Assembly: GCA_964438605.1 (NCBI GenBank)
Contig: CAYTKT010000005.1
Coordinates: 2,395 to 66,394 of the forward strand
Direction: 5' to 3'
Length of the DNA stretch: 64,000 nt
DNA from: an uncultured Oscillospiraceae bacterium
GTDB lineage: Bacteria > Bacillota > Clostridia > Peptostreptococcales > Anaerovoracaceae
Positions 1 to 64,000 of the stretch are shown here, one piece after another; the stretch's first letter is position 1; every line of letters starts with the position of its first letter. The notes below the pieces were generated by a model, which was not told where the DNA came from, searched no databases, and was given only the letters and a program-made list of their open reading frames with translations. The translations under genes were made by a program, and so were the position numbers.

Positions 1-270
1 ATCGTGTTGACTGCGTTTCATTTTACGGCTTACGGCACGCTTCGCCTTACAGCAGCTTTTTCTGCCGCCCGCTCGATGATACGTTTCCGCCGCATCTCGC
101 CGCACCATAAATTTTACGGGAACCGGCGGACCGCATCCTATCTTTCACAAAAACTGAGCAGCCATCTTTTACTTCACACTTCGAAACACTTCGAAGCAAT
201 TTTTGCCGTGTTCCGGCTGATCCGTACATTTCACGCAGATCAGCCAGCGGTACAAATTTTTCCAGAAAGG

Positions 271-750
271 CTACTGACGCGAAATTTCCAGCACCTTCAG
301 ATGAACAATCCCGTCTGGAATCTCGACTGCCACCTCCTCGCCGACGCTGGCGCCGATCAGTGCGCTGCCGATAGCCGACTCATTTGAAATTTTGCCCTCA
401 AACGGGTCCGATTCATTAGAACCGACAATCGTGTAAGCCTCCGTGGAACCTTCTCCCAGATATTCCACCGTAACCGTGTGGCCCAGGTTCACCCTGTCAG
501 ACGTAATCTCCGATTCATCAATAACCCGCGCATTCCGGATCATCGTTTCAAGTCTTAAAATCTTTTCCTCAAGCTCCGCCTGCTCGTTCTTCGCGGCATC
601 ATACTCGGCATTTTCCGAAAGGTCCCCGTAGGAAATCGCTTCCTTCAGGCGTTCGGCAACTTCCAGTCTGCGAACCGCAACTAATTCTTCGTGCTCCGCA
701 ACGAGTTTGTCATACCCCTCCTGAGTAAGTAACACTTCATCTCTGGCCAT
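271..750 (-). CDS. greA: transcription elongation factor GreA
   Basis: ORF 271..798. The internal ATG at 750, preceded by GAAAGGAA, gives MARDEVLLTQEGYDKL... It has the GreA coiled-coil and C-terminal domain, with SENAEYDAAK. Confidence 0.9.
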   Translation of the reverse strand: MARDEVLLTQEGYDKLVAEHEELVAVRRLEVAERLKEAISYGDLSENAEYDAAKNEQAELEEKILRLETMIRNARVIDESEITSDRVNLGHTVTVEYLGEGSTEAYTIVGSNESDPFEGKISNESAIGSALIGASVGEEVAVEIPDGIVHLKVLEISRQ

Positions 751-821
751 AATATTCCGTTCCTTTCTGCACCGCCGCAACAGCGGAACCGTTATCAAAA
801 ATTATTAAATTCTTCTCTTTT

Positions 822-1805
822 CTACGTTTCCACGCACGTGCCGCATATATCGGCGTCTGCAAGAATCTGCTCAAGCGCTCCGAAAATTTCCTCCCGCGTT
901 TCCATCTGGTTGATCTGCCGGCGCAGCGATGCAGCTCCGCGCATCCCCTTTATATACCAGCCAATATGCTTCCGCATACTGCGTATCCCAACGTATTCAC
1001 CCTTTTCACGTATCGTTTCCTCGTAATGTTCCTTAATCAGATCAATTTTTTCCCGTACAGAGGGTACATATTCCTTTCCCTCGCAAAGAGAACGAAAAAT
1101 CCAAGGGTTTCCGAGCGCACCTCTCCCAATCATTACCATATCGCAGCCCGTTTCGCGAAACATACTCTCGCAGCTTTCCACATCAAAAATGTCGCCGTTT
1201 CCGATTACCGGAATGTTGACGCTCTCCTTTACACGGCGGATCACACTCCTGTCTGCAGTTCCGCTGTAAAACTGATCCCGTGTCCTGCCATGAACACAGA
1301 TGGCCGCCGCGCCCGCTTCTTCAATCCGCTTCGCATTTTCAACGGCATTAATCGAATCTTCATTCCATCCCGTGCGAATCTTGACTGTCACCGGTTTTTT
1401 CGACATCCTGACAGCCGCTTTGACGACCTCAGAAATTTTCTCCGGATTTTTTAAAAGCGCCGACCCGTCGCCGCTTTTAACGACTTTCGGCACAGGACAT
1501 CCCATATTGATATCGAGAATACAATTTTCTCTCGACGAGAGCACGTCGGCCGCGTAAGCAATCGCCCACGGCTCAGAACCAAAAATCTGGTAAACAACTG
1601 GCTTCTCGTCCTCACCGATATGAAGCAGCTTTTCCGTCATTTTATCGTTATAGTAAAGCCCTTTTGCGCTGATCATCTCGGAATAGACGGCCCCCGCCCC
1701 CAAACGCCTGCAAAGACGCCGAAACGGGTAATCGGTAATACCCGCCATAGGCGCCATCAGATATGGCGAGTCAAACTCGACCCCGCCGATTTTAAATTTT
1801 TTCAT
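822..1805 (-). CDS. dus: tRNA-dihydrouridine synthase
   Basis: 327 aa. Dus-family N-terminus LMAPMAGITDYPFRRLC and a TIM-barrel FMN enzyme pattern. It sits in the conserved position next to coaX/greA. Confidence 0.85.
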   Translation of the reverse strand: MKKFKIGGVEFDSPYLMAPMAGITDYPFRRLCRRLGAGAVYSEMISAKGLYYNDKMTEKLLHIGEDEKPVVYQIFGSEPWAIAYAADVLSSRENCILDINMGCPVPKVVKSGDGSALLKNPEKISEVVKAAVRMSKKPVTVKIRTGWNEDSINAVENAKRIEEAGAAAICVHGRTRDQFYSGTADRSVIRRVKESVNIPVIGNGDIFDVESCESMFRETGCDMVMIGRGALGNPWIFRSLCEGKEYVPSVREKIDLIKEHYEETIREKGEYVGIRSMRKHIGWYIKGMRGAASLRRQINQMETREEIFGALEQILADADICGTCVET

Positions 1806-1874
1806 TATCTTTCATATCAATTCAGCCTTTTCCCCAGAAAAAGGCATAAAATTCGCCTGTACTCTACTCTGTTC

Positions 1875-2726
1875 TTATGACGTCTCCTCCGCCTTCAGCT
1901 GAATATGCTCCTTGCTCAGCTTATTCCTGTTCCCAAAGCTGTTCTTATTCTTTTCATAAATGATGCTCAGCCCTTCCAGCGTCAAAAGCCGGTCGACATA
2001 ATCAATCGAATCCACGCCCCGCGCCACCATCGTCGCCAGTCCGCCCGTAGCCACAACCGTAATCTTACCCGGATCGCCGCCCGTCATATCCGCGTACTCC
2101 TGCTTCATTTTCCTGACAATAAAATCGACGACGCCCATATGCCCGTAGACGAGGCCCGACTGCATACTCTCAATCGTATTTCTGCAAATCACGTGGCCCG
2201 GCTCCATCAGCTCCACTCTCGGCAGTTTTGCCGTTTTCTCAAACAGTGCGTCGGAGGAAATCTTAATTCCCGGCGCAATCGTACCTCCGAGATACTCACA
2301 TTTTTCCGAAATACAGCAAAATGTCGTCGCCGTTCCAAAATCAATAATGATCAATGGTCCTCCGTACTTGTTAAACGCTGCGACCGCGTTTACAATCCGG
2401 TCCGCGCCGACCTGCTTCGGGTTGTCATACTTGATGATCATGCCCGTTTTAATTCCCGGCCCCACTTCAATCGCCCGGATATTAAAATATTTCACGGTCA
2501 AATGCTGCAATGTGTAGGAAATCGACGGCACGACGGTGGAAATAATCGCGTCTTTTACTTCAGACATATCCAGCTTGTTGTAATCGAACAGATTCCGGAT
2601 GATCATACCGTATTCATCCGCACTCTTATTCTTATCCGTTTCCATCCGCCAGTCCTGGATTAACTTTTTCCCCTTGAAAACTCCAAGCACAATATTCGTA
2701 TTTCCTACATCAAATGCCAATAACAT
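1875..2726 (-). CDS. coaX: type III pantothenate kinase
   Basis: 283 aa. [17 protein letters not shown] is the typical CoaX N-terminus, with DRIVNAVAA and GTATT motifs. Confidence 0.9.
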
Positions 2727-2759
2727 AACTTTCTGTTTATCCTCCTGCCTTCAGGCAGA

Positions 2760-4838
2760 TCAATCCTCTTTTTTGTTGTCCGATCTGTTTTCCTGGATAT
2801 CCTGAGATTCATCCTCCGCCGGGTTTTTCGTTTTATTTTCAAAGACGATATTTTCCGCCTTGACATTCTCAAAACGGAAATCTTTGATTTCAGAAATCTG
2901 CTGCTCCAGTTCCGCCTTCTCCTCGGCATATTCCTTCTCAGCTTCGGCCTTCTGCTGCGCAATCATTTCAGCTTTTTTATCCGCCTTGCTGCGGGCCTCC
3001 GCTACGATTTCCTCACGCGTCTTTTCCCCGGTGTACAGCTGTTCAAACTGTTCCGCATCGAGCGTCTCGATATCGAGCAGCGTTTCCGCCACGAGCGTCA
3101 GTTTATCAAAATTTTCTTTGAGTATCTGCTCCGCCTTCGCGTAAGCATTGTCCAACAGTTCCTTAACTTCCTCGTCAATCGCCTGCGCCGTAGACTCAGA
3201 GTAACCTGCGCGTCTTGACGTAAAATCATTTCCGACAAAAACTTCTTCCGATTCGCTGTAATTTACAGTACCGATGCGCTCACTCATACCATATTTCATT
3301 ACCATATCCCTGGCGATCTTTGTAGCGCGTTCAATATCGTTACTCGCTCCTGTGCTTATATCATCGAGGACGAGAGCTTCCGCCACGCGACCGCCCAGCA
3401 GATGAATCAGAGAATCCATCATACGATTTTTCGATTCAAACGTGCGCTCCTCCTTCGGCAGAAACATCGTCATACCTCCGGCCATTCCTCTCGGAATAAT
3501 CGTCACCTGATGAACAGGGTCCGAATTCGGAAGGTTTCTGATCAGAACGGCGTGGCCCGCCTCGTGGTACGCTGTCAGCTTACGTTCGTCTTCCGTGACG
3601 ACGCGGCTCTTTTTCGCCGGACCGGCCATAACTTTCGTAATCGCTTCCTCAAGTTCTTCCATCATGATCGTTTTGCCGTTCCTGCGAGCTGTCAGCAGTG
3701 CCGCCTCATTCAGAACATTTTCGAGATCTGCCGGTGAAAATCCCGGCGTCATGCGCGCAAGAACTCCAAGATCAACCGATTCGTCAATCGGCTTATTCTT
3801 CGAATGAACGCCGAGAACAGCCTCTCTGCCTCTTACGTCCGGCAGACCAATAAAAATTTGGCGGTCAAATCTGCCCGGTCTTAACAACGCCGGGTCGAGA
3901 ACGTCCGGACGGTTTGTCGCCGCAAATACGATAACGCCTTCATTGATTCCAAATCCGTCCATCTCCACAAGCATCTGGTTAAGCGTCTGTTCCCGCTCAT
4001 CATGACCGCCGCCAAGACCTGCACCTCTGCGCCTGCCCACGGCATCAATCTCGTCGATAAAAATAATGCTCGGCGAATTTTTTTTGGCCTGTTCAAACAG
4101 ATCTCTGACACGCGACGCGCCGACGCCGACAAACATTTCCACAAAATCAGAACCGGAAATGCTGAAAAACGGTACACCTGCTTCGCCTGACACGGCCTTT
4201 GTCACGAAGGTTTTACCCGTTCCCGGAGGCCCCACAAGCAAAACGCCCTTCGGAATTCTTGCGCCAAGCGCCGTATATTTTTTTGGACGCCGCAAAAAAT
4301 CGACGATTTCCTGCAGTTCTTCTTTTTCCTCTTCAAGTCCCGCGACATCGCTGAACGTAACCTTTTTGCCTTCGTCCCGGTACAGTTTCGCACGGCTTCT
4401 GCCGAAAGACATCGCTTTTCCTGCGCCGCCCTGAGCGGCATTCATAAACACCATCCAGACTACGACCATAATGACGACGGTCAGCAGATAAGGCAGCATA
4501 CTGATATACCACGGTGTCGTCTTCGGCGGCTCACTTGTCACGATGAGCTTGCCGTCGTAAACCTGCGGCATAATCAGATCGTTATCTATTACCATCAGCT
4601 GCAGGCTGGACGGCGCATAAGCATGTATCATATCGCCGTTTTTGAGCTTCCCCTGCATACTCGTTTCCTGCAGCGTCAATTCTTTGACATTTTCGCTCTT
4701 AAGCTCTGCCACAAACTCTGAAAATTCGACTTCCTTGATCTCCTGCTCCGATTGGGAGCTCATAAAAAAATATGCGATCCCCATGACACATACAAAAATC
4801 AGAGCATAAATCGCCAATGTCTTATACCATTTTTTCAA
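2760..4838 (-). CDS. ftsH: ATP-dependent zinc metalloprotease FtsH
   Basis: 692 aa. N-terminal TM segments, Walker A GPPGTGKT, the AAA second region of homology, and the HEAGHA zinc site. It has a long K/E-rich C-terminal tail. Confidence 0.95.
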
Positions 4839-4885
4839 TTCAAGCCTCCTTTACGCAGGTTCAAAAACCCAATTATCATTGTATT

Positions 4886-6478
4886 TTACCACAGCAAATT
4901 CCAATATTCAATAGAAACAATCAGCTCAGACTCCGGCTTTTCACGGCACTCGTCTGACGCCTCTCCGCCGGCCGCGAGAATTTCAGATCCGTCGGCCAGC
5001 AGGATGACGCCGTCTCTCAAAGGCTGCGGAACCTTGCGCTCAGAAAAAAGAGCCTTCAATTTTTTGCGGCCTTTCATCCCCTTCGGTCTGAACAAGTCTC
5101 CCGGTCTGCGAAATCGAAAGACCAGACATTCCCGTTCGCGCAGCGCCTCCCAGTCAAGGCGCACTAATCTGCTGTCCCATCGGCCCGTCGCGCCGTCAGT
5201 TTCCGCAATTTTCGCCGTTCCTCTTTGAAGCGACAGAGTAACATGCTGCTGTTTCATGCTCGTATTGTCATATTCGTTTCGCAGAGCAAACTCCGGCTGT
5301 TCTGCGCTCACGCCGCTTTGCACGGCTTGTGAAACAGCATCCGTCTGTCGCGTCCCCGTACAGCTTTGTTCTGCCTTGCTGCCGCTCTCCAGCCTGATGC
5401 TGATAAAATGCCCGGAAAGCTTCACCTCAGCATATCCCTCCTGCATCAAAGTTTCCACTGGAAACGGCACCTGCTCCTGATTTCTTTCCTCAGCGCCGCG
5501 TTTTAAAAACCATAATTTTCCATACGAGTTTTTTACATAACACCCGTGTGAAAGATCGGTTTCTCTGCCGCTCCGTGATGCGCCAAACAATCCCAAAACG
5601 CTGCGGATTTGAATTTCCGACAAATCCAGGCCTGCTCCGGCCCGCCGCGCCACTTCCATGACGACGCGCTTTGCCACGGCAGGAGGTATTTCACTACTAT
5701 CAGCCGTTTCCAGAGATTTTTCTGACTCATTCCAGCGTTCCCGTATCATCTTACCCGCAGCCAAGGCAATATAATCATCATCCTCTGACGCCAGTCTGCC
5801 CAGCCGAACGAGGGCGCTGTCGATTGCGGGATTATATTCTCTCAGATGCGGCAGAAGCTCAAGACGAATACGGTTGCGCGTATAAACCGCCTGACTGTTC
5901 GTACTGTCATGCACCGGTACGATACCATGAGTTTCGCAGTAAGCCTCAACACCGGCACGGCTCAAGTCGAGCAGCGGTCTTATGACAGTCCCGTACTCAG
6001 CCGGACGCGTATATTCGATGCCACGAAGGCCGTGAATCCCTGTTCCGCGCAGAATTCTCATGAGAATCGTTTCCGCCTGGTCATCCCTGTTATGCGCCAC
6101 GGCCGTCCTTGCCGCACCCATCTCACGCGCCGCCAGCGCAAAAGATTCATACCGCGCCCGCCGCCCTGCCGTCTCACTGCTGACGCCGCTGCGCTTTGCC
6201 TCAGCCGCAATATCAAACTGAAAAACGCGGCACGAAACTCCAAGGCTTTCAGCCAGTTCTTTTGCATAAGCTTCATCTCTGCCGGCTTCCGCGCCTCTTA
6301 GGCCATGATTCACATGAACCGCAAGAATTTCGCGAATTCCAAGCTCATCACGAAGCGCCGCCAGCGCATGAAGAAGACACGCTGAATCCGGCCCGCCGGA
6401 CAGACCCACGACGACGCTGTCGCCCGGTGAAATCATGTCATGCTCTTTTATCGTATTTCTAATCCGCTCAAGACTCAT
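4886..6478 (-). CDS. tilS: tRNA(Ile)-lysidine synthetase
   Basis: PP-loop SGGPDS and the TilS C-terminal domain (RPGD...KKLKALF). The ATG at 6478 with a GAAGGAAA RBS is preferred over the TTG at 6499. It carries roughly 60-70 extra residues compared with typical TilS. Confidence 0.9.
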   Translation of the reverse strand: MSLERIRNTIKEHDMISPGDSVVVGLSGGPDSACLLHALAALRDELGIREILAVHVNHGLRGAEAGRDEAYAKELAESLGVSCRVFQFDIAAEAKRSGVSSETAGRRARYESFALAAREMGAARTAVAHNRDDQAETILMRILRGTGIHGLRGIEYTRPAEYGTVIRPLLDLSRAGVEAYCETHGIVPVHDSTNSQAVYTRNRIRLELLPHLREYNPAIDSALVRLGRLASEDDDYIALAAGKMIRERWNESEKSLETADSSEIPPAVAKRVVMEVARRAGAGLDLSEIQIRSVLGLFGASRSGRETDLSHGCYVKNSYGKLWFLKRGAEERNQEQVPFPVETLMQEGYAEVKLSGHFISIRLESGSKAEQSCTGTRQTDAVSQAVQSGVSAEQPEFALRNEYDNTSMKQQHVTLSLQRGTAKIAETDGATGRWDSRLVRLDWEALRERECLVFRFRRPGDLFRPKGMKGRKKLKALFSERKVPQPLRDGVILLADGSEILAAGGEASDECREKPESELIVSIEYWNLLW

Positions 6479-6822
6479 CGCCGTTTCCTTCTGTTTCAAC
6501 CGGAAAAATCCTGTACAGGCCCGGTATTTTAATTATCATACCTCACTTTACTGTATTTTAACTGATCGTTTTCTGTCGGTTTGATAAAATTTTTCACGCT
6601 GCTCCGCCCTGCCTTGCTTCATTGTTTTTTGTCGATTTTTAGCTTCAAAGCCCGTTTTTTGCGGTCTTATGGCCGAACACGCGGCCCGCCGGATGCGTTA
6701 ATATAGAAAATATACCATGAAAACATTCTATCAACAATCCTTTGCAGCAAAGCGCCGGCAAAGGCAGCTCTCCACGGCAAAGTCAGATAATTTTATATAA
6801 GGAGGATCGAAATTCTCGCAGA

Positions 6823-6990
6823 AAAATCAAGACTACAACACCCGCAATCAAATTCGGCATCATGTCAAGCGTCTGCGGACTTCCAAAAACAGTCGGGATT
6901 TCCGGTGACAACTATCTGTGCCGGAAACTCACACAAACGACTTACATTGCTGCCCTTTCAGACGGTATGGGAACAGGAAGAATCGCTTCT
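6823..6990 (+). pseudogene. fragment of a SpoIIE/PP2C-family phosphatase (start of the catalytic domain only)
   Basis: The frame reads KIKTTTPAIKFGIMSSVCGLPKTVGISGDNYLCRKLTQTTYIAALSDGMGTGRIAS. This matches the SpoIIE-type VSGDSY...AISDGMGNG.A motifs. The frame then runs into low-complexity sequence and into the tatD 3' end. There is no credible start and no remainder of the domain. Confidence 0.4.
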
Positions 6991-7199
6991 CACTGTCTGC
7001 GATTCCCTGATTTTTATGCGGCCTGTCGCCCACACATCTGCCGCTTTCCGCCGCCTGCTGCCTATCACCTCATGTTTTCCGCCTGCCATTTTCATTTGCC
7101 ATTTTTTCACCCGTACCGGTTTCTCGCTTCCTGCCGCTATGCCATCCGTCGTGTTCGCCGACTTTTCACTTCCTTCTGCCATTCCTCTGCACAAGGCTT

Positions 7200-7973
7200 T
7201 CACTCGATTCCGTAAAACCGCTTCGCTGTCTCGCAGGTTGCCTCTGCAACCTCCTCATAAGTCACACCCTTCAGTTCCGCAATCTTCTGCGCTGTCAGCC
7301 TGATAAGAGACGGATCATTTCGCTCCCCGCGATGCGGCGCCGGCGTCAAAAACGGCGCATCCGTCTCAATACACATATGATCTAACGGGATCGCTGCGAC
7401 AACCTCCGGCGCCTTCTTCGTACCGGGATATGTCACAGGACCTGCGATAGAAAAATAACATCCCAGCTTCAGATACTGGCGCGCAAGCTCCGCGCTTCCC
7501 GAATAACAATGCATCAGAACCCGCGTATTTTCAAACGCCTTTTCTTCCTTTAAAATACGCATCACATCACCGTGCGCCTCTCTGTCGTGTATCGCAATCG
7601 GCAGCCCCAGCCGAACGGCCAGCTGAATCTGGCGGCGGAACCAATACTGCTGTACATCGTGAGGCACCGTCTCCCAGTAATAATCGAGGCCGATTTCCCC
7701 GATTGCCACAACCTTCTCCTTTTTTGCAAGCCCTTCCAGCAAAAACAGAGAATCCTCATCGGCTTCCTTCGTCTTTTGCGGATAAAATCCAACCATTGCG
7801 TAAATCCACGGATATTTTTCCGCCAGCTTAACGGCATTCATCGACGTTTCGAGATCGACGCCCGGATTTACAACATAAGAAATGTCATCCTCTGTCACGA
7901 GTTTTTTGAAAAGCTCCTCACGATCTTCGTCAAACTGCGGGCTGTCAAGATGCGCGTGGGAATCAAACAACAT
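7200..7973 (-). CDS. TatD-family metal-dependent hydrolase
   Basis: MLFDSHAHLD start and the TatD pattern (HCYSG, ETDAPFL). The ATG at 7973 is preceded by GGAGG. Confidence 0.85.
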   Translation of the reverse strand: MLFDSHAHLDSPQFDEDREELFKKLVTEDDISYVVNPGVDLETSMNAVKLAEKYPWIYAMVGFYPQKTKEADEDSLFLLEGLAKKEKVVAIGEIGLDYYWETVPHDVQQYWFRRQIQLAVRLGLPIAIHDREAHGDVMRILKEEKAFENTRVLMHCYSGSAELARQYLKLGCYFSIAGPVTYPGTKKAPEVVAAIPLDHMCIETDAPFLTPAPHRGERNDPSLIRLTAQKIAELKGVTYEEVAEATCETAKRFYGIE

Positions 7974-8237
7974 AATCCTCGCCTCCATTTCTCTGATAAT
8001 TACCTGACAAATTATTTATATCTGTCTGAATCAAAATTCTTTCCATAGTTTTCGATGTTTCTTCACAATTTTAGTTTTAAAAAGTGTGATCCAAACTGGT
8101 TATAAACCGAACTATAAAAAATACATATCATCTGCATATATTTTATATATATTTCAAAACATACGTCTTTTGCTTATCTGATTGCAAAACAGACCCGCCA
8201 CGTGCAACTTACAGCTCATGACGGATCTGAAATTTTA

Positions 8238-10352
8238 CTATTTTACCTGATTTCCATTAGACGCATCTGTCGTCACAAACTCAAGGCGTTCGCCGTTATC
8301 AGCAAACAAAATCATGCCCTTCGACTCCTGACCGCGCAGCTTCACCGGTTTCAGATTCGCAACGACGATAACATTCCTGCCTGTCATTTCTTCCGGCGTG
8401 TAATAAGATGCGACGCCCGAAACAATCTGCCTGACCTCACCGCCGACTTTTACCTGAGACACCAGCAGCCTGTCAGCCTTTGGATGCTTCTCACAGGAAA
8501 GAATCTTCCCGACACGAAAATCTATTTTGTCAAAATCATCAATCGTAATCTCCGGTTTCAGCGGTGGAAACTCCGCGGCGCCGCCTTCTGCATCTTCAGC
8601 GGACCCGATATCTGCACCAGTTTCCGCCGCATTCTTTACGCCTCCGTTTTCCTGCTTTTTTTGATCCGCCGCGCCTGATGGATTCGCCGCACCTGATGCG
8701 CCTGCCGAAACGCCGTCTTTTGCATCACCGTCCTGCGCACTCGCCGCCTTCGCTTTCGCTTTTGCCTTTGCTTCGGCAACTGACGCCGCCGTCATCGCCT
8801 CAAGCTCCGCGATTTCCTTCTCGATATCCAGACGCGGGAAAATCGGCTCGCCTCTGACGACCTTTTTCCCCTGCATCATATCAAACCGGCGCGTATCTTC
8901 CCATTTCACTTCTTCTTCTGAAATTCCCAGCTGTTCCCTGATTTTTTCCGACGTATTGTGAATAAACGGATGAATCAGAATCGAAATAATTCTGACAGAC
9001 TCCATCAAATGGTGCATCACCGTATCAAGGCGCGGCTTTGACGCTTCCTCTTTCGCTAAAATCCACGGACTCGTCTCGTCGATATATTTATTCGTCCTGC
9101 GGATCAGTTTCCAGATTTCTTCAAGTGCCAGATTAAAGCTGAACTTATCCATGTACGCTTCCACCCGGTCAGCCGTCGTCAGCGCCATTTCGATCAGTTC
9201 CCCGTCAGGGTCCGCCTCCTCGCCCGGCGCGGGAATCACACCGCCGTCATATTTTTCAACCATGGCCACCGTCCGGCTCACGAGATTTCCCAAATCGTTA
9301 GCAAGATCATAATTAAGGCGGTTCAACATTACTTCATTGGTATATAATCCGTCCTGGCCAAACGCATATTCCCTGAGCAAAAAATACTTCAGCGCATCGA
9401 TTCCGTAACGCTCAATCAGTTTGACAGGATCGACGACGTTTCCTCTCGATTTCGACATCTTGCCGCCTTCCAGCAAAATCCAGCCGTGGCCGAGAACGCG
9501 TTTCGGCAGCGGCGCTTCAAGAGACATGAGCATCGCCGGCCAGATGATAGAATGAAATCTGACGATCTCCTTTCCGACGAGATGAACGTCAGCCGGCCAA
9601 AATTTTTTGTAAAGCTCCGAGTCTTCATCCGGATAACCCAGCGCCGTCACGTAATTTGAAAGAGCGTCAAGCCATACGTATATGACATGTTTCTGGTCAA
9701 TCGGAACAGGGATTCCCCAGTCAAACGTGCTTCTGGAAATGCATAAGTCATCGAGCCCCTGACGGATAAAACTCAACATTTCGTTTCGCCTCGCCTCCGG
9801 TTGAAGAAATTCCGGATTATTTTCCAGCAAATCGATCAGCTGATCCTGATATTTTGAAAGACGGAAGAAATATGCTTCCTCCTTTGCCTTCTCAAGGGGT
9901 CTGCCGCAGTCAGGACACTTGCCGTCAGGAGCCTGAACTTCTGTCCAGAAGGCTTCGCACGGCGTACAATAAAGGCCCTCATATTCTCCTTTGTAAATAT
10001 CACCCTTATCGTACATTTTATTGAAAATTTCCTGCACCCGCTCCACATGACGATCCTGCGTCGTTCGAATAAAATCATCATAGGAAATTTCCATCGTATC
10101 CCAGAGTTTAATAATCCTTCCTACTACATCGTCCACGTATTCCTGCGGTGTCACACCGTTTTCCTGCGCTGCCTTCTGAATCTTCTGACCATGCTCATCC
10201 GTGCCTGTCAGAAAACGGACGTCATAACCAGTCGCCCGCTTAAACCGCGCCATGGCGTCCGCCATAACAGTGCAGTACGTATGGCCGATGTGAAGGTCAG
10301 CACTCGGATAATAAATCGGTGTCGTTATATAAAATGTCTTTTTTTCATCCAT
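8238..10352 (-). CDS. metG: methionine--tRNA ligase with C-terminal EMAP/tRNA-binding domain
   Basis: 704 aa with HIGHTY and KMSKS class I signatures. An Ala/Lys/Gly-rich linker ([11 protein letters not shown]...) precedes the C-terminal OB-fold domain. Confidence 0.95.
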
Positions 10353-10695
10353 ATTTCGTAAACTCCTTTTCCTGCCGCCGAATCCGTCTACAACACTGTT
10401 TTTGCCGCCATTCAGGCCCTCTATATCCGGCCGCGCCGATAGATAGTTTTCAGCATATCATATATATTCTTCCAAATCAACACATTCCACCGATTCCAGC
10501 TGTTTTCCCATGCGCTTTAACGCCACACGCCCGTGTTTTTCTATATTACAACCCCACCGCGTTACGGTAAAAAACAAAAATACTGCAAATTTTCACAGCC
10601 TGCCTGCTGCACCCTGATATTTCACAGTCCTTATCTCTTATTCCTTATCAATATCCGGCGGCGTCTTCCCGCTTCATCCGGCCGGATTTTCGCAC

Positions 10696-10727
10696 AGAAA
10701 AAGACACCGTGGCCTACGGTGTCCTTT
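10696..10727 (-). terminator. rho-independent terminator candidate
   Basis: The minus strand reads AAGGACACCGT-AGGCC-ACGGTGTCTTTTTCT, a GC-rich stem followed by a T-run. It lies about 385 nt downstream of the regulator at 11112. Confidence 0.5.
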
Positions 10728-11111
10728 CCCGATAAAACATCGGTTGATATGTTAAGAGTGAGTGTATTTCGCAATGCCGTAATGACATGCCAGAAGTCCG
10801 GCGCCGGAAATTAACGCCGGCTGCCAAGATAAGGAATTATGTTCCTTATCTTGTTCTGACAATATTTATTATACTCATTTTTATCAAGAAAGATATGGCC
10901 CAAAAAGGATACTATTTTATTTGGAGCGCCCGGCTCGGATCATTTTCCGCCGCCCGCTGTTCTCCGTCCTGCCTCTGACACACTTGAAATAACACACTCT
11001 CTGCCATAAAACACCGCTCCATATTCCATATACAAATCTGTATCATTTTTTTAATTTTCCGTACCAGCAGACAACGGCTTTCATTTTTTCCATAAATAAA
11101 ATTCTCTTTTA

Positions 11112-13589
11112 TCACTTTGAAATCATACTCTTATATTTTGCGATTGCATCGGCTTTTTTGTTCACTTTCATTTTGTCATAAGCTGAAGCAATATGCTTCT
11201 TGACCGTAGAATGGGAAACGAACAGAATCTTTGAAATCGCTTCCGCAGTGTAGCCTTCGATGACTAAATCCATGACCTCACATTCACGCTTGGTCAGCGG
11301 CAGACGACGTTTCCCGTCGCTGCGGCATATTTTGCGCGCTTTTACAAAATCTTTTGCAAGCGGAATAATCTTCTGCGCAAACGGCGTCTGAATGGCTTCG
11401 AGAATTGGAATCAATTCATAAGCATGTTCAGCAAAAATCACAACGCAGTCATCCGGTTCAGCCAACTCAAGCGCCTCTTCCAGAATCGGCTGAGCCGCCT
11501 CAAGGCCGCTCGTATGGTACTTGCAGATGCAGTCGAAAATCATCGTAACAATCACACCGATCACACACTGCCGTTCCGTATAGAGCCTGAAAAGATATGG
11601 ACACATGCTTTCAAGCTCCGTATAATCGCCCCGCTCGCAGAGAATTTTGGCCACAATGACATAACCTGAATCCCGCGCAGGCGCCATCAACTTTGCTTCT
11701 GAAATCATACCTTCGCTAAGCCAGCGCGGAATCTGGTCGTACCTGCCCATATAACTGTAAACATAAGCGAGAATAAATTCATAACAGCTCAGCAGCACTG
11801 AATTACCCAGATTTTCCACTTCCTGTATCAGCTGAAGCAGAATTTCATCAATGTCCTTAACGCGTCCCTGGCTCATCGCAAGACGAAGCAAAATAAACGA
11901 TGCGGAAAGCACAATACAATGCTGTTCCCGTGCGCGGGCCTTGTAAAGCGCTTTATAAGCTGCAATCTCAGAAGCCTCGAAGTTACCCATCATATATTCG
12001 TACTCGCTGCGCACGAGATATTCATAGCCGGCGCCGCAGCCGTTGGCTATATGATTAAAAATTTCAAACTCCCGTTCCACCATTTCAACGAGCTTCAGCA
12101 TTTCGCCCCTCTTGCGGTGATACAAAAACAGTGTCAGCGGCACGCCAAAAGTGATAATAATATTGGAATTGAAAATCTTAGATGTTCCCCCGTTGAAAAA
12201 CTCATTTGCCAGCTTGTAACAGTCGAACATTTTTTCCAGATCATTAAACGCCACAATGCTCTCGATCAGTGCAATCTCGCCCATAATCTGGCGTCTATCC
12301 GGCAGATCCTTTTGTTTATTGTAATATTCGGAAGCTTCCTGCAGCATCTTTTTGCCCTGCTTGATGTCGATATAGACGCTGTAAGAATAAATATACGTCA
12401 GGTAGCCGATAGGATTCGACAATTTCGTTTTCAGATCCATCTTGTTGAAAGCACGAATTACGACTCTCGGCGCAGAACTCATCAGCATTGAGGAATTATA
12501 CTCGGACATGATGTCTAACACTTTTTCATGGTCATTACATTTGCTGAAAGCGCTGACAGCCCCGATACGGTTTCCAGCCGCCAGACACCAGTTGCCCTGG
12601 CGCTCAAAAATTTCCCGGTCGTCGATTCCCGATTTCTGAAATTCTTCTTTTAACAGAATACGCAGCATTTCATGAAAACTGTAAAGCCCTGATTTGTCGT
12701 CAAATTTGACGAAGCAGTTGCTCTCATACATAGAAACGATAATCGGTTTGACCTCGCGCTTTGTCGTAACAAACTGTGCCTGATCCAGTGTAAACCAGCT
12801 CAGTTTCGATAATATCAGCAGCATTTTCTGTTCTTCTTCATTGTAGCGCTCATAGACGGCGCTGCGCATCAGCTTCACGCCGCTTTCCATATTCGTAAAC
12901 TCGCCATAGGCCCGATAATACATGAGCGCCAGATAAAGCGCTGACGTCCAGCCCTTTGTCTTCTCATAAAGCTCATCTGCCTCCTGGACAGACAGCCTCG
13001 CGTCATTCAGAGTAAAGAAATCCTCCGATTCACGCCGTGAAAACTCGAAATTTTCCTGAGTCATCAAGTGCGCCTTGCCCTGTGATACCAGTGCATCCAC
13101 GTCCATCAGCGGATAGGAACGCCCAATGAGAACGAAATGAAGACCCGGAATTCCTGCAAAAGCAACGCGCTCCACTACGTTAGACAGAAGGCGGCTCTGG
13201 CACAGATGAACATCGTCAAGTACGACAACTGTTTCCGTCTCCATCGCTGACCTGATGTGCTCGATCAGTACGTCAAAATCGAAATCCGAGCGCGGCACGC
13301 CATATTCAAACATTTTTTTGCCAAGCTCGGCGTTTGTAATTTCTACGGTATGGCAAAATCTGACCCAAACCCAGACATCCTCTTCATTTTCATCGCTGAA
13401 GGAAAACCAGACCGTCTTGACCCGTCTTTTCTTCCTCAGAAAATCGCGAACAGCTGTCGTCTTTCCAAATCCCATGCCGGAGATTACAAAAAAGAGCGGC
13501 ATCGAAAAAATTTTGTCGAGATGCTTTTTCAGGTGCGCTCTATGCAGGATACGCGGCTTTATGATTTTCTGCTCTGAATTTTTTGACAT
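11112..13589 (-). CDS. MalT-like STAND ATPase / LuxR-family transcriptional regulator
   Basis: N-terminal P-loop GMGFGKTTAV, a long helical/TPR-like middle region, and a C-terminal LuxR HTH (LTKRECEVMDLVIEGYTAEAISKILFVSHSTVKKHI). The ATG at 13589 has a GGAGG RBS. It overlaps the wecB 3' end by 31 nt. Confidence 0.8.
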   Translation of the reverse strand: MSKNSEQKIIKPRILHRAHLKKHLDKIFSMPLFFVISGMGFGKTTAVRDFLRKKRRVKTVWFSFSDENEEDVWVWVRFCHTVEITNAELGKKMFEYGVPRSDFDFDVLIEHIRSAMETETVVVLDDVHLCQSRLLSNVVERVAFAGIPGLHFVLIGRSYPLMDVDALVSQGKAHLMTQENFEFSRRESEDFFTLNDARLSVQEADELYEKTKGWTSALYLALMYYRAYGEFTNMESGVKLMRSAVYERYNEEEQKMLLILSKLSWFTLDQAQFVTTKREVKPIIVSMYESNCFVKFDDKSGLYSFHEMLRILLKEEFQKSGIDDREIFERQGNWCLAAGNRIGAVSAFSKCNDHEKVLDIMSEYNSSMLMSSAPRVVIRAFNKMDLKTKLSNPIGYLTYIYSYSVYIDIKQGKKMLQEASEYYNKQKDLPDRRQIMGEIALIESIVAFNDLEKMFDCYKLANEFFNGGTSKIFNSNIIITFGVPLTLFLYHRKRGEMLKLVEMVEREFEIFNHIANGCGAGYEYLVRSEYEYMMGNFEASEIAAYKALYKARAREQHCIVLSASFILLRLAMSQGRVKDIDEILLQLIQEVENLGNSVLLSCYEFILAYVYSYMGRYDQIPRWLSEGMISEAKLMAPARDSGYVIVAKILCERGDYTELESMCPYLFRLYTERQCVIGVIVTMIFDCICKYHTSGLEAAQPILEEALELAEPDDCVVIFAEHAYELIPILEAIQTPFAQKIIPLAKDFVKARKICRSDGKRRLPLTKRECEVMDLVIEGYTAEAISKILFVSHSTVKKHIASAYDKMKVNKKADAIAKYKSMISK

Positions 13590-14683
13590 TTTAAAGCCTC
13601 CAGTATTCTGTCGCACGCAGCACCGTCTCCGTAAGGATTTGACGCCTGCGCCATAGCGTCATAAGCGCTCTGATCCGTAAGCAGCTGGCGGGCAAGAGAT
13701 GCAACCGTTTCCCGTTCCACGCCTGCCAGTCTGACAGTTCCCGCTTTGACTGCCTCAGGGCGTTCCGTTTCCCTGCGGACGACGAGAACAGGCTTTCCCA
13801 GAGACGGGGCTTCCTCCTGCATCCCGCCGGAATCCGTAATAATAAAGTAGGATTTTGCCATTAAATTGACAAAAGGCTGATAGGCCAGCGGTTCGATCAG
13901 ATGAACGTTTTCGCATCCGCCGAAAATCCGTGACGCCGTCTCCCTGACCTTTGGATTCATATGAACAGGATAAACGACTTCCACATCACTAAATTCTTCC
14001 GCGATGTCGTGAATCGCATGAAAAATATTTTCCATATATTCTCCCAGATTTTCTCTGCGATGGCACGTCACAGCGATCACCCGTTTCGCGTTAAAATCAA
14101 TCTGTTTCAGCGTTTCTTCTTCAAATTCGTAAGGCTTTCCGGCTACCTCAAGCAGCGCATCGACGACTGTATTTCCTGTGACAAACACGGACTCCTCCGC
14201 GATTCCTTCTTTTTTCAGATTTTCCAGATTGCGCTGCGTCGGTGCGAAATGGACGGACGCGAGACGGCCCGTCAGTACGCGGTTTGCTTCTTCGGGAAAC
14301 GGCGAATACATATCGTAAGTCCGCAGCCCCGCTTCCACATGTCCTACTGGAATCTTCCTGTAAAACGATGCCAGCGCCGCCGAAAAGGTAGTGCTCGTAT
14401 CGCCGTGAACGAGAACGATGTCAGGCTCCTCCTTTGAAAGCACTTCATCAAGCCCTTTCAGGACGTTTGCCGTAATCATGGCCAGCGTCTGGTTCGGTTT
14501 CATAATATTCAAATCGTAATCAGGCGCCAGTCCGAAAAGCTCCAGAACCTGATCCAGCATTTCCCGATGCTGCGCCGTAACGCAGAGCACCGATTCAAAA
14601 TACGGATCCTGCTGAAGCTTTTTCACCAAAGGCGCCATCTTGATGGCTTCCGGCCTCGTACCGAAGACTGACATCACTTTCAT
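13559..14683 (-). CDS. wecB: UDP-N-acetylglucosamine 2-epimerase (non-hydrolysing)
   Basis: 374 aa. MKVMSVFGTRPEAIKMAP and HGDTST motifs typical of WecB/MnaA. Confidence 0.9.
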   Translation of the reverse strand: MKVMSVFGTRPEAIKMAPLVKKLQQDPYFESVLCVTAQHREMLDQVLELFGLAPDYDLNIMKPNQTLAMITANVLKGLDEVLSKEEPDIVLVHGDTSTTFSAALASFYRKIPVGHVEAGLRTYDMYSPFPEEANRVLTGRLASVHFAPTQRNLENLKKEGIAEESVFVTGNTVVDALLEVAGKPYEFEEETLKQIDFNAKRVIAVTCHRRENLGEYMENIFHAIHDIAEEFSDVEVVYPVHMNPKVRETASRIFGGCENVHLIEPLAYQPFVNLMAKSYFIITDSGGMQEEAPSLGKPVLVVRRETERPEAVKAGTVRLAGVERETVASLARQLLTDQSAYDAMAQASNPYGDGAACDRILEALKCQKIQSRKS

Positions 14684-14948
14684 TTATTTTCCCTCCATCA
14701 TTCTGAAACATTCCACCGGTTCTTTTCCGGCACTTTTATCTGGTGAAGCTGCTGCAAAACGGCGCTCTGTCATTTTTCCACCGGTCAGCGCACTATTCCT
14801 TCTCCGAATCTGACCGAAACACACCTGCTTTTACGTCAGTCATCCCGCCGTCCGAAACCGAAGGTTCCGCCGTTTTGATCGTACCAGTCTTTTCCTTCGG
14901 ATTTGCGCCTGCCGTTCTGTCCTCTGCATCTGCCAGAGCGGTATCCGT

Positions 14949-16403
14949 TCATTCGTCCTTCGATGCTTCCGAATCTGCCCCTGTCGTCGGTTCGCCTTTT
15001 GCAGCTGACGAATCTACTTCCGTCGGTTCGCCCTTTTCAGCTGGCGAATCTACTTCCGTCGGTTCATTCTTCGCAGCTGCCGAACCCGCTCCTATCCATT
15101 CATCTTCTGGCACTGCCGAACCCGCTCCTGCTGATGCTCCGCCCGTCTCCCCGGACGGCGCATCAGCTTTCGACAGTTTGCCAAACGCAGCTTCCGAGCC
15201 AGTTCCCGCGTCTTCCTCTTTGCCGTTCTTTCCTTCTATCATAGTCTGCTGGGTATCACTTTCTGTATTCAACACATTCGCGTTCAAAGCATCCCCATCC
15301 TCAAAATTTTTATTTTCTGCATTGTGAACCAATCCCTCATGAGAAATCCCCTTTAAAGTCGAATGATCAGCCACAAACACGCAGAGAAGCGCCACCGCTG
15401 TAACAATCATAATAGCAGCCTCGATCAGTTCCCGTTTTACGATCATAATGGCAACCATTCCCATAACGGCACTGATACAGTACATAATCAGAACAGTCCG
15501 CCGCTGCCCCATGCCTCTGTTCATAATCCTGTGATGAACGTGGCCTTTGTCAGCTTCCATAATCGGCTGCCCGTTGACCCATCTGCGAATAATCGCAAAA
15601 GCCGTATCGAAAATCGGCAGACCGAGCGCCAAAAACGGCACAATCGTCACGATCAGTGTCGCTCCTTTCGTAGAACCGAGTACAGAAATCGAGCCGATCA
15701 TAAAGCCGAGATAAAGAGAACCGCTGTCACCCATAAAAATTTTGGCCGGATGAAAATTATACGGCAAAAATCCCAGCGCTCCGCCGGTGACTGCCATCAT
15801 CGCTGCCGCAACGCCATACTGGCCGCTCAGAACGGACGCGTAGCTGATATAGGCCGACGCAATCGCCGCGACGCCAGCCGCCAGGCCATCCAGACCATCT
15901 ATCAGATTAATCGTGTTCGTAATGCCTACGATCCATATGACTGTAATGATAAAACTGATCACCAGCGGGAAATGGATATACGTCTCCATACTCAATGGAT
16001 TTTTTACAAAATTGATTCTGATGCCGCCGACGTAGATGATGGCCGCACAGAGTATCTGAAGCAAAAATTTCAGCTTTGCCGGCAATCCGCGCAGATCGTC
16101 GATAACGCCCACCGCATAAATCAAAATTCCGCCGATAATAATTGTCACGACCTTCGGATCCGAGTGACAGAAAACAGCAAGTGCGATCTCCGTTCCTGCA
16201 AAAATCGCCATGCCGCCGAAACGCGGCATCGGCTTATGATGCATCCGCCTGTTGTCCTTGGGGATGTCCATCGCCCCGATTTTCGGTGCGATCCGGATGG
16301 CCACCGGCGTCAGCAGACATGCGATAACAAAGGCAGTCGCCAGTACCGAAAAATACGGCATAAAGCCAGTAAATCCATCTATTATGATCTGTTTTACACT
16401 CAT
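14949..16403 (-). CDS. glycosyltransferase family 4 (WecA/TagO/MraY-like undecaprenyl-phosphate sugar-phosphate transferase) with repetitive C-terminal tail
   Basis: Polytopic membrane protein with GT4 motifs (NLIDGLDGLA, FMGDSGSL). About 130 residues of acidic low-complexity tail end in 12-aa repeats. Confidence 0.85.
   Translation of the reverse strand: MSVKQIIIDGFTGFMPYFSVLATAFVIACLLTPVAIRIAPKIGAMDIPKDNRRMHHKPMPRFGGMAIFAGTEIALAVFCHSDPKVVTIIIGGILIYAVGVIDDLRGLPAKLKFLLQILCAAIIYVGGIRINFVKNPLSMETYIHFPLVISFIITVIWIVGITNTINLIDGLDGLAAGVAAIASAYISYASVLSGQYGVAAAMMAVTGGALGFLPYNFHPAKIFMGDSGSLYLGFMIGSISVLGSTKGATLIVTIVPFLALGLPIFDTAFAIIRRWVNGQPIMEADKGHVHHRIMNRGMGQRRTVLIMYCISAVMGMVAIMIVKRELIEAAIMIVTAVALLCVFVADHSTLKGISHEGLVHNAENKNFEDGDALNANVLNTESDTQQTMIEGKNGKEEDAGTGSEAAFGKLSKADAPSGETGGASAGAGSAVPEDEWIGAGSAAAKNEPTEVDSPAEKGEPTEVDSSAAKGEPTTGADSEASKDE
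14967..15074. repeat. 3 x 36-bp in-frame tandem repeat in the transferase tail
   Basis: GTCGGTTCGCC(C)TTTTCAGCTGRCGAATCTACTTCC is repeated. It encodes AKNEPTEVDSPA/EKGEPTEVDSSA/AKGEPTTGADSE. Confidence 0.75.
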
Positions 16404-16533
16404 ATCGTTACCTCATAAAAATGCGCAGCCGATCCCCGTTCACGGGCCTGTCCGATTATCATTTCCTGCTGCACCCCTGTTTTCTGATACATTTCTTCCA
16501 CAATTTATCCAACCATCAATATCAAACAGCGAA

Positions 16534-17031
16534 CTACAACCGGTCGCCCGTTTCTCCGTCCGTCTGCTCCTGCTGAAACATCTTTTCAACTTTAAGACCC
16601 GCCTCCGAAAGCATCTGCTCTGCGCTTTCGTCCGGATAGCCTTCCTTGACGACGATCCGGCGAATCCCCGAATTGATAATCATTTTCGCGCAGAGAATAC
16701 ACGGCTGATTCGTGCAGTAAAGCGTAGCGTCCGCAATCGAAACTCCGAGATATGCCGCCTGAACGATCGCATTCTGCTCCGCATGAATCCCTCGGCACAA
16801 TTCGTGGCGCTGTCCGGAAGGAATGTTCATCCTCTCCCGCTGACAGCCCCGGACGCTGCAATGCTCGATGCCGCCCGGCACGCCGTTGTAGCCCGTCGCT
16901 AAAATCCTGTGATCCTTGACGATAATCGCACCGACGGCCCGCCGCAGACACGTGGAACGTTTCCGCGCCACTTCAGCCATTTCCATAAAATATTCATCCC
17001 AGTCAGGTCTGTTATTGATTCTATCTATCAT
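16534..17031 (-). CDS. dCMP deaminase (ComEB-type cytidine/deoxycytidylate deaminase)
   Basis: 165 aa with zinc motifs HAEQNAI and PCILCAKMI. Confidence 0.85.
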
Positions 17032-18023
17032 ATGTCATTCTCCCGAAAATACACTTCAGCCATGTAAAGGCCCTGAGGCGGAGCCGTGTGTCCCGCGCGG
17101 CTTCTGTCGCAGGAATCGAGAATCTCAGGCAGTGATTCAGCAGAAATACGGCCAAGGCCGACATCAACCAAAGTTCCTGCTATGATTCTTACCATATTAT
17201 ATAAAAATCCATTTCCTTCTAACGAAACAGAAATTTCTCTACATTCACTACATTCACTGTCCGATTCTTCTTCAGAATCTAGCCGAAAAGCGGAATGAAA
17301 ATTCGGTCCGGCAGAAATAATCCGCGTTGACATGCCTGCTGTCTGTCCTTGTATACCTGTGTTCTCCAATTTTTTGTCAGCAGTTTCCCCGGCTTGTCCC
17401 TCTGCTTCCGTCTGCAGCAAAGGCTGCGATTTTGATACTCTTTCAGTTCCCCACCGGGAAACAACATCTGCGGTTTCAAGCTCTGTGCGAAAAATTTTCC
17501 GCACCGTGCCACCCTTGAGATTACTCCCCGCGGCCATAAATCCTGCGAAATCGTGAGTTCCGGGAAAAGCCGCAAGCGCCCGGCGCATGGCGTCCACATC
17601 GAGACGCTGTTTTACATGATAGCGGTAATTGCGCAGAAACACGGGCATCTGCGGTCCGTTAAAAATGCGGTAAACATATTTTTTCCCTACAGCACTGAAA
17701 CGCGCGTGAAATTCCGGACGAACCTGACGCACCGAAGTAATGCGCACGTCACTGCCCATCATACGGTTTTTCGTCAGCAGATCGTTTGCGGCTGGCATAA
17801 TCCGCTCCACGGGAATTCCGAACTCTGCGGAAAACGTAGCACACTGGCCGAGAGCGTGAACTCCTGCGTCAGTCCTGCCCGTACCGTCGATGAGAATCTC
17901 CTGGCCGCACAAAAGCGAAAGAACGCGCTCCAGTTCGCCCTGCACAGTGCGCTTCCCCGGCTGACGCTGCCATCCGGAAAATCCGGCGCCGTCATATTCG
18001 ATTGTCAGCAGGATATTTTTCAC
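17028..18023 (-). CDS. truA: tRNA pseudouridine(38-40) synthase TruA, with internal insertion
   Basis: 331 aa. Has RTDAGVHA with the catalytic Asp and [10 protein letters not shown]. About 74 extra residues sit between them. There is a 4-nt overlap with the deaminase gene. Confidence 0.9.
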
Positions 18024-18210
18024 TTGATTCCTCTTTTTCCGTATATACCGAAAAGCATATAATTAAAGTTATTATATCATGATTTTTGCATTTTTCGATG
18101 AAATGTTCATGATATTTTATTTTCTTCCGCCTCTTGACTGGTAATATTTTACATGATATACTCATGTGTGTCAATATCTGGAATGCAAAAAAAGAAGGAA
18201 AAAACGAAAT

Positions 18211-18984
18211 ATGACATTATTTTTGATCGTGACGCAAAACTGGCCCGCATGGGTGACAGTGGCCGTTCAAATTCTGATCTGCGCTGCGGCGGGACTTGTC
18301 TGCGGCAAAGCCGTTGTCTGGCTCTACGCCCGTATTCCTGACAGCTGGCTATGTGAAGCCGGACAAGAAGACTTCAAAGAAACCGCCCTCGCTCCTCCGG
18401 CTGCCTGCGCACTCATCAGATCTTCCGGAAAAAAAGCCGGCACAGCCTGTGCTTTAGCCGTTTTCGCTGACTTGATGTATGCATGGCACGCGATGATTCC
18501 TGTTCCAGCGGCCGTTCTGACGGCACTCGCCGTCACAGCACTTGCAACCGCCGCTCAGAGCGACGCCGATTTCATGATTATTCCCGACCAGTTCTGCGCA
18601 TTTATCCTTGTTGCCGGAGTCATGGCCGCAGGATTTGAAGAATCTTCATTCCATAAAGGAATCCGTTCGGCTGCCGAATCTCTCGCTGCAGCGGGCGCGG
18701 GATTTGCGGCGATGTTTGTCGCAGCCCTTCTCGCATGTTGGATGAAAAAAGACAGCGATGCGCTCGGCATGGGCGACGTAAAATTAATTGCAGCCTGCGG
18801 CGCACTTTCAGGACCGGAGGGGATATTTCCGCTGATATTTATCGCGTCGGCGTCAAGCGCCCTGTATATGTCCGTCTGCATTATCACGCGGCGCGCCGGC
18901 GCTGCCGATCCCAAACCGATGGCGCCGTGGATTTTTTTAGCCGCGGTTATTTGTCTTCCCCTTCGGTTTGAACTTATTGTATAA
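18211..18984 (+). CDS. A24-family prepilin peptidase-like membrane protein
   Basis: Polytopic membrane protein carrying both Asp motifs (DFMIIPDQ and GMGDVKLIAACG). The ATG at 18211 has a GAAGGA RBS. No pilin genes are adjacent. Confidence 0.7.
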   Translation: MTLFLIVTQNWPAWVTVAVQILICAAAGLVCGKAVVWLYARIPDSWLCEAGQEDFKETALAPPAACALIRSSGKKAGTACALAVFADLMYAWHAMIPVPAAVLTALAVTALATAAQSDADFMIIPDQFCAFILVAGVMAAGFEESSFHKGIRSAAESLAAAGAGFAAMFVAALLACWMKKDSDALGMGDVKLIAACGALSGPEGIFPLIFIASASSALYMSVCIITRRAGAADPKPMAPWIFLAAVICLPLRFELIV

Positions 18985-19092
18985 CTTAATATATAAAACA
19001 CAAGCGCTTCTTTCCCCACTCGTCAGCGGCGAAAGGATTGAAAACTGTAAATAAAAGTCAGACAGGAAACAGAATAAACAAAAGGAGACAAT

Positions 19093-20085
19093 ATGAAAAA
19101 AATATTCAAAGCAAAAAAGCTGTATCAATGGAACAGATGCATCCCCGTCGGCGAACGTTCCGACTGGGAACTTGCGGCATACAATCCCGACGACTATTTT
19201 GGAACGTCTCTCCTCTTTCATAACAACCGCAGCGAATACGCTTTAGGCGCCGTATCTGAAACGGGCCGAAACGACTGTTTTTATCATCTGCGAAATTTCG
19301 CAGAAATCTTTTTCGCTTCCCGCCAAACGGAAAATATATGGGCCGTCCTCGCCTGTTTCGATGACATGGAATATCTACTGCGTATCAGATTTGAAACCGG
19401 TCAAAATCCGCTTGTTCTCAACATCATTCCGCTGGAAAGCGAGGTCAGCCGCTGCATGATTAACAGACGGGGCCATATCCTGATCGGTTATGACAACAGT
19501 TCGTATTACAGCGAGCCGACCGTTGCTCAAACCACTTCCGGCTTTACAAACACGGGCCTATGGGGAAAATCAGGAGCTTCAAAAACCGCCCAGGCGACCG
19601 GCACTGTGGGTTTTTCTTTCCCCGGCCAGCGCCCCGTACCTCCACTGCTGGAATGGTACGATGCGGAAGGCAAACTGCTCTACCTGTTTTCCGACAATTT
19701 GAATACTTCCATTACAGAGTTGAATATCGACAGCAATGACAATGCTCTCGCGGCGGCCGATCTTTCGGAATTTATCCTGCGCTTATCTGAAGATAAAATT
19801 TCTTACATTTCCGACCCCGACCTTCCGCACTTCACGATCTGCGGTCTGACGGAAACGCCCGACAGAAGCGGATGCCTGATCACATACAGTCTCCTGCCTT
19901 CAGGCAGTGAATCTTCTGACACGGAGGACGTTTACAAATCTGTATGGATGTCTGCCGGCGAAAAACCCGCCGAATGTGCCGTTTTTTCCGAGGAAGGCAA
20001 AGAACTGCCGCTGAATGGCTATTCCTGCCGGGCAAACGTCATACTCATCGAGTCAGAAGGCTGGATTTATCGCGTCGGCCTATAA
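19093..20085 (+). CDS. hypothetical protein (330 aa, no recognisable domain)
   Basis: Good RBS (AAAGGAGA) and a long ORF that does not shadow another gene. No signal peptide or known motif seen. Confidence 0.65.
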   Translation: MKKIFKAKKLYQWNRCIPVGERSDWELAAYNPDDYFGTSLLFHNNRSEYALGAVSETGRNDCFYHLRNFAEIFFASRQTENIWAVLACFDDMEYLLRIRFETGQNPLVLNIIPLESEVSRCMINRRGHILIGYDNSSYYSEPTVAQTTSGFTNTGLWGKSGASKTAQATGTVGFSFPGQRPVPPLLEWYDAEGKLLYLFSDNLNTSITELNIDSNDNALAAADLSEFILRLSEDKISYISDPDLPHFTICGLTETPDRSGCLITYSLLPSGSESSDTEDVYKSVWMSAGEKPAECAVFSEEGKELPLNGYSCRANVILIESEGWIYRVGL

Positions 20086-20684
20086 TCCGGTCCTGGTGTC
20101 TTTTATCTGTATCTTTTCCGCAGAGGCAACTTCTGTTACAATCTATAATGAAATGAAACAGCGAACGGGCGCCCTTCTGTCGGCCGCAGCCGCGGTTTTG
20201 CTGGCGCTGCCCTCTGTGCAAATGCCCTCTGTTTTTTTGCGAACGCTGGAAGCTGTCTTTTTGCCAATGGCGGTTATTCAGATTACAGACAGATTTCTGC
20301 TCCACTGAAACTGCGGCGAAGCAGAAATCAACGCACGAAACGCGCTGCTCTGGCTGACCGGTTTTTTGATTTACCGATTTTTCTCTCGCACTGGATTTTT
20401 TTGCGGGTTCTGCCCTGCCTGCGACATTGCTTCTCGTGGCAGCCTGCTGCCTTGAAAATGCCGCTGCGCCGCATCTGAACGGATTGTGGGAAAAAATCGC
20501 CGGACGCTGTAAACGCCTGAGCGAATACATACCGAAAAACAAACGAAAAACAAGCTGAGTGCCAGACGACAGACAAACGGTGCCGCAGGTCTTCTGCCAA
20601 AGTAAGGAACTGCTGCGATGGTCTGCAGTCGCGTGCTTCCATTCCAAGTATGATACTGATTACTAATAAAAAAGGAATATTCAA

Positions 20685-22013
20685 ATGAACAGGAACAGAA
20701 TTGATAAAAATAAACTTCGTCTCTACGCTATCACCGACAGCAGCCGTCTTGGAAACCGCACACTGGCTGAAGCCGTCGAAGGTGCAATCTGCGGCGGCGC
20801 CACTCTCGTCCAGTTGCGTGAAAAGGAGCTGGACGACAGCACGCTGCTGGCTGTCGCCAAAGAGATTAAAAGAATCACAGACAATTACGGCGTCCCGCTT
20901 ATCATAAACGACCGCCCTGACATCGCGCTGAAATCCGGCGCATCGGGCGTTCATCTCGGACAGACCGACGGTTCCGTATCCGAAGCCAGAAAACTCCTGG
21001 GGGACGATATGATTATCGGCGTTTCGGCCCACAACGTAAAAGAGGCCATAACAGCCGAAAAAAACGGTGCCGATTATCTTGGAGCGGGCGCAGTATTTCC
21101 TACATCCACAAAGAGCGGCACGCTTCCCGTCTCTGCCGCCACACTCCGTGCGATCTGCGATTCGGTCAGTATTCCTGTCGTTGCCATCGGCGGCATCACC
21201 GCAGATAATATCGGTCAGCTCACAGATACGGGCATTGACGGCGTCGCCGTCGTTTCCTCCATTTTTTCGGAAAAAGATCCCGCTGAATCGGCAGCGCACC
21301 TGATCAGCGCGCTGGACAGCGCGAAAATCGGCAAATCAAAGTCTGACCGTTTCGCCTCACTGTCTGTTAAAGGCGCCATCTTCGATGTTGACGGCACAAT
21401 TCTCGATTCCATGTATATGTGGACAAGCGTCGCCTCCCGTTTCCTCCAAAAAAACGGCATCAATCCGCCGGAATCGATTAATGAACAGATGACGCAAAGG
21501 ACGCTTGAGGAAAGCGCTGCCGTCTTCCGCGATACCTACGGAATTCCCGGTACAATTTCCGAGATCATTGCCGCCGTTCTCGAAATGGTTACAGACGATT
21601 ACCGCTATCATCTGAAATGTAAACCCGGTATTGTCGATATCATCCGCGATTTTGCCGGACACGGTATTCCGATGTACATCGCCACGGCCACCAACCGTGA
21701 AATGATCGTCCCCGCCATGGAGCGTCTCGGCCTTTCAAAATATTTCAGTGGAATCATAACATGCAGTGAACTCGGCGTCCCGAAAACATCACCGGATATC
21801 TATTTGTACGCGGCCGATCAGCTGGGTACCCGCCCCGAAGAAACGCTGGTATTTGAAGACGTACATCATGCGGTACTCACAGCGTCGTTAGCCGGCTTTC
21901 CCGTCGTTGCGATTTACGACGAGGTTTCGGCTTCTCAGAGCAATGAAATCCGCACCATTGCCGATCTTTATCTGGAATCCTGCAGCGACTGGCCGGGAAT
22001 TCCGGGAAAATAA
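20685..22013 (+). CDS. thiE: thiamine-phosphate synthase fused to a HAD-superfamily phosphatase
   Basis: The N-terminal ~210 aa is ThiE (LYAITD..., LVQLREK, GVHLGQ, AIGGI). The C-terminal ~215 aa is HAD (motif I FDVDGT, motif IV FEDVHHAV...AG). Confidence 0.85.
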   Translation: MNRNRIDKNKLRLYAITDSSRLGNRTLAEAVEGAICGGATLVQLREKELDDSTLLAVAKEIKRITDNYGVPLIINDRPDIALKSGASGVHLGQTDGSVSEARKLLGDDMIIGVSAHNVKEAITAEKNGADYLGAGAVFPTSTKSGTLPVSAATLRAICDSVSIPVVAIGGITADNIGQLTDTGIDGVAVVSSIFSEKDPAESAAHLISALDSAKIGKSKSDRFASLSVKGAIFDVDGTILDSMYMWTSVASRFLQKNGINPPESINEQMTQRTLEESAAVFRDTYGIPGTISEIIAAVLEMVTDDYRYHLKCKPGIVDIIRDFAGHGIPMYIATATNREMIVPAMERLGLSKYFSGIITCSELGVPKTSPDIYLYAADQLGTRPEETLVFEDVHHAVLTASLAGFPVVAIYDEVSASQSNEIRTIADLYLESCSDWPGIPGK

Positions 22014-22159
22014 GCACACCGTTCATCACAGATGTATTTCAGGAAAGAAAACGGCGGAACAACTTTTGTAAAGATATAGACCCATCAAAAAGGCTCTCGT
22101 TTCATTGGCAATCAATCTAAAAAGATAAACAAAAACAAGAATGAAAGGAAAAATTTTCA

Positions 22160-22945
22160 ATGAAAAAAGTCCTTACAATCGCCGGCTCGGACCCCAGCGG
22201 CGGCGCAGGAATCCAGGCCGACCTGAAAACGATTACACTCCACGGAATGTTCGGCATGAGCGCTATCACAGCACTGACCGTGCAAAACACGACAGGCGTC
22301 TTTAACATCATTGAAATTCCGCCGGAATTCGTTGCTGAACAGATCGACTGCGTTTTCAGCGACATACGTCCCGACGCCGTAAAAATCGGCATGGTTTCAA
22401 ACGCCGAAATCATCCAAACAATCGCAGAACGCCTGAAATTCCACAATGCCGAAAACATCGTCATTGATCCCGTCATGACCGCCACCAGCGGCGGAAAGCT
22501 CATGAAAGACAGGGCATCCGGCGCCCTCGTTAAATATCTGTTCCCGCTGGCATCCGTTATTACGCCGAATATTCCTGAAGCCGAAGCCATTTCCGGCATA
22601 AAAATCAGGTCTACCGACGATATGCCGGCGGCCGCTGAAATCATATCAAAAATGCTCAAGGGCGCCGTCCTCATCAAAGGGGGCCATCTGACAGACCGGG
22701 CTGACGACCTGCTGTTTGACGGCGGCAAACAGTACTGGTTTTGCTCTGCCCGAATCGACAGCAAAAATACTCACGGCACCGGCTGTACGCTCTCCTCTGC
22801 CATCGCCTGCGGTCTTGCCGACGGTTTATCCGCGGAGAAAAGTGTCCGGAATGCGAAGGAATTCGTCACCGGAGCAATAAAAGCAGGACTTGATCTCGGT
22901 CAGGGAAACGGCCCGCTTAATCATATGTTCCGGTTTTCCAAATAA
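22160..22945 (+). CDS. thiD: hydroxymethylpyrimidine/phosphomethylpyrimidine kinase
   Basis: 261 aa with the ThiD pattern: TIAGSDPSGGAGIQADLKT, GTGCTLSSAIA. Confidence 0.9.
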   Translation: MKKVLTIAGSDPSGGAGIQADLKTITLHGMFGMSAITALTVQNTTGVFNIIEIPPEFVAEQIDCVFSDIRPDAVKIGMVSNAEIIQTIAERLKFHNAENIVIDPVMTATSGGKLMKDRASGALVKYLFPLASVITPNIPEAEAISGIKIRSTDDMPAAAEIISKMLKGAVLIKGGHLTDRADDLLFDGGKQYWFCSARIDSKNTHGTGCTLSSAIACGLADGLSAEKSVRNAKEFVTGAIKAGLDLGQGNGPLNHMFRFSK

Positions 22946-23038
22946 GTTTATGTGACCTTTGCAGCGGCCGGCTGTTATCATCAGCTGACCGATACAGTCC
23001 ACACTACTATATCTGCTCGGTGATTTCGTCTTCAGCTG

Positions 23039-23195
23039 CTTCCCTCTGCCCGACGATCCTGCTTTCACGGCACATCTGCCCGACAATCCCGCTTGTACCC
23101 GGCACATCTGTCGGACAATCCCGTTTGTACCCGGAACATCTGCCTGACAGTTCCGCTTATATCCGCCATATTTGCCCGCCGATTTCGTTTCCGGC
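23039..23195. repeat. about 5 x 32-bp degenerate tandem repeat (intergenic)
   Basis: Units CACATCTGCCCGACAATCCCGCTTGTACCCGG / CACATCTGTCGGACAATCCCGTTTGTACCCGG / AACATCTGCCTGACAGTTCCGCTTATATCCGC, and so on. They are contiguous, with no spacers. Confidence 0.75.
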
Positions 23196-23292
23196 TGATA
23201 CTCTGTTCAGCGATTCCACTTTCCTCCGCCACGTTCGCCCGGTGATTTTGCGAAAGCCTTTATCTGGCTGAAAGAGCGGATTTTTCCCGCCT

Positions 23293-24057
23293 TTACGCCG
23301 TTGTTTCATCCTGCGTCCGCGAACCGTCCGGAATTCTCTTTGCGACGACGACAAAACGCCCGTTTTTCGTATGATAGCTGCACGTCGAAAGCGTGATCAG
23401 TCTGTCTCCGAAAGATGCCTCAACACCCGTATCATAAAGCGCTCCCGCTTTGACACCGCTCACGTATTCATCAAATTCCTCCTGCGTTTCAAGAGCCGCA
23501 TAGCGGTAATAACGGAATACGTTTTCTTCATTTTCATTATAAATTTTTCCGTAGAAAGCTGCCATAACCTCATATTCTCCAGCTTCTTCCAACGTATCAT
23601 AATGAATGATCGGATGCTCATCAGCAAACTCTTTTTCCGCATAGGAAAGCAGCGTGGCAAACATACTGCCGTTTTTCATATGATGGCCGTAAATAATCAG
23701 ATGATTGGCAGACGGCTCGCAATTTTCGCCGATAAAAAGACAACCGCTGCGCGCATACTGTCTGTCAAAACCGCGATGCAGATAAAAGTCCGGCTCCTGC
23801 GGCGTATACATCACCGGATAATCGAGAGTTGTGCCGTCAATATAAAGCCAACCCGCCAGATCACTGTTCTGCTCATGGAGCAGCGCATACTGGCCGAGCC
23901 GGTTATCTTCGTTTTCAACCTGCTCCACAAGATCGCGGTTGGCCTCGTTCTCACGGTGCGATTCCATGAGATCACGCACCAGCATAAAAGACGAAAACAG
24001 AAAAATTGCGAGAAAAACCACTAAAAAAACAAGAAACAAGACAGATTTTTTTTTCAT
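23293..24057 (-). CDS. srtB: class B sortase
   Basis: N-terminal TM segment, then GWLYIDGTTLDYPVMY, IIYGHHM and the catalytic TLSTC. The ATG at 24057 has a GGGGAG RBS. Codons 2-4 form an A9 run. Confidence 0.85.
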   Translation of the reverse strand: MKKKSVLFLVFLVVFLAIFLFSSFMLVRDLMESHRENEANRDLVEQVENEDNRLGQYALLHEQNSDLAGWLYIDGTTLDYPVMYTPQEPDFYLHRGFDRQYARSGCLFIGENCEPSANHLIIYGHHMKNGSMFATLLSYAEKEFADEHPIIHYDTLEEAGEYEVMAAFYGKIYNENEENVFRYYRYAALETQEEFDEYVSGVKAGALYDTGVEASFGDRLITLSTCSYHTKNGRFVVVAKRIPDGSRTQDETTA

Positions 24058-24189
24058 AATAATTCTCAGCTCCCCTATCATTATCGTCAAATATCAGCAA
24101 AACTCTGATTTACTCACAGAAATAAACGGCATATAGCGAATAATGTCCGATAACTAAACTTACCAAACTATATCTCGTAATTTAACTTC

Positions 24190-24745
24190 TTAGCACTCCC
24201 CACAGCTAAAGCAGAGGGATTCCTGTTTCAGCGACCGCTGCCCGTAAAAGCAGGTCTTACATAATCTCTACCGGTTTTCTATGTACCGTTTCATGAACTG
24301 CTCATGGAACTTCACCAACAGTTGATACAAAATACAAATTTATCCATAGCGTTGGCAAACGAGATTTAGAAACGGAAACTCTTGACGCAAAATTCGAGAA
24401 ATGCGTCCTTTTATTCGCTTTACAGCTCTACGAATTCCAAATTGAGGATCTGTCTCCATTAAAAAATGTACGTGATCCGGCACGATTTTCCATCTCAACG
24501 ACCTCTATGCGGTTTTTTTGCATATTTCACAGATAAGTTCTTTTCGTTTCCTTTCTCCACCGCTGGCCAAGACTTTTCTGCGGTATTTTGGACGCCTCTA
24601 CATGATTATTGCTTTTGTATTTCATATCAGCTATTATACTACACCGAACCATAATATTGTAATACCATTTCGTATCCATTTCCGTCTGAATCCCCATAGC
24701 TAAAGCAAGGACATTACGACGGGTTCTGGTAAAAGCCACCAATCA
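24190..24745 (-). mobile_element. decayed IS200/IS605-family element (Y1 transposase tnpA pseudogene, about 24269..24625)
   Basis: Minus-strand frames read MKYKSNNHV, RPKYRRKVL, VPDHVHFLMETDPQFGIRRAVKRIKGRISRILRQEFPFL, STVGEV and KRYIENR. These are interrupted by stops, frameshifts and a deletion. The remnant is flanked by direct repeats CCCCAYAGCTAAAGCARRG at 24198 and 24692. Confidence 0.65.
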
Positions 24746-24997
24746 TATTTCGATTTTTTGATTTTGCAGAGGCAGCGTCTGTTTCCTTTTTACACTTTTT
24801 TCCTGCACAGTGCAAACACGATCTGATGCGATGCTTACATCTTAATTTCTGTTAAACCAGCAAAATACGTTCTTTCCGGCTATTTCCACAATATATTCTG
24901 CTTTCATTTCTCCTTTCCGCTTTTCGCGTGGTTCGAATATGGCCTGATGCGATGCAGCAGAGCGCTTAAATTTCGTTTCCTATGTAAAACGATACTC

Positions 24998-26095
24998 CTA
25001 CCTCGGATTTACGTGAACGCTGCAATGTTTGATGCGGCCCGGAAACAGATTTTCCACGCGGTGATGGACCGCCTCTGCAATTTTATGCGCATCGTAAAGC
25101 GACTGGGTGCCGTCACAGGCGATTTCGATGTCAACATAAACCTTTGAACCGAACATCCGCGTCTTCATTTCATCAAGCCCCAGAACGCCCTCCTGGCTGA
25201 GAATCGCGTCGCGAATCAGCGCCGTTGTTTTGGCGTCACAGGATTTGTCAACGAGTTTATCTATCGTTTCACGAAAAACGGCGATTCCCGCTCGAATAAT
25301 CAGCACGGCGATGAAAACACAGGCCGCAGGCTGAAGCAGCGGATAGCCGAGAATTGCACCCAGAATTCCGATAAAGCTGCCGACAGAAGAAACGGCGTCC
25401 GATCTGTGATGCCACGCCTCGGCCCGCAGCGAAACGGAGTCGATTTTTGCGGCAGCCGCGCGGGTATACCAAAAGAGAATTTCCTTTGCCACAATCGAAA
25501 TAACGGCGGCAGCCAGCGCCAGTCCGCCAGGAATTACAGCTTCCTGAGGATTCATAATTCCACGGATTGCGTCAATTCCGATTCCGACGCCAATGAGCAG
25601 CAAAATATTCGCTAAAGCCGCGGAAATAATACATTCCAACCGTTCATGGCCGTACTGATGATCTTTGTCGGAAGCTTTACCCGCCAGATGAGCGCCGAAA
25701 ATGACAAGCATGGAACCCGCCACATCGGAAAATGAATGAATCGCGTCTGCGATCATTGCACCGGAATGGCCGAAAATGCCGGCAAACAGTTTAAAAAGAG
25801 ATAGGATGATATTCGTAATAACGCTGACGACAGAAACACGGATAGTGACCGATTTGGCAGACTGGCCGAAGCGGCTGTGCACGTTTTCTTTGCCGGAGTT
25901 ATCAGGTCTGCCTGTGCTTCCGCCTGTATTTTTTATGCCGAATCCTTCGGAACGCTCCTTTCGACCGAATTGTCCGGACTTGCTCGTAAGATTATGTTCA
26001 TTTTTTTCGCTAAATCTTCCGGACCCGCCGGGATTTCCCTGTCCCTCCGCTCTGTCATCCCCGTTTGCTTCGCCGGATATTATATTTTTCTGCAT
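24998..26095 (-). CDS. cation diffusion facilitator (CDF) family metal exporter with low-complexity N-terminal extension
   Basis: CDF TM core (NIILSLFKLFAGIFGHSGAMIADAIHSFSDV) and a C-terminal cytoplasmic domain. A GGAGG RBS lies upstream of ATG 26095. Confidence 0.85.
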   Translation of the reverse strand: MQKNIISGEANGDDRAEGQGNPGGSGRFSEKNEHNLTSKSGQFGRKERSEGFGIKNTGGSTGRPDNSGKENVHSRFGQSAKSVTIRVSVVSVITNIILSLFKLFAGIFGHSGAMIADAIHSFSDVAGSMLVIFGAHLAGKASDKDHQYGHERLECIISAALANILLLIGVGIGIDAIRGIMNPQEAVIPGGLALAAAVISIVAKEILFWYTRAAAAKIDSVSLRAEAWHHRSDAVSSVGSFIGILGAILGYPLLQPAACVFIAVLIIRAGIAVFRETIDKLVDKSCDAKTTALIRDAILSQEGVLGLDEMKTRMFGSKVYVDIEIACDGTQSLYDAHKIAEAVHHRVENLFPGRIKHCSVHVNPR

Positions 26096-26328
26096 CACAA
26101 AATAAAACCTCCTTCATCTTTTTAGAAATGAGCAAACTTCCAATTTCCTCACAGAAGAAAACAATATTGAATCCATAATATCTGAATATCTGATGAATGA
26201 ATCATATATTGCTGTTCAATTTTACAAAATGTGTGTTGCTCATCCCTGTTTTTTCCAATGCGCTTTGGGCCGGACTGCCGGTACCCGGATGCGCGCTCGC
26301 TGAAACTCCGCGTTTTTCAGAATATGCG

Positions 26329-26365
26329 AAAATCTACGGAAATTGAACCAATTCCCGTAGATTTT
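26329..26365 (-). terminator. bidirectional-looking intrinsic terminator
   Basis: AAAATCTACGG..CCGTAGATTTT hairpin flanked by an A-run and a T-run. It lies about 100 nt downstream of the CAP-domain remnant. Confidence 0.5.
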
Positions 26366-26460
26366 GACACTTTAGAAAACTTATTGTAATCAATATATTA
26401 CAGATTCCATAGGTTAGTCAATGCAGACTGTATAATCATACTTAAATTGTAATTTCCTTA

Positions 26461-26766
26461 TTATCCTTTAAAAATTTGAACCCAATATGTTTTTCCCTGA
26501 GAGCTTACAGCGTAACCTACACCGATTGAGGAGTATGAGGAACTGAGAATGTTTGCTCTGTGCCCGGAAAAATTCATTCAGGAATTCATGACATCAGAAG
26601 GGGTCTTCTGACCACGGGCGATATTTTCACCCGCGGCGCTGTAAGAGATGCCGGCTGCGGGAACACCGTCATTGTGATCATACCTGTAAGAATCAGGATT
26701 TTGTGGAAAGCCAGTCGCTGATTTCCAGAGCAGCTTTAAGTTATTCGGTTTAGACAAGGCGCGCAA
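26461..26766 (-). pseudogene. CAP/SCP (YkwD-like) domain gene remnant
   Basis: The frame reads ...AAGENIARGQKTPSDVMNS-TGA-MNFSGHRANILSSSYSSIGVGYAVSSQGKTYWVQIFKG. The in-frame TGA falls where the family has a conserved Trp. The N-terminus and signal peptide are missing, and it overlaps the DUF1294 gene. Confidence 0.55.
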
Positions 26767-27031
26767 CCAGCGCGATTACAGCGATATTTACGAGCAGCGC
26801 CGCCGGAATTCCAAAACGAAATCTTTTTTTACTCGTTTTATGGTTAAATAGGTAAGACCCCAGAAGACTGCCGACGGCTCCCATAGCAAATGCTGTAATC
26901 AGCAGCGTTTTTTCGGAAATACGCCAGCTTCCGCGTCCGGCTTTCAATTTGTCAATTCCCATAAGAGAAAACGTTACAATATTCCAAACGATCCATACAC
27001 AGGAGATTATTTTCCATATATTTTCTGTCAT
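26750..27031 (-). CDS. DUF1294 small membrane protein
   Basis: 93 aa. IDKLKAGRGSWRISEKTLL...GS..G...F.HKT matches the DUF1294 pattern. Confidence 0.75.
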   Translation of the reverse strand: MTENIWKIISCVWIVWNIVTFSLMGIDKLKAGRGSWRISEKTLLITAFAMGAVGSLLGSYLFNHKTSKKRFRFGIPAALLVNIAVIALVARLV

Positions 27032-27051
27032 CTTTCTTCATTCATTTCTTC

Positions 27052-27750
27052 TTATTTTGTGCGCTGCCTGACGCAGTATTTTTCGAGATATGATTCCATC
27101 GCCCGGCGTGTCGCGTCGTCGATGACAATTTTTCCGCCGATTTCTACGTTATACAGCGCATCAATAACCTCGCGCACGGTGACGATAGCATAAGTAGGAA
27201 TCGAAAATTCCTCGTACAGCTCGTCTATCGCCGTTTTTTCACCTTTGCCGCGTTCCATGCGATCTACAGACACAATCAAACCTTCGACAACGACACCCTC
27301 TGTTTCCATCAGCAGCGGAAGCGTTTCCCGAACAGCCGTTCCTGCGGTGATTACGTCCTCGGTAATGAGAACCCGGTCGCCCGCAGCCAGTTTATGGCCT
27401 ACCATATTCCCGCCTTCGCCGTGATCCTTTTTTTCCTTACGATTAAAGCAATAGCTGATGTCCATGCCGTACTCCGCGCTCAACGCGACAGACGTGGCGA
27501 CAGCAAGAGGGATTCCCTTGTAAGCCGGACCGAACAGGACGTTGACATCGCTTGAAATTTCGCCGCTGTTCATATGCTCCAAAATGCAGGAAGCATAAAA
27601 ACGGCCGAGTTGCCGAGCCTGAGCGCCGGTCTGATAATTTCCTGTATTTACAAAATATGGAGTATTCCTGCCGCTTTTCGTGACAAAATCGCCGAATGTC
27701 AGAACGCCGGATTCTACCATGAATTTAATAAATTCCTGTTTATATCCCAT
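27052..27750 (-). CDS. pyrE: orotate phosphoribosyltransferase
   Basis: 232 aa with the PRPP-binding loop VLITEDVITAGTA, in pyr operon context. Confidence 0.9.
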   Translation of the reverse strand: MGYKQEFIKFMVESGVLTFGDFVTKSGRNTPYFVNTGNYQTGAQARQLGRFYASCILEHMNSGEISSDVNVLFGPAYKGIPLAVATSVALSAEYGMDISYCFNRKEKKDHGEGGNMVGHKLAAGDRVLITEDVITAGTAVRETLPLLMETEGVVVEGLIVSVDRMERGKGEKTAIDELYEEFSIPTYAIVTVREVIDALYNVEIGGKIVIDDATRRAMESYLEKYCVRQRTK

Positions 27751-27797
27751 TTTTTCTCCTTTGTATGTGATGATTGCGGGCCTGTCTTGGCCAACCC

Positions 27798-27840
27798 AGT
27801 CCGCATGATGCCGTTTTCACAAAACGGCATCATGCGGACT
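27798..27840. other. perfect 20-bp-stem palindrome (AGTCCGCATGATGCCGTTTT-CAC-AAAACGGCATCATGCGGACT)
   Basis: Read directly from the sequence. It lies in the pyrD-pyrE spacer. Confidence 0.85.
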
Positions 27841-27922
27841 GCTGTAAAAGCCGTGATGCCACGCGATAACGATTAACCTTTGGCACCGTCAGGCGATCAG
27901 GTACTGCGGGTCAGTGGGCAGC

Positions 27923-27955
27923 GCGTTATACCGTTTTTCCAAAACGGTATAACGC
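27923..27955. other. perfect 15-bp-stem palindrome (GCGTTATACCGTTTT-TCC-AAAACGGTATAACGC), related core to 27798..27840
   Basis: Read directly from the sequence. It shares the core CCGTTTT-N3-AAAACGG. Confidence 0.85.
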
Positions 27956-28075
27956 AGATTTCACTGGCTGAGCTGATATGCAGACTTTGTTCGGGGCCGA
28001 CACCATTGAATCAGCCGGCAATCCGGACCGGACCAGCACCACGCCAACGGCAAATATTTCGGATTTGCCTATGTT

Positions 28076-29023
28076 TTATAAATCAAACGCATTTTTAAGT
28101 TCCCTGATATTTGAAAATCCGTTTTCGTGCATATATTCCAAAAGCTCTGCCTTAATGCGCACAGGCGCCGTCGGGTCGGAAAGCGCCGCCGTTCCCACAG
28201 CCACGGCCGAAGCGCCCACAGCGAGAAACTCCGCAGCGTCGGTCCCCTTTGTAATGCCGCCCATGCCGATGACCGGAATATTGACAGCATTAGCGGTCTG
28301 CCACACCATGCGCAGCGCCACCGGTTTTACAGCCGGGCCGGAAAGTCCGCCGACTTTGCGCGCCAGCGTCGCCCTGCGCTTTTTCAAGTCGATATGCATA
28401 CCAAGCAGCGTATTGATCAGAGAAACCGCATCAGCGCCGGCGCTCTCGACAGCCTTTGCAATTTCCACGATGTCCGTGACGTTCGGCGTCAGCTTTATTA
28501 TAACCGGCTTTTTGGAAATCTTCTTTACGGCCGCTGTAACGCGGGCGGCCATCTCAGGCCGTGTGCCGAAAGCAATTCCGCCGCTGCTGACGTTCGGACA
28601 GGAAATGTTGACTTCAAACATAGCAATCTGAGGACAATCGTTAAGGGCGCGGATTGCATCACAATATTCTTCGATTTCATGTCCTGCGATGTTTGCGATG
28701 ATTTGAGTATCGAATTTTTCCAAAAAAGGAAGCTCTCTGCGGCGATATGCTTCAACGCCCGGATTCTGAAGCCCGACGGAGTTCAACATTCCGCCATACG
28801 TTTCAGCGATGCGCGGCGTGTCGTTGCCCGGCCAGGGTTCAGCCGCAATGCCTTTCGTAACTGCAGCGCCAAGCTCATTGATATCGTAAAATTGTCCGCT
28901 TTCTCTTGCCGAAAATGTTCCAGCCGCCGTACAGATTGGATTTTTCAAGCGAACGCCGGCGATTTGAACCGAAAGGTCGATGCCATACTCAGCCGCCTGC
29001 TTATCAGTTTTTGTCATTCCCAA
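28076..29023 (-). CDS. pyrD: dihydroorotate dehydrogenase B, catalytic subunit
   Basis: 315 aa class 1B DHODH pattern (NPICTAAGTF, NISCPN, GMGGI). Confidence 0.9.
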   Translation of the reverse strand: MGMTKTDKQAAEYGIDLSVQIAGVRLKNPICTAAGTFSARESGQFYDINELGAAVTKGIAAEPWPGNDTPRIAETYGGMLNSVGLQNPGVEAYRRRELPFLEKFDTQIIANIAGHEIEEYCDAIRALNDCPQIAMFEVNISCPNVSSGGIAFGTRPEMAARVTAAVKKISKKPVIIKLTPNVTDIVEIAKAVESAGADAVSLINTLLGMHIDLKKRRATLARKVGGLSGPAVKPVALRMVWQTANAVNIPVIGMGGITKGTDAAEFLAVGASAVAVGTAALSDPTAPVRIKAELLEYMHENGFSNIRELKNAFDL

Positions 29024-30255
29024 ATCACCTCGCTTCCCATGAACACAGGGCCGTCCTTACAGACTTTCCGGCGGACTATGAATTCGCCGTTTTCAACGAA
29101 TACAGGCGCCGGTTCGTGCTCATAATCTGCAAAAATTTTTTTTCCGTCCCCATCGGAAAGTTCGGACGCATCTGCTTCAGCGGACGATTCCAAAACGGCC
29201 CTGATTTTACAGACACAACCGACGCAGGCGCCATAACCGCAACCCATGCGTTCTTCCAGAGAAACCTGGATATCGCCGCCCAGCTTTTGCACATATGTAT
29301 TGACAGCTTTGAGCATCGGACGCGGCCCGCACGCAAAATAGAAGTTGCCCCGGACATCACTGGCTTCCAGACCGTCGATAACCGTACCGAGAAAGGCGTC
29401 GACAGTCGGAAGTTCTGTCGTAATAATGACGCGGGCGCCCAGAGCTTTCAGGTCGTCAGTCAAAAACGGCTCCTTGCGAAAACCCGCCACGACGGTGCAA
29501 CGAACTCCCAGTTTTAGCAATTCCTTCGCCAAAAAATACATCGGTGCCGCACCGACGCCGCCGCCGATTAAAACCGCATGAAGCGGTGTTTTAGCACCGG
29601 AAATCAGAGCCGCCGTTTTTGTTTGCTCTGCGGCGGCGGATTTGTGGGCCGCGCTTTCGGTTTCCGGCGCGGCATTTGACGCGAAATCCGCTGTTTTTGT
29701 TTGCTCCATGGTTGCGGATTTATGGGCCGCGCTCTGGGTTTCCGGTGCGGCACTCGACGTAAAAGCTGCTATTTTAGTTTGCTCTGTGGCCGTGGATTTG
29801 CGGACTGCGCTTTCGGTTTCCGATGTTATATTCGATGCAAAAGCCGCTATTTTAGTTTGCTCTGTGGCTGTGGGTTTGCAGATCGCGCTTTCGGTTTCCG
29901 GCACGGCCATCGGGTCCGCAGTTCCCTGCGCGCCCTGCGGGCGCGGCAGAGTAAACCCGTTGCCCAGCGGCGACGACACGCGCACGAGGTCGCCGCTCCT
30001 GCAAGCTGCAAACTCTGCCGTGCCCGCGCCGACGACGGCATACACAAAAGTTACCGTGCCGTCGTCGGGGTCAGCATCGCAGATGCTGACCGGGCGCGGC
30101 AGGATCAACCTGTCGGCGGCCGGATACAGATTCGCAAACTGACCCGGGCGCGCAGCGCCCGCAACTCCGGGCGCCGACAGCGTCATCTTCATAATCCCGT
30201 CTGCAATCTGCTGGTTACTGACGACCTTAGCCTCATAAATCTTTTTTTCAGGCAT
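29014..30255 (-). CDS. pyrK: dihydroorotate dehydrogenase B electron-transfer subunit with about 115-aa repeat insertion
   Basis: FAD-binding barrel (RPVSICD), NAD domain (LIGGGVGAAPMYF) and a C-terminal 2Fe-2S motif (CGYGACVGCVC). 413 aa compared with a typical ~250. Confidence 0.85.
   Translation of the reverse strand: MPEKKIYEAKVVSNQQIADGIMKMTLSAPGVAGAARPGQFANLYPAADRLILPRPVSICDADPDDGTVTFVYAVVGAGTAEFAACRSGDLVRVSSPLGNGFTLPRPQGAQGTADPMAVPETESAICKPTATEQTKIAAFASNITSETESAVRKSTATEQTKIAAFTSSAAPETQSAAHKSATMEQTKTADFASNAAPETESAAHKSAAAEQTKTAALISGAKTPLHAVLIGGGVGAAPMYFLAKELLKLGVRCTVVAGFRKEPFLTDDLKALGARVIITTELPTVDAFLGTVIDGLEASDVRGNFYFACGPRPMLKAVNTYVQKLGGDIQVSLEERMGCGYGACVGCVCKIRAVLESSAEADASELSDGDGKKIFADYEHEPAPVFVENGEFIVRRKVCKDGPVFMGSEVIWE
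29587..29898. repeat. 4 x 78-bp in-frame tandem repeat inside pyrK
   Basis: Encodes ETESAICKPTATEQTKIAAFASNITS / ETESAVRKSTATEQTKIAAFTSSAAP / ETQSAAHKSATMEQTKTADFASNAAP / ETESAAHKSAAAEQTKTAALISGAKT. Confidence 0.9.
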
Positions 30256-30572
30256 AATACCCCCTTACCATTCCATCATACATATATCTATAAACTCATA
30301 ACACATCAACATACACCCGACAATCCGAATCTATATAGCTTTTATATAGCTTTTTCCTATTTATTATAAATATTTAAAAAATTACTTTTATTATATCTAA
30401 AATATAATTTAAATTATATTTATTCATTCTAATTTTTAGTATTCTATATATAATTCTATATATATTAGTTTTTTCGTATATATCAGCTCCTGCTGCGTTT
30501 ATTTTTTAGCATATAAGCAGATTTATAATATTGCAAATGTGAAATCCTTTCATATCGCCTAACCAAAAACCC

Positions 30573-31490
30573 TCATATCACCCGCCTGAGATCAGCCCTC
30601 ATCCGCAGCGCCGCCTCCCGCGCCGCCTCTGCATAATCCCCGTCAGAAAACTTGTCCTCCTTTTTATACGCCGCTGTAATTGCCCGCGACGAATTAACGA
30701 TAGCCCCAACTCCATCGTCATCGAAAAACCCCGCAATATCTTCTGCCGTTCCGCCCTGCGCGCCATATCCCGGCACCAAAAAAAACGTATGCGGCATCTG
30801 TTTTCTCAGCTTCTCTCCTTCTTCACGGTGCGTCGCTCCCACGACCGCCCCCGCATCGCTGTAACCGCACGTTCCCATAACCTCACGTCCCCATAACTCG
30901 ACCAGCCCGCCGACCGCCTCATAAACCCTGCGTCCGTCCGCGAGCACAAGATCCTGCACCTCACTGCTGCTCGGATTGCTCGTCTTAACCAGCAAAAAAA
31001 TTCCCTTCCCCCGCTGATCGCAAGCTTCAAGAAACGGCCTGATTCCGTCGGAACCCATGTATGGATTAAGCGTAACTGCATCCTCAATCCACGTATCCAT
31101 AAAAACGTCCCCAATCCGTACCCCGCCGATATGGGCCGCGTAAGCCGCCGCTGTGGACGAAATGTCGCCGCGCTTAATATCGCCAATGACGATAAGCCCC
31201 TTCGCTTTCGCGTATTCACAAGTCTCATGATACGCCTTCAGACCTTCCGTCCCAAACCGCTCATACATTGCAATCTGAGGCTTTACCGCCGGCACAATAT
31301 CATATACCGCATCTATCATCTTTTTATTAAACTCTGCAAACATCCTGCTTACAGCTTTCGGCGTCATGCCGTACTCAGCAAAATAATCCTCACGAAGAAA
31401 ATCAGGAACCATCTCCAGCGTCGGATCAAGCCCCACAACCGTTGGATTTTCTTTCTCCGAAATCGCTTGAATCAACCGGTCTATCATCAT
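30573..31490 (-). CDS. pyrF: orotidine 5'-phosphate decarboxylase (type 2)
   Basis: Long-form PyrF (GLDP, DIKRGDI). The ATG at 31490 has a GGAGGG RBS. The track start at 31514 is a TTG. Confidence 0.9.
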   Translation of the reverse strand: MMIDRLIQAISEKENPTVVGLDPTLEMVPDFLREDYFAEYGMTPKAVSRMFAEFNKKMIDAVYDIVPAVKPQIAMYERFGTEGLKAYHETCEYAKAKGLIVIGDIKRGDISSTAAAYAAHIGGVRIGDVFMDTWIEDAVTLNPYMGSDGIRPFLEACDQRGKGIFLLVKTSNPSSSEVQDLVLADGRRVYEAVGGLVELWGREVMGTCGYSDAGAVVGATHREEGEKLRKQMPHTFFLVPGYGAQGGTAEDIAGFFDDDGVGAIVNSSRAITAAYKKEDKFSDGDYAEAAREAALRMRADLRRVI

Positions 31491-31565
31491 CTGCCCTCCA
31501 AAATCGTTCTTCAAATTTACAAATTACAAATTAAATCCATTTGCCGGCACAGCCTGCCTCCGCTT

Positions 31566-33065
31566 TTATCTTCTAAACACGACCTTCCCATCCACAATCG
31601 TCATATAGACGCGCCCCTGCACCCGCATTCCTTCAAACGGCGTATTTTCTGCTTTCGATGCAAATTCCTCCTCTCCAACAATCCAGCGCTCCTGCGGATC
31701 AGCCACCGTAATATCCGCCGGCCGTCCCACTTTTAACGTACCGCCGCCAAATCCTAAAATCTTCGCGGGATTCGTGCTGAGCAGTTCCACCAGTCGCATC
31801 GGTGTAATATACCCCGCGACGACCAGCCGCGTATTGCTGACAGCAAAGCTCGTTTCAAGCCCTGTCACGCCAAACGGCGCCTCCTCAAACGGCCGATTCT
31901 TCTCCGCTTTCGCATGAGGCGCATGGTCCGTCGCAATCGCATCTATCGTCCCGTCCATAATTGCCCGGATCACCGCTAAAACGTCCCGCTTTGAACGCAG
32001 CGGTGGGTTCATCTTTTTGTACGTATCCGCCATCCTTCCGGAAGGTGTCCCAACAATATGACCTTTCCCCGGACTTTTGAACCCGTCTGCAAAATCCTTT
32101 TCGACGCATTCATCTTCCTTACGGCTTTCCACACGTTTGCGCATCTTTTCTAATTCTCTCTCAGCACGCACATCTGTCTGGCAGTCATCCGAACTTTTGT
32201 ATCCGTTCCCAAATCCGTTTTCAGCGCGCACATCCACCTCCACATCACTGTCACAAAGTGTAAAGTAGTGAGGCGCCGTCTCCGCCGTCAGCTTGATATT
32301 CCATCTCTTTGCCGTTCTGATCAGATCGAGGCTCGATTCCGTACTGATATGCGAAAGATGCAGCCTGCACCCCGTTTCCTTCGCCAACAAAATATCCCGA
32401 ATCATCATCATTTCTTCCGCCTCCGGCGGAATTCCCGGCAATCCCAACCTTTCAGAAACCTGTCCGCGATGCATACAGCATCCGTCCGAAATTTCATGCT
32501 GCTGCGTATGATCAAAAATCGGCATATCGAGAGACTTCGCCAAACACATCGCCTCCCTCATCTTCATCAAATCGGAAACAGAACGCCCATCTTCGCTGAA
32601 CCCACAGACACCTGCATCTTTCAGTGCCGCCATATCCGTCAGTTTTTCTCCCTTTTCTCCAACAGTAATCGCCGCTGACGGCAAAACCTTCACACCATTC
32701 GCCTCGCGCGCCTTTTTCCGAATATATTCCACCGTTTCCACACAATCCGTGACAGGTTTCGTATTCGGCATCGGACAAACCGCCGTAAAACCGCCTGCGG
32801 CCGCCGCCTCACATCCCGACGCAATGTCTTCCTTATATTCAAAACCCGGCTCCCTCAGATGCACGTGAACATCAATCAATCCCGGCATAACCCATTTTCC
32901 GGCGGCATCGACAACCTCCGCCCCCGCTTTCGCAAGTTCCGCTTCTGTGCCGCCCGTTTCAAACAATCCCCGGATCACACCGTCCTCTATCAATAAATCA
33001 GCCGTCCCGTCAAACGACATAGACGGATCAATCACCCTTCCGCCTTCTATGTAAATCTTATCCAT
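31566..33065 (-). CDS. pyrC: dihydroorotase with about 70-aa insertion
   Basis: DVHVHLREPG, the carboxylated-Lys region and DHAPH. 499 aa compared with a typical ~425. Confidence 0.9.
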   Translation of the reverse strand: MDKIYIEGGRVIDPSMSFDGTADLLIEDGVIRGLFETGGTEAELAKAGAEVVDAAGKWVMPGLIDVHVHLREPGFEYKEDIASGCEAAAAGGFTAVCPMPNTKPVTDCVETVEYIRKKAREANGVKVLPSAAITVGEKGEKLTDMAALKDAGVCGFSEDGRSVSDLMKMREAMCLAKSLDMPIFDHTQQHEISDGCCMHRGQVSERLGLPGIPPEAEEMMMIRDILLAKETGCRLHLSHISTESSLDLIRTAKRWNIKLTAETAPHYFTLCDSDVEVDVRAENGFGNGYKSSDDCQTDVRAERELEKMRKRVESRKEDECVEKDFADGFKSPGKGHIVGTPSGRMADTYKKMNPPLRSKRDVLAVIRAIMDGTIDAIATDHAPHAKAEKNRPFEEAPFGVTGLETSFAVSNTRLVVAGYITPMRLVELLSTNPAKILGFGGGTLKVGRPADITVADPQERWIVGEEEFASKAENTPFEGMRVQGRVYMTIVDGKVVFRR

Positions 33066-33211
33066 TTAAAACAATTCCCTTCCCGTTCCTGATTTCAGCT
33101 TCATCATCCGCGCACTCCACGCCAGTCCATTCACTCTGCCTTCGCTCGTATCCTTATTTTTCCGTCTTATTCCTATCAATTCCATTCTTTTATTCTCTGA
33201 CCGATTTTTTA

Positions 33212-34111
33212 TTACGCCTTATCCTGATTTTCGTTTTTTTCAATCTCATTCCCATCAGAGTGAACGACAACCTGCGGAAATGGAATCTCAATTCCATTCT
33301 CATCAAATGCCATCTTAACGTCCTCATACAGTGAATACCACGCCGGATAATAGTCATTCGTATTACACCAAACGAGTACATCAATAATCACCGCATTGTC
33401 TCCATGCTCCGACACCCCGATCATCGGCTCCGGGTCCGCCAAAAAAAGCGGCGATTTTTGCACAACCTCGGCAATAATCTCCTTCGCTTTCTTAATATCC
33501 GCATTGTAACTGATTCCAAATTTTGAATCAATCCTCCTGCGATCCGCCTGCGAGAAATTCGTCACCACATCTGTCGCAATCTTTCCGTTCGGAATCGAAA
33601 TTACTTTATTGTCAAGCGTAATCAGCGTCGAATACAGCAAATCTATCTTTTCCACCCTGCCTCCAACGCCGTTCGTTTCCACATAATCCCCCTTCTCAAA
33701 AGGCTTATGCATCAACACGAGAATCCCGCCCGCAAAATTCGACAGACTGTCTTTGAGCGCCAGCGCCACAGCCGCACCGCACGCGCCAATCAGCGTAATA
33801 AACGCCGTCGTCGGCACACCAAGCGCGCTGAGAATCGTCACCATTAAAAATATCCATAATATAACTTTTGCCGTGTTAATGATAAATGTATGCAGCGCGT
33901 CGTCCAGCTTTGAACGTTTCAGCATCTTTCGTATAAAATGCAGGAGAATCTTCATCAAAATTATTCCGACGATGAAAATAATCAGTACCCCTATAACCCG
34001 CGATATTAACTCATTCCCCAACAGATTTTCCAGCCTGCTCAACAGATTTTCTCCAATATTTTCTACGGTTTCCGTATCTAAATTTTCTAACTCGTCAACC
34101 TTATCATTCAT
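33212..34111 (-). CDS. small-conductance mechanosensitive channel (MscS family)
   Basis: Three TM segments plus the MscS beta-domain pattern (GDYVETNGVGGRVEKIDLLYSTL). The ATG at 34111 has an AAGGAGA RBS. Confidence 0.85.
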   Translation of the reverse strand: MNDKVDELENLDTETVENIGENLLSRLENLLGNELISRVIGVLIIFIVGIILMKILLHFIRKMLKRSKLDDALHTFIINTAKVILWIFLMVTILSALGVPTTAFITLIGACGAAVALALKDSLSNFAGGILVLMHKPFEKGDYVETNGVGGRVEKIDLLYSTLITLDNKVISIPNGKIATDVVTNFSQADRRRIDSKFGISYNADIKKAKEIIAEVVQKSPLFLADPEPMIGVSEHGDNAVIIDVLVWCNTNDYYPAWYSLYEDVKMAFDENGIEIPFPQVVVHSDGNEIEKNENQDKA

Positions 34112-34714
34112 CCTGTCCTTCGTCTCCTTTCTCAACTCGCCTTTCCCTGCCGCCCTGCCGTACTTCGGCTTTCTGTGCGTCTCAAATTTTCTGCACTCTG
34201 CCTTCCGCGTACCTGGAAATTCTCTATACCTGCCCCACCTTTCGCACATTCGGACCTCTCATGCACTCGGATTTGCGTCTGTCTGAGTTCTCTACATTTC
34301 TCCGGCCTCAACCGTATTCAAGCTCATTCAACCCTTTATACGCTCTGATTTGCACACGGTCAGATTATCTTATCCTATGCTTCCGATTTCTGCTTATTCC
34401 GACTCTCCGTATCCTTGATTTCCCGCTCATTCGACATCTATACGCCCCGATTTTCTGATACGTAACTTATCAGATTGTTAAATTTTATTATAATTATATC
34501 ACATCCTTATTTTCACCGCTCCTGTTTTGCGCCTGTTTCACAGGGCAAAAGCGCTTAAAAAACCAGGAAAATGTGATAAAACTTGAATTTACGTTGATAA
34601 CGCGAAAAAAGAACCGTTTGAGGCTCCTTTTCGCTGATCGTACCGCGCCGTCACCCACTCCGGTGTACGGACACAAGCCGGACGGATTTTCAGATTTCCA
34701 TTTTAATTTTACCG

Positions 34715-34746
34715 CAAAAAGAGCGGGACAAAATGCCCCGCCCTCG
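34715..34746 (-). terminator. intrinsic terminator of the SLH protein gene
   Basis: The minus strand reads GAGGGCGGGGCATTTTGTCCCGCTCTTTTTGCGG, about 25 nt after the stop codon. Confidence 0.6.
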
Positions 34747-34770
34747 TTTTATATCATCAATTTCGTTCGT

Positions 34771-37700
34771 TTACTTCACCATGAGACGGATCATCCGCTG
34801 CATGATAGTCGCGACTTCCGCTCTCGTAGCGCTGCCGTCCGGATTGAGCAAACCGGTATCGCTGCCCTCAAGAAGTCCTGCGCCGACCGCCCATGTCATA
34901 GCGTCGGCGGCGTAACCGGAAATGGCCCCGCTGTCAGAAAACCTGCCAAGGTTGCCTTTTGCCGTCATATCCATGTTCATCACTCCGGCGTAACGCCAGA
35001 GCATCGTCGCCAGCTGCTCTCTCGTGATGTTGTCATTCGGGCCGAAAGCGCCGCCGCCATATCCTGTCACGATACCGTGTTCATTGGCCCAGGCGATGCC
35101 TTCCGTGTACCAGCTGCCGTTTGCGACGTCGCTGAACATATCGGTGGCCGTGGCGGATTCTTCGTCTTCCAGCCGCCAGAGAACCGTACTCAGCATCCCT
35201 CTCGTCATCGCTTCCTTCGGAGCGAATGTCTTGTCAGCCACGCCCTGGAACAGGTCATGAGAACTTGCAAAGTCGACTGCGCCGGCAAACCAGTTGGAAC
35301 CCGCCACGTCGTCGAACGCTTTGCGGTTATCTTTGACTTTCACGCTGCAGGAACCGTCTAACAGCGCATCAATGTAACCCGCGTCTACGACAGATTTTTT
35401 CACAACCGTCTCCGTACCGTCCGGTTCGACGATTACCAGGACATTTCCGTCTCCGACGACTGGCAGTTTCGCCTTGAGGCCGCCCTTGAGAGAATCAATC
35501 TTATTTCCGTCAACGGCGACTTCGATGCCGGTAGTGCCGTCTTCTTTCTTTTCGACAGAGACGCTGACTTTGCCGCCGTCGGAAGTGTTGAGTTCTTCCA
35601 GCGAAGCAGTCGGCAATGTGACATCAGCCGCATCTGTCTCGACTGTAAGATTCAGGCCCGCGTCCGCGATGTCGCCCATGCTCGATTTCGGCAGTTCCAC
35701 AGTCATTTTGTCCGCGCCGTCCTTTGCTTCGGGCGCCACGGTCAGATTTTCAGAATTTGCGCTCTTTGCGGCTTCAATACCCGAAGTCACAGTATCTTCC
35801 GTAATCTCGGCTTTCGCCTCGTTTCCGCTCACCGTGGTCTCCGGCGTCAGGAGCGGTTCTTCCGGTTTCGGGCTCGGCTGTGGTTCCGGCTCAGGCTCCG
35901 GTTTAGCTGCAGATCCGCCGCCGGAACCGCCGCCACCGGAACTACTGCCGCCGCTGGAAGGACGATTGGAAACTGTGACGGTAATCGTACGGGTAATCGT
36001 GATTTTTTCACCGCTATGATTTCCGCTGTCCGGGTGGTCATAGACTGCCGTGACCGTGGCCCTTGCTGTGCCCACCTTGAGACCTGTTATTTTTGCGCCG
36101 TCCACTTTTGCGATTTCGGCGTTATCGACGGTAACTTTTGCATTTTTGTCAGATGAGATTGTCACACTTTCATTCACATACACATCGACATCAGCAATCT
36201 CACTTCCAACTTCCGCAGGGTATGAAACAGTCTGAGCTTTCTTTTTCTCACCCTGGAGTTGGACGGTAATCCGGCCTGCCTCACGTGTCAGCGCATTCTC
36301 ATCCAGTTCAACGATCAGCGAACTTTTTATATCCGCATCGCCGATGGTAACAGGAGCGCTGACAGGCGAACCATTTCGATAAAAGCCAACGGTATCGCCC
36401 TCTTTCAGTTCGCTGCCATTCAGAGCAAGAACCGCATAATCGGCATAACCTTCCGGCAGATTGTAGATTGTTGCAGGAATTTCACGGTCATCTGTTTTCA
36501 GATTCACGACACTTGATTTGTGCAGAATATCATAATTCTGATCGTTCGGCGTGTCGTTCGGCGTGAATGTCCACGCATAACTTTCCCCGTCCTTCGTAAT
36601 CACAGTATCGGGTTCATACCAGTGAAACGTTCCTGTCACGGTTTCATTTTTTACACCGCTCATGCTCGTAGGACCGGAAATGGTTCCCAAAACTTGTCCT
36701 TCATAACCATTAAAGACCGGCTCGGTTCCATAATTTTTCACCTTCTCAACGACTGCTTTGATGTCCACGGAATTATCGGCGTATGTATCGGATTCGTCCC
36801 CGGCGTAAGCGGTGATCCTCACTTTATAAATCCCCGCATTTTTCGGCAGACCGACCACCCATGCTTCCGATTCGATTGGAGCGTATTCTATTTTTGTTTC
36901 AAATCCGATTTCGCCGTTTTCTCCGACCTTTAAGCCCAAATCAATTTTGTCACCCGTGTATTCCTTATTATAGTCTGATACGTCAATTGGAACGGGCTTT
37001 TTTTTCATGACCCGAACTGTCACCGTTCTACTGTCTTCCGCCGGATCATCCGGTTTGTTGTAGTTCTTTGTGTCCGTTAATTCGAACTCCCAATGGCATA
37101 CTTCATCTTTAAAATCATCTTCGAAATCTTCAAATTCATCGTCTTCTGTTAAACTAAACGTCCCATCCACCACCATCTCCTCTTTATACGGATTGACGTA
37201 GAGGCCGTGGACTTTGACATCCGTTTTCTGTTCGTTCACATAGCCGCACTCTGCTGTAACTTCGCCTTTGAGAACCGGCGTCGCTTTTTCCACTTTTAAG
37301 GCATTTTCGATCTTGTCATTTGTAGCTGTGTAGTTTCCTCCGGTTATTTCAATTTCTACATCGTACCCATCGTCGTCGACCTTTGCGTCATAAGCGGCGC
37401 CTTCTGACATGAACTCGGCATTAACCACTTCGGCAAATTTCTCGCCATTTATCATACCGTCCGCGTCGAAAGCCGAGATATTGAAAACTGCCTCCTGCCC
37501 ATACTCTTTTGTAAGTTCCGTTTCATCTTTAACCTTAACCGTAACCTCTTTCGGATTTATCACGCCTTCCGCATGAACCGCCGACTTGGACGACAATACG
37601 TAGTTATTCACATCTTTGCCAGTCAGGTTTCCCGGAGTAATTTTTACTTCTTGTGTTCCCACGTCGACATTTTCATAGACACCTTCAGAACCACTGATCA

Positions 37701-39714
37701 AAACCTGGTCATTTCCCACGATATTGCCCAAATAAAGTCCCTCATCCGCATTTTCCAAGGTATATTTACCGTCATATGGTTTTTCCTCGATCTGTTTGCC
37801 GGAAACATAGACCTTCCTTTTCGCAACTTCCATGTTTATCTCCAACACACCATCGGCATAAGTGTCATCGCCCGCAATCGTCGCTTTTACTTTATACTGA
37901 CCGGCTTTCACCGGAGGTTTCGTGACCCACTTGTCTCCGCTTCCATCGACCAGACTGTATTCCACTTTAATAGTTCCGTTGCGGCCAGCCGTAAACGAAA
38001 GACTGTGAGCTTTTCCATCGTAAATAGGCCTCGTTTTGTTGTTAGGATTTTCTTTGATTACGGTCGGCGTTTTATTCGTAACTTGAATACTTGCGCTTCC
38101 TTTAACTGTTTCATAATTTTCTGTATCTTCCGGGGTAAAGGTCCATCCTTTACTTACAGTGTCTTCTTTATCCGACACGACCGGATCATGTGTATCAATT
38201 CCCTCCCATTTTAATTCACCAGGAACATCTAAAGCATGATTGGCTCCATTGGCAAATGTGCCGCTGAGTTTCGATTTACTCAGATTCTCACCGACTTTCA
38301 CCCCGGTCGCCGTCACCGTACCAACCGGCTTCGCCTTGCTTACCTCGACCTTTGGAGCCGTGCCTGTTTTCCATTCCACTTTATAGTTTCCGTTAGAACC
38401 GGCAATTTCAATCGGGTACTCGCCGCTCGCTTTCGCGCCCTGAGAAAATCCATCGCTGGTAAATGTCAAATTCGTAAGGCTGTTTTTGATTTTGTCACCC
38501 GAATCTCCCTCGACGCTCCATTTTACATCCTCCGGTCCTTTTGTTTCCCCGTAGGTTTTTTCAATATTGCTCGCATTGATTTGAATCGTTTTCGGTGTTA
38601 CTTTTACCGCAAAGGTATAGGTAGCAATCCCGGAAGCGATACGGAAATGAACCGAAGCGGAATGTGTTTGGTTAGCCTCCAGATTCTGGTTAAACTTCAG
38701 AGTATAGCCGACATATCCATCCTTCGGAATATTGTATCCATTGGTCTCATCACCTGTTACTGTTTCAGGTTTTTCGTTACTTTTTTTAAGAGTAAAAACA
38801 TTTGTCGTAAAATCAGGACAGCCGACGTTCTTGAGTTCCGTATTGCCGGTATTTTTCAACTGGAATTCATATTCCTGTACACTGGTTTTTCCATATTCTA
38901 CAGATTGTTCCAGCGTAAACGTCTTCGAAAAAGGGCCGTCTTTATCTCCCGTGTCGAAACTGGATTTGTCCTCCGCAGGCACTAATTCAGCCTTGACGAC
39001 CGGACGGGTGCCGTACACCGGATAAAGATCAACAGTGTTATTGTCTCCATCGTCCGGAAGTTTATCCAATGCCTTGTAATTATTATTTTCCTTATCAGTA
39101 TTCCAACCGATAAATTCCTTGTTTCCGTCCGTTTTGTCATTCAACTTTGGAAGAAGCAGACTGCCGGTCAACGTTCCTGCCGTTCCGAAGATAGAAAGAA
39201 CTTTATCCTCCCCCTCCTTCGGCTCAAACTCATCACCTGTATAAAGGCTCTCCTCCGAAACCGTATCCCCGTTTCCTATATGGAATTTGTACTCGATCAG
39301 AGTAATCGTCTTTTCACAGGAATCATCATCCTTGGAAACGGTTGCTGTATAGTCGCCTGGCTTGTTAAGTTCTTCCGCCTGCCAGTAATACTGAGAACCG
39401 GTGGAATTCATTCCTTCTTGCTGAACATTGTCATCTGTCAGCCCACTTTCTGGAATGGTTTTAGAATAAAAGGATTTTTCCTCTTCCGGCCCTTTGACTT
39501 CCACCTTGTATCCATTGAGCGACTTGCCACCCTTCATCGTCACGTACATGATATTTCTCGTTTCATCCTCCACATCACGAAACGGCGCATTGTTCGCCTT
39601 AAAGGCAAAATCAATCTCTCCCCCTGAAGATGCTGCCGCATACACCGGCGACATCGGAATCATGGTCAGCGCCATGGCCATCATCAAGAGGATAGACAAA
39701 AGTTTTTTCCTCAT
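34771..39714 (-). CDS. giant cell-surface protein: signal peptide, multiple Ig-like/MBG(YDG)-type repeats, Big_2-like domain, Gly/Ser-Pro/Glu linker, three C-terminal SLH domains
   Basis: 1647 aa. Signal peptide MRKKLLSILLMMAMALTMIPMSPVYAAA. Three SLH repeats (FDDVAGSNWFAGAVDF..., FSDVANGSWYTEGIAW..., FSDSGAISGYAADAMTW...). RBS GGAAAGGAG. Confidence 0.9.
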   Translation of the reverse strand: MRKKLLSILLMMAMALTMIPMSPVYAAASSGGEIDFAFKANNAPFRDVEDETRNIMYVTMKGGKSLNGYKVEVKGPEEEKSFYSKTIPESGLTDDNVQQEGMNSTGSQYYWQAEELNKPGDYTATVSKDDDSCEKTITLIEYKFHIGNGDTVSEESLYTGDEFEPKEGEDKVLSIFGTAGTLTGSLLLPKLNDKTDGNKEFIGWNTDKENNNYKALDKLPDDGDNNTVDLYPVYGTRPVVKAELVPAEDKSSFDTGDKDGPFSKTFTLEQSVEYGKTSVQEYEFQLKNTGNTELKNVGCPDFTTNVFTLKKSNEKPETVTGDETNGYNIPKDGYVGYTLKFNQNLEANQTHSASVHFRIASGIATYTFAVKVTPKTIQINASNIEKTYGETKGPEDVKWSVEGDSGDKIKNSLTNLTFTSDGFSQGAKASGEYPIEIAGSNGNYKVEWKTGTAPKVEVSKAKPVGTVTATGVKVGENLSKSKLSGTFANGANHALDVPGELKWEGIDTHDPVVSDKEDTVSKGWTFTPEDTENYETVKGSASIQVTNKTPTVIKENPNNKTRPIYDGKAHSLSFTAGRNGTIKVEYSLVDGSGDKWVTKPPVKAGQYKVKATIAGDDTYADGVLEINMEVAKRKVYVSGKQIEEKPYDGKYTLENADEGLYLGNIVGNDQVLISGSEGVYENVDVGTQEVKITPGNLTGKDVNNYVLSSKSAVHAEGVINPKEVTVKVKDETELTKEYGQEAVFNISAFDADGMINGEKFAEVVNAEFMSEGAAYDAKVDDDGYDVEIEITGGNYTATNDKIENALKVEKATPVLKGEVTAECGYVNEQKTDVKVHGLYVNPYKEEMVVDGTFSLTEDDEFEDFEDDFKDEVCHWEFELTDTKNYNKPDDPAEDSRTVTVRVMKKKPVPIDVSDYNKEYTGDKIDLGLKVGENGEIGFETKIEYAPIESEAWVVGLPKNAGIYKVRITAYAGDESDTYADNSVDIKAVVEKVKNYGTEPVFNGYEGQVLGTISGPTSMSGVKNETVTGTFHWYEPDTVITKDGESYAWTFTPNDTPNDQNYDILHKSSVVNLKTDDREIPATIYNLPEGYADYAVLALNGSELKEGDTVGFYRNGSPVSAPVTIGDADIKSSLIVELDENALTREAGRITVQLQGEKKKAQTVSYPAEVGSEIADVDVYVNESVTISSDKNAKVTVDNAEIAKVDGAKITGLKVGTARATVTAVYDHPDSGNHSGEKITITRTITVTVSNRPSSGGSSSGGGGSGGGSAAKPEPEPEPQPSPKPEEPLLTPETTVSGNEAKAEITEDTVTSGIEAAKSANSENLTVAPEAKDGADKMTVELPKSSMGDIADAGLNLTVETDAADVTLPTASLEELNTSDGGKVSVSVEKKEDGTTGIEVAVDGNKIDSLKGGLKAKLPVVGDGNVLVIVEPDGTETVVKKSVVDAGYIDALLDGSCSVKVKDNRKAFDDVAGSNWFAGAVDFASSHDLFQGVADKTFAPKEAMTRGMLSTVLWRLEDEESATATDMFSDVANGSWYTEGIAWANEHGIVTGYGGGAFGPNDNITREQLATMLWRYAGVMNMDMTAKGNLGRFSDSGAISGYAADAMTWAVGAGLLEGSDTGLLNPDGSATRAEVATIMQRMIRLMVK

Positions 39715-39805
39715 AAGAATCTCCTTTCCTCACTATATAACTTATAACCCATCTCCCTCAAATACCTTAAGAGCGACATAGATTAGGAAACAATATTTTT
39801 TTGTT

Positions 39806-39836
39806 ATTTTACCACCCCCCCCCCCTAGAAAATCAA
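39806..39836 (-). promoter_or_regulatory. promoter-like element with G11 tract in the spacer
   Basis: The minus strand reads TTGATT-TTCTA-GGGGGGGGGGG-TGG-TAAAAT. That is a -35-like hexamer, a 19-nt spacer, and an extended -10 (TGnTAAAAT). It lies about 92 nt upstream of the SLH gene ATG. Confidence 0.45.
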
Positions 39837-40148
39837 CGCCTTCCCGGCCTCTTCATCCCTTATTCTCAGCCATTTTGATTCGCTTCCTAGCTCATTTGTC
39901 CCTATTTTTCTACGTTAAATTCATACCTCTTTTTAACGTTTTCAAAAAACTCTTGGCAAAACGCCTTTCCCATGCAGCCCACCCCGTATGCGCAGAATAG
40001 TCCCTTCTGTCACGGACCGGTTCGCCATGCCAAAGCGCCGTATTCGCATCTTTATCGTGTAAAATTTCGTACAATATTAACGCCATTTAAAATGAAAACA
40101 CATTGAAATCAATATATTTTTACGCCTTGAAAAAAATTTTTTAAAAAA

Positions 40149-40175
40149 TTAGCACTCTCATGTTTAGAGTGCTAA
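40149..40175 (+). promoter_or_regulatory. CIRCE operator (HrcA binding site)
   Basis: TTAGCACTC-TCATGTTTA-GAGTGCTAA is a perfect match to TTAGCACTC-N9-GAGTGCTAA. Confidence 0.85.
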
Positions 40176-40449
40176 TCGATTGGTTATATATATGGTGTAA
40201 GAAAAAGAACTCAAAAAGAGTTCTCCAAACTCTCCTTTCGACGCGCGGGGAAGGAGGGCATGAAAATTAAAAAATAAAAACAACACGAAAGGACTGCACA
40301 GGTAAAGATTTCACTTAAACCGAAAAAACTACTTCCATGCAACTTATTCAATGTGCAGAAATACGGGCAGACTACAAATCAACCTGCATAAAACGTTCTC
40401 CTTTCGGAAATAACAATATCACAGACTAAAAATAAGAAGGAGGTACATT

Positions 40450-40893
40450 ATGTTATCTTTAACACCGAGAGCTAATTTAGGATTGACTGGTTTTGACTTT
40501 TTCGACGATATGTTTTCTCATCCGTTTTTCAGAAATACGGGCCGCGATATGCAGATACCTTCGATGAAAACAGATATTCAGGAAAAAGACGGCATGTATC
40601 TGCTGGATATGGACCTTCCCGGTTATGAGAAGGAAAATATCAAGGTCGAGTTAAACAACGGCTATCTTACGATTTCCGCCAGCAGAAATTCCAGCACTGA
40701 CGAATCCAACGATGAGACAGGTTTCGTATACCGGGAAAGAAGCACCGGTGAATGTAGACGCAGCTTCTATGTCGGCGATTCTATCCGCGAGGAGGATATT
40801 AAGGCCGCTTACAACAACGGCACCCTGTCTGTAACATTCCCGAAAGAAGCGCCGCAGCAGATTGACGAAAAGAAATATATCGCCATCGAGTAA
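40450..40893 (+). CDS. Hsp20/alpha-crystallin family small heat-shock protein
   Basis: 147 aa with an alpha-crystallin domain (DIQEKDGMYLLDMDLPGYEKENIKVEL..., AYNNGTLSVTFPK). RBS AAGGAGG. Confidence 0.9.
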   Translation: MLSLTPRANLGLTGFDFFDDMFSHPFFRNTGRDMQIPSMKTDIQEKDGMYLLDMDLPGYEKENIKVELNNGYLTISASRNSSTDESNDETGFVYRERSTGECRRSFYVGDSIREEDIKAAYNNGTLSVTFPKEAPQQIDEKKYIAIE

Positions 40894-41082
40894 TTTGATT
40901 CAAATCACGAAGTGTGCAGGAAGCGGCAGAGCAGCGGACACACACCGCACCATAAAATGGTGAAAGCGCAGAAAAGCAGAAAATCAAAAAGCCGGGCGAA
41001 GCCGGTTAAAAAAGCCACAATGTAAATAAAGAACATCGAACAAACAGAAATACGAAACACACCATCAGGAAATGTACTGCAA

Positions 41083-41132
41083 AACATCAACTGCGGAAAG
41101 ACCCGTGAGGTCTTTCCGCAGTTGATGTTTTT
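41083..41132. terminator. bidirectional intrinsic terminator (21-bp perfect stem)
   Basis: AACATCAACTGCGGAAAGACC-CGTGA-GGTCTTTCCGCAGTTGATGTT, flanked by an A-run and a T-run. It sits between the convergent hsp20 and flavodoxin genes. Confidence 0.7.
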
Positions 41133-41317
41133 ATATAGTTTTATATAATAAAGTTTAAATTATATTTGTTCAATTTATCTAAATTATTTAAAATAGCTTC
41201 TTTTTTGATTTTTTATCAGGCAATGAAAATGATCGCACCACCGCAAGCACGAGCCCATACAAGCATTAACATGACGACAGCCACACATTTTCATCCCGTT
41301 TATCCTGCCTCCGTTTT

Positions 41318-41743
41318 TTATGCGGCAAGCGCCTTTCCCATTTTTTCACATGCATTCTTTTCCGCCTCACCCGGAGATTCGTTGCATATGACGCTGGCGC
41401 AAACGAGCAGCGCTCCGGCACTGATGCAGACATCTTCCCAATTTCTCATCCATTCGCCATCGCCCCATCCGTAAGAGCCGAACAAGGCAATCTTTTTGCC
41501 TTTCAGACCACCCGCGCAGCCGGAAAACATCGGCTCAAACACATCAGGCTCCAGTTGTTCGGAACCCATAGACGGACAGCCGAAAGCGACTGCGTCAAAC
41601 CGGTCAAGCATAGAACCGTCAAAATCGGCCGCCTCAAACAACGCCGTTTCAGCTCCTGCCTGCTTCGCGCCCGCTTCCACCTTTTCCGCCATCGTCTGTG
41701 TATTTCCGGTTCCGCTCCAATAAACTACTGCTACTTTGTTCAT
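41318..41743 (-). CDS. flavodoxin
   Basis: MNKVAVVYWSGTGNT FMN-binding loop. The ATG at 41743 has a GGAGGAG RBS. Confidence 0.85.
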   Translation of the reverse strand: MNKVAVVYWSGTGNTQTMAEKVEAGAKQAGAETALFEAADFDGSMLDRFDAVAFGCPSMGSEQLEPDVFEPMFSGCAGGLKGKKIALFGSYGWGDGEWMRNWEDVCISAGALLVCASVICNESPGEAEKNACEKMGKALAA

Positions 41744-42010
41744 TTTAAACTCCTCCCATTTTTTCTCAGGACACTGTTGCCGACGGTCCGGCATATTCTT
41801 CCTCTCAGGATTCAGACCATCTCAGCCGTTCGCTCTCCCTCCTTTTCAAGTTCAGACTGTCCACACTTTTTCCTTTCAGGATTCAGGTTATATTCCGGCT
41901 ATCCACGCTCTTTTTCAAGATACAGGCCAGATACAGGCCGCTTGCCGGCTAGCCGGCGTTTTTTTTGGGATTCGGGCCGTTTCGTTTGTCTGCGCCTCTC
42001 TCTTTCCGGC

Positions 42011-42565
42011 TCAAGCCGCCACCGTCAGTTGCCAGATGCTTTTCTTTCCCTTCATCCAGAGGTTCACATATTGTTCTTTACACTTTTTCAGCTTTGCGAA
42101 CATCTTTTTTGCTTCACATTCATCACCATAAACCTTCCAGCAGTCAGAACATTTGCAGTTCTGCCCGTTATTTTTGATGAAACCGACAACATCATCCAGC
42201 GGATAGCCGAGAAAAATGCCGATTTCATGAGGAAATGCGCTGCTTTGCGCCAGACGGCGCCGCAAATGACAGAGCGCCTCATCGGGATTAAAATTGGAAT
42301 AACCGTATTTTCCCAAAAATTTTCTGATTTCCGGCCGGTCAAGTTCCCGCTTCAGATGGCTGCGGCGAAAGACGTAAATCAGCGCACTCCTGTCTGTCGT
42401 CTTCAGACAGGTCAGACTGACACCTTTGCCGCCCAGACAATGATTCCACTCATCGACCTGACGGTTGAGCAGACACTCCTGAACAAACGGGAGGCTGAAC
42501 AGACTGGCAGGTTTCAAGGAAGCCAGTGTAGGAGAACAATGTAGTACCAGATATTTTTCCAGCAT
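42011..42565 (-). CDS. DUF3793-family protein
   Basis: 184 aa. LHCSPTLASLKPASLFS...GYPLDDVVGF...CKCSDCWKVY matches the DUF3793 pattern, a family often found next to flavodoxin in Clostridia. Confidence 0.7.
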   Translation of the reverse strand: MLEKYLVLHCSPTLASLKPASLFSLPFVQECLLNRQVDEWNHCLGGKGVSLTCLKTTDRSALIYVFRRSHLKRELDRPEIRKFLGKYGYSNFNPDEALCHLRRRLAQSSAFPHEIGIFLGYPLDDVVGFIKNNGQNCKCSDCWKVYGDECEAKKMFAKLKKCKEQYVNLWMKGKKSIWQLTVAA

Positions 42566-42825
42566 GATCGAATAACCTCCCGTATTGTCGTTCTTGTCCG
42601 CACCTTTTCATTTTCGTAATGAGCGCAATAATCGCTGATACGACCGGACGTCTGCTGAATCTGAATCACGATTAAGGATGAAAGATAAAAACCGAAAAGC
42701 CGGTTAGGGTTTTCTAACCATCATCCCAAAAAATTGCGGCCGATGCCGCGTTTTTATTAGCTATTGCTAACTCCTATTAGAATGCCATATTTTAAGTCGC
42801 TTGTCAAGTGAAATGCGCCGTCAAA

Positions 42826-43097
42826 TCACGGTCGCCGCCGAGAATTTCTTTTCTCACGTATCGCATTGACGCATCGACAACGAAACGAACAACATTCCGT
42901 GAACGCAGCAGCCATTCTATCATCTTTGAACGCAGAGATTTTGGCGTCAAATAAAGAAGCAATGCTTTTCTTCCAGAAAATCCCTAAACTTCGCTGCCGG
43001 CTTCGTATAAATACTCCTGCCATCGTCGTCAGCCGTTCCGCAGCCGAACAATTCTCCCTGCTCTATCTACCTCGATGTCGAGACAGACGATTGACAT
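42826..43097 (-). pseudogene. possible remnant of a DEDD (DnaQ-like) exonuclease N-terminus
   Basis: The minus strand reads MSIVCLDIEVDRAGRIV.. followed by a stop, then a shifted frame DDDGRSIYTKPAAKFRDFLEE. This resembles the ExoI motif region and is broken by frameshifts. Confidence 0.3.
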
Positions 43098-43289
43098 AAT
43101 CCTGATTTCCTTCCCTAATTATTCTATTTTTAATTTATCTGCACGCTTATCAGACCACATTTTAATATATCCGCAACGTCCGTGCGCCAGAGTTGATCTG
43201 GCCGCTTTTCTATAAAAAAGGACGCAATTTCACCAAAGCGCGAAGTTCCTGCACATATTCTGTAATTCGTAAAAGAAAGCAATCTATCA

Positions 43290-43318
43290 TTGACATCGCT
43301 GAAAATGTAATGTATAAT
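43290..43318 (+). promoter_or_regulatory. perfect consensus sigma-A-type promoter TTGACA-N17-TATAAT
   Basis: TTGACA at 43290..43295, a 17-nt spacer, and TATAAT at 43313..43318. Confidence 0.55.
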
Positions 43319-43483
43319 ATTGGAAAACGTCGGCAGGAAGTCGACGGAAAGATTCAGAAGAATTTTTTAAAGATTACGGATGACATATCTGAAAATCTCT
43401 GTCCACTCCGCACCGTCGCTCGCGATTTGCGCCTGGATCATCCGGAACATGCTGCGATCCGGATTCTAAAGATATCCGACTTT

Positions 43484-43999
43484 GGCGATACCTGCGCCAG
43501 CTGCATTTACACCGATGGCGCGTGCTTCGTCTTTTTTGGATTTGAAAGATGCACTGGCCGTGGCGATACCTGCGTCGGCTGCATTCACACCGATGGCATG
43601 TGCTTCGTCTTTTCCGGACTTGAAAGACGCACCAACTGTGGCGATACTTACATCGGCTGCATTTACGCCGATGTCGCGTATTTCGTCTTTTTCGGATTTG
43701 AAAGATGCACCAGCTATGGCGATACCTGTGTCAGCTACATTTACGCCGATGGCGTGTACTTCGTCTTTCCCGGATTTAAAAAGACGCGCCAGCCATGGCA
43801 ATACCTGTGTCAGCTGCATTTACGCCGATGGCATATGCTTCGTCTTTTCCGGACTTGAAAGACGCACCAGCTCTGGTGATACTTACATCGGCTGCATTTT
43901 TACACCGATGTCGCGTATTTCGCCTTTTCCGGATTTAAAAGATACACCAGCCGTGGAGATATCTGCGTCGATTGTATTTACGTTGGTGGTGTGAGCCGG
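43484..43999. repeat. 6.5 x 78-bp tandem repeat array
   Basis: Units begin with GGCGATACCTGCG...; unit lengths are 78, 78, 78, 79, 78 and 80, then a partial unit. A partial degenerate unit also sits just upstream, at about 43461. Confidence 0.9.
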
Positions 44000-44034
44000 A
44001 CATATATATTTGCGCTTTTTTATTATATACTACG

Positions 44035-44078
44035 AAAGTATGCCTTTCTCAGAGGAGAAGCAGCATACTTTTTTATTT
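44035..44078 (+). terminator. intrinsic terminator
   Basis: AAAGTATGC-CTTTCTCAGAGGAGAAGCA-GCATACTTT followed by TTTTATTT on the plus strand only. Confidence 0.6.
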
Positions 44079-44192
44079 CGGCGCACCTGTCAGATTTTCA
44101 TCCGGACAACAACGGGGAACTCTAAAAAATGAGGCCCCGGATCGTTTATCACCTATAATTACTTATCATCTATATCAAAGGAGGAAAAACGT

Positions 44193-44621
44193 ATGGCATG
44201 TTTTATCGTACCTGCCGCTGAGGCAGTTATCACAACGATTGCGACAAAAGTAATAAAATCAAGAGAGGAAAAAGCTGAAAAAATTGAACTTTCTCCCCAA
44301 AACACCGATGGCGCCGCTTTGGAAATCGCAGAATCAGTGGGAAAAATCCGCCTTTCAAGAAAGCTCAAGTGGCTTTCAAATATGCTCTGGGGCGGCTCTG
44401 TCCTATTGCTGTTTGAACACTTATGGCATGGCGAAGTCGTTGTATGGTTCCCGTTCCTGACATCTGCAGCCACGCCGGCCGGAACGGCTGAAATGTTCAG
44501 AGAAATGGCAACAGTCGGCGTCATGATGTCCCTTCTCGTAACGGTCGTATGGCTCGGTATGGTCGCCGTGACATCGATAATCGAAAAAAAAGCGCTCCGC
44601 CCGCAGCCGGCGTCAAAGTAG
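44193..44621 (+). CDS. hypothetical small membrane protein (142 aa)
   Basis: RBS AAAGGAGGA and 2-3 predicted TM segments. Contains the motif LWGGSVLLLFEHLWHGE. Confidence 0.6.
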   Translation: MACFIVPAAEAVITTIATKVIKSREEKAEKIELSPQNTDGAALEIAESVGKIRLSRKLKWLSNMLWGGSVLLLFEHLWHGEVVVWFPFLTSAATPAGTAEMFREMATVGVMMSLLVTVVWLGMVAVTSIIEKKALRPQPASK

Positions 44622-44637
44622 TGGGAGGGAACGCGTC

Positions 44638-44955
44638 ATGACACTGCTGACGACAGTCTTTGCAGCGATTATCTGTACGATTATCTGGTACCGGACGTTC
44701 CCCAAAAGTCAGATGATGGTCGGCGTCCTGTGTTGGATCTACTGGGGCGCTTCTATCATGTGGTTTGCGGACGCCATTTTTGAATATGCCGAACTTCATG
44801 AGGCATATTTTACGCCCGCTCCGGCTGATATGCTCAACGACTTTTTCCTGGGACTGTCTGTTGTGGCGCTGGGACTGATTATCTATTTGATAATTCTGCT
44901 TGTAAAAGACCCGAAAGGCGTTATCCGCGACGTTCTTTTCAGGAAAAAAGACTGA
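44638..44955 (+). CDS. hypothetical small membrane protein (105 aa), possible paralogue of 44193..44621
   Basis: RBS GGGAGGGA and 3 TM segments. YWGASIMWFADAIFEY resembles LWGGSVLLLFEHLWH in the upstream protein. Confidence 0.6.
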   Translation: MTLLTTVFAAIICTIIWYRTFPKSQMMVGVLCWIYWGASIMWFADAIFEYAELHEAYFTPAPADMLNDFFLGLSVVALGLIIYLIILLVKDPKGVIRDVLFRKKD

Positions 44956-45344
44956 GCAGCGGAAACAGAAACAAATTAAATATATGAAATCAAACGAATC
45001 TGCTGCAAAACAATTTTTATACAAGTTTTTCCCGTTGGCCGACCTGTTGAAAACACCATTTGACGATCAGCTGATTTGCGCAGGCAAAATGCGTACATCA
45101 ACCTGCCGAATAACATATTTTCAAGGCTGCGATTTGGGAAACCTTTTCTAAAACGAGCAAAAATACCAGCGCACAAATACAGCCGGATACGAAAGTGAAT
45201 CCATCAAAACAACATACCCATATCAAATACGCACCGAGCGTCATCGTCTCCGGCTGATTTGCTTTTACCAGGGCCTTTATGAAGCGGTTTCCAACTGTTC
45301 TTATTTCACGATACGGTCTTGGTCTTATAAAAAGAGAGAAACAT

Positions 45345-46121
45345 ATGGACTTAAAAACATTTTTTAAAGAAAACAAAAAAGCCGCTATCGCCTTTTCCGG
45401 CGGCGTAGATTCTTCTTACTTATTATATGCCGCAATCCGTTGCGGCGCTGAAGTCACAGCGTATTTTGTGAAATCGTCTTTTCAACCGGAATTTGAGCGG
45501 GAAGACGCATTGCGCATGGCTGACGGCCTCGGTGCGAAAATCCGCGTTCTTGAAGCGGATATACTGGCTGACCCCGCCGTTACTGCAAATCCGCCGGACC
45601 GCTGTTATTACTGCAAGCACGCTGTCTTCTCCAAAATCAAAAAAGCTGCTGCAGAAGACGGTTATTCCCTGATTCTCGACGGCACTAACGCGTCAGACGA
45701 CGCATCAGACAGGCCGGGTATGCGCGCGCTGAAAGAGATGGCCGTCCGTTCCCCGCTGCGCGAATCCGGTCTTACAAAATCGGAAATCCGCCGGCTTTCA
45801 AAGGAGGCCGGCCTTTTCACATGGAATAAACCGTCATATGCCTGTCTGGCCACGAGGATTCCCTCAAACATGAAAATCACAGCCGAACGTCTGGCGAAAA
45901 CGGAAACGGCTGAAAAATTCCTTTTCGATCTGGGATTTTCCGACTTTCGCGTCCGGATGCTGGCCGACGGTTCCGCGAAACTTCAGGTCACATCAGAGCA
46001 GTTCCCCAAAGTGATCGAAAACAGACAGGAAATTCTTACAAAACTTGAAAAACTGCTGTATACAAACGTCTTTCTCGACATGAAAACGCGCGAAGCGACA
46101 ACCATACCGATGCACAAATAG
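45345..46121 (+). CDS. larE: LarE-type ATP-dependent sacrificial sulfur transferase (PP-loop)
   Basis: AFSGGVDSSYLL PP-loop and a C-terminal LarE-like region. The ATG at 45345 is preferred. Confidence 0.8.
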   Translation: MDLKTFFKENKKAAIAFSGGVDSSYLLYAAIRCGAEVTAYFVKSSFQPEFEREDALRMADGLGAKIRVLEADILADPAVTANPPDRCYYCKHAVFSKIKKAAAEDGYSLILDGTNASDDASDRPGMRALKEMAVRSPLRESGLTKSEIRRLSKEAGLFTWNKPSYACLATRIPSNMKITAERLAKTETAEKFLFDLGFSDFRVRMLADGSAKLQVTSEQFPKVIENRQEILTKLEKLLYTNVFLDMKTREATTIPMHK

Positions 46122-46438
46122 CGCCCACCGGCTACATGACAGGAAAAAAATGTGCGGATGCTCATTCATACAGCATCGCCCGGACATAAAGCGCCCGCAT
46201 ACACACCGGCGAGCGCCATCCAGACATAAAACGTCCGAATGTCCATAAGACCCGCGGCGCATCAGGCACGAAAACGCCCGGTTATACACTGGTACATTTT
46301 ACGCGTATGTAAAAGCAGCAAACCCATCGTTTTCCGCATAAAACTCGAATTTTGCATGCATTTTCATACAATCCGGCGTATAGACGTATAACGACAAGCC
46401 GACGTATACAGATTGCATTTTAAAGAGGAACAAATTAA

Positions 46439-47185
46439 ATGAAAAGTGAAACAAGGCAAATCCTAAAAGCCGTCAGCTGTGGCGAAATGTCCGTGGACGA
46501 GGCGCTGCTGAAAATAAAGACGGAGCCCTTTGAGGAACTCGGCTTCGCAAAAGTCGATCTCCATCGCAAGATTCGCCAGGGAACTGCCGAGGTCATTTAC
46601 GGCGCCGGCAAAACGGCCGGCCAGATTATCGAAATTATTGGCGCCATGAAGAAAAACGGCCAGGATAAAATTCTGATTACCCGCCTCAGTGCAGAATCGG
46701 CGGCAGCCATAGCTGAAATACATAAAATAAAATATTACGAAGACGCCAGAGCCGGCATCGTCGGTGAAATACCGCCTGCCGACGGCATCGGAAAAATTGT
46801 CATCGCTACCGGCGGAACGAGCGATATTCCCGTCGCACAGGAAGCCGCGCTGACGGCTGAAATTCTCGGAAATGAAACGATTCGTCTCTACGATGTAGGA
46901 GTTGCGGGGCTTCACCGCCTCCTCGCCCACAAAGAAGAAATCATGAGCGCCAGCGTCATCATCGCTATCGCCGGCATGGAAGGCGCTTTGGCCAGCGTCA
47001 TCGGCGGTCTGGCCGACTGTCCGGTCATCGCAGTTCCCACCAGCATCGGATATGGCGCGTCATTCGGCGGTCTGTCGGCGCTTCTTTCCATGCTGAATTC
47101 ATGCGCCAGCGGTGTTTCCGTCGTCAATATTGACAACGGCTTCGGTGCGGGCTACATCGCCAGTATGATCAATCATATGAAATAA
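46439..47185 (+). CDS. larB: nickel-pincer cofactor biosynthesis protein LarB (PurE-like carboxylase/hydrolase)
   Basis: 248 aa with an N-terminal LarB extension plus an AIR-carboxylase fold (IATGGTSDIPVAQEAA, AIAGMEGALASV). Confidence 0.85.
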   Translation: MKSETRQILKAVSCGEMSVDEALLKIKTEPFEELGFAKVDLHRKIRQGTAEVIYGAGKTAGQIIEIIGAMKKNGQDKILITRLSAESAAAIAEIHKIKYYEDARAGIVGEIPPADGIGKIVIATGGTSDIPVAQEAALTAEILGNETIRLYDVGVAGLHRLLAHKEEIMSASVIIAIAGMEGALASVIGGLADCPVIAVPTSIGYGASFGGLSALLSMLNSCASGVSVVNIDNGFGAGYIASMINHMK

Positions 47186-47248
47186 CGGCGAGCTCTATCT
47201 GATATTCTGCTTCGCAAACATTGTAAAATTTATTTCACGGAGGACGCG

Positions 47249-48658
47249 ATGAAAATATTATATCTCAACTGCTCCATGGGCGCGTCGGGCGATATGCTGG
47301 CGGCCGCTCTGACAGAGCTTCTGCCCGATCCGGAGGAATTTCTCGCGGAAATCAACTCTCTGAAAATTCCCGGCGTAAAAATTGAAATGGAGCCTGCCGT
47401 CAAATGCGGAATTGCAGGAACACACATCACCGTATCTGTCGAAGGCAAACAGGAAAATGAAGCGTTATCCGGCCATTCGCATGAAGATGACCACATTCAT
47501 CCGCATGAGCGCGAACATAACAATCCATATTATCACGAGCATAATCATTTAAATCCAAATAATTTAGAAAATAATAATTTTCTATCCAGCGAGTTCAATG
47601 ATAATCCTATTCAAATTCATACGCACCATCACAGTGGGATGACGGAAATAAGCCACATCGTAAATGACTTCAATCTTCCTGAAAATGTAAAGCAAGATAT
47701 TCTAACGGTTTTCGGCCTGATTGCCGAAGCGGAGAGCGCCGTTCACGGTACTCCCGTTCCTGAAATCCATTTTCACGAGGTTGGCACAATGGACGCCATC
47801 GTCGATGTCACTGCTGTCTGTATGCTGATGAACAAAATTGCTGCCGACGAGGTAATCGTATCGCCTATCCATGTGGGCAGCGGCCAAGTCAGGTGCGCTC
47901 ACGGAATTCTTCCCGTTCCCGCTCCGGCAACAGCATATATTTTAAAAAACATTCCGATTTACGGCGGCAAAATCGACGGCGAACTCTGTACGCCGACAGG
48001 CGCTGCCCTGCTCAGACATTTCGCAACGAAATTCGGCGATATGCCCGTCATGAAGACGAATGCCATCGGATACGGCATGGGAACAAAAGATTTTGAAGCG
48101 GCTAATTGTCTGCGCGCCATGCTCGGTGAAACCGTTAAAACCGGCAAAACGAAAACTACCGGTTGTTCCCGCACCCTGCCCGGTGAAGTTTGCGAAGCGG
48201 AGAATCGTTCAAATATCGTGCTGGAACTCTCGTGCAACGTCGATGACATGACAGCTGAAGCCATCGGCTTTGCAATGAAACGCCTGCTCGAAGGCGGTGC
48301 CCTCGAAGTCTACACTGTTCCCATCGTGATGAAAAAATCCCGTCCCGGTACGCTGATCCGCGTCATGTGTCAGGAGGATAAGCGCGAGGAAATGATTACC
48401 CTGTTGTTCTTGCATACGACAACAATCGGCATCCGCGAAACGATTACGCACCGCTACATTCTAAAACGTGAAATCGAAACATTCAACACACCTTACGGCA
48501 GCGTCCGCCGCAAAAATTCAACCGGGTACAACATAACCCGTTCAAAATGGGAATACGACGATCTGGCGCGTATTGCAAAAGAAAAAAACACGAGCTTTGA
48601 AAACGCACGTCAGCTCGTGGAAGAATCAATAGAATCGCAATCCGACAAATCCGATTGA
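47249..48658 (+). CDS. larC: nickel insertion protein LarC (single ORF, His-rich loop)
   Basis: MKILYLNCSMGASGDM start, a His-rich segment (HSHEDDHIHPHEREHNNPYYHEHNH...HTHHH), and EVGTMDAIVD. Confidence 0.9.
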   Translation: MKILYLNCSMGASGDMLAAALTELLPDPEEFLAEINSLKIPGVKIEMEPAVKCGIAGTHITVSVEGKQENEALSGHSHEDDHIHPHEREHNNPYYHEHNHLNPNNLENNNFLSSEFNDNPIQIHTHHHSGMTEISHIVNDFNLPENVKQDILTVFGLIAEAESAVHGTPVPEIHFHEVGTMDAIVDVTAVCMLMNKIAADEVIVSPIHVGSGQVRCAHGILPVPAPATAYILKNIPIYGGKIDGELCTPTGAALLRHFATKFGDMPVMKTNAIGYGMGTKDFEAANCLRAMLGETVKTGKTKTTGCSRTLPGEVCEAENRSNIVLELSCNVDDMTAEAIGFAMKRLLEGGALEVYTVPIVMKKSRPGTLIRVMCQEDKREEMITLLFLHTTTIGIRETITHRYILKREIETFNTPYGSVRRKNSTGYNITRSKWEYDDLARIAKEKNTSFENARQLVEESIESQSDKSD

Positions 48659-48903
48659 TTTTTTATAAATAATTCTAATATTCTATATAATTTTTTAGTC
48701 TAATCCAATTAAAAGTAATGTATAACCTCAAAAACATCTTTTTCTGAATAAAAGCATCGCGTTTGTCCGACCCAAGACACGGCTGGACAAGCGCGGCCTC
48801 TCGATTTCACAAATTACAACGTAAATTTCAATGCAAACTGCAAACAACAATTTGAACTTATGCGGATTTGTTTCGCGACTGGAAAACATTCTGCGGCAGA
48901 ACG

Positions 48904-48943
48904 GAAAAAGGAGCTGTTGCAGTCGAAACCACAACAACTCCTC
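48904..48943 (-). terminator. intrinsic terminator downstream of the MFS gene
   Basis: The minus strand reads AGGAGTTGTTG-N-CAACAGCTCCTTTTTCCG. Confidence 0.5.
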
Positions 48944-49041
48944 TTAATTTCTGAATTTTTCAGAACAAACTTTTTAAAACTTTAATTTACAGTTAAAATC
49001 CAAATTGTAATCAATCTCCAAACAAGATTCTATCTTCTATC

Positions 49042-50259
49042 TTATTTTTTCACCTTGGACATTGCTCTGTAAACGAATGTGAGAGCAAAACCAACGATAG
49101 CGAGAACGAGTGCAATCAGGATTGCGATGCTGTAAGAACTGTTATTTTCATACTGGCTCTGCATGATCATAGGTCCAATTACTCCCGCAACGGAGAAGGC
49201 GATGAACATGATACCATAATTTACACCATTGTTCTTAGCACCAAACTGGTCAGCGGTAAATCCTGGATATACACCCATATAAGCGCCGAAGCAGAAACCT
49301 ACCATGCAGACTCCGATAATATACATCGTCTTGCTCGGATCACCGATACCGGATTTCCAAACGAGAGCCAGACCTATGATCGCAAGGACGAGACATCCAG
49401 CAAGCGTATTGATTCTGCCGATTTTATCGGAAATGAAACCGCAGAGTACACGTCCCGCTGCATTAAACAAAGCAAGAATCGATACTGTCGTTGCAGCCGC
49501 TGCCGCAGTCATTCCGATCATGTTCTGAGATACGAGCGAACACTGCGATATCATCATCAAACCGAAGAATGCACCGCAGATAAGCATAATGAACATTACC
49601 CAGAAAATAGGGTCTTTTATCATCTGATTCCAGTTCTTATCCTGAGGAGCTTTCACACCTGCTGCAGGAGCCGGCGGAACGTAACCTTCCGGAACGAAAC
49701 CTTCCGGACATTTCGTAATCAGGAACGCGCCAACGCAGATTACTACGAGATAAACGATACCTAATATTTTGAATGTAGTCTGGACAGTCAGCTGCTCGAC
49801 CATCATACGAGCCACAGGCGCAAGGATTACGGAACCAAGACCATAGGTTGCTGTTGTAAGACCGCCTACCATCCCTCTCTTATCCGGGAAGAACTTCACT
49901 GTGTTGCCGATGGTACAGCTGTAAACCAGACCCATACCAAGACCGAGGATTACTCCGTATGCGATGACCAGCATAGGTAAACTCTTCGAAAAACCTGCAA
50001 TAAATGCGCCGCCGCCGAACATCAGTCCGCCGATAAATACGACCCATTTAGGTCCGAGCATATCGTTGATTTTGCCGCCGGCAATCATCGTGATGAAGCC
50101 GACCGCGTTACATACCGTGAATGCCATAGTTGCAGGTGTGCCGTTGAATACTTCCTGCCAAGGACCTGCGAATACGCTCCAGGCATATCCAGTACCGATA
50201 ATAATGTTGACGATACAACTTACTACCAGTACGATCCATCTTCTTTTGTTATAATCCAT
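49042..50259 (-). CDS. MFS transporter, oxalate/formate antiporter (OFA)-like family
   Basis: 405 aa with 12 TM segments. The N-terminus RRWIVLVVSCIVNIIIGTGYAWSVF is typical of OFA-type MFS. Confidence 0.8.
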   Translation of the reverse strand: MDYNKRRWIVLVVSCIVNIIIGTGYAWSVFAGPWQEVFNGTPATMAFTVCNAVGFITMIAGGKINDMLGPKWVVFIGGLMFGGGAFIAGFSKSLPMLVIAYGVILGLGMGLVYSCTIGNTVKFFPDKRGMVGGLTTATYGLGSVILAPVARMMVEQLTVQTTFKILGIVYLVVICVGAFLITKCPEGFVPEGYVPPAPAAGVKAPQDKNWNQMIKDPIFWVMFIMLICGAFFGLMMISQCSLVSQNMIGMTAAAAATTVSILALFNAAGRVLCGFISDKIGRINTLAGCLVLAIIGLALVWKSGIGDPSKTMYIIGVCMVGFCFGAYMGVYPGFTADQFGAKNNGVNYGIMFIAFSVAGVIGPMIMQSQYENNSSYSIAILIALVLAIVGFALTFVYRAMSKVKK

Positions 50260-50632
50260 AACAATCTCCTTTCGATAAAATATGTAATTAGACCGTATAC
50301 CGAATAATTAGCTGATTACCCGATATAATCCGCCAGAAGCAGCCGCCTTGCAGCCCAGTCTGTCGGAAAGCTGCCATCCAAAACATCGGCCAAAATGCCC
50401 GGACGACATTGTGAATAATTGTGAATAAATGAATAAAATAAGTTTACATCAGTGCACTAATCGTAACTCTTAACATATCGCGCCAAGGCGCCCTTTTCTT
50501 TCGGCATCTGCCGCGAATCGCCTGCCTTTCAAAGATATTTGCAAGAATTATTTTACTTGCCTCAGTTGAAGAAATAAACGGCACACGATAATCAATAATG
50601 CCAGTCGCTTTTTGCGAAAAACTGTCTGCCAT

Positions 50633-50661
50633 TTGCATGTTTTCTTTCACTGTGGTATAAT
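50633..50661 (+). promoter_or_regulatory. strong promoter-like element TTGCAT-N17-(TGg)TATAAT
   Basis: TTGCAT at 50633..50638, TGG at 50653..50655, and TATAAT at 50656..50661. It lies 355 nt upstream of the hxlR-family gene. Confidence 0.4.
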
Positions 50662-51015
50662 AGAGTTTGCAAATATATTTCCGCTTTGGGCATATCATGC
50701 ATATGCATAACAATGCCTGAGCGCGGACATCTCCAGCTTCAGCGAAAACCCGCCGTCTGCCCTGCGGACGGTCTGATTCCGCAAAACAGATGTCGTTTTA
50801 AATGCCGCTTCAGGACAAAGATGTAAAACCTCCGCCCTGATATTTTTATATTAAAATATTATTGTCGGAATATCAATACTTACTTTTTTGTAACCGATTA
50901 CCTGTAAGTAGTCAGTTGACAAATAATTTGTATTGATTTTATTAGGCTAATATATTTTTCGTATACATACCAATCCGATTTTGTATGATCTGAGCGGCAA
51001 AGGGGGAGTTTAAGT

Positions 51016-51525
51016 ATGCCTAAAATTCAAAAAGGAGAGTTTCCCTACAATCATTTTTTCAAAATGATCAGCGGTAAATGGAAGCCTTATATCCTCGTCG
51101 CCATCGACTACGAGGGGAGCATCCGTTTTAACGCGATTCTGAAATTCTGGGGAGAAATTTCCAGTAAAGTTCTTTCCCAAAATCTGAAAGAACTCGAAGA
51201 AGACGGATTGATCAGCCGATTCTGTGACCCCGACGTCAAACAACATGTCGAATATCGTCTCACCGAAAACGGAAAACGAATCATGCCGGTCATTAAGGAG
51301 ATTTACAAATATTCCATCGACGACATGATCGAAAAGGACATCCTGATCGATTCCCGCGCTTTCGATTATTACAACCCCGCCCACAAAGGCGAAAATCAGC
51401 AATCTGTTTCGAAAAGCGCCGGGAAAAAGTTGGACGGAAGTCCAAAAAAAGCCGCAGCCGTGATCGCTGCGGATGAAACGGAACTTCCCCTGAGCGCAGG
51501 CGCCATATCGCACGAAACCATCTGA
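51016..51525 (+). CDS. HxlR-family winged-helix transcriptional regulator with C-terminal extension
   Basis: GKWKPYILVAI...SKVLSQNLKELEEDGLISR matches the HxlR pattern. RBS AAGGGGGAG. Confidence 0.8.
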   Translation: MPKIQKGEFPYNHFFKMISGKWKPYILVAIDYEGSIRFNAILKFWGEISSKVLSQNLKELEEDGLISRFCDPDVKQHVEYRLTENGKRIMPVIKEIYKYSIDDMIEKDILIDSRAFDYYNPAHKGENQQSVSKSAGKKLDGSPKKAAAVIAADETELPLSAGAISHETI

Positions 51526-51726
51526 CCGTTCGTCTTTTTCTATTGTCCGCACTTTTGCGGATTATTCGGCGGAATTGCAAATTCGGCCGCATGACGTCTA
51601 TGCAATGATACACAATTATATTTTATTTATCTTTCATATTTTATCTGCATCGCGCGCCGCATACCTGCATACGGTACCGGCGCGCGTTTTCCATGCTTTT
51701 CATATTTTACATATTATATAATATTT

Positions 51727-54432
51727 TTATAGCGTTGCAATTCGCGCCAAAGCAGCCCTGTTTGAAATGCCCAGCCGCGCATAAATATTTGAAAGATTTT
51801 TCTTCACCGTAATCTCAGCGATATTCAGCGATGCTGCAATTTCGGCGTTCGTCTTGCCTTCAGCGACAAGCTGTGCGATCTCTTGCTCCCGCTTCGTCAT
51901 CAGACCAGGCGGCATTTCGTCATTGCCGCCGGAAACGGCTGATAGTCCTGCTTTACAACGACGCGTCGCCGCGAAGACATCTTGCATGAAATCCATCAAA
52001 TCCACCGCACTCAAACCGCATCTCATTTCTTCTATAATCGGCACGACGTCAGTCGCGTTTTCCACAAAAGGCATGACAAACCCGTCAGGTTCTGCAAGTT
52101 GCAGCGCGATCTCTGCCATCTTCACTGCCGTTTTCTTATCTCCGATCTTCCAGTGCGCTGCCGCCGTGTAAATCCTAAAATAAATTTCTGTCAAAAGATG
52201 CGGTATTTTCTTTAAAGATTCCACCAGTCGTTCGGATTCGCCAAGAAACCGTGTGTATTCGCCACGTTCCAGCAAAGCTTTGCCATAAACGACACAGAGA
52301 AACTGATATGCCGGCAAATAAAGTGTTTTTTCGTCAAAATCGCCGTCAGCAATCCAATCACTGATCAATTCCGGTCTGTGAAATACAGCACCGACAAACC
52401 CGCGTACGAGCTCCGCCGCAGAAAACAAAACACTGTTCCGATCCGCTTCTGCCCGTTTCGACACTTCCTCAAGAATCTGGATTCCCTTTTCCGCTCTGCC
52501 CCAAAGCATCAGAATACGAATATACAGAAAATCAGCACAAAGCTTGATTTCCTCCTGCTGTTCCTCTCCCGCCATCCGGGAAACTCTGTGCGCCAGAATC
52601 TCCGCGCTGTTCATATTTCCCCGGCAATATTCGCTCTCGGCTTTCAGCATAAAATCCGCCCCGAAGCCGCTGCGCCCGGACAGCTTATAATAAAGCTTGC
52701 GGCTGTCATGTATTTTCTCCGTCAATTCACGGGCAGAACCCGCTTCTCTGTAATACATCTGTAACACAGACGGTGAACCCCACGTCCAGCTGGCGCGCCT
52801 GTCCTCAAGAGCCGACGGCCACGTCAGTAGTTCTGAAGCTTTCTGCCAGTATTCTTCCATCCGACTAATCTCATTATATGCGAGACTCGCAAGAAACATA
52901 TAATATTCTCCTCTCAATTCGCGCTTCCTGCTTTCGGAAAAAGAATCTCTCTCAAAATAATACCTGATGTCGCCCATAACACGCTCAAGCCGCTCTGTTT
53001 CATTTAGCAGAAAAAGCTGGCGCGCATACAACAGCACGGCAAGCGGATGATTGCGGCGAATCGATGCCGGGCACGCGTCAAACGCATCTTCCATCAGTCT
53101 GAGGTCGGCCGGCGACAGACCCGCTGCCCTGTCCCGTTCAAATGCTTTCAGCATTTCATTGTAATCATGACTGTAATAATAACATTTCGCAGCCTGACTG
53201 TAATTTCTATTAAGATAATACCAGTCGGCACCGTTCCGGAAAACCTCCCGCACGTATTCGCGCCGCTGTTCTGCCAGTCTTCCGCGCAGAAACGAAGCAA
53301 AAAGATTATGAATATGATAAACGCCGGTTCGCCGATCATAGCGGATAAAACCGCCCATATCGACAATTTTATCGAGAATACGCGACGGATCAGCCTTTCT
53401 TCTGACAAAACGAGCCTGTTCTTTCGTAAATTCGGGAAATATGCTGACACGCAGCAAAAAATCTTTCTGATCAGCTGTAAGCCCGCTGTACTGAGATGTT
53501 TCAAAAAGCCTGTCCATATTTTCCTCTATGGCAAAAGCGCCTTCCGCCTGCGTCCGCAAAACGGACAGATAAAGGGCGCTGACCCAGCCTTCCGTGCGAC
53601 TGTAAAGGCGGTCCGCCTGAGGCTGCGTCAGCCGGACGCCGCAGAGCTCAAAATAATTGGCACATTCCTGTTCCGTCAGCTGAAAATCCTTTTCCGTTAT
53701 CGTAAACAGGCGGCGTTTGAGCTGAAGTTCCTCTCTGCCGCTGTCAAAATGACTTCTGCCTGCCAGAATGAATCGCAGCATCACGCCGCCGGTACTTCCA
53801 GCTGTTTTAATACTGCCGGAAACATTCGATTTTCTAACATTTTCTTTTCCAGTATTTATATCTACTTCTATTGTATTTTCACCGTTTCCAACGTCCAACA
53901 AACTTATTTCGTTCTTTGCATCGCCAGCTGCAGCATGAGCAACGGTATCAGTGCTGGAAGCATGATCAGTATTTTTCGGATTTTTTATATTCCCATGATT
54001 TTCAATATTCCTGGCAACTGCCTCAAAAAAACGGTTCAGCTTCTGCGACGCAGCCTTATGATAATCGTCGATTACAAAAATTACCGGATACTCAACCATC
54101 TCCGCCGTTTCGGCAATCCATCCTGCCGCCTGCTCCGCCAGAAAATCCGTTTCAGGAAATCCCGCCTCGCGCAGCAGAAGACTTTTCTGCTGCGCGAGGC
54201 GGGAAAACAATGCACAAAACTGATTCCAAAAGTAATCCTGAGACGGATCGACGGCTGTCATCCATATGTAGGCAGCCTGCTTTTCTGCGAGATATTTCCT
54301 GAGCGCCACCGTCTTGCCGTATCCCATCGGCGCCTCCATGACGGTCAGCGGATATCGTTCCGTCTTTTTCATGAGCTTTCTGAGACGCGGCGGAAGATAA
54401 ACCGCTTCCGTATCAACTTTTAATCTGCCCAT
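51727..54432 (-). CDS. MalT-like STAND ATPase / LuxR-family transcriptional regulator (second copy)
   Basis: P-loop APMGYGKTVAL, a long helical region, and a C-terminal LuxR HTH (MTKREQEIAQLVAEGKTNAEIAASLNIAEITVKKNL). RBS AGGAGG. Confidence 0.8.
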   Translation of the reverse strand: MGRLKVDTEAVYLPPRLRKLMKKTERYPLTVMEAPMGYGKTVALRKYLAEKQAAYIWMTAVDPSQDYFWNQFCALFSRLAQQKSLLLREAGFPETDFLAEQAAGWIAETAEMVEYPVIFVIDDYHKAASQKLNRFFEAVARNIENHGNIKNPKNTDHASSTDTVAHAAAGDAKNEISLLDVGNGENTIEVDINTGKENVRKSNVSGSIKTAGSTGGVMLRFILAGRSHFDSGREELQLKRRLFTITEKDFQLTEQECANYFELCGVRLTQPQADRLYSRTEGWVSALYLSVLRTQAEGAFAIEENMDRLFETSQYSGLTADQKDFLLRVSIFPEFTKEQARFVRRKADPSRILDKIVDMGGFIRYDRRTGVYHIHNLFASFLRGRLAEQRREYVREVFRNGADWYYLNRNYSQAAKCYYYSHDYNEMLKAFERDRAAGLSPADLRLMEDAFDACPASIRRNHPLAVLLYARQLFLLNETERLERVMGDIRYYFERDSFSESRKRELRGEYYMFLASLAYNEISRMEEYWQKASELLTWPSALEDRRASWTWGSPSVLQMYYREAGSARELTEKIHDSRKLYYKLSGRSGFGADFMLKAESEYCRGNMNSAEILAHRVSRMAGEEQQEEIKLCADFLYIRILMLWGRAEKGIQILEEVSKRAEADRNSVLFSAAELVRGFVGAVFHRPELISDWIADGDFDEKTLYLPAYQFLCVVYGKALLERGEYTRFLGESERLVESLKKIPHLLTEIYFRIYTAAAHWKIGDKKTAVKMAEIALQLAEPDGFVMPFVENATDVVPIIEEMRCGLSAVDLMDFMQDVFAATRRCKAGLSAVSGGNDEMPPGLMTKREQEIAQLVAEGKTNAEIAASLNIAEITVKKNLSNIYARLGISNRAALARIATL

Positions 54433-54486
54433 CCTTTTCCTCCTGTAAGCTGCCTGCGCTGCATTATCTTATTTTCTATTTCCCTG

Positions 54487-54765
54487 AAAGTGGCCTTTCG
54501 CCGCTGCCTCATACTTTGTCTATTTTTTTGGCAGGCGGCTCGCGCCGTTGCCCGCGCATTTTCTCTATTTATCCGCATTATCCTCAGTTCTTCTGCATCG
54601 CGTTTTCACATTTTTTTATTTCTCTGCAGGCGGCTTTTCGCCGCCGCTTCGTGCTTTTCCTATTTTTCCGCAGGCGGCTCGCACCGTTGCCCGCGCATTT
54701 TCTCTATTTATCCGCATTATCCTCAGTTCCTCTGCATCGCGTTTTCACATTTTCTCATTTCCCCG
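54487..54765. repeat. 2 x 139-bp tandem duplication (intergenic)
   Basis: GCAGGCGGCTCGCRCCGTTGCCCGCGCATTTTCTCTATTTATCCGCATTATCCTCAGTTCYTCTGCATCGCGTTTTCACATTTT occurs at 54531 and again at 54670, about 95% identical. The flanking sub-unit is also duplicated. Confidence 0.85.
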
Positions 54766-54799
54766 CGGGCCGCCTCTCACCATCGTCACGCACTTTTCA

Positions 54800-55981
54800 T
54801 CATTTTAAAATTTTTCCAAGAAACGAAATCCCGTTTTCCGGCATTCCGACGCCGAGATAATCGCAGACAGACGCTCCCACATCAGCAAAAGAGTTCAAAA
54901 CACCGAGATCAACCTGCCTGGCCACCTTTTCGCCGTACACGAGCAGCGGCACATATTCACGCGTGTGATTCCACCCGGAATGAACAGGATCGTTCCCGTG
55001 GTCGGCGCAGATGATCAGCAAGTCGTCATATCTCATCCTGTCGAGGACAGCCGGCAGCATGGCATCAAATTCCTCAAGCGCCGTAGCATATCCCGCCGGA
55101 TCCCTCCTGTGGCCATACATCGAATCAAAATCGATCAGATTCGTAAATATCAGTCCGTCTTCACACGACGCCATATATTCCGCAGTCCGGTACATTCCAT
55201 CGGCATTCCCGTTCGTAAAAACAGACGAGGTAATTCCCTTCCCGTTAAAAATGTCCTTGATCTTTCCAACGGCACAGACTTCCTGTCCCGCTGCGCTGAT
55301 CCGGTCCAGAATCGTATCGGCGTAAGGATCGAACGTATAATCATGACGGCCGCTGATCCTCGTATAAACGCCGTTTCGCTCGACAAAAGGCCGTGCGATA
55401 ACGCGCCCCACAAGCCATTCGCCCACCAGCAGCTTCCGAGCAATTTCGCAGTATTCATAAAGCTGTTCCATCGGAATGACTTCCACATTTGCTGCAATCT
55501 GAAAAACGCTGTCCGCCGATGTGTAAACAATCGGAAATCCGGTAGAACGGTGTTCATCGCCTAAAGCCTTAATAATTTCCGTGCCCGACGCCGAATAATT
55601 TCCGAGAACCTGACGGCCGATAGCAGCTTCAAACGCCGTGATGAACTCCTTCGGAAACCCCGTGTCAGTAAACGTTCTGAATGGTTCATCCATCAGAAGT
55701 CCACAAATCTCCCAGTGTCCCGTAATCGTGTCCTTGCCCTCGGAGCGCTCCGCCATTTTTCCAAATGCGCCGCGCACCCTGCCGCCGTAAGACGGCAGAC
55801 CGCTTCCGGGAATGGAAGACAATCCAAGAGACGACAGATTTGGAAGTCTGATCCCTGGATTCCTCTCAACAACATGGCCAATCGTGTTTGCCCCTGCATC
55901 GCCATAAAGCTGCGCGTCAGGCAGTGCACCGATGCCAACGCTGTCCATTACGATCAGTATCACTCTGTTTTTTTCATTCAT
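54800..55981 (-). CDS. deoB: phosphopentomutase
   Basis: 393 aa with the DeoB pattern: VILIVMDSVGIG, GHWE, ADHGNDP. Confidence 0.9.
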   Translation of the reverse strand: MNEKNRVILIVMDSVGIGALPDAQLYGDAGANTIGHVVERNPGIRLPNLSSLGLSSIPGSGLPSYGGRVRGAFGKMAERSEGKDTITGHWEICGLLMDEPFRTFTDTGFPKEFITAFEAAIGRQVLGNYSASGTEIIKALGDEHRSTGFPIVYTSADSVFQIAANVEVIPMEQLYEYCEIARKLLVGEWLVGRVIARPFVERNGVYTRISGRHDYTFDPYADTILDRISAAGQEVCAVGKIKDIFNGKGITSSVFTNGNADGMYRTAEYMASCEDGLIFTNLIDFDSMYGHRRDPAGYATALEEFDAMLPAVLDRMRYDDLLIICADHGNDPVHSGWNHTREYVPLLVYGEKVARQVDLGVLNSFADVGASVCDYLGVGMPENGISFLGKILK

Positions 55982-56018
55982 AATGTTTCCTGACCTTTAA
56001 TATATTGTAACATTTATT

Positions 56019-56783
56019 TTATTCCGCCTCCCCGCAGTACCCCGTCTCACACTCCGCGCCGAGGGCATCATCTCTGGCGCCGGTTTCCGCATCTGCCAGG
56101 CACACCGGCATAAAGTCGAGATAATCACAAGACACAAGTCGATACCTGATCCCTCCGAAAATTCCCTGTAACGCAGAATTATGAGCACAGTTTCCATGCA
56201 GATGACCATAAATCACGATTTCCACGCCATACTCCTCCAGAATTTCCGAAAAAGCCGTCTTTTGATTTCTTTTTTCAGCAGGCGGATAATGCATAGCTGC
56301 GATAATTCTCTGAAATCCTGCCTGCTTTGCAGATTCCAGCGACATCCGCAGACGCCCCGTTTCTCTGAGATAAATCTTTTGATCGTGGTCCGTCCATTCT
56401 GCAGATGATTCAGGCAGGCTCCAACCTCTCGTCCCGCAAACGGCAAATTCTCCTGCCTGATAGTAATTATTCTGAAGAAAAATCATGTCATCGTACATTG
56501 CATTCAGTTTGGCAGGCGTCGTCCACCAGAGATCATGATTCCCTTTGAAAAAGAGCTTCGTGCCCGGCAGTTCGTGAATCCAGCGAAAATCCTGTTGTAT
56601 CTCTTTCTGCTTCAATCCCCAGGAAATATCGCCCGGTAGAATGACAATATCCTGCGGTTTAATCGTTTTTATCCAGTTTTCTCTAATCTTAATATGATGA
56701 TTTTTCCACTCCGGTCCAAATACATCCATCGGTTTATCAGAAGAAAAGGACAGATGAAGGTCCGAAATCCCGTAAATTTTCAT
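56019..56783 (-). CDS. calcineurin-like metallophosphoesterase
   Basis: GISDLHL, GDISW, GNHD and GHLH motifs. Confidence 0.8.
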   Translation of the reverse strand: MKIYGISDLHLSFSSDKPMDVFGPEWKNHHIKIRENWIKTIKPQDIVILPGDISWGLKQKEIQQDFRWIHELPGTKLFFKGNHDLWWTTPAKLNAMYDDMIFLQNNYYQAGEFAVCGTRGWSLPESSAEWTDHDQKIYLRETGRLRMSLESAKQAGFQRIIAAMHYPPAEKRNQKTAFSEILEEYGVEIVIYGHLHGNCAHNSALQGIFGGIRYRLVSCDYLDFMPVCLADAETGARDDALGAECETGYCGEAE

Positions 56784-56885
56784 ATTATTTTGTCCATATC
56801 CTCTCCGTCCTCTGCCAGTCCGTCAGTTTCACCGCCGCTGCCGCGTTTCTCACCGTCAGCACTCAGATTTTTGCCGAATACGCCT

Positions 56886-57135
56886 GCACCAGTTGCACAA
56901 AAACATCTCGCCTTGCAAACACAGCCGCACCGACTGCGCAAATATGTCTCATCCCGCAAACACACATGCGCCGACTGTTCCGTCACATCTCATCTCGCAA
57001 ACGCACTCGCACCGACTGTTCCGTCACATCTCATTTCGCAAACGTACCCGCACCGACTGTTCTGTCACATCTCATCTCGCAAACGCACCCGCACCAGTTT
57101 TGCAGTCACATTTCATCTCACAAAAACAGCCATGC
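56886..57135. repeat. about 6 x 41-bp degenerate tandem repeat (intergenic)
   Basis: Unit GTCACATCTCATCTCGCAAACGCACYCGCACCGACTGTTCC, with an exact 41-bp phase at 56982, 57023, 57064 and 57105. Confidence 0.8.
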
Positions 57136-57204
57136 CCCACGCAAACTTCATACCCGAAGCTCACGCGAGGCACACTTTATCTCATCGCTTACCTTCTTCC
57201 GCTG

Positions 57205-57639
57205 CTACTTTCCTTTTTCCGCAAGATTCTGGTTCATCTGTTTGATCAAATCGACAAACAACTCGATCCGTTCCTCCGGTATGCCTTCTACAATCTCATT
57301 GTGAACCACACCGAGACGCCGCGCAATCTCTCTCACCTTCGCCTTACCCATATCTGTAATATAAACGAGAAATGCCCGTCTGTCCTTCTCCGTAGTCTGT
57401 CGGACAACATAACCTCTATTCTCAAGAATATCAAGAATCCTCGCCAGTGTCGCCTGATCCTTATCTACTTTGTGAGACAGACTCTTCTGATTGATTCCAT
57501 CCTGATCCACCAGATTATAAAGCACTACATACTGTTCCAGAGTAATATCATCCCTATCAAGTGCCGCAGACATTTGCCGGCGCATTCTTTTTTGCATGAT
57601 ATACACCAGGTACGTTAGTTCTTCATTAATGTCAAACAT
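57205..57639 (-). CDS. MarR-family transcriptional regulator
   Basis: Winged-helix MarR pattern (LTLEQYVVLYNL..., DRRAFLVYITDMG). The ATG at 57639 has an AGAGGA RBS. Confidence 0.85.
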   Translation of the reverse strand: MFDINEELTYLVYIMQKRMRRQMSAALDRDDITLEQYVVLYNLVDQDGINQKSLSHKVDKDQATLARILDILENRGYVVRQTTEKDRRAFLVYITDMGKAKVREIARRLGVVHNEIVEGIPEERIELFVDLIKQMNQNLAEKGK

Positions 57640-57688
57640 AGAACACATCCTCTTTTTAAAACTTTATCAACAACAAATTATAATCCTT

Positions 57689-59587
57689 TTACTTTTTCTT
57701 TGGAGCTTCAACTTTCTTCATCTTATCTTTTGTCGCTTCCGCAATCTTTCTGAGTTCCGGCTTGGAAACCTTACCGTTATTCAGAAGTGGAAATTCATCG
57801 ACGAACCAGTAGTAGGACGGAATCGACAGCGTAGGAGTTTTGCCGACACAGAATGCTCTCAGTTCTTCCGGCTTCAGAGTGGAACCTTCCTTAAGTCTGC
57901 AGAACGTGCCGACAATTTCACCGTACTTGTAATCCTTTACGCCAATTACATAAGCCTCCTCAACGTCAGGGTGCGATGTGAGAACTTTTTCAACTTCTCC
58001 CGGACTGATATTTTCACCGCTGCGAATGATAATATCCTTAAGTCTGTCACCGATCTTCAGATAGCCATTGTCCAGCAGACTTCCCATATCGCCCGTTCTG
58101 AGCCAGCCGCCGTCAATAAACGTAGCCTTCGTCTTTTCAGGCTCACCCAGATAACCCATCATCAAACTGTATCCTCTGACACAGATTTCACCAGGGCCCT
58201 TCGGGCCGACATCCTCCAGTGTTTCCGGATCGATAAACTTGATTTCAACGCCAGGCATAATTTCACCGACGCTGCTGCCCTTCAACTCAATCGGATCAGA
58301 TGGTTTCGTACCCGACACACAAGGCGACGTTTCCGTCAGACCATAGCAGATAATGATATTCTTCATATGCATGATCTCCTCGATCTCGCGAACCATCTTC
58401 TCCGGACAAGGCGCGCCTGCCGTGATCCCCTTACTCATGCAGGAAACTTCATACTGGCCAGGATTCTTCTTAAGTTCATCGATAAAGCCGATAAACATAG
58501 TCGGTACGCCGCAGACGACCGTGCAGCGTTCTCTCTCGATCATCTTCAAAGATTCCGCCGGCTTGAATCTGCTCGTCAGCACGATCGGCATACCTTTGTG
58601 AATCGAAGGCAGACAGGACGCAACCGAACCGAACGTATGGAAAAGCTGAATCTGCATACACATCTTGTCCTCATGCGTCAAACCCATCTGATTCGCCATC
58701 GTATACGAATTCTCAACGATATTCAGGTGAGACAGCATTACGCCCTTCGGGAAACCCGTACTTCCGGATGTGTAAATGATATACGCCAGATCCTTTACCG
58801 TAAACGCCGCTTTTGCCGCTTCAAGCTGCGTGTCATCCATTTTACGGCCTTCTTCCATCGCCTTGTTAAAATCATATACGCCCGGATAATCAAACTGATC
58901 CGTCGCATCGACGAGAATAACTCTCTTGAGCAGCGGCGCCTTTTCAATCGACAGTTCGCCGTACTTCTGCGTCTTGATCTCAGGATACATATCATCAGCC
59001 AGCATTTCAATATTTTCGTGAACTTTTGCGCCCCGGTACAGGATAAACGTGGAAACCTGAGATCTTCTTACCAGTTCTTCCATACGATCCTGTTTTTCAT
59101 ACGGTGTAAAAGCGATCATGACAGCGCCGATCTTGCTGATTGCGTATGAGGCCGTCAGCGATTCGATGCCATTTGCCATCCACAAACCTATATGATCCCC
59201 CTTCTTAATCCCGATGCTCAGGAGATATTTCGCAAACGCCGTTGAATTATCATTAAACGTCTTGTAATCAATTCTTCTCGTCCCGTCGAAGGAAATCAGC
59301 GCTTCCTGATCCGGATAGAGCTTCGCAGTTTCTTCCAGAACATCACCCACCTTCAGATCGAGCAGCCGTTCAATCTCAGCGTCGTATTCTTTGCCGCCGA
59401 CATTGATCTTCGCAGTATTAACACCGGAAATGAGTTCCTGCTTCTTCGCAAGCTCAGACAGAGCAGCCGTCAATTCTGCGTCAGCTCCTTTCGGGCTGCT
59501 GATTACACTGCCGTCGAGTGCTTTAAACGTCCAAATGCCTTCTTTCAGCGTAATTATGACTTTTCTGCTTTCATCAACAAAACCCAT
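57689..59587 (-). CDS. AMP-forming acyl-CoA synthetase/ligase family protein with about 75-aa N-terminal extension
   Basis: AMP-binding signature IIYTSGSTGFPKGV, with TGD and GKV motifs near the C-terminus. Confidence 0.85.
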   Translation of the reverse strand: MGFVDESRKVIITLKEGIWTFKALDGSVISSPKGADAELTAALSELAKKQELISGVNTAKINVGGKEYDAEIERLLDLKVGDVLEETAKLYPDQEALISFDGTRRIDYKTFNDNSTAFAKYLLSIGIKKGDHIGLWMANGIESLTASYAISKIGAVMIAFTPYEKQDRMEELVRRSQVSTFILYRGAKVHENIEMLADDMYPEIKTQKYGELSIEKAPLLKRVILVDATDQFDYPGVYDFNKAMEEGRKMDDTQLEAAKAAFTVKDLAYIIYTSGSTGFPKGVMLSHLNIVENSYTMANQMGLTHEDKMCMQIQLFHTFGSVASCLPSIHKGMPIVLTSRFKPAESLKMIERERCTVVCGVPTMFIGFIDELKKNPGQYEVSCMSKGITAGAPCPEKMVREIEEIMHMKNIIICYGLTETSPCVSGTKPSDPIELKGSSVGEIMPGVEIKFIDPETLEDVGPKGPGEICVRGYSLMMGYLGEPEKTKATFIDGGWLRTGDMGSLLDNGYLKIGDRLKDIIIRSGENISPGEVEKVLTSHPDVEEAYVIGVKDYKYGEIVGTFCRLKEGSTLKPEELRAFCVGKTPTLSIPSYYWFVDEFPLLNNGKVSKPELRKIAEATKDKMKKVEAPKKK

Positions 59588-59954
59588 ATATGACCTCCTA
59601 TACTTTCTAAATCGACATAAAAAATCAGAATGATTCAGCCCGTGTGCATAGATATAATATGTATGCGCAACATCCTCATTCTGATTATATGCTTCGGCAT
59701 AAATTTTGTCAATTATATGTTTGTAGATATTATGTTTGTTGTCACAATTTTATCAAAAAATCTGCTGACTTCTCCAACGGCCCTGAAACTTTTCCCTAAA
59801 AAATCGTCCAAAAAACCGTTCCGAACCCGTTTCCGACCCCATAGATTTACTGTCCGCTCTCCACTCGTAATCCTGCGGCCTGCAAACTCCAGCTTCAAAC
59901 AAGCAAGTTTCAGACAAGCAACGCCCGTCTCACAATTTTCTTCAAAATTCCAGT

Positions 59955-60746
59955 CTACTTAATCCGCTGAATTTCCCGTATAATATCGTCAAAATCACCA
60001 TCCTGATACTGATCGAAAAACATCTGAATTTGAAGTCTCGTCTTCTTTGACGGGCGAATCCGGTCTATCCGGACCTCCGCCGCGTCAAGGCCCACATCAG
60101 CTACATCGAGATCAAGATCGTCAAGCGTCCAGCACTCAATCGGCATTGTCATCGCCGCACGAATCCCCGCAATCGACATGACGCGCAGACTATACTTTTT
60201 TTTCATATTGCTCAGCACAGCCGGACACTGAGAATCCACCGTGACCATCGTCTGACCGAGATCGCGCATGACGTTCAGTCTGTCACCCTCCTTTGAAAAT
60301 TCACAGACATTTGTCAGATACGGCAGTCCAAGCTGCTCGGCCATCATCGGCCCGACGAAACCCGTCCGCCCGTCCATACTTGCATGACCCGTCAGCACCG
60401 CATCAAAATTGCCGATCTTTCGGATTGCCGCTGCCAGAGCCTTAGACGTTCCGAGAGTATCAGACCCCCGCATCCGCTCGTCATTGACGAGAATCGCCCG
60501 ATCAACACCGAGAGCCAGCGCCTCTCGCAGAATCTCCTCTGTCTTTTCATTTCCAAAGCTGAGCGCCGTAACATGAATATCGTCGCCCATGGCGTCTTTC
60601 ATCGACATTGCAAGCTCCAGCGCGTTGCAGTCGTCAAACGTCAGCATTGCTTCCTCAGGGGTGCGAATCACGACATTCGTGCCTTCCTGCATACTGACAA
60701 GATTTGAGCGCGGCGCCTGCTTGAGCGTAACAACCAGCCTTAACAT
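59955..60746 (-). CDS. electron transfer flavoprotein beta-subunit (EtfB/FixA)-like protein
   Basis: 263 aa. VTLKQAP..., ALELAMSMKD, LSFGNEKTEEILREALALGVDRAILV, and DAVLTGHASMDGRTGFVGPMMAEQLGLPY match the EtfB fold. No EtfA gene is adjacent. Confidence 0.8.
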   Translation of the reverse strand: MLRLVVTLKQAPRSNLVSMQEGTNVVIRTPEEAMLTFDDCNALELAMSMKDAMGDDIHVTALSFGNEKTEEILREALALGVDRAILVNDERMRGSDTLGTSKALAAAIRKIGNFDAVLTGHASMDGRTGFVGPMMAEQLGLPYLTNVCEFSKEGDRLNVMRDLGQTMVTVDSQCPAVLSNMKKKYSLRVMSIAGIRAAMTMPIECWTLDDLDLDVADVGLDAAEVRIDRIRPSKKTRLQIQMFFDQYQDGDFDDIIREIQRIK

Positions 60747-61021
60747 GCCTGAATCCTCTCCAGGGAAACGAGTACATACTGGTCAGGCTCCTCCGGATTA
60801 TAAACGCGAAACCTACCCTCTGCCGGAATCTCATACTCCCCCGACGCATACTTCGCAATCTCCTGCGTTACCCAGGGCATCGGCCACGGTGTTTTCAAAG
60901 GATCTGAAATCATCTCACCCTGCGCGTCAAAAGCGACAACCTGCCCTCTGAGATCACATGGAATACTGTCTACCGCCTTAATCGTAAACATCAATTCCGC
61001 TTGCTTTCCATTCAACTCCAT
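60740..61021 (-). CDS. hypothetical protein (93 aa)
   Basis: Same-strand ORF whose 3' end overlaps the EtfB-like start by 7 nt. No recognisable domain. Confidence 0.5.
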   Translation of the reverse strand: MELNGKQAELMFTIKAVDSIPCDLRGQVVAFDAQGEMISDPLKTPWPMPWVTQEIAKYASGEYEIPAEGRFRVYNPEEPDQYVLVSLERIQAC

Positions 61022-61030
61022 TTTTCCTTC

Positions 61031-61249
61031 CTACTCTCCCTCAGCAGGCTTCGGTCTTCTAAACGAGCCATAATCTACAACGATAGGAGTCAGTTCAAAG
61101 TCAGCCATTTCCCCCTCGACCATATCAAAATCGATGGCTTTATAACGCTGGCACACGGTTCTGCAGCCTGAAGGACACTTTCCACATCCTTCCTTATGCC
61201 CTACCGGTTCAAAATCAATTGTGCCTCTTTCAATTACAACTTTTCCCAT
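61031..61249 (-). CDS. hypothetical Cys-rich small protein (72 aa)
   Basis: Contains CGKCPSGCRTVC (CxxCxxxCxxxC). It is tightly packed between same-strand ORFs, with gaps of 9 and 15 nt. Confidence 0.5.
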   Translation of the reverse strand: MGKVVIERGTIDFEPVGHKEGCGKCPSGCRTVCQRYKAIDFDMVEGEMADFELTPIVVDYGSFRRPKPAEGE

Positions 61250-61264
61250 CTGAAATTCCTCCGT

Positions 61265-62020
61265 TTAGAGCCATCCCGTAAAGTCAGACTCCTCCTCATA
61301 AGCTTCATAAATCACAGCCTGCCACGTGCCGTTCATCGTGTCTTTATTATCAGCGAAAAGTTCCTCAACAGAATCGTACTCCATCGTATCACCAACGTAA
61401 TACATATTAATTTTATTCTTCGTAATCGACCACTTTTTACTCTTATCGTCATACTTAACCATAACGTCGGTGAGCTTCAGGAAAAACTCCTTAACCTGAT
61501 TTTTTTCATACATCTCCGCAAAATCAGCGGCCACAGGATTTTCCATCAGATAATAAACCCTGTTGATTTCCATGTAAAAGCGGTGATTGTCAGGCCTCGT
61601 AGCCGTAAACACGTCGCCAATCTGGCCGACTTTCAGTTCTTTGCCAGCCATTTCGAGAATATGCATCACAGAATCATGCACTTCAATATATAACTCGCCG
61701 TCAATCGTAAAAAACTGTCCCTCTACTTCAAACATATCGTCTTCGAGATAAAAATCGACGTACATCCCGTCCAGTTTCTTAATATTTTCAGGATCAGTTA
61801 CATCAAGTCGTTTGAACTTTGCATATGCATTCATATCTGCAAAACTGTCAATCATTCTAAAAACTTCCTTTCCAGCTAAATTTCCGCATGTGCGGCTGCA
61901 CTCAAACCAAAATCCCACGTTCACGGCTCCGGCTGTTCGCCCTACGCCCGAAGCGATCTGCCATTTCAGCCCTTCTGCCAGCGGCTTGACCATTTCGGTC
62001 TTTCTATCTGCCGCTGCCAT
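61265..62020 (-). CDS. hypothetical acidic protein (196-251 aa depending on start)
   Basis: Long same-strand ORF. The best RBS (GGAAAGGAAG) precedes the internal ATG at 61855. The protein is very acidic and has no recognisable domain. Confidence 0.55.
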   Translation of the reverse strand: MAAADRKTEMVKPLAEGLKWQIASGVGRTAGAVNVGFWFECSRTCGNLAGKEVFRMIDSFADMNAYAKFKRLDVTDPENIKKLDGMYVDFYLEDDMFEVEGQFFTIDGELYIEVHDSVMHILEMAGKELKVGQIGDVFTATRPDNHRFYMEINRVYYLMENPVAADFAEMYEKNQVKEFFLKLTDVMVKYDDKSKKWSITKNKINMYYVGDTMEYDSVEELFADNKDTMNGTWQAVIYEAYEEESDFTGWL

Positions 62021-62032
62021 TCAAGTCTGCCT

Positions 62033-62073
62033 GCGGCGCTGCCCCTGCGCGCTCTGCGCAGGGGCAGCGCCGC
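62033..62073. other. perfect 18-bp GC-rich hairpin
   Basis: GCGGCGCTGCCCCTGCGC-GCTCT-GCGCAGGGGCAGCGCCGC, with a T-run (CTGTTTT) only on the plus-strand side. Confidence 0.8.
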
Positions 62074-62110
62074 CTGTTTTACCAGTCGGCCCGGTCCCAA
62101 CCTTCTCACA

Positions 62111-62932
62111 TCAAAGCTGCGGCACCATAGAAGGATTCTGATAAATATTTCCTTTTAATAACATCTGCTGAACAACCGTAATATCTCCCGGCGACAGCGA
62201 TCCATCATTTGACACCAGCATAAACTGACCCACTTCATCGCTCCACGCAATCTGAACGACATCTTCATACTCGCCGTAAACGAGAATATCACCCTCGTAA
62301 AGCTCCGTACCCTCCGAATCACGCCATCCCGTATTCTGCATCGGAATCAATTCCATCGGCGGATCATTTTTGAGATCGTAAATATACAGCGCGCCAAACG
62401 AAAGATATGCGTAAATCGAGATCATCATATCAGTCTGCGGATCTTTAATATCTTCGGGCATATACATAATCTTTGCGTCAGGATCCCACGCGCGGAACAC
62501 CATATCACGCCTGCGCTCATCAGGATCTGCGTCTCCGTTTTCAAAAATATTGCCTAAAATCTTCATCGCGTCCCCAAGATACGCGCCTCCCGGCGAAACA
62601 AATCCGTCTTCAACTCCGAGCAGCAGATATCCCGCAATCCTCTCGTCCCAGATAATCTGGTACGCCTTCCCGTCAATTTCAACAATATCACCTTCATAAA
62701 CTTCATACTGCTCCTGATCAAACCAGTTCGTACTCTGCATCGGAACAAGTTCCGTAACAGGATTCGTCTTTGTATCCACCAGATGAAGCTTGCCGTCAAT
62801 CAGCTGCCCGAAAATCGTCTTCGGTGCGTTCTCCTCCGTATCAGGTTCCTCCAAATCTTCTGGTGAATACATCTTCCGCTCGACAGGATGCCATGCCCTG
62901 TATTTCCATTCTCTTGTATATTCGTCAGCCAT
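62111..62932 (-). CDS. protein with two tandem YopX-like domains
   Basis: Two copies of the YopX pattern: (W)KYRAWHP..KMY ... PMQSTNWFDQEQYEVYEGDIV ... GNIFEN and VFRAWDPDAKIMY ... PMQNTGWRDSEGTELYEGDIL ... GNIYQNP. Confidence 0.7.
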   Translation of the reverse strand: MADEYTREWKYRAWHPVERKMYSPEDLEEPDTEENAPKTIFGQLIDGKLHLVDTKTNPVTELVPMQSTNWFDQEQYEVYEGDIVEIDGKAYQIIWDERIAGYLLLGVEDGFVSPGGAYLGDAMKILGNIFENGDADPDERRRDMVFRAWDPDAKIMYMPEDIKDPQTDMMISIYAYLSFGALYIYDLKNDPPMELIPMQNTGWRDSEGTELYEGDILVYGEYEDVVQIAWSDEVGQFMLVSNDGSLSPGDITVVQQMLLKGNIYQNPSMVPQL

Positions 62933-63319
62933 TTCCTTTTCCTCCGTTCTCTCCGAAAACAGACACGTCTGGCCGGCACACGACCACTCCCGCCGAACAT
63001 CATCCGTTTTTTTCCGCTGTCCCGCCTGGCAATCTGATTTCTTCCCTATACTAAATTATATTACAACTTTTAAAAATTTCCACTATATATGTATTAATAC
63101 CCGTTTTCCACGAATCTATTTACTGAAAATATACTTTCAACGCCAAACCGCGTCTTCACGCTCAGCCTGTATGCACTTTCCGCAACTCTATTCACCAAAA
63201 ATACACTTAAATGTCTAAGCCGTTTTCATCTGCCCAACTCTGCACCATACTTTCCGTAAATTTCTACATTCGAGCGCCCGAACCGCTTTCATCTGTCCGG
63301 CCCGCGCAAATCCACAAAT

Positions 63320-64000
63320 CTATTTGCCAAAAGTGCACTTTGGCCAGACACAAACTTCACACTGCATACACAGCCCGCCTACTCCGAAATTTACAATATC
63401 CCTGCGCTCAATGCGCTCACCGGCGAAAATCCGCGGCAGCAACAGATCAACCACCGTCGTCCGGAAAAACATTCCGCAGGCCGGAACGCCAAAAATCGGA
63501 ATATCCCCAAGATACGCCATCATAAACATAGCTCCCGGCAGTGCCGCCGCCCCATACTTGACAATTTCGGCTCCGGTTTTTTTAATTGCCGTCGGCGTCA
63601 TATCGTCCGGATCCACAGACATGCCACCCGTCGTAAATATGACATCGGCCCCTTTTTCCTTCAATTCAAGAATCTTTCCGGAAATAATATCCAGATCGTC
63701 CGGTGCATAAGTAATTTCAAGGATCTCCGATCCGTAATTTTCTACTTTCTGCGTAATGACAGGTGCAAACGCATCGGGAATCCTGTTGTAAAAGACTTCG
63801 CTTCCCGTAATGACACAACCGACCTTCTTCTTCTGATACGGCAACACGCGAATTACACCTTCGCTTGCGGCGCATATCTCCTCAGCTGCCTTAATATCTG
63901 CCTCATCGACGACGAGCGGAATCACCTTCGTGCCCGCCAGCATCTGACCCCTCTGAACCGGCGTATTATTCGGCAGCGTTGCACAGATTACCAGCGGACG
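63320..64000 (-). CDS. molybdopterin-binding (MoCF_biosynth/MoaB-MogA-like) domain protein, 5' end outside window
   Basis: DVIFTTGGMSVDPDDMTP is the MoCF-binding motif. The frame stays open to the window edge (RPLVICATLPNNTPVQRGQ precedes the first Met). Confidence 0.7.
   Translation of the reverse strand, partial: RPLVICATLPNNTPVQRGQMLAGTKVIPLVVDEADIKAAEEICAASEGVIRVLPYQKKKVGCVITGSEVFYNRIPDAFAPVITQKVENYGSEILEITYAPDDLDIISGKILELKEKGADVIFTTGGMSVDPDDMTPTAIKKTGAEIVKYGAAALPGAMFMMAYLGDIPIFGVPACGMFFRTTVVDLLLPRIFAGERIERRDIVNFGVGGLCMQCEVCVWPKCTFGK

Follow-up and report, generated by a model that had tools for sequence, protein, structure and literature searches.

Upstream of a gene encoding a surface protein of 1647 aa, the window (the whole stretch of 64,000 nucleotides that was analysed, from an uncultured Oscillospiraceae bacterium) carries an uninterrupted run of eleven G residues between two hexamers that resemble those of a sigma-A-type promoter. 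This locus raises the question of whether the run is a static piece of DNA or a part of the promoter that changes in length and thereby sets the level of the protein. We consider it likely that G11 is a hypermutable spacer tract in a sigma-A-type promoter and that slippage in it tunes the expression of the giant SLH protein. The features on which this reading is built are as follows.

39815..39825, minus strand: G11 homopolymer (C11 on the plus strand), the presumed hypermutable part of the spacer and the sole G/C run of six or more in the 64-kb window.
39831..39836, minus strand: -35-like hexamer TTGATT, with 4 of 6 matches to TTGACA, part of the top-scoring sigma-A-type candidate.
39812..39830, minus strand: promoter spacer TTCTA-G11-TGG, which is 19 nt long in the window and shortens to 17 nt in the allele with G9.
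39806..39814, minus strand: extended -10 TGG-TAAAAT (form TGnTAnnnT), located downstream of the tract and so untouched by its length.
39715..39799, minus strand: predicted 5' UTR of about 85 nt, including the RBS AGGAAAGGAG at 39721-39730.
39732..39761, minus strand: alternative promoter-like site TTGAGG-18-TATAGT, a rival, with 18 nt between the end of its -10 and the ATG.
34771..39714, minus strand: gene for the 1647-aa surface protein, with a signal-peptide-like N-terminus (MRKKLLSILLMMAMALTMIPMSPVYAAAS), YDG, and SLH.

Read on the minus strand from 39836 to 39806, the sequence consists of TTGATT (39836-39831), TTCTA, G11, TGG, and TAAAAT (39811-39806), and 92 nt separate the 3' end of the -10 hexamer from the ATG (39714) of the 1647-aa ORF. 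The original prediction had described a G11 run in a -35/-10 spacer of 19 nt with an extended -10, about 92 nt from the ATG, and its coordinates and descriptions proved correct on a renewed reading of the minus strand. Judged from the position of the -10 hexamer, transcription would start at approximately 39797-39800.

The sequence of the 1647-aa protein points to exposure on the cell surface: in addition to the signal-peptide-like N-terminus, it has a YDG domain (aa 632-711) and, at the C-terminus, three SLH stretches, the best of which spans aa 1527-1569 (nt 35008-35136). An intergenic region of 735 nt is common to its gene and the divergent hsp20 gene (40450..40893, plus strand). A perfect CIRCE operator, TTAGCACTC-N9-GAGTGCTAA, is located at 40148-40176, about 275 nt upstream of hsp20, and the operator and the A/T-rich stretch preceding it are conserved in the nearest relative (L009:67-93). 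Since CIRCE lies upstream of hsp20, the distal half of the region was assigned to the regulatory DNA of hsp20 and the proximal half to the tract promoter. The hsp20 leader is unusually long and contains further hairpins, for example at 40200-40225. Small upstream ORFs were rejected as genes for want of a Pfam match and a convincing RBS. One of them, of 58 aa (39910..40086, minus strand), is situated between the tract promoter and the regulatory DNA of hsp20, where the GC content is locally raised (0.58), and may be a gene remnant.

To judge whether the tract is more than a product of chance, the runs of G and C in the window were counted. C runs of length 5 occurred 14 times, those of lengths 6-10 did not occur, and a single run of length 11 was found; the G runs on the plus strand had a maximum length of 5. 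The number of G/C runs of 11 or more expected in the window under a first-order Markov model was about 0.02. The tract had been proposed to be the only long G/C homopolymer in a window of about 50% GC, and the counts agree with this, as it is the sole run of six or more at a GC content of 48.2%. In 469 kb of other, unrelated Clostridia loci, G/C runs of 8 or more were absent. With eleven residues, the tract is also within the length range (about 8 nt or more) in which a mononucleotide repeat is regarded as prone to slip. The hexamer pattern TTGAnn-N15-19-TGnTAnnnT was not enriched in the window, with 2 matches vs 2.4 expected, and the pattern alone was rejected as statistical evidence because of this chance frequency. 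What departs from chance is that an improbable tract coincides with hexamers on either side of it, that it is intergenic, and that its orientation and its distance from the gene suit a promoter. Two other compositional characteristics of the window were observed: strand asymmetry was strong over positions 1-64000, with the plus strand containing 28.2% C vs 19.9% G, and A/T runs reached 8-9, whereas G/C runs of 6-10 were wholly absent.

In a candidate scan of the 440 nt upstream of the surface-protein gene, TTGATT-19-TGGTAAAAT was the best sigma-A-like candidate, and the sole other candidate was TTGAGG-18-TATAGT. We infer that the TTGATT/TAAAAT pair is probably the active promoter of the gene for the 1647-aa protein. 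It is also conceivable, though improbable in our judgement, that the tract varies in length while the hexamers flanking it do not form a working promoter. Transcription would then start at TTGAGG-18-TATAGT (39761..39732), at an alternative-sigma promoter, or further upstream, and the tract would be a part of the 5' UTR or an upstream phasing element that separates an activator site from the promoter. The presence of a second promoter-like site is in keeping with this reading, as are the -35 hexamer with only 4 of 6 matches, the occurrence of the pattern at chance frequency in the window, and the example of the Treponema pallidum tprE/G/J/L genes, in which poly-G lies just upstream of the transcription start and not in a clean spacer (PMC7864442). 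However, because the -10 of the alternative site ends 18 nt before the ATG, a start from the TATAGT site would fall inside the RBS. Moreover, the tracts found in a homologue of the protein and in a survey of metagenome contigs (both described below) are bracketed by near-consensus hexamers at 15-20 nt, and TTGACA is strongly enriched among them; irrelevant flanking hexamers are unlikely, because this enrichment would not be expected in that case. The same arrangement of hexamer, tract, and hexamer recurs in the homologue and across the scanned class. Activator phasing of the Bordetella fim type is argued against, weakly, by the 4/6 match of the -35 hexamer flanking the tract.

The length of the tract was compared between samples. 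Two Logan contigs, each from a different run of a single study, encode the 1647-aa protein without any change in its sequence; in this study (PRJNA721235), faecal metagenomes of wild volcano rabbits were sequenced on HiSeq 4000 with 2x151 reads (PMC8378336). Contig SRR14209496_7362 (18.9 kb) was 100% identical to the window and had the G11 tract. Contig SRR14209493_9748 (L002, 5463 bp) had 0 mismatches and a single 2-nt gap relative to the window, and its tract was G9. Elsewhere, contigs L006 and L008 were 100% identical to the window. The tract thus differed, as G9 vs G11, between otherwise identical sequences from two independent assemblies, one of which was of low coverage; the independent observations of the window's tract number only two, since the run behind L001/L006, which provided the G11 data, is probably also the source of the window assembly. 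The spacer of the G9 allele is exactly 17 nt, the length that the loss of two G residues had been predicted to produce. The original prediction of a candidate phase-variable or rheostat promoter had named invariance of the tract across relatives as evidence to the contrary, and this was not the case, as the same strain had G9 in one sample and G11 in the other. The prediction is supported by this difference and by the homologue, the promoter class, and the variability in Faecalibacterium prausnitzii presented below.

The G9 tract could instead be a sequencing or assembly error in the low-coverage sample, the tract itself being real but effectively fixed at G11 as a static spacer. SRR14209493 was of low coverage, its assembly at the locus was broken into contigs of 5.4 kb and 2.8 kb that leave about 1 kb uncovered, and the G9 tract is at the very end of contig L002, within its first 31-mer. 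In addition, homopolymers in short-read drafts call for caution (PMC4577077), and two strains of the homologous locus had no length difference (both G9). Contig L002 extends for 19 nt beyond the upstream side of the tract and stops there, which fits an assembly-graph branch and equally fits low coverage; the break lies 2 nt off the position expected for a pure G9/G10 branch. On the other hand, four-colour HiSeq sequencing is unlikely to yield a 2-nt deletion that is seen at least 2 times and forms the only or prevailing k-mer path, and no other difference was found in 5.4 kb. The dark-cycle poly-G artefact does not apply, because HiSeq 4000 uses four-colour chemistry. A like tract ranges from G7 to G11 in ten Faecalibacterium assemblies, including a complete genome, and G11 could hardly persist as a static tract where no other G/C run exceeds 5. 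Taken together, we regard a fixed tract as unlikely and favor a tract that varies in length within the strain.

Further sources were searched for the locus. A scan of the metagenome contig collection for the window's exact promoter with variable tract length gave 0 matches. The neighbouring proteins of the locus were all singletons in a collection of 15 billion proteins, and none of the GTDB representatives is of the window's species. An uncultured Oscillospiraceae MAG encodes the nearest Hsp20 (78% identity), on a contig that stops before the surface-protein side.

Homologues of the giant protein were then inspected for similar promoters. Only P0002, P0003, and P0071 were clearly similar to the non-SLH part of the 1647-aa protein, and the similarity of P0126 was marginal (E = 4.5e-7). 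P0002 (L003) is a more distant relative (36% identity over the whole protein, 30% over the non-SLH part); its promoter, TTGCAA-17-TGaTACAAT, is an ordinary one without a tract, and no tract was found upstream of P0036 (L090) or P0071 (L091). P0003/P0127 is a 31%-identical homologue from another rabbit-gut bacterium, which has no DNA similarity to the window, and contains YDG and Big_2 domains without SLH. At the P0003 locus (L089:818-845, in an NCBI MAG), the putative promoter is TTGACG-c-G9-tgagag-TATAAT with a 16-nt spacer, located 55 nt upstream of an ATG that is accompanied by a good RBS and a signal peptide. P0127, the full-length 1791-aa version on a Logan contig from SRR14209493 (L092:2419-2446), has the same promoter, again with G9. 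The two loci are 97.5% identical (about 2.4% divergence), and the tract was kept with the same length in both. The gene call of P0003 in the NCBI MAG is cut short by a 100-N scaffold gap (L089:1280-1379). A poly-G run in a predicted promoter spacer therefore recurs upstream of a distant homologous giant surface protein in a different bacterium.

To see how widespread such promoters are, metagenome contigs were scanned with the generic pattern TTGA-N2-9-G9-N0-9-TAnAAT, and at least 120 loci (L093-L212) were obtained, with 107 distinct promoter types among those listed. The pattern specified only TTGA, leaving positions 5 and 6 of the -35 hexamer free; nevertheless, among the matches listed, 40 of the 107 promoter types had the full TTGACA (p = 4e-21 against 1/16). 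Spacers of 15-20 nt were present in 46 of the 50 TTGACA matches listed, counted before de-duplication. In the raw counts for the TTGACA matches listed, spacer lengths of 15, 16, 17, 18, and 19 nt occurred 8, 12, 4, 11, and 7 times, respectively; the dip at 17 nt may reflect paralogue redundancy.

The genes downstream of these promoters frequently encode putative secreted or surface proteins. Among the matches listed, signal-peptide-like N-termini were present in 29 of the 52 ORFs with an RBS no more than 160 nt away, vs 16% of the long ORFs at the same loci. The products among the matches listed include a BspA-type LRR/Big_2/fn3 protein (L108), many small lipoproteins without a Pfam match, pilin-like proteins with N-terminal methylation motifs (L152, with Pfam N_methyl, and L195, assigned by eye only), and beta-helix proteins (L173; L193, the N-terminus of which matches that of L173; and L207, which was assigned without a Pfam scan). 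The protein encoded at L096 (2381 aa) combines a YSIRK-like N-terminus with an LPQTG motif at the C-terminus. Some promoter types recurred with different tract lengths: among the matches listed, TTGACA-tgc-Gn-tatgga-TAAAAT was found with G9, G9, G10, G10, and G11, and TTGACA-Gn-tagatg-TAAAAT was found with G9, G10, and G13, the near-identical TTGACA-G12-agatg-TAAAAT being present in L153. Promoter-like sequences similar to that of the window are common in related gut bacteria, including Faecalibacterium. Whether the window's G11 promoter is one instance of a widespread poly-G spacer contingency system, serving surface-protein, lipoprotein, and pilin-like genes in Oscillospirales and other gut Firmicutes, is in our estimation an evenly balanced matter.

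The small-lipoprotein family that emerged from the scan belongs to F. prausnitzii (loci L213-L232). Its members are about 155-197 aa in length, have no Pfam match, and are partly encoded in tandem. In some of them, a cassette is composed of a terminator, TTGACAtgc-Gn-tatggaTAAAAT, a 5' UTR, and a lipoprotein signal peptide. An identical 174-aa lipoprotein, P0222, is encoded by ten F. prausnitzii assemblies, including the complete genome CP065382.1, and the tracts in these assemblies were G7, G9 (three assemblies), G10 (five assemblies), and G11. Over the 165 nt of the P0222 cassette (terminator, promoter, 5' UTR, and start codon), only 3 SNP columns were found. An example is locus L229 (CP065382.1, 178580-199104), with the tract at L229:9910-9918. 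The tract length in F. prausnitzii is clearly hypervariable. This family, in which the promoter/5' UTR/signal cassette is conserved, the tract varies from G7 to G11, and the mature proteins diverge, may be the clearest case of the proposed class.

Alternatively, the window's tract could be a neutral hotspot of mutation or a structural DNA element, for instance a weak G-quadruplex or A-form DNA, and have no selected role in switching. A run of eleven G residues can in principle form a two-tetrad G-quadruplex. However, in 205 kb of syntenic F. prausnitzii loci, G/C runs of length 5, 6, 7, 9, 10, and 11 occurred 346, 2, 2, 4, 6, and 1 times, respectively, and every run of 9 or more was inside such a promoter spacer. 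Runs of 6-8 are thus nearly absent there, as runs of 6-10 are from the window, and long runs occur only in promoter spacers. The run spectrum is bimodal in both the window and F. prausnitzii, with tracts kept in promoter spacers and otherwise avoided, which argues for selection against tracts generally and for their retention at spacers. The conservation of the tract across 2.4% divergence in the homologue and the association of tract promoters with genes for secreted or surface proteins also speak against a neutral or structural element, which we consider very improbable, more so than either a fixed tract or non-functional hexamers.

In the tunable promoter that we favor, slipped-strand mispairing at replication would add or remove G residues in the tract, and each such change would alter the spacer by 1 nt, so that G11, G10, and G9 would correspond to 19, 18, and 17 nt, respectively. 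The spacer length would affect the contact of the sigma factor with both hexamers and would thus set a heritable and reversible level of transcription, slippage being presumably frequent and reversible. As the TGn extended -10 stays intact at all tract lengths, off-optimal lengths would be expected to reduce, but not abolish, expression, in the manner of a rheostat or contingency locus. As its length differs between samples, the tract probably serves to switch or dim the giant surface protein by mutation; because the -10 is of the extended type, graded dimming is likelier than strict ON/OFF switching. Since an extended -10 promoter depends less on its -35 hexamer, spacer length might have only a modest effect. 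As the product is a wall-anchored giant protein, the benefit is probably escape from antibodies or phages, or variation in adhesion.

Other modes of control were looked for at this locus. No Rfam match was found at E<=1 in 39400-40800, nor at the gathering score in the whole window, and the fold of the 5' UTR of the surface-protein gene was not significant (z = -1.7). A riboswitch or other leader RNA, for example a c-di-GMP riboswitch, was rejected on these two grounds. No substantial pair of inverted repeats brackets 39715-40100, the only perfect inverted repeat being CIRCE at 40148-40176, and an invertible promoter switch of the cwpV or flgB type was rejected, as no flanking inverted repeats were found.

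Phase variation through simple sequence repeats is textbook knowledge for mucosal pathogens of the genera Neisseria, Haemophilus, Campylobacter, Helicobacter, Treponema, and Mycoplasma. The tract of the window most closely recalls those of porA and T. pallidum tp0126, in which poly-G separates -35 from -10 and a spacing of 17 nt is the optimum (PMC3899988; PMC7864442). In porA of Neisseria meningitidis, a Gram-negative pathogen, the spacer of a major surface-protein gene likewise contains a G tract of about 9-11 nt, and transcription changes when a single G is lost or gained, an effect on expression that has been measured (PMC3899988, PMC7864442). Unlike porA, the window has a TGn extended -10, and G11 and G9 correspond to spacers of 19 and 17 nt, respectively. 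The G11 state of porA is reportedly the optimal one, a finding attributed to van der Ende (1995). In T. pallidum, tp0126 shares the poly-G spacer with the window, tracts of 7 to 11 G occur within isolates, and the targets of the tp0126 and tpr poly-G promoters are putative surface proteins (PMC7864442). In that spirochaete pathogen, the start was mapped, reporters were tested, and fragment lengths were analysed.

Within Bacillota, the gene for R28 (Spy1336) of Streptococcus pyogenes M28 offers a further parallel: a homopolymer of 9, 10, or 11 nt in a divergent intergenic region sets three transcript levels of a large wall-anchored surface protein (PMC7098570). It differs from the window in that the tract is composed of T, shifts the spacing between direct repeats, and also affects a divergent regulator gene, so that it is not a clean spacer, and in that the anchor is LPXTG and not SLH. 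In the vlp multigene family of Mycoplasma hyorhinis, the promoter, 5' UTR, and lipoprotein signal are conserved, the spacer contains a homopolymer, and the mature proteins diverge. The vlp genes closely match the Faecalibacterium cassette, and the window's single gene matches them in mechanism, but their tract is poly-A, not poly-G, and their host is a wall-less Mollicute.

Among gut bacteria, the phase variation found in the literature for Clostridia was DNA inversion in Clostridioides difficile. CwpV is a phase-variable protein and the largest cell-wall protein of this Clostridia-class gut bacterium (PMC2784873); it is switched by recombinase-mediated site-specific inversion between inverted repeats, whereas the window has no flanking inverted repeats. 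In Bifidobacterium breve, replication slippage at a G tract turns a pilus surface structure ON or OFF (PMC9187656). This gut commensal likewise uses G-tract slippage for a surface structure but belongs to Actinomycetota. Its pilus G tract is said to lie inside the coding region and to act by frameshift, not in a promoter. In the open-access literature, we found no report linking Faecalibacterium, Clostridia, or Firmicutes with homopolymer promoter phase variation, which does not prove that none exists. The mechanism itself is already known from promoters of the porA and tp0126 type; what is new here is the lineage, uncultured Oscillospiraceae-like Clostridia, and the SLH-anchored protein, for which no report was found.

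If poly-G promoters tune expression in this way, uncultured Oscillospiraceae and F. prausnitzii would vary their surface proteins stochastically, and dominant benign gut commensals would run repeat-based surface repertoires in the style of Neisseria and Mycoplasma, not invertible promoters alone. This would have a bearing on escape from IgA and phages and on strain persistence. The tract length in a MAG consensus would then represent only one state of the population, and contig breaks at such loci would be explained. The most interesting lead is the combination of poly-G spacer promoters in gut Firmicutes with the vlp-like family of F. prausnitzii.

Tandem repeats were also observed in the window. 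At 43483-43981, a 78-nt repeat is present in 6.4 copies with 79% identity and has an additional super-period of 235 nt; both Logan contigs of the window's strain stop at the edge of this repeat (window 43630). TRF detected further tandem repeats at 29608-29901 (78 nt, 3.8 copies), 54472-54806 (139 nt, 2 copies), 56947-57124 (41 nt, 4.3 copies), and 23045-23178 (32 nt, 4.2 copies).

Follow-up and report, generated by a model that had tools for sequence, protein, structure and literature searches.

A 78-nt tandem array, probably a passenger, within a candidate attenuator leader upstream of a clostridial lar operon

The NiCo (czcD) riboswitch (RF02683) is found in attenuation leaders of Firmicutes, directly upstream of metal-related genes, where a near-consensus promoter and covarying helices are combined with an intrinsic terminator that competes with a helix. 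The leader described here, which precedes a lar operon in the 64,000-nt stretch of DNA that we analyzed (the window), resembles it in all of these respects. However, NiCo forms a multi-helix junction, whereas the lar leader consists of three separate small hairpins with GAA loops, and its effector may be a protein. Targets of ANTAR-type proteins (EutV/NasR/AmiR) are likewise small hairpins read via loop nucleotides, one of them overlapping the 5' arm of a terminator, so that binding would prevent termination. In an ANTAR site, two hexaloop hairpins stand side by side, each with an A in loop position 1 and a G in position 4, and the second overlaps the terminator. The lar leader was rejected as an ANTAR target because it has penta- and tetraloops with an invariant GAA and because the hairpin that overlaps its terminator is P3, which lies far from the other two across a variable linker. 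Genes for ANTAR proteins were not seen nearby. The guanidine-II (mini-ykkC) riboswitch also pairs small hairpins, having a conserved loop closed by C-G, with a variable linker, but it has an ACGR loop and two hairpins and controls translation, in contrast to the NGAA loops, three hairpins and terminator of the lar leader. The known lar regulator, LarR, is a transcription factor in Lactobacillus.

The window carries a 78-nt tandem array between the two halves of this leader, and for the array the closest described counterparts are of other kinds. Mycobacterial MIRUs and intergenic VNTRs are tandem units of 40-100 bp in the transcribed noncoding DNA of operons, and minisatellites of this type share with the array its degenerate edge units and higher-order repeat structure. 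MIRUs, however, are scattered over many places in the genome, and strains differ in how many copies they have, whereas the array was found at one locus in one genome. The sponge RNAs CsrB and RsmZ offer a different likeness, being discrete promoter-to-terminator RNAs with several similar GGA-loop hairpins. The array departs from them in having no Rfam match, a GGA set in a CCGGA palindrome, 78-nt units, neutral-looking divergence and a position in cis, in the leader of an operon.

Leader modules and the downstream operon

An earlier note on this DNA had described the region as an orphan transcription unit with an exact consensus promoter at 43290..43318, a plus-strand-specific terminator and no Shine-Dalgarno sequence plus ATG after the predicted transcription start. 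These observations held. The promoter agrees with the consensus at 12 of 12 positions, the terminator hairpin runs into UUUUUUAUUU only when read on the plus strand, and no Shine-Dalgarno sequence plus ATG, GTG or TTG occurs on either strand within 43319-44192, apart from the start of p142 itself. A noncoding plus-strand unit with a real-looking promoter and terminator is thus retained from that description, but "orphan" is not, since its ends are conserved leader modules. The predicted features of the leader and of the operon that follows it are listed here.

43290..43318, plus strand: sigma-70 promoter of the leader and lar operon, exact match (TTGACA 43290-43295, N17, TATAAT 43313-43318)
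43327..43368, plus strand: 5' module of the leader (P1 and P2), matched by covariance model R1 (32.4 bits, E=3.8e-6)
43328-43346, plus strand: P1 hairpin, cgucggc AGGAA gucgacg
43347-43368, plus strand: P2 hairpin, gaaagauuc AGAA gaauuuuuu
44022..44078, plus strand: 3' module of the leader (P3 and the overlapping terminator), matched by covariance model R2 (45.6 bits, E=4.4e-10)
44026-44042, plus strand: P3 antiterminator hairpin, uauacu ACGAA aguaug, overlapping the terminator
44034..44072, plus strand only: intrinsic terminator hairpin (-16.8 kcal/mol), with a U-tract, UUUUUUAUUU, to 44078
44193..44621, plus strand: p142, a 142-aa membrane protein, first gene of the operon (Shine-Dalgarno GGAGG at 44180-44184)
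44638-44955, plus strand: p105, a second small membrane protein, after p142
45279-46121, plus strand: larE, after p105
46439-47185, plus strand: larB, after larE
47249-48658, plus strand: larC, after larB

The lar genes are named after their NCBIfam matches and correspond to synthesis of the nickel-pincer nucleotide cofactor. For comparison with relatives, we used 80 loci with p142 homologues (50-66% identity), one genome per GTDB species; the nearest p142 homologue among 5.8 billion proteins is 66% identical. At these 80 loci, p105 directly follows p142 in nearly all cases and lar genes are present in about half, and the arrangement of p142-p105 followed by larB, larC and larE is conserved across Clostridia. 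The gene directly 5' of the leader encodes a DUF3842 protein in at least 14 relatives and is absent from that position in the window, and the DUF3793 gene located upstream in the window is not kept there in relatives.

In relatives, the order of leader parts is promoter, P1, P2, linker, P3, terminator and the ribosome-binding site of p142, and the window has the identical parts in the identical order. A near-consensus promoter likewise lies directly 5' of P1 in the relatives. Allowing at most one mismatch, TTGACA-N17-TATAAT occurs at five sites in the window versus 0.37 expected from dinucleotide shuffles; the only other perfect copy lies at 59684..59712 on the minus strand. P2 of the relatives follows P1 by only a few nucleotides, and the linker beyond it shows no conservation. 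P1 and P3 have A-N-G-A-A pentaloops and P2 has an N-G-A-A tetraloop. According to RNAfold, a terminator forms in every relative (-15 to -31 kcal/mol), and in every relative its 5' arm is made of the GAA of the P3 loop together with the 3' arm of P3, so that P3 and the terminator are mutually exclusive, an arrangement typical of antiterminator and terminator pairs.

The covariance models were built from other Clostridia alone, with the window left out. R1 (P1 plus P2) was derived from 14 species, and R2 (P3 plus the inner terminator stem) was derived from 22 species. Pairing reached 92% of cells in the seed alignment of R1, with compensatory double changes in 11 of the 11 pairs; none of 500 shuffles equaled the observed covariation, and slid controls reached only 26 to 41% pairing. 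GAA is invariant in both R1 loops. The R2 seed alignment had 97.7% of cells paired. R1 gave a single significant match in the window, starting nine nt 3' of the -10 box, and the R2 site at 44022-44078 was also matched by an independent nhmmer profile (E=1.3e-5). Across the 80 p142 loci, R1 matched 24 and R2 matched about 30, always just 5' of p142. The p142 homologue begins 19-144 nt 3' of the leader terminator in the family, a range into which the window falls (the p142 ATG lies 114 nt 3' of the end of the terminator and of R2). The window modules nevertheless scored lowest among the clear matches (32 versus 35-44 bits for R1 and 46 versus 52-74 bits for R2), and the window P3 is weak (-2.6 versus -3 to -10 kcal/mol in relatives).

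At least 23 species, belonging to the Lachnospirales and Oscillospirales, carry the leader; Massiliimalia massiliensis is a cultured one among them. Since the conserved 5' and 3' modules precede p142 and lar homologues in many Clostridia, the unit in the window reads as the 5' leader of the downstream operon. Judged from these comparisons, the promoter, the terminator and the 45 nt at the 5' end of the predicted transcript are conserved leader modules, not an orphan gene. A search of the leaders of six relatives against Rfam 15 at E<=0.1 returned no family, NiCo included, and the searchable literature held nothing relevant on a lar-linked riboswitch or RNA motif; as far as these two sources reach, the leader family is apparently undescribed.

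The repeat array in the linker

Between the two modules, the window is divided as follows.

43369..43482, plus strand: left linker part, unique sequence with three small hairpins; the last ~28 nt (about 43455-43482) form a degenerate partial unit
43483..43999, plus strand: 78-nt tandem array, 6.5 head-to-tail units
43483-43560, 43561-43638 and 43639-43716, plus strand: units 1-3, 78 nt each
43717-43795, plus strand: unit 4, 79 nt (+1, an extra A)
43796-43873, plus strand: unit 5, 78 nt
43874-43953, plus strand: unit 6, 80 nt (+2, an extra TT)
43954-43999, plus strand: partial unit, 46 nt
44000..44021, plus strand: right linker end, AT-rich

The tandem array reported in the earlier note was recovered both by TRF and by manual placement of unit boundaries, and the manual cutting reproduced its unit lengths of 78, 78, 78, 79, 78 and 80 nt. 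TRF assigned a 78-nt period to 43483..43981 (6.4 copies, 79% matches) and, in addition, a higher-order period of 235 nt (three units, 85% matches); consistent with the latter, the units pair as 1/4, 2/5 and 3/6, a duplicated three-unit block. The extra A and the extra TT are the sole indels in the array. Two Logan short-read contigs (SRR14209496 and SRR14209493) were 100% identical to the window on both array flanks, and although both break inside the array, both contain the TT insertion of unit 6. Pairwise divergence among units was 10-27%, and the substitutions comprised 30 transitions versus 3 transversions.

In 23 relatives, the linker, taken as the gap that separates the R1 and R2 matches, is 14-100 nt long; in the window it measures 653 nt, which is 6.5 times the longest linker among the relatives. 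Besides about 90 nt of unique sequence, this gap holds the array and the degenerate units at its edges. A short linker between the modules, seen in the 23 species, is the feature of the leader that the window lacks, an anomaly caused by the array. When the whole 761-nt leader was folded for minimum free energy, the terminator and both 5' hairpins (P1 and P2) still formed and the array paired with itself. From its placement in this comparison, we take the array to be an insertion into the variable linker of the leader. Provided that the 10-27% divergence among units arose where the array now lies, the 12/12 promoter and the intact P1 and P2 stems suggest that selection continued to act on the leader modules with the array between them.

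Searches for further copies returned the array itself and little else. An HMM of the unit found no other copy in the window or at the 80 related loci, and no paralogue of the unit was seen elsewhere in either set. A scan of metagenomes with the hairpin pattern found no array and gave three single chance matches; the same pattern had zero matches in viral contigs, and blastn of the array region against plasmids and phages had none. At the protein level, the minus-strand repeat frame and a plus-strand ORF (43482-43994, spanning the "AIPASAAF..." frame and part of the "GDTCV..." frame) had zero homologues among 5.8 billion protein clusters. A phmmer search with the minus-strand ORF against 1.84 billion representatives returned just three spurious repeat proteins, Pfam gave only subthreshold noise on the array frames, a PDB profile search with the minus repeat frame and a search of viral contigs for the repeat protein found no match, and an exact-protein look-up of the array ORFs yielded no record. 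A scan of the whole window with Rfam 15, one of the checks that the earlier note had proposed, had zero families at the gathering threshold and nothing relevant at E<=10; the lone subthreshold match was STnc450 (20.9 bits versus a threshold of 37). The statement of the earlier note that the array matches no known family is thus in agreement with RNA, protein and DNA searches, and the search of relatives that it had called for turned up no intact homologous ORF and placed the array in one genome. Within the databases covered, the array appears private to this genome.

Several other minisatellites occur in this genome. One of them, at 29608-29901, also has a 78-nt repeat, which codes for an insert in a PyrK-like protein; its sequence is unrelated to that of the array, and kinship between the two was rejected. 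Several other identities for the array were likewise set aside. A mobile-element insertion was dropped because there are neither terminal inverted repeats nor target duplications, a CRISPR array was rejected because the units are head to tail with no spacers, and a tRNA or tRNA-like array was rejected because ARAGORN, which found neither tRNA nor tmRNA anywhere in the window, detected no cloverleaf.

Alternative readings of the array and the leader

The hairpin in the repeat unit is the natural starting point for two readings that would give the array a function. In one of these, the array would be a functional RNA module, so that a terminated RNA of ~750 nt with six or seven similar hairpins either sequesters an RNA-binding protein in trans, being a sponge or decoy like CsrB/RsmZ or the riboswitch-derived EutX/Rli55, or serves in cis as a timing spacer for the switch. 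A 7-bp hairpin with a GGA loop in each unit, a strong promoter and terminator that would yield an abundant, discrete RNA, and the apparent maintenance of the leader modules alongside the array all fit such a role. The hairpin that the earlier note had singled out, CGTCTTT-N9/10-AAAGAYG, is present in units 1-5 (with N10) and damaged in unit 6, but it did not serve as evidence for RNA structure on the plus strand. CGTCTTT-N10-AAAGAYG is a DNA palindrome, so the hairpin exists equally on the minus strand, and since every copy goes back to a single ancestral unit, finding it repeatedly adds no independent evidence. The T/C change that had been read as "G-U compatible" falls on the third codon position of two stop-free frames, and two changes in the unit 6 hairpin are mismatches on the plus strand and wobble pairs on the minus strand; given this shared wobble position and a unit 6 that favors the minus strand, the support that the earlier note drew from these changes falls away. 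Units 2 and 3, the two that were folded, did not outperform shuffled sequences (z-scores of -0.2 to -1.8), and RNAalifold gave weak consensus folds that differed between strands. The alignment of units for covariation, also suggested earlier, revealed no convincing strand-specific covariation on either strand, so that the proposal of a structured repeat RNA found no support. The GGA occurs once per unit in an 8-10-nt loop, in a CCGGA context (palindrome TCCGGA) and not in A-N-GGA, and counts of GGA were 15 on the plus strand and 9 on the minus strand; the palindrome and a strand bias that is not notable make a CsrA sponge look less likely. The unit loops also lack the A-N-G-A-A and N-G-A-A motifs of the leader. 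With the array found in one genome only, we regard a functional RNA module as quite unlikely. A DNA-level protein-binding array, acting as a centromere like sopC or as an operator, would account for the same 7-bp inverted repeat in another way. The units of sopC are 43 bp long and each holds an inverted repeat, a formal parallel to CGTCTTT-N10-AAAGACG in the units here. However, the context is chromosomal and housekeeping, with no partition or replication genes among the surrounding ORFs; no match was found in plasmids or phages; the array lies within a transcribed leader; and the inverted repeat is conserved to no greater degree than the remainder of the unit, with unit 6 lacking it. This third suggestion of the earlier note accordingly gained no support, and we give it hardly any credence.

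Two further readings concern the minus strand and the switch itself. A present or recent minus-strand gene would encode 26-residue repeats resembling a beta-solenoid (GASFKSGKDEAHAIGVNAADAGIAT), either as a live 117-aa ORF (43466-43819) or as a pseudogene decayed in place, and the array does carry coding-like signals. Three of the six frames are stop-free through all array units, among them the minus frame GASFKSGKDEAHAIGVNAADAGIAT, which has 26 codons per unit and is stop-free in every unit. With a codon-usage log-odds score trained on 26 long genes of the window, this frame scored 0.238, compared with 0.31 +/- 0.18 for real genes (26-codon windows), and 1.5% of stop-free out-of-frame windows reached that value. 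The minus strand over the array is A-rich, as are the coding strands of the window, and AlphaFold2, run without an alignment, turned the 117-aa ORF into an all-beta repeat (pLDDT 83, pTM 0.75), versus a pLDDT of 32.5 for a control, the plus-strand ORF over the array. However, AlphaFold2 is documented as giving confident yet unrealistic beta-solenoids for repeats (PMC11795689), and Foldseek with the model matched generic solenoids alone (E>=0.16). pN/pS was ~0.5-0.6 for the minus frame, but an equal value was obtained for the plus frame that shares its wobble position. Pairwise differences between units by codon position (44/78/93) were apparently three-periodic; three-periodicity was dropped because the independent variable columns (7/13/11, p=0.4) show none of significance. 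An intact repeat-protein gene was rejected in view of two frameshifts (one confirmed in independent assemblies), a repeat frame with neither Shine-Dalgarno sequence nor start, and zero homologues in the protein, PDB and viral-contig searches. Because the array site lies inside a conserved leader, a gene cannot have decayed in place there, which leaves at most a translocated fragment, already allowed for as a seed. A minus-strand gene is therefore very unlikely. The decayed repeat-protein gene of the earlier note fares better as the origin of the unit, for which codon usage and AlphaFold2 offer soft support, than as something that decayed where it now lies. The remaining alternative is a broken switch, in which the sensor hairpins are too far from the terminator, the leader yields a dead-end RNA and p142-lar is expressed from a secondary promoter within 44079-44192. 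A linker of 653 nt is such a far outlier that the switch may be impaired, and the lowest scores among clear matches, the weak P3 and a perfect TATAAT at 44154-44159 point in the same direction. On the other side, the promoter is intact at 12/12 positions and all pairings of P1, P2, P3 and the terminator are preserved despite 10-27% unit divergence, and the TATAAT at 44154-44159 has no acceptable -35 and was not listed by the promoter scan. We consider a broken switch unlikely.

On balance, we favor the reading that the array is a minisatellite specific to this lineage, for which a gene fragment may have been the seed. It is probably a passenger, cotranscribed with the apparently undescribed attenuator leader of the lar operon whose variable linker it occupies. 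As to its source, soft signals from codon usage and structure prediction hint at a coding origin of the unit on the minus strand; a translocated gene fragment that was later expanded is possible, as is a de novo minisatellite. A pure passenger does not explain the gene-like codon usage and the confident AlphaFold2 model, nor does a pure passenger minisatellite explain the 30:3 transition bias.

Proposed mechanism and implications

We hypothesize that a strong, probably constitutive promoter would start the RNA and that its first 45 nt would fold into P1 and P2. A factor, which could be a protein, a small ligand or a metal, would recognize the invariant GAA loops; once bound, it might stabilize P3, and RNA polymerase would then read into the operon, whereas without the factor the terminator would form. 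In such a scheme, the linker between P2 and P3 would be free to vary in length. If transcription reads through the array, an untranslated leader of ~750 nt, array included, would be made as one RNA. The array itself may have grown from a seed unit to a three-unit block that was then duplicated, with the degenerate units at both edges being older; the seed was perhaps a fragment of a gene for a 26-residue-repeat protein that landed antisense. Most likely, the array is now simply tolerated as a passenger and has no function of its own that depends on its sequence.

A bolder proposal, which we advance only tentatively and think more apt to fail than to hold, is that the leader represents a new class of riboswitch or riboregulator for nickel-pincer cofactor synthesis and a putative metal transporter, in which the three GAA-loop hairpins sense Ni/Co, a cofactor intermediate or a dedicated RNA-binding protein and a 650-nt minisatellite is tolerated. 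If this were true, tolerance of 650 nt between sensor and terminator would imply that the hairpins are independent binding sites and not one folded aptamer.

For genome scanning, the locus carries a caution: a perfect promoter, repeats and a terminator in succession can be an operon leader with a private minisatellite. The window may also be viewed as a natural experiment, in which ~650 nt of repeat DNA between the leader halves marks a site that tolerates insertion and narrows the range of models for cooperation between the hairpins. The array is in this sense a curiosity that marks insertion tolerance, and the leader family is the main object of interest. Clostridial regulation of nickel-pincer nucleotide cofactor (LarB/C/E) synthesis is apparently undescribed in the searchable literature, and the leader is a candidate regulatory RNA for this metal-cofactor pathway.

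A leader RNA family in Clostridia

A conserved leader RNA precedes p142-p105(-lar) operons in 23 or more species of Clostridia, among them the cultured Massiliimalia massiliensis (loci L005 to L084, related loci with homologues of the membrane protein p142; lar, nickel-pincer nucleotide cofactor genes). This RNA is made up of a terminator and three hairpins, the GAA loops of which are invariant. No entry for it was found in Rfam 15, and no description of it was found in the searchable literature.

Leader RNA, example loci (locus-internal coordinates)
L020, 4132-4247
L007, 4807-4923
L035, 4788-4912

Tandem repeats and the region upstream of the leader

Differences among the units of the array in the leader's variable linker (window 43483-43953) comprise 30 transitions and 3 transversions, a ratio far higher than is usual in bacteria. 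A second 78-nt tandem repeat in the window, at 29608-29901 within ORF 29014-30255 (minus strand), has no sequence relationship to the array (43483-43999); it codes for four 26-residue repeats (ETESA..K..A.EQTK.AAF.SN) that form an insert within a PyrK-like flavoprotein. Three further repeats are apparently intergenic and have no coding-like frame, and the genome seems to be minisatellite prone. Unrelated tandem repeats of 73 to 74 nt occur in two relatives, ~1 kb 5′ of their own lar leaders.

Further tandem repeats
Window 23045-23178, 32 nt, 4.2 copies
Window 54472-54806, 139 nt, 2 copies
Window 56947-57124, 41 nt, 4.3 copies
L015 1734-1988, upstream of lar leader
L011 1335-1550, upstream of lar leader

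The ~720 nt that separate the lar promoter from the DUF3793 gene (window 42566-43289) hold no credible ORF; bidirectional, terminator-like hairpins lie within this gap at 42690-42750. The sole other perfect TTGACA-N17-TATAAT in the window (59684-59712, minus strand) is ~95 nt 5′ of ORF 57689-59587.

Genes associated with the leader

The products of p142 and the adjacent p105 (window 44193-44955) are small membrane proteins that match no Pfam or NCBIfam family. The pair is kept together across Clostridia and usually heads lar operons. Because p142 carries an FEHLWHGE motif, the two proteins may constitute a metal transporter. In at least 14 leader-bearing loci (L020 and 13 more), a DUF3842 gene ends directly upstream of the leader promoter.

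DUF3842 gene, example
L020 3620-4087, ending closely 5′ of the leader promoter

Four further loci have the DUF3842 gene 3′ of p105, and the window has none. DUF3842 may be part of the same functional unit as the leader and p142-p105.
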